From positions 1 to 10,681 of the forward strand of contig JAHQXB010000119.1 in the NCBI GenBank assembly GCA_029856435.1: DNA of 10,681 nt. The letters are read 5' to 3'. Positions 1 through 10,681 of this stretch are shown here, piece by piece (positions within the stretch are counted from its first letter, which is position 1; each line of letters starts with the position of its first letter). The notes under the pieces were generated by a model. The model worked only from the letters and a program-made list of their open reading frames with translations. It did no database searches and had not been told where the DNA came from. Origin of the DNA: Candidatus Jordarchaeia archaeon. GTDB lineage: Archaea > Asgardarchaeota > Jordiarchaeia > Jordiarchaeales > Jordiarchaeaceae. The position numbers and the translations under genes were made by a program.

Positions 1-65
1 AGGGTGGTTCTTGATACGTCGAGGAGCTTTATGGCGTAGCGGTAGGGTACAGGCTTCCTACACAT
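1..65 (-). CDS. Possible 5' end of a gene running off the left edge (MCRKPVPYRYAIKLLDVSRTT...), product unknown
   Basis: The only open minus-strand frame over 1-80. ATG at 65, preceded by an SD-like GTGAT (80-76); an in-frame GTG at 80 is an alternative start. Divergent from the gene at 211. Only about 21 codons are visible. Confidence 0.3.
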   Translation of the reverse strand, partial: MCRKPVPYRYAIKLLDVSRTT

Positions 66-164
66 AACCGCTTTAATCACATCAAAAATTATTACCTAAA
101 AACCAAAAGAATTTTTGGACGTGTTCATTGACAGGAAAGATTTTTTTTATGTCTGTAAACTTGA

Positions 165-205
165 TATGTATATATGTCTCAAATTTAAAAAGTGGGAGTT
201 GGTGT
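165..205 (+). promoter_or_regulatory. Putative archaeal promoter and RBS for the 211 gene
   Basis: AT-rich TATATA/AAATTTAAAAA tract (about 173-191) followed by GGGAGTTGGTG just upstream of ATG 211. Confidence 0.4.
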
Positions 206-210
206 TGTGT

Positions 211-1023
211 ATGGTTGGGACTAGAAGGTTTTTCACTGTGAACCAGATTGATGCGACTGGCGCGGGGAGTCCCCATCAGAGGGAGCTGGAGGAGTATAGT
301 GCCAATAAATTTTCTTTGTTTAAGGGTTTGGAGGAGGCTACACTCCGCAGTATAGTGTATGGGGAACTTGGTGCAAGATTGGATAATGTGGGGTTGAATG
401 AGGATTGGACTATTACCATCGAATTTTTCCCCGAAGCAAAAGTGCACATTTCCTATTTCTATTACGGGGATGAGTTTGGGGATGTGGAGGGTGAACTAAA
501 ATTCCTGTTCTCAGGGGAACAAGTCTACATGATTCCCGGGGAGGATATGGTTACTTATACGGGAATAATTTTGGATTTTATTGAACGCAGAATCAAAAAC
601 CAAGAACCCATCGATAAAGGTTATGGCGAAAAGACGGAGCTGATGAAGAAGATTTTGGAACAGCGTAAAGAGCCATTCAATCTCCTGGAGAAGAAAGATG
701 CAGAAGAGCTCGGGAAATTCATTGGCGGAGAAATAACCATAAGGGGTTCAAATTGGAACATAAAAAGGGAAGTGCTCCCCGAAATTTTTGTGGAGGTAAC
801 CTTCGATAAGGGCAAAAATATGTTAGACACATCATATTCGGGTAAAAATCTTACCAAAATAGGGAGATACCACTTAGAGCTGATTGCAACATTCACCATA
901 AACCACATTCTCAGGTACATTGCATTGAGAAACCAAGATAAAAAACTTCCCACTATTTGCTACAAAATGTTTTCCAGACTGTTCACCAAAGAAAAAGGCT
1001 GGAACCATAGGAAAGCATCATAA
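211..1023 (+). CDS. Hypothetical protein with two tandem DUF3786-like domains (about 270 aa)
   Basis: The ORF track starts at TTG 115, but ATG 211 has an SD (GGAG/GGTG) and the upstream extension overlaps promoter-like DNA. FFPEAKVHISYFYYGDEFGDVEGELKFLFS resembles the DUF3786 pattern (LPxxPxxhhhWxGDxEFPxxxxhLF), recognised by eye. An internal repeat is visible: FPEAKVHIS...LFSGE...ILDFIERRI versus LPEIFVEVT...SYSGK...TINHILRYI. Confidence 0.6.
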   Translation: MVGTRRFFTVNQIDATGAGSPHQRELEEYSANKFSLFKGLEEATLRSIVYGELGARLDNVGLNEDWTITIEFFPEAKVHISYFYYGDEFGDVEGELKFLFSGEQVYMIPGEDMVTYTGIILDFIERRIKNQEPIDKGYGEKTELMKKILEQRKEPFNLLEKKDAEELGKFIGGEITIRGSNWNIKREVLPEIFVEVTFDKGKNMLDTSYSGKNLTKIGRYHLELIATFTINHILRYIALRNQDKKLPTICYKMFSRLFTKEKGWNHRKAS

Positions 1024-1186
1024 ATACTATTAACCCTTTTTCCCACATTTGTAAATAATGTAGTGTTTAGGGATTGCAGTAGGTAATGCTCAGTTTGTTG
1101 AAAGATGCGCCGAGGAATCTGGGGTCTGTGTAGAAAACACTTTAGAAGATGGTTACTATTAAAATTTACTTGTTGTTCTTTGTTTT

Positions 1187-1629
1187 TCAACTTTTTCGGG
1201 TTTTAACACGGCTGTTCTTAAATTTGATAATTTTTTTGATTTTGTCTGATTCTTCAGGCAGGTAGTAGGCTTCACCAAATTTTTTGCATTTTCAATCATT
1301 CTTTTACTGCAGGGAACCAGAGCTGAGTTTGCAGCGAAAATAAAGTATGCGTCAAGGGCTCTGGAATGGGTTTCTTAAACTACTTTGAAAGCCTCGTCGA
1401 ATATAAAATCCTCAGATAGAACTTCGAAATCAGCGGTGAGTTCTTCATCTTTTTTGGAGAAGATTATGTTAAGCCTTCCTGCGACAGAAACTAATTCAAG
1501 GAGAAAAACTCTTGGTATGAATATGAGCAGGCCTTCAATTGACCTCAATAGTTCTTTAGCCATTCTGTTTCTGGCTTCATTCTTTTCAAAGAGAGAATCA
1601 ACAAAAACAGAAAAATCAACAACAAGCAC
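1187..1629 (-). pseudogene. vapC: PIN-domain (VapC-like) toxin pseudogene
   Basis: The N-terminus [14 protein letters not shown]...PRVFLLEL has the PIN D and E motifs. After an in-frame TAA at 1375-1377 the frame continues ETHSRALDAYFIFAA (the PIN 'DAxhhAxA' motif). A frameshift then gives FGEAYYLPEE. The 3' boundary is approximate. Confidence 0.8.
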
Positions 1630-1834
1630 TCCTTAACTCCTCAAGCACTCTGTAGGCACCCTCAACTTTCTCAATTTTTTCTTCCAGCTCTGCCAGCTTT
1701 TCAAAAAATCTTTTAGTAACTTTTTTGGTTTCATTAATCTATATTTTTCACGAACTCACTCTCTCTCAACCCCACTTTTATGAGGGTTTGAAAACTCCGT
1801 TTCTCATTTATGACTTCAATAATTCACCAATCAA
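1616..1834 (-). pseudogene. AF2212/DUF104-like antitoxin pseudogene
   Basis: Pieces in different frames read IIEVINENGVFKP / LIKVGLRESEFVK / [37 protein letters not shown], matching the AF2212-type 'IEVIYENGVFKPLxKVxLxEGE' signature. It overlaps the PIN start as in VapBC operons and has a GGTGGT SD. Several frameshifts. Confidence 0.75.
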
Positions 1835-2019
1835 AACCACCAGTTAAACTACTAATTATGGAAGTTTGCCTAAATTTTTCCTCCGAAACGAAAGCACTGT
1901 CATCACTACAATAAGACAACGTGCCGCACCCATAATTTCTTTCAGTTTTTAGGAAATATCTCCTTTCTCTATGGTTAGAGCCGGCTATGTATAAGAAGCC
2001 TGCAGCTTACAACTAACCC

Positions 2020-2586
2020 GTGAAGCTACTCCACATACACTCCAGAAACAGAAGAAGGGGACGAAGGCTATATCAGAAATACGCAAGAAGGTGGAGGAGC
2101 CGCGTAAAAAAACTACTTGTGTCTCCTGGCAAAACACCTGGCCACCGCCTTCCCTGCACAGCACTGGTTTGAAAAACCGGAGAAGAAAAAAATGCAAAAG
2201 AAACACCACAAGAAGTGGAACCGCAGGCGGGGGGAGGCCGGCTGGCGGCTACTGGTTCTCCCTGATGAGGGGCTGGGCCCCAGTGGTGGAGGTCAGCCCG
2301 GGGTTACACCTCGAAAAACTGCAGCAGATGCGGGGGGCTGAATAAAGCTCTAAGGAGCCACAGGTTTTTTAGTGTCCCCACTGTGGCTTCAAAGTAGACC
2401 GGTGGTTCAAATGCCCGCATAAACATTTATCACAGGGTGAGAGGAGTTTCCCCACAAAAGGAGTTCAACTTTGTGGGTGGGTTGCCCTTGACGGTGGTGG
2501 AGCAGAGTGACCCCTATGAGCCCGTGAGGGGTGTGGGTGATGTGGTGAAGCCCTGGGTCTACATATGTCTACTTTTGACAGCGTAG
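2020..2586 (+). pseudogene. tnpB: tnpB (IS200/IS605/IS607-family RNA-guided nuclease) pseudogene, N-terminally truncated
   Basis: Stitched translation: VKLLHIH..RRLYQKYARRWRSRVK / YLCLLAKHLATAFPAQHWFEK..KKWNRR..AGWRLLV / SLMRGWAPVVEVSPG / YTSKNCSRCGGLNK / CPHCGFKVDR / NARINIYHRVRG...VVKPWVYICLLLTA*. It shows the RuvC-II E, the YTS-CxxC...CxxC zinc finger and the RuvC-III NAxINI motif. Five frame changes, near 2110, 2258, 2303, 2370 and 2410. Confidence 0.88.
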
Positions 2587-2594
2587 ACTACAAC
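2020..2594 (+). mobile_element. Degenerate tnpB-carrying IS remnant (element A). Right end probably at CAAC 2591-2594; left end not identifiable
   Basis: tnpB remnant plus a subterminal hairpin GTCTAC(2557-2562)...GTAGAC(2583-2588) followed by TA-CAAC. The same arrangement is seen at element B. Host-type sequence (a HEPN gene fragment) begins immediately after. Confidence 0.7.
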
Positions 2595-2614
2595 TCCCCT
2601 TATTGAAATAGGGG
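2430..2614 (+). ncRNA. Predicted TnpB omegaRNA (scaffold plus about 20-nt flank-derived guide), element A
   Basis: omegaRNA is known to overlap the tnpB 3' end and IS right end. Stems seen: CCCACAAA/TTTGTGGG, ACCCC/GGGGT (2510-2514/2528-2532) and the terminal GTCTAC/GTAGAC. Boundaries are inferred. Confidence 0.6.
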
Positions 2615-2839
2615 AACACATAATCACGAAAGAAAAGCTGGTTTTTCCGTTAACCTATAGGGAACTCTTTGAAATTCTCAAAAATAGGGGGAATAATATT
2701 TGGTGAAGTTTTTAACTCCGCTGAAAGACTAATTTTTTTGAGAAACCTGATAGCTTATGAATATTACAGTATTAGAGAGGAGGAGCTGTTGGAGGTGGTG
2801 GAACTGCTTGAAAGTGTAAATGACTTGTTCGAAAAGTAA
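2599..2839 (+). pseudogene. HEPN/DUF86 (HepT-like) ribonuclease toxin pseudogene, 3' part
   Basis: LIEIGEHIITKEKLVFPLTYRELFEILKNRG, then a frameshift in the G-run near 2687-2691, then IIFGEVFNSAERLIFLRNLIAYEYYSIREEELLEVVELLESVNDLFEK*. This is a typical DUF86 'PxTYRExFExL...RNxIAHEY' pattern with the catalytic H replaced by Y. The 5' part is missing where element A ends. Confidence 0.78.
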
Positions 2840-2951
2840 AGAAAAAATGGAGGTTGTGGTGGTCCCCGATTTCCTTCAGAACCTCAAAACAGGTTGGTAA
2901 AGGTAGTAACGAAATCGTTGGATACTATTTCTCAGTCCACCAATGGTTCTT

Positions 2952-3998
2952 TTAAATTTGGATGCGGAAATATTTTCCATATTTTTTTGTGGCTTTAATC
3001 ATTGTTTTGAAGTTTTCGATTTTGACTGCGTTGTGGATGGAGTTGCTGGAACTTAAAATGTATCCACCTCCATTTGCCGCTTCTTCTATGCATCTTTTAA
3101 CTTCTCTTACTGTGTCATCAATGGTTCCGAGTGGCAGAATGTTGGTTACATCCACATTGCCCACGATGCATATTTTATCTCCAAATTTTTGTTTTACTTC
3201 TCTTAGGCTCATTCCAGCTTGGGGTTCTATGGGGTGCAGTGCATCTATTCCCGTATTCACAATGTCTTCCAGGATAGGCCAGATGTTTCCATCGCAGTGC
3301 TTAATGAAGGGGACTCCCCTCCGGTGAACCTCGTCCACGATTTTTTTAAGGTAGGGGGCAATGAATTCTCGGAAAAGTTTCACCGACATGAACGGTCCAT
3401 GTTTATAGGCGTAGTCATCTCCCGATATGAGGGCGTCTACTCCCAGATCAATCATGGCTTTTGCCAGCTCAATGTTGTAATTTACGGAGGCTTCAATGAT
3501 TCTCCTCGCAAAGCCGGGGTTCTTGTAAAGGTCTATGAGGAAATTGTTTACGCCCCTCATTTGGGAGGGTATCTCGAAGGCGTCGTGGATTCCACCCACA
3601 ACCGCCAACCGGTACTTGTTGTTTTTTATCACCATTCTGAGCCTATCCAGCCTATCATAGTCAAATGGGTCGGGTGGTGAAAAATTTTCAAAATCCTCCT
3701 CGCTATCTATTGTGCCCCTTACATAATAGATGACCTCGTTTTCCTCCACTGACCATATTCTAGCCCAATCATCAATGAAGGACTTCTCATCCAGAGGCTT
3801 CACGGGCCTAAAATTGTCCCAAAAATTTATGCCGTCCAACCCACAGCCACTGTAAACTTCATAAAAGTCCAAAGCGTCTCTGGGAGTCCTGCCCAAAATT
3901 TTCCTAACTATGGGGACATTAATCTCAATCTCGAAAAGAGGGACAGCGTCCGGCTCCTCACCGTAAAGCGCCCTTAAAATCCTCTCTCTAGAATCCAT
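2952..3998 (-). CDS. URO-D/MtaA-CmuA superfamily protein (probable corrinoid-dependent methyltransferase), paralogue 1
   Basis: Start set at ATG 3998 (MDSRERILRAL, GGTG SD) rather than 4022. Family motifs: EEPDAVPLFE, FIDDWARIW, DDYA...GPFMS, KHCDGN, HPIEPQAGM, GNVDV, GGYILSSSNSI. It lacks the RQAGR motif of true HemE. Confidence 0.85.
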   Translation of the reverse strand: MDSRERILRALYGEEPDAVPLFEIEINVPIVRKILGRTPRDALDFYEVYSGCGLDGINFWDNFRPVKPLDEKSFIDDWARIWSVEENEVIYYVRGTIDSEEDFENFSPPDPFDYDRLDRLRMVIKNNKYRLAVVGGIHDAFEIPSQMRGVNNFLIDLYKNPGFARRIIEASVNYNIELAKAMIDLGVDALISGDDYAYKHGPFMSVKLFREFIAPYLKKIVDEVHRRGVPFIKHCDGNIWPILEDIVNTGIDALHPIEPQAGMSLREVKQKFGDKICIVGNVDVTNILPLGTIDDTVREVKRCIEEAANGGGYILSSSNSIHNAVKIENFKTMIKATKKYGKYFRIQI

Positions 3999-4110
3999 CA
4001 ATATACACCACTTCATAGGCAAATTTCACAATTCAATGTTTTCAATAAAACTTACCGAGAACAAGATTTAATACTATTCTCACCCCTCGGTGCCAAGTAT
4101 GTGAAAGTTT

Positions 4111-5190
4111 TTAGTGCCTCGGGTAAACTCCAAACTTTTTAGCTGTTTTTATTTGGGCCAGAAAGTTTTCTGGTTTGCACCAGTCATTAATTTGATGTCC
4201 TGAGCCCAGAAGGTAGCCTCCGCCGGGAGCGGCTGCGTTTATGGCTCTTCTCACTTCTCGGGCGACTTCCTCAGGTGTTCCGAAGGGTAGAAGGTGGGAA
4301 ACGTCAATGTTTCCAACCAAGCAAATTTTTTCTCCCCACTTCTCAGCCACCTCCCCTATGTCCATGCCTGCTTTGGGCTCTAAGGGTTGAATGGCGTCCA
4401 CCCCTGCTTTTATTATGAGATCCATGAGGAGACGGATATCTCCGTCAGAGTGCACCATGAGAAAAGCCCCCTTTTTATGGAATGTGTCAGCCGCCTTTTT
4501 TAGGCAGGGATAAATGAACTGTTCAAAGTGCTTGGGAGAAATCATGGGTCCATGGGTGTAGCCGTAGTCGTCCCAGTCTAGGAGAACCTCCGCTCCCAGA
4601 TCTATGCAGGCTTTCCCCAGCTCTATTAGGAATTTGGTTGAGTCTGCAAGAACCCTTTTGACGAATTGGGGATTTGTGAAAATGTAGCGGAACATGTTCT
4701 CCCAGCCCAGAGCCTCGCCCTGAACTTCCCAAATGGAGCCCACTGCAGCTACTGGGAGTATGCGGTCGCCTGCGGCTTTTACTGCGATTTTAAATTGTTC
4801 AATGCCCCAAGAGTCTAGAGGGTCAAGTCTGGGAAATTCCTCATATTTTTCGGGGGTGGTCAGGTATCCGCCCATGTAGAAGTGGGAAATGTAGCTCGCA
4901 GAAACATTGGCGCTGTAGATTCGCCCCCATGAGTCAACATATCTGTCCTTATCCAATCCTCTAGCGTTTTTAGGATTAAACATTAGAGTGTATACAGTGG
5001 AGCTGTCCAGTCCCAATTTTTCGTAAAGGTCAAACTCTTTTTCCCAGCCTGCGTATATGGAGAGGCACTCTTCGGGTTTCTTATTGAAAATCTTGCCCAG
5101 AACCAGGGGACTAACTGCCAATTCAAAAAGTGGCACTCTGTCCGGTTCTTCATGCATAAGGGCTTTGAGAACTCTTTCACGCGGCTTCAC
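4111..5190 (-). CDS. URO-D/MtaA-CmuA superfamily protein (probable corrinoid-dependent methyltransferase), paralogue 2
   Basis: GTG start with a GGGGTG SD. Motifs: KPRERVLKALMHEEPDRVPLFE, YVDSWGRIY, DDYG...GPMISP, VHSDGD, QPLEPKAGMD, GNIDV, GGGYLLGSGHQI. Clearly paralogous to 2952-3998. Confidence 0.87.
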   Translation of the reverse strand: MKPRERVLKALMHEEPDRVPLFELAVSPLVLGKIFNKKPEECLSIYAGWEKEFDLYEKLGLDSSTVYTLMFNPKNARGLDKDRYVDSWGRIYSANVSASYISHFYMGGYLTTPEKYEEFPRLDPLDSWGIEQFKIAVKAAGDRILPVAAVGSIWEVQGEALGWENMFRYIFTNPQFVKRVLADSTKFLIELGKACIDLGAEVLLDWDDYGYTHGPMISPKHFEQFIYPCLKKAADTFHKKGAFLMVHSDGDIRLLMDLIIKAGVDAIQPLEPKAGMDIGEVAEKWGEKICLVGNIDVSHLLPFGTPEEVAREVRRAINAAAPGGGYLLGSGHQINDWCKPENFLAQIKTAKKFGVYPRH

Positions 5191-5236
5191 ACCTTACACC
5201 CCTTAAACCGTCTACTTAATAATTTTCCACTCTTAA

Positions 5237-5400
5237 ATGAGTACTCATAAACTTATTGTATAACTGTTTTTAAATATAATTCATAAGTTTGATGGTACTC
5301 CCCCAACCAAACATTCTTTTACACTCTTAGCCCTACACGTTTACCATTTTACAAGAAGGAAGAACATTAGCGAAAGAGGTTTCCCATCAAAGTTTACTTG
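5237..5400. promoter_or_regulatory. Divergent promoter region with BRE/TATA-like boxes, a 12-bp palindrome and an imperfect 18-nt inverted repeat
   Basis: ATGAGTACTCAT (5237-5248) is a perfect palindrome. GAGTACTCATAAACTTAT (5239-5256) is nearly the reverse complement of ATAAGTTTGATGGTACTC (5283-5300). A related CCATCAAAGTTTAC lies at about 5384-5397. The region sits between the divergent starts at 5190 and 5501. Confidence 0.5.
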
Positions 5401-5500
5401 AACAAATTGTTAAAATAACCATAGATTGGTGATGGTTTGTGGAAAATAATAAAAGGGGGAATAGTCGAAAAAGTTCTAAAAAGAAATTTGGGGAAGAGTA

Positions 5501-5806
5501 ATGGCGTCTAAACAGAAAATTAGAGTCTTGCAGGGAACGGTTCTCAGTATTGAGAAAACAGGCGAGAAGAAAAAGGATGAAGAAGGAAATGTTTGGGAAA
5601 AGTGTATCTTCAGCCTCGAACTAACCGGCTTTTCGAAAAGAACCCCCCATGAAGAATTGCCATCCGAACTTAAGAGTAAAAAAATTAAGCTTGTCAGGTG
5701 GTGTTGCTTTGACTGGCACTACAAAACAGGAGTCAGAAAAACACTGGAACCAGAAGAGACTGAGGCTGTCTTGAAGAATAAGCCCCTAGACTCAGTATAT
5801 TGGTGA
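5501..5806 (+). CDS. Small hypothetical protein (101 aa), beta-rich, with a WCCFDWH motif
   Basis: Clean ORF with ATG after GGGGAAGAGT. It ends 6 nt before the corrinoid gene and has natural-looking composition. No family recognised. Confidence 0.75.
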   Translation: MASKQKIRVLQGTVLSIEKTGEKKKDEEGNVWEKCIFSLELTGFSKRTPHEELPSELKSKKIKLVRWCCFDWHYKTGVRKTLEPEETEAVLKNKPLDSVYW

Positions 5807-5812
5807 CGTGAA

Positions 5813-6460
5813 ATGGACGAAGCACAAATTTTAGAAAGGTTAAGAGAAAGTGTAGTCAACCTTGATATTGAAGAAGTTAAGAAAGCCTGCCAAGATGCTT
5901 TAGCTCAGGGAATACCTCCAATCAGAGCCATTACGGAAGGAATGGCTAAGGGCATGGATATTGTGGGACAAAAGTATGAGGCAAAAGAATACTTCCTAGC
6001 AGAACTCATCATGTCCGGAGAAGTCATGAAGGAAGGGATGAAAATACTAAGCCCACACCTCAAAGACTCAGACGTTAAAAAAATGGCCAAGGCCGTCGTG
6101 GGCACAGTCAAAGGAGACCTCCACGACATTGGAAAAAACATTTTCGCAACCCTAATGATGGCGGCAGGATTCGAAGTAGTAGACCTCGGAGTAAACATTT
6201 CTCCGGAACAATTCGTGGAAGCAGTGCGCAACCATAAACCCAGAATCCTAGGACTTTCAGCCCTACTCACAGTCACCATGCAAGAATTAGAAAACGTGAT
6301 AAAAGAACTTGAAAAAGCAAATCTGAGAAACCAGGTCAAAGTCATTGTGGGCGGAGCACCACTCACTGAGGAATACGCCAAAAAGATTGGTGCGGACGCC
6401 TACGCTCCAGACGCAGTGGCGGGAGTCAACATATGTAAAAAATGGGTGGAAGGAGAATAA
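5813..6460 (+). CDS. Cobalamin-binding corrinoid protein (MtaC/MtbC/MttC-like methyl carrier)
   Basis: N-terminal cap domain (GMAKGMDIVGQKYEAKEYFLAELIMSGEVM) plus the B12-binding motif GDLHDIGKN...GLSALLT...IVGGAP (DxHxxG-SxL-GG). Confidence 0.95.
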   Translation: MDEAQILERLRESVVNLDIEEVKKACQDALAQGIPPIRAITEGMAKGMDIVGQKYEAKEYFLAELIMSGEVMKEGMKILSPHLKDSDVKKMAKAVVGTVKGDLHDIGKNIFATLMMAAGFEVVDLGVNISPEQFVEAVRNHKPRILGLSALLTVTMQELENVIKELEKANLRNQVKVIVGGAPLTEEYAKKIGADAYAPDAVAGVNICKKWVEGE

Positions 6461-6467
6461 AACTTAG

Positions 6468-8744
6468 GTGTCTGAATTGACCGAAATATACCGTGACAAA
6501 AGTCGCACAATCGAAGAAAGGGTGGAAGACCTCCTATCAAAAATGACCATAGAAGAGAAAGTGGGGCAAATGTCGGGCTTCTTCATGATAACCCCCGACA
6601 TAGCCCTAGAAGCCATAGAAAAATACCATGCAGGAGCCGGAGCCCCATTTCTCCTATGGGAGAAGGCCACCGACCTAACCAACACCGTAAACACTATCCA
6701 GAGCTACGCCTTGGAGAAGACCCGCCTAGGCATACCCCTCCTACTATACACCGATGCTGACCACGGCCACGCCTTCGTTAAGGGAACCACCGTTTTCCCC
6801 CACAACTTGGGCATGGCCTCAACCTGGGACCCAGAATTTTCAAAAAAAGTAGCTGAAGTTTCAGCTAGAGAAACGCGAGCCACAGGCATACACCAGAATC
6901 TCAACCCCGTTTGCGACATTGCCAGAGATCCAAGGTGGGGGAGAACATTTGAAACCTTTGGTGAAAGCCCCTACCTCTGCTCCATTATGGCTGCCGCAAT
7001 GGTGCAGGGCTACCAAGGAGGGGAAGGTTTCATAGTGGACAGCAAACATTTGGCCGCCACAGCTAAGCACTTCCCCGCTTACAGCGCCCCTGAGGGAGGA
7101 GAAGACACCGCACCAGTAGACATCTCAGAGTACACCTTTTACACTGTCCATCTTCCCTCCTTTGAAGCTGCAATAAAGTCTGGAGTCCTATCCATAATGC
7201 CCTGCTACAACGAGATAAATGGGAAGCCAGCGCACGGTTCCTATGAGTACCTCACAGAGCTACTTAGAGGCAAATTGGGGTTTAGAGGAATAGTGGTTTC
7301 GGATTGGGGCGGTGTAGAAATGCTCCACAGATACCATAGGACTGCCGAAGGTTACAAGGACGCTGTGAAACAGGCCGTAGCGGCTGGTCTGGACATTGAC
7401 TCAATTGGAGGAGCCAGATTCTACCAGGCCCTCTTGGAACTGGTCAACAGCGGTGAGATATCTGAGAAGAGGATAGACTTATCGGTGAGGAGAATACTTG
7501 AGGTAAAGTTTAGGTTGGGCCTATTTGAAAAGGTCTATGTGGATCCTGAAGAGACACAAAGAGTTGTGGGAAGTAGCCAGAATAAGGAGTTAGCCCTACA
7601 AGCTTCTAGGAAAAGCATAGTGCTGCTCAAGAATGAGGGCCTCTTACCCTTAAAGAAGGATTTGAACTCCATACTGGTAACTGGGCCGAACGCCGACAAC
7701 TTGGAGGGACTTTTAGGCGGCTGGACAAACCACTTCGGTCCCTGGCCCTCGGCGGTGACCGTTTTGGAAGCCATAAAGGGCAAGGTCTCATCCAAAACCA
7801 AGGTTTCCTATGTGAAGGGCGCAGACTATAATGAGCTGGGGAGCCTAGAGGAAGTAAAGGAGAAGGCTAAGGAGAGCGACGTAGCCATAACTGTCCTTGG
7901 TGAACCAGCCTATATACATGAGTTTTGGAGCTTGGCGGACGCCGCATCAGTTATGAGCTTTGATACTGGTCTGCCCAACGTTGAGCTTACAAAGGAGTTG
8001 AAACAGAAGCTTTTAGCAAGGCTGGACGTATTCCCCTCTCGAGTACTCCTAGAGTTGCCCTATGCGCAGTTGAAGCTGGTTGAGGCGATTCGCGAGGTAG
8101 GCATCCCCATTGTTGCAGTGTTGCTGTTGGGTAGGCCCCTAGCTGTAAAATGGATAGCCGAGAATATACCTGCAATCTTGTTAGCTTTTCACCCGGGCTT
8201 GGAGGGTGGAAGAGCAATAGCCGACGTACTATTCGGAGACTACAATCCCGGAGGAAAATTGCCTGTTTCCATTCCCAGATATGTGGGTCAAATACCAGTA
8301 AGACACAACTTTAAGAGTAGACCCTTCGTTGAGGCTCATCCACCAGCCTATGCTCCGCTCTTCGAATTCGGATATGGTTTAAGCTACACGCGTTTTGAGT
8401 ATAGTGATCTTGAGGTTATCCCCAAAAATGTGGGTGTAGGAGGCAAAGTAAAGGTATCATTAACAGTTAAAAACACTGGCGAAGTGGCTGGAGAGGAGGT
8501 GGTGCAGCTCTATGTTTGTGACGTGTGCAGTTCGCGGGTTACACCCCTCAAAGAGCTAAAAGGATTCACAAAAATATTTTTGAAGCCTGGTGAAAGTCAG
8601 AGAGTTAACCTCCAATTGAACGTAGAAGACCTAGCAGTTTATCAGGGCGGGGGAAGATTCGCTGTGGAGCGTGGCCTATTCAAAATAATGGTTGGAGCCT
8701 CCTGTGAGGACATTAGGCTGGAAGATAGCTTCGAAGTCGTTTAG
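6468..8744 (+). CDS. Glycoside hydrolase family 3 (BglX-like beta-glucosidase/xylosidase) with a C-terminal Fn3-like domain; no signal peptide
   Basis: Motifs: TIEEKVGQM, TRLGIPLL, HG...TVFP, RDPRWGRTFETFGE, AKHF, nucleophile SDW (D codon 7302-7304), SIVLLKN, PGGKLP, LFEFGYGLSYT, EEVVQLY...KELKGFTKI. GTG start 7 nt after the corrinoid stop, with a GGAG upstream. Confidence 0.95.
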   Translation: MSELTEIYRDKSRTIEERVEDLLSKMTIEEKVGQMSGFFMITPDIALEAIEKYHAGAGAPFLLWEKATDLTNTVNTIQSYALEKTRLGIPLLLYTDADHGHAFVKGTTVFPHNLGMASTWDPEFSKKVAEVSARETRATGIHQNLNPVCDIARDPRWGRTFETFGESPYLCSIMAAAMVQGYQGGEGFIVDSKHLAATAKHFPAYSAPEGGEDTAPVDISEYTFYTVHLPSFEAAIKSGVLSIMPCYNEINGKPAHGSYEYLTELLRGKLGFRGIVVSDWGGVEMLHRYHRTAEGYKDAVKQAVAAGLDIDSIGGARFYQALLELVNSGEISEKRIDLSVRRILEVKFRLGLFEKVYVDPEETQRVVGSSQNKELALQASRKSIVLLKNEGLLPLKKDLNSILVTGPNADNLEGLLGGWTNHFGPWPSAVTVLEAIKGKVSSKTKVSYVKGADYNELGSLEEVKEKAKESDVAITVLGEPAYIHEFWSLADAASVMSFDTGLPNVELTKELKQKLLARLDVFPSRVLLELPYAQLKLVEAIREVGIPIVAVLLLGRPLAVKWIAENIPAILLAFHPGLEGGRAIADVLFGDYNPGGKLPVSIPRYVGQIPVRHNFKSRPFVEAHPPAYAPLFEFGYGLSYTRFEYSDLEVIPKNVGVGGKVKVSLTVKNTGEVAGEEVVQLYVCDVCSSRVTPLKELKGFTKIFLKPGESQRVNLQLNVEDLAVYQGGGRFAVERGLFKIMVGASCEDIRLEDSFEVV

Positions 8745-8888
8745 TTCCAAGCGAATCTTCATCCTTGAATCAAATGACCACCTCTTCAAATCTTTTTCCA
8801 TATTTATTGTCTGTACCTATGATACTATTTTTATTTAGGGAACGCCAGAGTATTTCCTGTTAACTCTTTTCATGGAGGGCTGATAAAC

Positions 8889-9443
8889 TTGTCAAGTTCA
8901 AGGCTTCTTTCGCGTGAGCATGCTGCGCTTGTTATTATTGATGTTCAGGAGAAATTGTGGGCTGTAATGCAGGATAAGGAGAGAATTGTGCAGAACATTT
9001 TGAAGTTGATTGATTTTGCTAGGATAGTGGGGCTTCCTATTATAGTTACTGAGCAGTATCCTAAGGGTTTGGGTCCTACAGTTAAACAGATAAGGGATAG
9101 GCTTCCTAGAATTGTGCCCATTGAAAAGACGGTTTTTGACTGTTTTGGAGCTGAAGGCTTCAGGGAAAAAATAAGGGAGCTTAATGTTTCCACCCTAATT
9201 CTTGTGGGTATCGAGTCGCATGTGTGTGTTACTCAAACCGCGCTATCGGGCTTGGATAACAATTTGAGGGTTTGTGTTGTTTCTGACGCTGTTTCTTCTC
9301 GCACGCGGGAAAACTATCAAATTGGAATTGAGCGGATGAGGGACAGTGGAGCTATAATATCCTCCACGGAGATGCTTATGTTTGAACTTTTAAGGGATGC
9401 TAACACTAGAGAATTTAAGGAAGCTCAAAACCTATTTAAATAA
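8889..9443 (+). CDS. Isochorismatase-family cysteine hydrolase (YcaC/ISOC-like)
   Basis: Catalytic triad pattern: IIDVQE (D), IEKTVFDC (K) and GIESHVCV (C), plus TEQYPKGLGPT. TTG start with a GGAGG SD. Confidence 0.92.
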   Translation: MSSSRLLSREHAALVIIDVQEKLWAVMQDKERIVQNILKLIDFARIVGLPIIVTEQYPKGLGPTVKQIRDRLPRIVPIEKTVFDCFGAEGFREKIRELNVSTLILVGIESHVCVTQTALSGLDNNLRVCVVSDAVSSRTRENYQIGIERMRDSGAIISSTEMLMFELLRDANTREFKEAQNLFK

Positions 9444-9467
9444 TAAATCAAATTTTTACAATTGTGA

Positions 9468-9500
9468 TAAACTAGTTTTTTATATAATTTATAGTTATAC
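9468..9500 (+). promoter_or_regulatory. Putative TATA box upstream of the 9581 gene
   Basis: AAACTAGTTTTTTATATAATTTATA within an extremely AT-rich intergenic stretch. Confidence 0.4.
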
Positions 9501-9580
9501 AAAAAACATAGTATTTAATGAAAATGCTTATATTACCCTTATAATCATTCCCAAATACCAAAGTAGTTGGGTGCTGAAAA

Positions 9581-10276
9581 GTGGAGGAATCTAGCTTTAA
9601 AATGCTCGAGGCAGCTCCTAATCTACAGCCAGATATGAGAGCCATAACACAATTAATCACGGATGGAGTTAAGGCACAAGAAAACGTTTATGGCCCCGTA
9701 TTTACCGCAAAGGTGATAGATTACGCTTTACGGCTAGTTTCTAAACAAATAGGTGAAGAAAAGCCCGAAGGTATTACAAACTTAGACCAGTTGGCGGAAT
9801 ATCTGCTCTCAAAAGAATGTAAGCTTCCCCCCCACTGGATATTGCTTTGGGCCGTGTTTAAAACTGAAAAAAAGTTCGAAGGCTATCAGGGGGCGGGAAT
9901 GCGGCTTATGGACATGGGGATTTCCAGAAAAGTGATGGAATCAACCATTGATCTGGAAGGTGACTTATCCGATGTGGGGAGTGTTCTTTCAAAGCTTCGC
10001 CGGAGCACAATTGAAATGAAGGTAGCCCCCCTCAAAATGGGGTACAAGGAAAATGAAGATGGAAGCATAAGTGTACTCCACCAAGATTGTTACTTTTTGG
10101 ATGCATGCCAGCTAGCTTTGAATGAGGGCCTACTAAAAAGAGCAGATGGAAGAATGGTGTGCGGTGTATTCTCACTTGTACGCCAATATCTGAAAAGGGC
10201 TACAGGCCGCGAGTGGGACTATACTATCTCCATATTTGATAAACCAAATTGTGTAGCCAAATTCTTCACAGTTTAA
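9581..10276 (+). CDS. Hypothetical protein with a C-terminal V4R-like Cys-rich domain
   Basis: GTG start with a GGTG SD. The C-terminus HQDCYFLDAC...MVCG...PNCV has four Cys spaced as in V4R/methanogen-output-type small-molecule-binding domains, recognised by eye. Confidence 0.6.
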   Translation: MEESSFKMLEAAPNLQPDMRAITQLITDGVKAQENVYGPVFTAKVIDYALRLVSKQIGEEKPEGITNLDQLAEYLLSKECKLPPHWILLWAVFKTEKKFEGYQGAGMRLMDMGISRKVMESTIDLEGDLSDVGSVLSKLRRSTIEMKVAPLKMGYKENEDGSISVLHQDCYFLDACQLALNEGLLKRADGRMVCGVFSLVRQYLKRATGREWDYTISIFDKPNCVAKFFTV

Positions 10277-10373
10277 TTCTCCATCCCCACAGGTGTAACC
10301 TACCATAAACTTTTAGCACTAATCCAAAAGTATACCTTTTAGCTTCTCTTTCCCCCATGATGTGTTAAGTCAA

Positions 10374-10650
10374 ATCCAAAAACACCTTTTTATGTTGGGG
10401 TTCTACCCTATGTAGAAATTCATAGAATTACATAGGAGTTGGGGCTTCACAGTATCATGCGGCGGCCTCGCGAGTTCATCAGCCGCCTTCCACTCCACCC
10501 CGCTCAGGGTGAACCCGCTCCCCACCTCCACGAATCCACGTCTCCGCTTCTTCACCGACCACTTCTCCTGCGGATGTTGTCGCCAACGCCGTGAGGAGTG
10601 CAGGAGAGGCCTCACGATCGAGCGAAAGAACGTGGTCGGGTGGGGAGAAA
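10374..10650 (-). ncRNA. Predicted TnpB omegaRNA, element B, with an enlarged structured domain
   Basis: Dense perfect stems (plus-strand coordinates): 10518-10526/10639-10647 (9 bp), 10555-10562/10632-10639 (8 bp), 10564-10571/10600-10607 (8 bp), 10590-10596/10610-10616 (7 bp), 10461-10466/10482-10487 (6 bp). Boundaries are inferred. Confidence 0.65.
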
Positions 10651-10681
10651 GACCCTCCATCCTTAGGTGAAGGTTTATGGC
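10394..10681 (-). mobile_element. Right end of a tnpB-carrying IS200/IS605/IS607-family element (element B)
   Basis: On the minus strand: TTCTAC-ATAGG-GTAGAA hairpin (10417-10401), then CCC-CAAC (ending at 10394), mirroring element A. Low-complexity host intergenic DNA follows. Confidence 0.7.
10403..10681 (-). CDS. tnpB: 3' end of a tnpB gene (element B); 5' part lies beyond the window
   Basis: The frame runs from the window edge as AINLHLRMEGLSP...GSGFTLSGVEWKAADELARPPHDTVKPQLLCNSMNFYIG*. AINL is the end of the RuvC-III NAxINh motif, and the tail aligns with element A (INIYHRVRGVSP...GGLPLTVVEQSDPYEPVR...DVVKP). The ORF-track start at 10660 is internal. Confidence 0.8.
   Translation of the reverse strand, partial: AINLHLRMEGLSPHPTTFFRSIVRPLLHSSRRWRQHPQEKWSVKKRRRGFVEVGSGFTLSGVEWKAADELARPPHDTVKPQLLCNSMNFYIG

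What the first reader, a model, noticed from the sequence alone, without database searches (positions are those of the whole stretch)
2510..2553. Covarying kink-loop in both tnpB right ends: a possible L7Ae-bound omegaRNA
Seen in element A: stem ACCCC(2510-2514), bulge TAT, GA(2518-2519), 6 nt, GA(2526-2527), stem GGGGT(2528-2532). Seen in element B (minus strand, 10487 to 10461): stem GGCGGCT, bulge GAT, GA, 6 nt, GA, stem GGCCGCC. The geometry is identical while the stem sequences differ completely, so pairing is conserved rather than sequence. Both then carry a second GA-T-N4-T-GA-AGCCC motif (A: GATGTGGTGAAGCCC at 2539-2553; B: GATACTGTGAAGCCC), resembling box C'/D' elements with a U-U pair. 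Established: a 3-nt bulge plus tandem G.A pairs defines k-turns/k-loops, which are bound by archaeal L7Ae. Inference: this TnpB clade's guide RNA may recruit host L7Ae as an RNP subunit or stabiliser. The conserved tail residues (E-x-x-R and D-x-V-K-P) may be a by-product of RNA constraint.
Basis: partly seen in the sequence, partly recalled or inferred. Interest (0 to 1): 0.78.

Follow-up and report, generated by a model that had tools for sequence, protein, structure and literature searches.

The report
Kink-turn arm of archaeal TnpB guide RNA
The small bent-RNA motif is real and is one of two or three conserved kink-turns in the guide RNA of a large archaeal family of TnpB nucleases. It probably docks the host protein L7Ae, as older experiments on similar Pyrococcus RNAs suggest, but that binding was not tested here.

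Summary
Observation confirmed. Both hairpins lie exactly where stated.

The same hairpin (6-8 bp stem, 3-nt bulge ending in U, GA, 5-6 nt loop, GA, stem) sits at the same place in 72 of 80 related tnpB loci from many archaeal phyla. More than 15 different stem sequences occur. Both GA dinucleotides are invariant (66/66).

Synonymous sites are frozen inside the motif but vary freely in the catalytic RuvC-III codons. The constraint is therefore on the RNA, not the protein.

It is not a local C'/D'-like hairpin. Its second GA plus AGCCC pairs with the invariant upstream GGGGYG-GA to form a classical kink-turn (Kt-2), supported by five covarying pair types. Its first GA forms a third tandem-GA kink (Kt-3). 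Together they make a 64-nt arm: H_a / Kt-2 / H_b / Kt-3 / stem 1 / Kt-1.

L7Ae binding is untested here but plausible. The host encodes L7Ae. Phok et al. 2011 showed L7Ae binding to Pyrococcus RNAs from OrfB (TnpB) 3' ends, including a K-loop of identical geometry.

This family is absent from Rfam. This scan noted kink-turns in archaeal TnpB guide RNAs before, on other DNA.

The parts
2068..2565 (+). Element A: 5'-truncated, frameshifted remnant of tnpB (C-terminal third only)
   Evidence: tblastn with intact Freyarchaeota and Borrarchaeota TnpBs covers only residues ~231-430. Three-frame translation shows frame breaks.
2470..2594 (+). Element A omegaRNA scaffold (5' GGGU/CCC region, 64-nt kink-turn arm, terminal hairpin, ...ACAAC right end)
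   Evidence: Alignment A2. Conservation among copies stops after ...AAC.
2494..2557 (+). Element A 64-nt kink-turn arm. H_a 2494-2498/2550-2554. Kt-2 GA 2500-2501 and GGT-GA 2544-2548. H_b 2502-2504/2541-2543. Kt-3 GA 2505-2506 and GGT-GA 2536-2540. Slightly decayed: G>T at 2495.
   Evidence: A3. Model R1 scores it 60.9 bits.
2510..2532 (+).
2556..2589 (+). Element A terminal hairpin (GTCTAC...GTAGAC) before the right end
   Evidence: The helix covaries across loci, judged by eye in A2.
10403..10681 (-). Element B: C-terminal 92 codons of tnpB, cut by the contig end. The stop codon TAG is at 10405-10403.
10438..10501 (-). Element B 64-nt kink-turn arm. H_a 10501-10497/10445-10441. Kt-2 GA 10495-10494 and TGT-GA 10451-10447. 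H_b 10493-10491/10454-10452. Kt-3 GA 10490-10489 and CAT-GA 10459-10455.
   Evidence: A3. R1 scores it 80.5 bits.
10461..10487 (-). Kt-1 of element B: apical kink-turn/K-loop hairpin (GGCGGCT-GAT-GA-ACTCGC-GA-GGCCGCC)
10400..10436 (-). Element B terminal hairpin (CCTATGTA...TACATAGG) and right end ...GTAGAAC. The guide region follows from 10399 downward.
   Evidence: Copies diverge after GAAC.

Best explanation
Shown: the motif is the apical kink-turn (Kt-1, a K-loop) of the omegaRNA (guide RNA) encoded across the 3' end of tnpB in a large, apparently archaea-only TnpB clade.

It caps a 64-nt arm that reads: helix H_a, classical kink-turn Kt-2, helix H_b of 3-4 bp, a third tandem-GA kink Kt-3, stem 1, then Kt-1.

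The arm lies between a conserved 5' GGGU/CCC region and a variable terminal hairpin that ends in ...GAAC or ...AAAC. The guide follows directly.

Inferred: in the cell the kink-turns are bound by the abundant host protein L7Ae, with one to three copies per RNA. L7Ae would lock the kinks, stabilise the RNA against heat and nucleases, and shape the scaffold that TnpB holds. The working particle would then be TnpB plus omegaRNA plus L7Ae.

The conserved C-terminal tail residues of TnpB are largely a read-out of this RNA constraint.
For: - Position and anatomy are verified.
- The same hairpin sits at a fixed offset after the RuvC-III motif in about 50 loci, with more than 15 different stems.
- Covariation: 91.7% of cells paired and 10/15 pairs with double changes. 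Far clade 97.4%. 68 distinct sequences give 89.5% and 218 double-change cells.
- Core nucleotides: Kt-1 GA/GA 66/66 and L3 = U 65/66. Kt-2 1b G 68/68 and L3 = U 67/68.
- The 4b-4n pair of Kt-2 shows C-G 23, A-U 10, G-C 7, U.G 5, U-A 3. The rival hairpin pairs only 16/50 at that column.
- RNA-level selection: bulge codon NNT 46/46, Leu CTC 36/36, next codon NNG 46/46 while the amino acid varies, Arg AGR 46/46. Control RuvC-III codons vary freely.
- The host has an L7Ae gene.
- Precedent: P. abyssi sRkB, sRkC and sRk52 match sense 3' ends of OrfB genes and bind L7Ae (EMSA; for sRkB also an RNase T1 footprint; GA mutations of its two K-turns abolished the shift, reported as data not shown). The sRk52 K-loop is CCAGCC-GAU-GA-N6-GA-GGCUGG and the RNA ends ...CAGAAC.
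- An apical K-loop cannot orient two helices, so its strict conservation argues for a protein-binding site.
Against: - No binding, expression or activity data exist for this family.
- Three of about 11 B-type copies in this genome carry GG instead of GA at Kt-1.
- The number of kink-turns is not fixed. Sulfolobus ISSis5 lacks Kt-1, and Methanocaldococcus pFS01 has a deviant Kt-2.
- A kink-turn-like bulge is claimed in the bacterial ISDra2 omegaRNA, which works without L7Ae.
- Sulfolobus TnpBs of other families are active when purified from E. coli.
- Kt-3 shares its 3-bp helix with Kt-2, so simultaneous occupancy by L7Ae may clash sterically.
Confidence: 0.6

Rival explanations
1. The kink-turns are intrinsic architectural elements of the omegaRNA, recognised or used only by TnpB. 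L7Ae plays no functional part, or at most binds incidentally.
For: - A kink-turn-like UGC bulge in stem 3a of the bacterial ISDra2 omegaRNA is reported to matter for activity without L7Ae.
- That bulge lies at -42 to -40 from the guide. Kt-2 here lies at about -50, a similar position.
- Archaeal TnpBs of other families work in E. coli.
- RAGATH-18 RNAs of bacterial IS607 TnpBs carry a possible kink-turn.
Against: - The clade was found only in archaea, all of which have L7Ae.
- Homologous or analogous Pyrococcus RNAs do bind L7Ae.
- The apical Kt-1 has no second helix to orient, yet it is the most conserved element.
Confidence: 0.3
2. L7Ae binding to the arm acts on the tnpB mRNA rather than on the mature guide. 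It would slow translation of the tail or mark the 3' part for processing into omegaRNA. This is compatible with the best explanation.
For: - The whole arm lies inside the last ~70 codons of the ORF.
- L7Ae is reported to regulate translation through kink-turns in mRNAs (title of the paper).
Against: - No data exist for 3'-CDS kink-turns.
- Gene-less and solo right ends keep the arm.
Confidence: 0.1
3. The conservation reflects a functional TnpB C-terminal peptide (DELVR...D.VKP), and the stems are coincidental.
For: The tail motif is conserved in about 100 of 120 listed homologues.
Against: - Third codon positions are invariant although the same genes use all synonymous codons elsewhere.
- Nucleotides are conserved where the amino acid varies (R/Q/T/W/L/V, Y/D/H/G/N/R, V/M/L/A).
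- Stem codons change amino acid while keeping pairing.
Confidence: 0.02
4. The region is a box C/D-type methylation guide RNA embedded in the transposon end.
For: The bulged strands read like C boxes (GAUGAAC, UAUGAUG) and the opposite strands like weak D boxes (GUGA).
Against: - The strands between the kinks pair with each other (H_b, stem 1), leaving no antisense spacer.
- There is no CUGA D box.
- Rfam gives no hit.
Confidence: 0.02

Closest known systems
Pyrococcus abyssi sRk52/sRk48 and sRkB/sRkC (Phok et al. 2011, PMC3124441); Sulfolobus transposase-linked L7Ae-binding sRNAs (Zago et al. 2005, as cited there)
   Same: - These are sense RNAs from the 3' ends of OrfB (TnpB) genes or their orphan copies.
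- sRk52 has an apical K-loop of identical geometry: 6-bp stem, GAU, GA, N6, GA, stem.
- It ends in ...CAGAAC, like the far clade here.
- sRkB has two kink-turns.
- L7Ae binding was shown in vitro.
   Different: - They were described before omegaRNAs were known, so they were not read as TnpB guides.
- The flanking sequence differs. There is no GGGGYG-GA / U-GA-AGCCCC kink-turn and no three kinks in series.
- Homology to the present RNA family could not be tested with a model because no Thermococcales DNA could be fetched.
TnpB omegaRNA / reRNA of IS200/IS605 and IS607 elements (ISDra2 type; sotRNAs of IS1341-type tnpB)
   Same: - The RNA overlaps the tnpB 3' end and runs to the right end.
- A conserved scaffold is followed by a variable guide.
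- The partner protein carries the Cas12f1-like TNB domain.
   Different: - There is no match to any Rfam omegaRNA family.
- The scaffold is dominated by a 64-nt multi-kink-turn arm.
- The ORF runs almost to the right end, so about 85 tail codons are scaffold.
Apical K-turn/K-loops of archaeal H/ACA and box C'/D' motifs (own knowledge; Nolivos 2005 as cited)
   Same: They have a canonical stem, a 3-nt bulge ending in U, and tandem GA pairs closed by a short loop. They are bound by L7Ae.
   Different: The context is a transposon guide RNA. There are no pseudouridylation pockets or methylation guide spacers.
Kt-7-type classical kink-turn
   Same: Kt-2 has a C helix, a 3-nt bulge, G.A and A.G pairs, a 3b.3n pair of A.G, and then a Watson-Crick NC helix.
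   Different: Its 3-bp C helix doubles as the NC helix of the neighbouring Kt-3. I do not know of such sharing in other RNAs.

Membership tests
Kink-turn / K-loop RNA motif | Canonical (C) helix of Watson-Crick pairs next to the bulge | tested here: met
   Stem 1 is 93.9-96.6% paired, and 5 of its 7 pairs show compensatory changes in both the near-clade and 68-sequence alignments (3 of the 5 inner pairs tested in the far clade). H_b has 2-3 covarying pairs.
Kink-turn / K-loop RNA motif | Three-nucleotide bulge 5' of the GA | tested here: met
   The bulge is always 3 nt. L3 = U in 65/66 (Kt-1) and 67/68 (Kt-2).
Kink-turn / K-loop RNA motif | Tandem G.A / A.G pairs | tested here: met
   This is met at sequence level. 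Kt-1 is 66/66 on both strands. Kt-2 has G 68/68, A 61/68, A 66/68, G 58/68. The sheared geometry itself is not testable here.
Kink-turn / K-loop RNA motif | Non-canonical (NC) helix continuing after the GA pairs | tested here: met
   In Kt-2, 3b.3n is A.G and is followed by 4-5 Watson-Crick pairs with five pair types at 4b-4n. In Kt-1 the NC helix is replaced by a 5-6 nt loop, which is the K-loop form.
Kink-turn / K-loop RNA motif | Sharp kink with A-minor contacts | not testable with these tools
   This needs a structure or FRET.
TnpB omegaRNA | Encoded across the tnpB 3' end up to the right end, with a conserved scaffold and then a variable guide | tested here: met
   The TNB domain is and RuvC-III lies upstream.
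TnpB omegaRNA | Transcribed, processed and bound by TnpB | not testable with these tools
   There are no transcript data for this MAG.
L7Ae-bound archaeal RNAs | Host encodes L7Ae | tested here: met
   PF01248 scores 106.7 bits on a 123-aa open frame at C73:13591-13869.
L7Ae-bound archaeal RNAs | Direct binding of L7Ae that depends on the GA pairs | not testable with these tools
   The only support is precedent in Pyrococcus RNAs.
Box C/D sRNA | C (RUGAUGA) and D (CUGA) boxes with 10-12 nt antisense spacers | tested here: not met
   There is no CUGA. The inter-kink strands pair with each other. Rfam gives no hit.
Any Rfam 15 family (IS605-orfB-I/II, HgcC, HEARO and others) | Covariance-model match | tested here: not met
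   There are 0 matches at E <= 1 over the window.

The most novel reading that the evidence does not exclude
Host L7Ae is a functional, possibly obligatory, third subunit of an archaeal TnpB-omegaRNA nuclease. The multi-kink-turn arm would be a dedicated platform for up to three L7Ae copies. OMEGA nucleases in archaea would then be built like sno-type RNPs and could fail or misfold in hosts that lack L7Ae.
Probability: 0.3. Interest if true: 0.8.

Novelty: new variant of a known kind. Interest (0 to 1): 0.6.

Why it matters
TnpB is the ancestor of Cas12 and is being developed as a compact genome editor. So far its particle is treated as two components.

A whole archaeal clade of its guide RNAs carries two or three strictly conserved kink-turns. 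Related RNAs bind L7Ae. This suggests a host protein may be part of the particle.

If so, it would explain why some archaeal TnpBs might not work heterologously. It would also offer a natural handle, the L7Ae/K-turn pair, for tethering effectors. And it would give new meaning to the 2005-2011 reports of L7Ae-bound 'transposase sRNAs'.

The locus is also a clean example of protein residues conserved only because the RNA they overlap is constrained.

Tried and rejected
- Rfam scan of the window at E <= 1 gave nothing.
- Local C'/D'-like hairpin with a U-U pair for the second motif: rejected, because columns 9-11 covary with 48-50.
- Alternative hairpin UUCACCCU/GGGGNGGA, which the MFE fold prefers: rejected, because its key pair is matched in only 16/50 sequences against 48/50 for H_a.
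- Upstream GGGU pairing with NCCC: no covariation.
- Single-sequence MFE folding is uninformative, with z = -2.06 for B and -0.10 for A.
- The L7Ae RIP-seq paper of Daume 2017 does not mention transposons.
- The studied Sulfolobus TnpB7 has a different right end (TTCAC), so it says nothing about this family.
- No intact tnpB of the A, B or C78 families was found in this MAG. Copies sit at contig ends or are decayed.

Full report
**Observation**

- Element A (+): ACCCC 2510-2514 / TAT / GA / GCCCGT / GA / GGGGT 2528-2532.
- Element B (-): GGCGGCT 10487-10481 / GAT / GA / ACTCGC / GA / GGCCGCC to 10461.

The bare pattern is common. With a stem of at least 5 bp and a 4-8 nt loop, it occurs 1266 times in the genome and 7 times in this window. 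One instance therefore proves nothing. The weight lies in the comparison with homologues.

**Context**

The window is contig C86 of a 3.54-Mb, 181-contig MAG. It shares a genus with a 3.6-Mb single-contig genome that is probably the Freyarchaeota chromosome CP147778.
- Element A is a 5'-truncated, frameshifted remnant holding only the last third of tnpB, at 2068-2565.
- Element B is cut by the contig end, leaving 92 C-terminal codons.
- The genome holds 26 copies of the arm described below, in three sequence families (A, B and a C78/C95 type). Most sit at contig ends or are decayed.
- The genome also encodes L7Ae.

**Homologues**

An intact relative is the 388-aa TnpB of a Borrarchaeota MAG. 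It recovered 455 proteins. Their tails share TGAE.K..[DN]EL[VA]R.L.D..KPQ.

A profile scan of one genome per species returned 80 loci. They came from:
- Asgard lineages
- Methanoperedens
- Methanosuratincola
- Marsarchaeota
- Nitrososphaeria
- Bathyarchaeota
- Hadesarchaea
- Archaeoglobaceae
- Thermoplasmatales
- Thermoproteota, including Sulfolobales

All 80 are archaeal. Among 72,556 plasmids, only two matched, and both were archaeal IS607-type elements.

About 50 loci carry [6-8 bp stem]-[G/A/U]AU-GA-[ACYCGY or a 5-nt loop]-GA-[stem] at a fixed offset after the RuvC-III motif. More than 15 different stem sequences occur.

| Alignment | Cells paired | Pairs with compensatory change |
|---|---|---|
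| 31 near-clade arms, gap-free (slid controls 39-51%) | 91.7% | 10 of 15 overall; 5 of 7 in stem 1 |
| 18 far-clade arms | 97.4% | 6 of 13 |
| Model-based, 68 distinct sequences | 89.5% | 218 double-change cells |

Both GA dinucleotides are present in 66/66 sequences, and the last bulge base is U in 65/66.

**RNA constraint or protein constraint?**

In the strictly conserved RuvC-III codons of the same genes, synonymous sites vary freely. Ala uses GCC 17, GCA 14, GCT 11, GCG 7. Asn uses AAC 38, AAT 11.

Inside Kt-1 the picture is different:
- The bulge codon ends in T in 46/46.
- Leu is CTC in 36/36.
- The next codon ends in G in 46/46, although it encodes V, A, K, S, E or M.
- Arg is AGR in 46/46.

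The same holds for the other kinks:
- Columns 10-12 encode R/Q/T/W/L/V but end in G in 27/28.
- Columns 43-45 encode Y/D/H/G/N/R but end in T in 28/28.
- Columns 52-54 encode V/M/L/A but end in G in 28/28.

The conserved tail residues E, R, D, V, K and P each map onto a kink-turn core nucleotide.

**The second motif, reinterpreted**

GA-U-N4-U-GA-AGCCC is not a local hairpin.

Its second GA plus AGCCC(C) pairs with the invariant upstream GGGGYG-GA. This forms a classical kink-turn, Kt-2.
- Bulged strand: 5'-[C helix NNN]-[NNU]-GA-A-[NCCCC].
- Opposite strand: 5'-[GGGGN]-G-GA-[NNN].
- The 3b.3n pair is A.G, as in Kt-7.
- The first Watson-Crick pair of its NC helix shows C-G 23, A-U 10, G-C 7, U.G 5, U-A 3, so 48/50 are paired.
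- The competing hairpin that MFE folding prefers pairs only 16/50 at that column.

The 3-4 bp helix H_b between the kinks covaries: GCG/UGC, GUG/UAC, GCA/UGU, and GGCU/GGCU or GCGU/GCGU in the far clade.

- It is near-invariant in the near clade.
- In the far clade its bulge lies on the 5' strand. It is complete only in some members, such as L118 and L127, and degenerate in Jordarchaeia.

The arm is 64 nt long in both clades.

**Wider variation**

- Sulfolobus islandicus ISSis5 on pYN01 keeps Kt-2 and the middle kink but has a plain apical hairpin.
- Methanocaldococcus pFS01 keeps Kt-1 with a 5-nt loop and has a deviant Kt-2.
- A Thermococcus kodakarensis TnpB is 36% identical to the Borrarchaeota protein. 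Its tail LPNEPRGEL...VMKPK implies the same arm.
- Within Asgard archaea, the model found the arm in 15 of 151 sampled genomes. That is patchy, as expected of a mobile element.

**What is known**

No Rfam family matches. No paper in the library links TnpB with L7Ae or with natural archaeal kink-turns.

Phok et al. 2011 showed that P. abyssi sRkB, sRkC and sRk52 have these properties:
- They match the sense 3' ends of orphan OrfB genes.
- They bind recombinant L7Ae, shown by gel shift and, for sRkB, by an RNase T1 footprint.
- Binding is lost in GA mutants (reported as data not shown).

They also cite L7Ae-bound transposase-linked sRNAs in Sulfolobus. Their supplementary alignment shows the sRk52 K-loop as CCAGCC-GAU-GA-AGACGA-GA-GGCUGG, with the RNA ending in ...CCAGAAC. 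That is the same geometry as Kt-1 and the same 3' end as the far clade.

On the other side, a 2026 paper reports a kink-turn-like bulge in stem 3a of the bacterial ISDra2 omegaRNA, 40-42 nt from the guide, that matters without L7Ae. Sulfolobus TnpBs of other families are active when purified from E. coli.

**Mechanism**

Shown: a conserved, RNA-constrained arm with two or three kink-turns in the guide-RNA scaffold.

Inferred: L7Ae occupies these sites in vivo and stabilises or shapes the RNP.

The strongest argument beyond precedent is that an apical K-loop cannot orient helices, yet it is the most conserved element. That fits a protein-docking site. Whether L7Ae is needed for activity is open. 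I put binding in vivo at about 0.6 and dependence at about 0.3.

**Verdict**

- The kink-turn reading is supported and extended.
- The C'/D' reading of the second motif is replaced.
- The L7Ae idea is plausible but already foreshadowed by experiment.

This scan noted kink-turns in archaeal TnpB guide RNAs before, on other DNA. That does not change the scores.

Noticed in passing
window 10518-10647 (-): Element B carries about 110 extra nt between the RuvC-III codons and the GGGUUCACCC region compared with most relatives. The tail reads ...SPHPTTFFRSIVRPLLHSSRRWRQHPQEKWSVKKRRRGF....
   Followed up: no
L072-L151, just 3' of the right end; window 10399-10397: In most loci the flank after ...GAAC/AAAC starts with CC(C/T). 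At least one B copy (C79) has ACTT instead, so CC is not part of the element. This may reflect a target-site or TAM-linked preference.
   Followed up: partly
G000 C37:16863-16926, C72:12086-12149, C79:307-370: Three B-family copies share GA>GG at position 2b of Kt-1 (GATGGACTCGCGAGG). They are either a decaying subfamily or a tolerated variant.
   Followed up: partly
G000 C118:1067-1126, C129:23736-23794, C60:11453-11516, C51:113-185: Solo, decayed right-end fragments with the arm lie next to unrelated host genes and have no tnpB.
   Followed up: partly
L184 (S. islandicus pYN01) 1750-1830; L185 (Methanocaldococcus pFS01) 1750-1850: IS607-type relatives carry different sets of kinks. ISSis5 has Kt-2 plus a middle kink but a plain apical hairpin. 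pFS01 has Kt-1 with a 5-nt loop and AA/GC in place of the Kt-2 GA pairs.
   Followed up: partly
window 2952-6460: Two URO-D/MtaA-like genes on the - strand (2952-4022, 4111-5190) sit beside a B12-binding corrinoid protein gene (5813-6460, +). This looks like a methyltransferase system. A GH3 glycosidase (6468-8744) and an isochorismatase (8889-9443) follow.
   Followed up: partly
window 115-1023 (+) and 9581-10276 (+): Open frames of 302 and 231 aa have no Pfam match.
   Followed up: no
protein P0029: One family member with the full kink-turn tail is labelled 'candidate division Zixibacteria bacterium' on a 7-kb contig. This is probably mis-binning. It is the only non-archaeal label seen.
   Followed up: no

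Follow-up and report, generated by a model that had tools for sequence, protein, structure and literature searches.

Why a glycosidase should be encoded directly behind a cobamide-binding protein is the question raised by a contig from the Asgard archaeon Candidatus Freyarchaeum. The window analysed here is that entire contig, 10,681 bp in length, in which a plus-strand trio of genes (hyp101, a corrinoid carrier and a GH3 glycosidase) faces two URO-D-family paralogues on the minus strand (Table 1). This divergent arrangement, as described in the original prediction, was recovered by ORF and domain calls, and the short gaps it had claimed could be read from the sequence, with 6 nt between hyp101 and the corrinoid gene (5807-5812) and 7 nt between the corrinoid gene and GH3 (6461-6467). 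It had also named several parts as missing, and RACo, RamA, MtrH and transporter domains were indeed not found in the window by domain searches. Rfam and tRNA scans of the window returned no matches.

Table 1. Features of the Freyarchaeum locus, in window coordinates.
Feature	Coordinates	Strand	Remarks
UROD_A	2952..4022	-	PF01208 7.6e-41
UROD_B	4111..5190	-	PF01208 6.4e-34
Divergent intergenic region	5191..5500	.	310 nt, UROD_B to hyp101
hyp101 (101 aa), first gene of predicted operon	5501..5806	+	conserved family
Corrinoid carrier	5813..6460	+	PF02607 + PF02310
GH3, last gene of predicted operon	6468..8744	+	PF00933, PF01915, PF14310 (Fn3-like)
T-rich spacer	8745..8888	+	T5 tracts ~8794-8798, ~8829-8833

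An alignment of four Freyarchaeum loci revealed two conserved A/T-rich, TATA-like blocks in the divergent intergenic region (~5272-5285 and ~5444-5455), as well as a conserved leader with GGGG ahead of the hyp101 ATG, the blocks being putative promoter elements. Further downstream, GGAG lies 11 nt upstream of the GTG start of GH3, and the T-rich spacer is probably where the operon ends and the following gene has its start region.

The GH3 protein matches PF00933 (1.5e-74), PF01915 (2.6e-46) and PF14310 (7.4e-24). Its catalytic residues are intact: D279 (VVSDWGG) and E478 (LGEPAY), taken here from established GH3 knowledge to be the nucleophile and the acid/base, occupy invariant columns in a 15-sequence alignment, and KHF is present. 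No N-terminal hydrophobic segment or signal peptide was found in it. The closest solved relatives are the beta-xylosidase 7ZB3 and BglX-type enzymes, the NCBIfam equivalog scores all fall below cut-off, and the protein is predicted to be a cytoplasmic exo-beta-glycosidase of the BglX or beta-xylosidase type. It is the sole PF00933 match in the genome, and its gene has a G+C of 0.49, compared with 0.42 for the genome. For the orthologous bglX of Ca. Freyarchaeum deiterrae, a cytoplasmic location and 14 transcripts from wetland soil are listed (PMC11291895 supplement), and the published annotation, under the name bglX, assigns the gene to the use of cellodextrins (PMC11291895).

The carrier combines a B12-binding_2 cap (PF02607, 1.7e-21) with a B12-binding Rossmann domain (PF02310, 7.3e-29) and has the DxHxxG motif in the form D102-L-H-D-I-G107. 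It reaches 195.7 bits against TIGR02370, for which the cut-off is 215, and matches the CarH family weakly (1.9e-6, 27 bits, with a cut-off of 400). Its identity to Bathyarchaeia carriers that are linked to hyp101 or to GH3 is 55-70%, compared with 48% for the best paralogue in its own genome. On these matches it is a predicted MtgC/MtbC-like cobamide-binding methyl-carrier protein.

The two divergent paralogues share 38% identity and both match PF01208; the true start of UROD_A is probably M9. UROD_A has TIGR01463 and PRK06252 as its best NCBIfam models, with MtaA (4AY7, 3.9e-14) and CdmB (9RUI, 9.5e-9) as its closest solved structures, and UROD_B also matches CdmB 9RUI (2.3e-5). Neither was filed as MtaA/MtbA, because the TIGR01463 scores of 111 bits for UROD_A and 75 bits for UROD_B are far below the cut-off of 235 and because other residues stand in place of the HxC...C zinc triad, namely KHCDGN and SSSNSI in UROD_A and HSDGD and GSGHQI in UROD_B, which likewise is devoid of cysteine zinc ligands. 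A role as an MtaA-type zinc CoM methylase was accordingly ruled out for both, and UROD_A is a candidate MtaA/CmuA-like methyltransferase of the URO-D superfamily. Zinc-free MT1 enzymes of the URO-D type do exist, as exemplified by CdmB and Moorella MtvB (PMC13222342). Orthologues of UROD_A with 73% identity lie directly 3' of hyp101 at two other loci (L094 and L095), and an orthologue of UROD_B with 62% identity lies directly 5' of the orthologous corrinoid gene at a third (L098). Gene order in other archaea thus shows both predicted zinc-less enzymes to have orthologues that partner hyp101 or the carrier.

The first gene of the trio, hyp101, occurs once in the genome. Searches of its product against Pfam and NCBIfam gave no match; no longer fused form and no significant Foldseek match were found, and the Atlas yielded only unnamed clusters, under 0.9. 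The family is small, with 33 clusters among 1.84 billion representatives, and its members in Freyarchaeia, Bathyarchaeia and Brockarchaeota share 60-80% identity, W32, C35, R47, R66, C68, D71, W72, H73 and Y74 being invariant. An AF2 model (pLDDT 86.5) depicts an OB-like beta-barrel, the top structural Z of 5.3 being to OB folds, a generic resemblance. The gene is found directly 5' of a corrinoid gene in 12 of the mapped loci, and in Bathyarchaeia and Brockarchaeota genes of this family are followed by those for corrinoid or URO-D proteins. By its neighbourhoods, hyp101 is a predicted accessory of corrinoid methyltransfer modules.

The search of gene neighbourhoods proposed in the original prediction refuted a one-off juxtaposition: the hyp101-corrinoid-GH3 trio is present in all five other Freyarchaeum species, with GH3 identities of 76-94%, and on metagenome contigs too. 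The trio stays intact even where the URO-D pair has shifted away from it, to a distance of 9 kb in the complete genome and of 3.7 kb at another locus (L050). Across the genus, then, hyp101, the cobamide carrier and the cytoplasmic GH3 form a single tight predicted transcription unit. A GH3 gene immediately 3' of the carrier is confined to Freyarchaeum. The GH3 orthologues with 71-74% identity have no carrier beside them, their neighbours being MFS transporter and UPF0261/PEP-hydrolase genes, and the hyp101-carrier loci outside the genus are without a flanking GH3, except that the contig of L098 carries one at a distance of ~12.6 kb. A 27.6-kb ENA contig may, judging from its length, bear a GH3 (P0017) together with a hyp101 (P0132).

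In Bathyarchaeia, corrinoid-methyltransfer genes adjoin GH3s of other clades in several layouts. Orthologues of the carrier (57-64%) lie beside GH3s of different clades, as placed by a quick tree, in three genomes (G600, G617 and G677), and these three carrier-GH3 pairs compare with 0.38 expected, an excess with P ~0.06 when kin are counted once. Among 62 Bathyarchaeia GH3 loci, six had a URO-D gene within 4 kb against at most 3.4 expected (P = 0.13), so a general enrichment of GH3 near Bathyarchaeia URO-D genes is unsupported. As a whole, the enrichment statistics are weak to moderate. One contig, Ga0123519_10006289, has URO-D, RACo, MtrH and GH3 genes packed on the same strand, and facing them are the genes of a sugar-type ABC transporter (SBP_bac_1, a pair of permeases and a MalK-type ATPase), two URO-D genes, a carrier and hyp101. 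The neighbours of hyp101 or URO-D genes also include sugar isomerase-like, sugar kinase, sugar dehydrogenase and esterase genes, and several GH3-URO-D neighbourhoods contain unrelated housekeeping genes. Elsewhere in the Freyarchaeum genome there are three RACo and four to five MtrH-family genes, including a carrier-RACo-MtrH cluster on contig C48 whose MtrH is 62% identical to that of the GH3 operon on Ga0123519_10006289.

These observations suggest, at a probability put a little short of even, that the locus encodes the substrate-specific entry part of a pathway in which methyl groups are transferred by way of a corrinoid protein and which acts on a methylated glycoside. The glycoside would be imported and then cleaved by GH3, and UROD_A and/or UROD_B, as MT1, would transfer the O-methyl group(s) of a methoxylated aryl aglycone or an O-methyl sugar to the carrier in its Co(I) state. 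From there, through an MtrH-type MT2 whose gene lies elsewhere, the C48 cluster being the candidate, the methyl group would reach H4MPT or H4F and so enter the Wood-Ljungdahl pathway, while RACo would re-reduce oxidised carrier and hyp101 would act as a carrier accessory, possibly for cofactor loading or docking.

The coupling of a glycosidase to demethylation, as originally predicted, is plausible from gene content and order and holds up in part. It is favoured because the trio was kept in every congener despite displacement of the URO-D genes, because UROD_A-like and UROD_B-like proteins are orthologous partners elsewhere, and because of the Ga0123519_10006289 operon, the carrier-GH3 pairs, the sugar-gene neighbours, the RACo and MtrH genes that supply a possible activator and MT2 from elsewhere in the genome, the intact GH3 residues and the deiterrae bglX transcripts. 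It is weakened because the exact layout belongs to one genus, most hyp101-carrier modules have no GH3, the GH3 orthologues keep other company and the enrichment is modest; in addition, the G+C of GH3 fits a later insertion, and the window is without transporter, MT2 or activator. No paper linking GH3 genes with corrinoid operons was found in the literature searched.

The adjacency could also be neutral. An ordinary cytoplasmic beta-glucosidase or beta-xylosidase, acting on cellodextrins or xylo-oligosaccharides, may have landed behind the carrier in an ancestor of Freyarchaeum and now use its promoter, while the methyl-transfer system serves an unrelated donor, for example free methoxylated aromatics, methylated thiols or halomethanes. 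This is a serious possibility, held to be somewhat below an even chance. It agrees with the restriction to one genus, with a GH3 G+C above that of the genome, with the published assignment to cellodextrin use (PMC11291895), with an overall proximity of GH3 and URO-D genes in Bathyarchaeia that does not exceed chance, and with the housekeeping genes in several of those neighbourhoods. It sits less easily with an operon that is still intact at 76% identity despite rearrangement of the genes around it, with independent GH3 clades that adjoin orthologous carriers or URO-D genes, one of them in a tight RACo/MtrH operon beside a sugar ABC transporter, and with a GH3 that is the only one in its genome.

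Two further accounts give the cobamide itself a different part. In one, the B12-binding protein would be a cobamide sensor or regulator of GH3 expression or activity with hyp101 as its partner, and the URO-D paralogues would be unrelated enzymes of the decarboxylase fold. The weak CarH-family match and the missing MtaA zinc site lean that way, but the cap plus Rossmann architecture with a near-threshold TIGR02370 score, a carrier without a DNA-binding domain, the URO-D, RACo and MtrH genes flanking carrier orthologues, and the precedent of zinc-free MT1s (PMC13222342) make it very improbable. In the other, GH3 would act on the cofactor, for instance by helping to remodel or salvage glycosylated precursors of the cobamide that the neighbouring carrier binds. 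Its sole support is adjacency to a cobamide-binding protein, whereas the closest relatives of the enzyme are of the BglX, beta-xylosidase and exo-glucanase types, and a domain search of the surroundings found no cobamide biosynthesis or salvage genes. To our knowledge, no GH3 has a role in cobamide remodelling or salvage, and the probability given to this account is close to nil.

Methyl ethers on sugars and plant glycosides obstruct ordinary glycolytic breakdown. The route of carbohydrate demethylation that emerged from the literature searched involves oxygen-dependent P450 enzymes (PMC6292453). It is conceivable, if on the unlikely side, that Freyarchaeia and Bathyarchaeia perform an undescribed anaerobic, cobamide-dependent O-demethylation of carbohydrates or glycosides that feeds methyl groups into the Wood-Ljungdahl pathway. 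Its substrates may be O-methylated sugars from hemicellulose, pectin or algal glycans, or else aryl glycosides with methoxyl groups. Besides a dedicated carrier subfamily and its OB-like partner hyp101, the pathway may employ URO-D methyltransferases that are free of zinc and a GH3 expressed together with them. If true, a cobamide-dependent route of this kind, in archaea that abound in sediments and soils, would explain the oxygen-free use of methylated carbon and would be a new source of C1 units in competition with the substrates of methanogenesis. With its five genes, the locus is a compact set that lends itself to testing, and it brings to attention hyp101, a conserved small family that accompanies corrinoid carriers as a putative accessory.

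Among the closest known systems are the corrinoid O-demethylases of three or four components, namely Moorella MtvABC, Odm/Vdm of Acetobacterium dehalogenans, and MtoABCD of Methermicoccus shengliensis and Archaeoglobus fulgidus. As in those, a URO-D-superfamily MT1 candidate lies beside a ~215-aa carrier of the B12-binding_2 plus B12-binding type, and a RACo-type activator and pterin methyltransferase genes are present in the genome. MtvB, OdmB, VdmB and MtoB belong to the UroD superfamily (PMC13222342), the level at which UROD_A and UROD_B are likened to them here. Unlike those systems as published, only two of the four components are at this locus, with MT2 and activator elsewhere, and the operon of this carrier includes GH3 and hyp101. 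CdmBCA, the chloromethane dehalogenase/methyltransferase of A. dehalogenans, likewise pairs a zinc-free MT1 of the URO-D fold (CdmB) with a separate corrinoid protein, but by the match values given above the likeness of both paralogues to CdmB is low, and a glycosidase is absent from the Cdm cluster. Such Asgard homologues as the CdmB paper names are from Sigynarchaeales rather than Freyarchaeia. MtaA of M. mazei, the top solved match of UROD_A, represents the MtaA/MtbA enzymes, whose zinc triad is replaced in both paralogues here.

The Bathyarchaeial MtgB/MtgC/MtgA system of Ca. Baizosediminiarchaeum ligniniphilus resembles the present one as an archaeal corrinoid system from the same phyla as the hyp101 modules; this lignin-monomer O-demethylase is proposed to pass methoxyl groups to H4MPT, its MT1 of ~300 aa has no homology to known MT1s and so is not a URO-D protein, and no glycosidase is described in its cluster (PMC10989822). 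The Freyarchaeum enzyme is strongly similar over its full length to BglX-type GH3s (E. coli BglX, 7ZB3, 3U48 and 6R5I) and shares their three-domain layout as well as the catalytic Asp and Glu. Unlike them, it is predicted to be cytoplasmic and to share its operon with a cobamide carrier.

The tight and stable unit at this locus is a trio of genes, namely hyp101 (for a 101-aa protein), a corrinoid carrier and a GH3 glycosidase, and the pair of URO-D-superfamily genes, UROD_A and UROD_B, is a looser neighbour. The trio was found in the same order and on the same strand in all five of the other species-level genomes of the genus Candidatus Freyarchaeum (5/5), with GH3 identities of 76-94%, and also in three metagenome contigs (L048, L049 and L050), so that the one-off juxtaposition that would have undone the original prediction was not seen. 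In the closest relatives the URO-D pair adjoins the trio and is divergent from it; in the complete genome G005 (CP147778) the pair lies about 9 kb off, beyond two large Big_13 surface-protein genes, and in L050 it lies 3.7 kb from the trio. The genes were called from an ORF listing with Pfam and NCBIfam scans, and the sequence itself bore out the noted gaps of 6 nt between hyp101 and the carrier and 7 nt between the carrier and GH3; the original description proved correct throughout, and the window indeed has no activator, no MT2 (the methyltransferase to H4F, H4MPT or CoM) and no transporter.

Features of the window and their best family assignments
Feature	Position	Strand	Remarks
302-aa ORF	115-1023	+	no Pfam/NCBIfam match
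Intergenic region (1.9 kb)	1024-2951		no long ORF, no Rfam match
UROD_A	2952-4022	-	PF01208
UROD_B	4111-5190	-	PF01208; 38% identity to UROD_A
hyp101	5501-5806	+	101 aa; no family match
Corrinoid protein	5813-6460	+	PF02607 + PF02310; closest models MtgC, MtbC, TIGR02370
GH3	6468-8744	+	PF00933 + PF01915 + Fn3-like
Isochorismatase-family hydrolase	8889-9443	+	
231-aa protein	9581-10276	+	no family match
92-aa ORF	10403-10681	-	open at contig end

Conserved A/T-rich, TATA-like blocks and a conserved leader precede hyp101 and may form a promoter; a GGAG lies 11 nt 5' of the GTG start of GH3, and T-tracts follow its stop. Congeners also encode the 231-aa protein 3' of GH3 and the isochorismatase gene, and its family counts at least seven further copies in this genome (24-43% identity). 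At the left end, the 302-aa ORF is single-copy in this genome, with partial copies of 69-86% identity twice near the same locus in genome G003, and the long intergenic region after it holds a G+C-rich stretch (0.53 at 2001-2500). The window is the whole contig (10,681 bp) of a 3.54 Mb genome that is 97.8% complete. By the source names given for its closest database proteins, the organism is Candidatus Freyarchaeum, an Asgard archaeon that some records list as 'Jordarchaeia'. At least 12 copies of the 92-aa ORF occur in the genome (65-97% identity), and many lie where a contig stops; the ORF probably marks where a repeated mobile element ends, and this would explain the contig break at 10681.

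The hyp101 family is compact, with 129 near-length matches and only 33 clusters among 1.84 billion representatives, and its members share 60-80% identity across Freyarchaeia, Bathyarchaeia and Brockarchaeota, with the signature RWCCFDWHYK and invariant Trp, Cys, Arg, Asp, His and Tyr residues. Among 30 related loci from genome contigs, together with L040 and L035, hyp101 stands directly 5' of a corrinoid gene in 12, a URO-D gene adjoins it in several more, and the reductive activator RACo is divergent upstream in three. On this conservation and placement, hyp101 counts as an accessory to modules for corrinoid methyl transfer. The AF2 model (pLDDT 86.5) shows a small barrel of OB-like form for which structure comparison gave no significant match, and cofactor loading or docking is only a guess at the function of hyp101. 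At three Bathyarchaeia loci (L104, 10104-15273; L096; L082) the gene after hyp101 encodes a DUF4432 protein rather than a corrinoid protein, and ESCRT-like division genes (Snf7-like, CdvA-like and Vps4-like) come next.

The GH3 has kept its catalytic Asp279 and Glu478, its sequence has no signal peptide, and among solved structures it is nearest to beta-xylosidases and BglX-type glucosidases. For Ca. Freyarchaeum deiterrae, the orthologue was reported as a cytoplasmic bglX for which 14 transcripts were counted in soil (supplement, PMC11291895) and was assigned to cellodextrin use, the operon being unmentioned (PMC11291895); nor was any description of a GH3 and corrinoid operon pairing found in the literature collection searched. 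We tentatively read the locus, at just under an even chance, as the glycoside-linked front end of a corrinoid methyl-transfer pathway, whose substrate could be either a methoxylated aryl glycoside or a sugar or oligosaccharide with O-methyl groups. The survival of the operon through flank rearrangement across the genus argues for the membership of GH3, as does the most complete cluster found, on the 18.7-kb contig Ga0123519_10006289 (loci L051 and L098). Here one strand carries, close together, a URO-D gene, RACo, MtrH (an MT2-type candidate) and a GH3 of 57% identity, and facing them are an ABC transporter of the sugar type, two URO-D genes, the orthologous carrier and hyp101. The contig is binned as Candidatus Poribacteria and its genes are closest to archaeal (Freyarchaeum) ones at 57-62% identity; mis-binning or horizontal transfer may lie behind this. 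Also in favour are carrier orthologues beside GH3s of other clades in three Bathyarchaeia genomes (G600, G617 and G677), and in a quick tree corrinoid-linked GH3s span at least five separate clades, so that the pairing arose repeatedly. Sugar-related genes likewise neighbour hyp101 or URO-D elsewhere: those for a TIM barrel like xylose isomerase, an FGGY kinase, an AraA-like isomerase, dehydrogenases of the GFO/IDH/MocA type, and hydrolases resembling GH63 and acetyl-xylan esterase. At L103 (10013-11832), hyp101 and a carrier are followed by an alpha/beta-hydrolase which, judged by its acetyl-xylan-esterase-like and glucuronoyl-esterase-like matches, is putatively a further case in which this carrier module is followed by a conjugate-releasing hydrolase. 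At L107 (G677), laid out as GH3 / URO-D, carrier, a 123-aa DUF1805 protein (7943-8314) follows the carrier and might be a different small partner at the position where hyp101 might be expected.

The main rival, an ordinary beta-glycosidase placed neutrally and lineage-specifically behind a carrier gene, is quite possible, if somewhat below an even chance. It is favoured by the restriction to Freyarchaeum of a GH3 directly 3' of a carrier, by the GH3-free flanks of hyp101-carrier loci outside the genus (except L098, with one about 12.6 kb off on the same contig), by GH3 orthologues of 71-74% identity with other neighbours, and by the G+C of the gene (0.49 versus 0.42 for the genome). Enrichment by count is weak to moderate: among 62 Bathyarchaeia GH3 loci, a URO-D gene lay within 4 kb in 6 cases, where chance would give up to 3.4 (P = 0.13), and 3 carrier-GH3 pairs against 0.38 expected gave P = 0.007, or about 0.06 with kin counted once. 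GH3 was present in 18 of about 24 genomes with a carrier at least 60% identical to that of the window, versus 49/401 sampled (Bathyarchaeia G400-G803); this may reflect no more than a single lineage rich in URO-D genes (up to 28 per 1.9 Mb).

For the front-end reading, MT2 and the activator would be supplied in trans from elsewhere in the genome, which has one GH3 and one hyp101, about 14 URO-D-family genes and about 15 carrier-sized B12-binding proteins. All three RACo activators and the 4-5 MtrH-family methyltransferases are encoded outside the window, and a carrier, RACo and MtrH occur together on another of its contigs (C48, 7103-10766). Since this MtrH is 62% identical to the one sharing an operon with GH3 on the Poribacteria-binned contig (G401), the C48 cluster is likely the trans-acting MT2 and activator.

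The carrier of the window is 55-70% identical to hyp101-following carriers of Bathyarchaeia, versus 48% to the best paralogue in its own genome. UROD_A orthologues (73% identity) lie directly 3' of hyp101 at L094 and L095, and a UROD_B orthologue (62%) lies directly 5' of the carrier at L098; these placements support the view that UROD_A and UROD_B may be the cognate methyltransferases of this carrier. A role as CoM methylases was ruled out for both, because neither has the HxC...C zinc triad of MtaA and their scores fall far under the MtaA/MtbA cut-offs. MT1 enzymes (which methylate the Co(I) carrier from the substrate) of the URO-D fold without zinc are known, as in CdmB (PMC13222342), whose superfamily also takes in MtvB, OdmB, VdmB and MtoB, O-demethylases of aryl ethers (PMC13222342).
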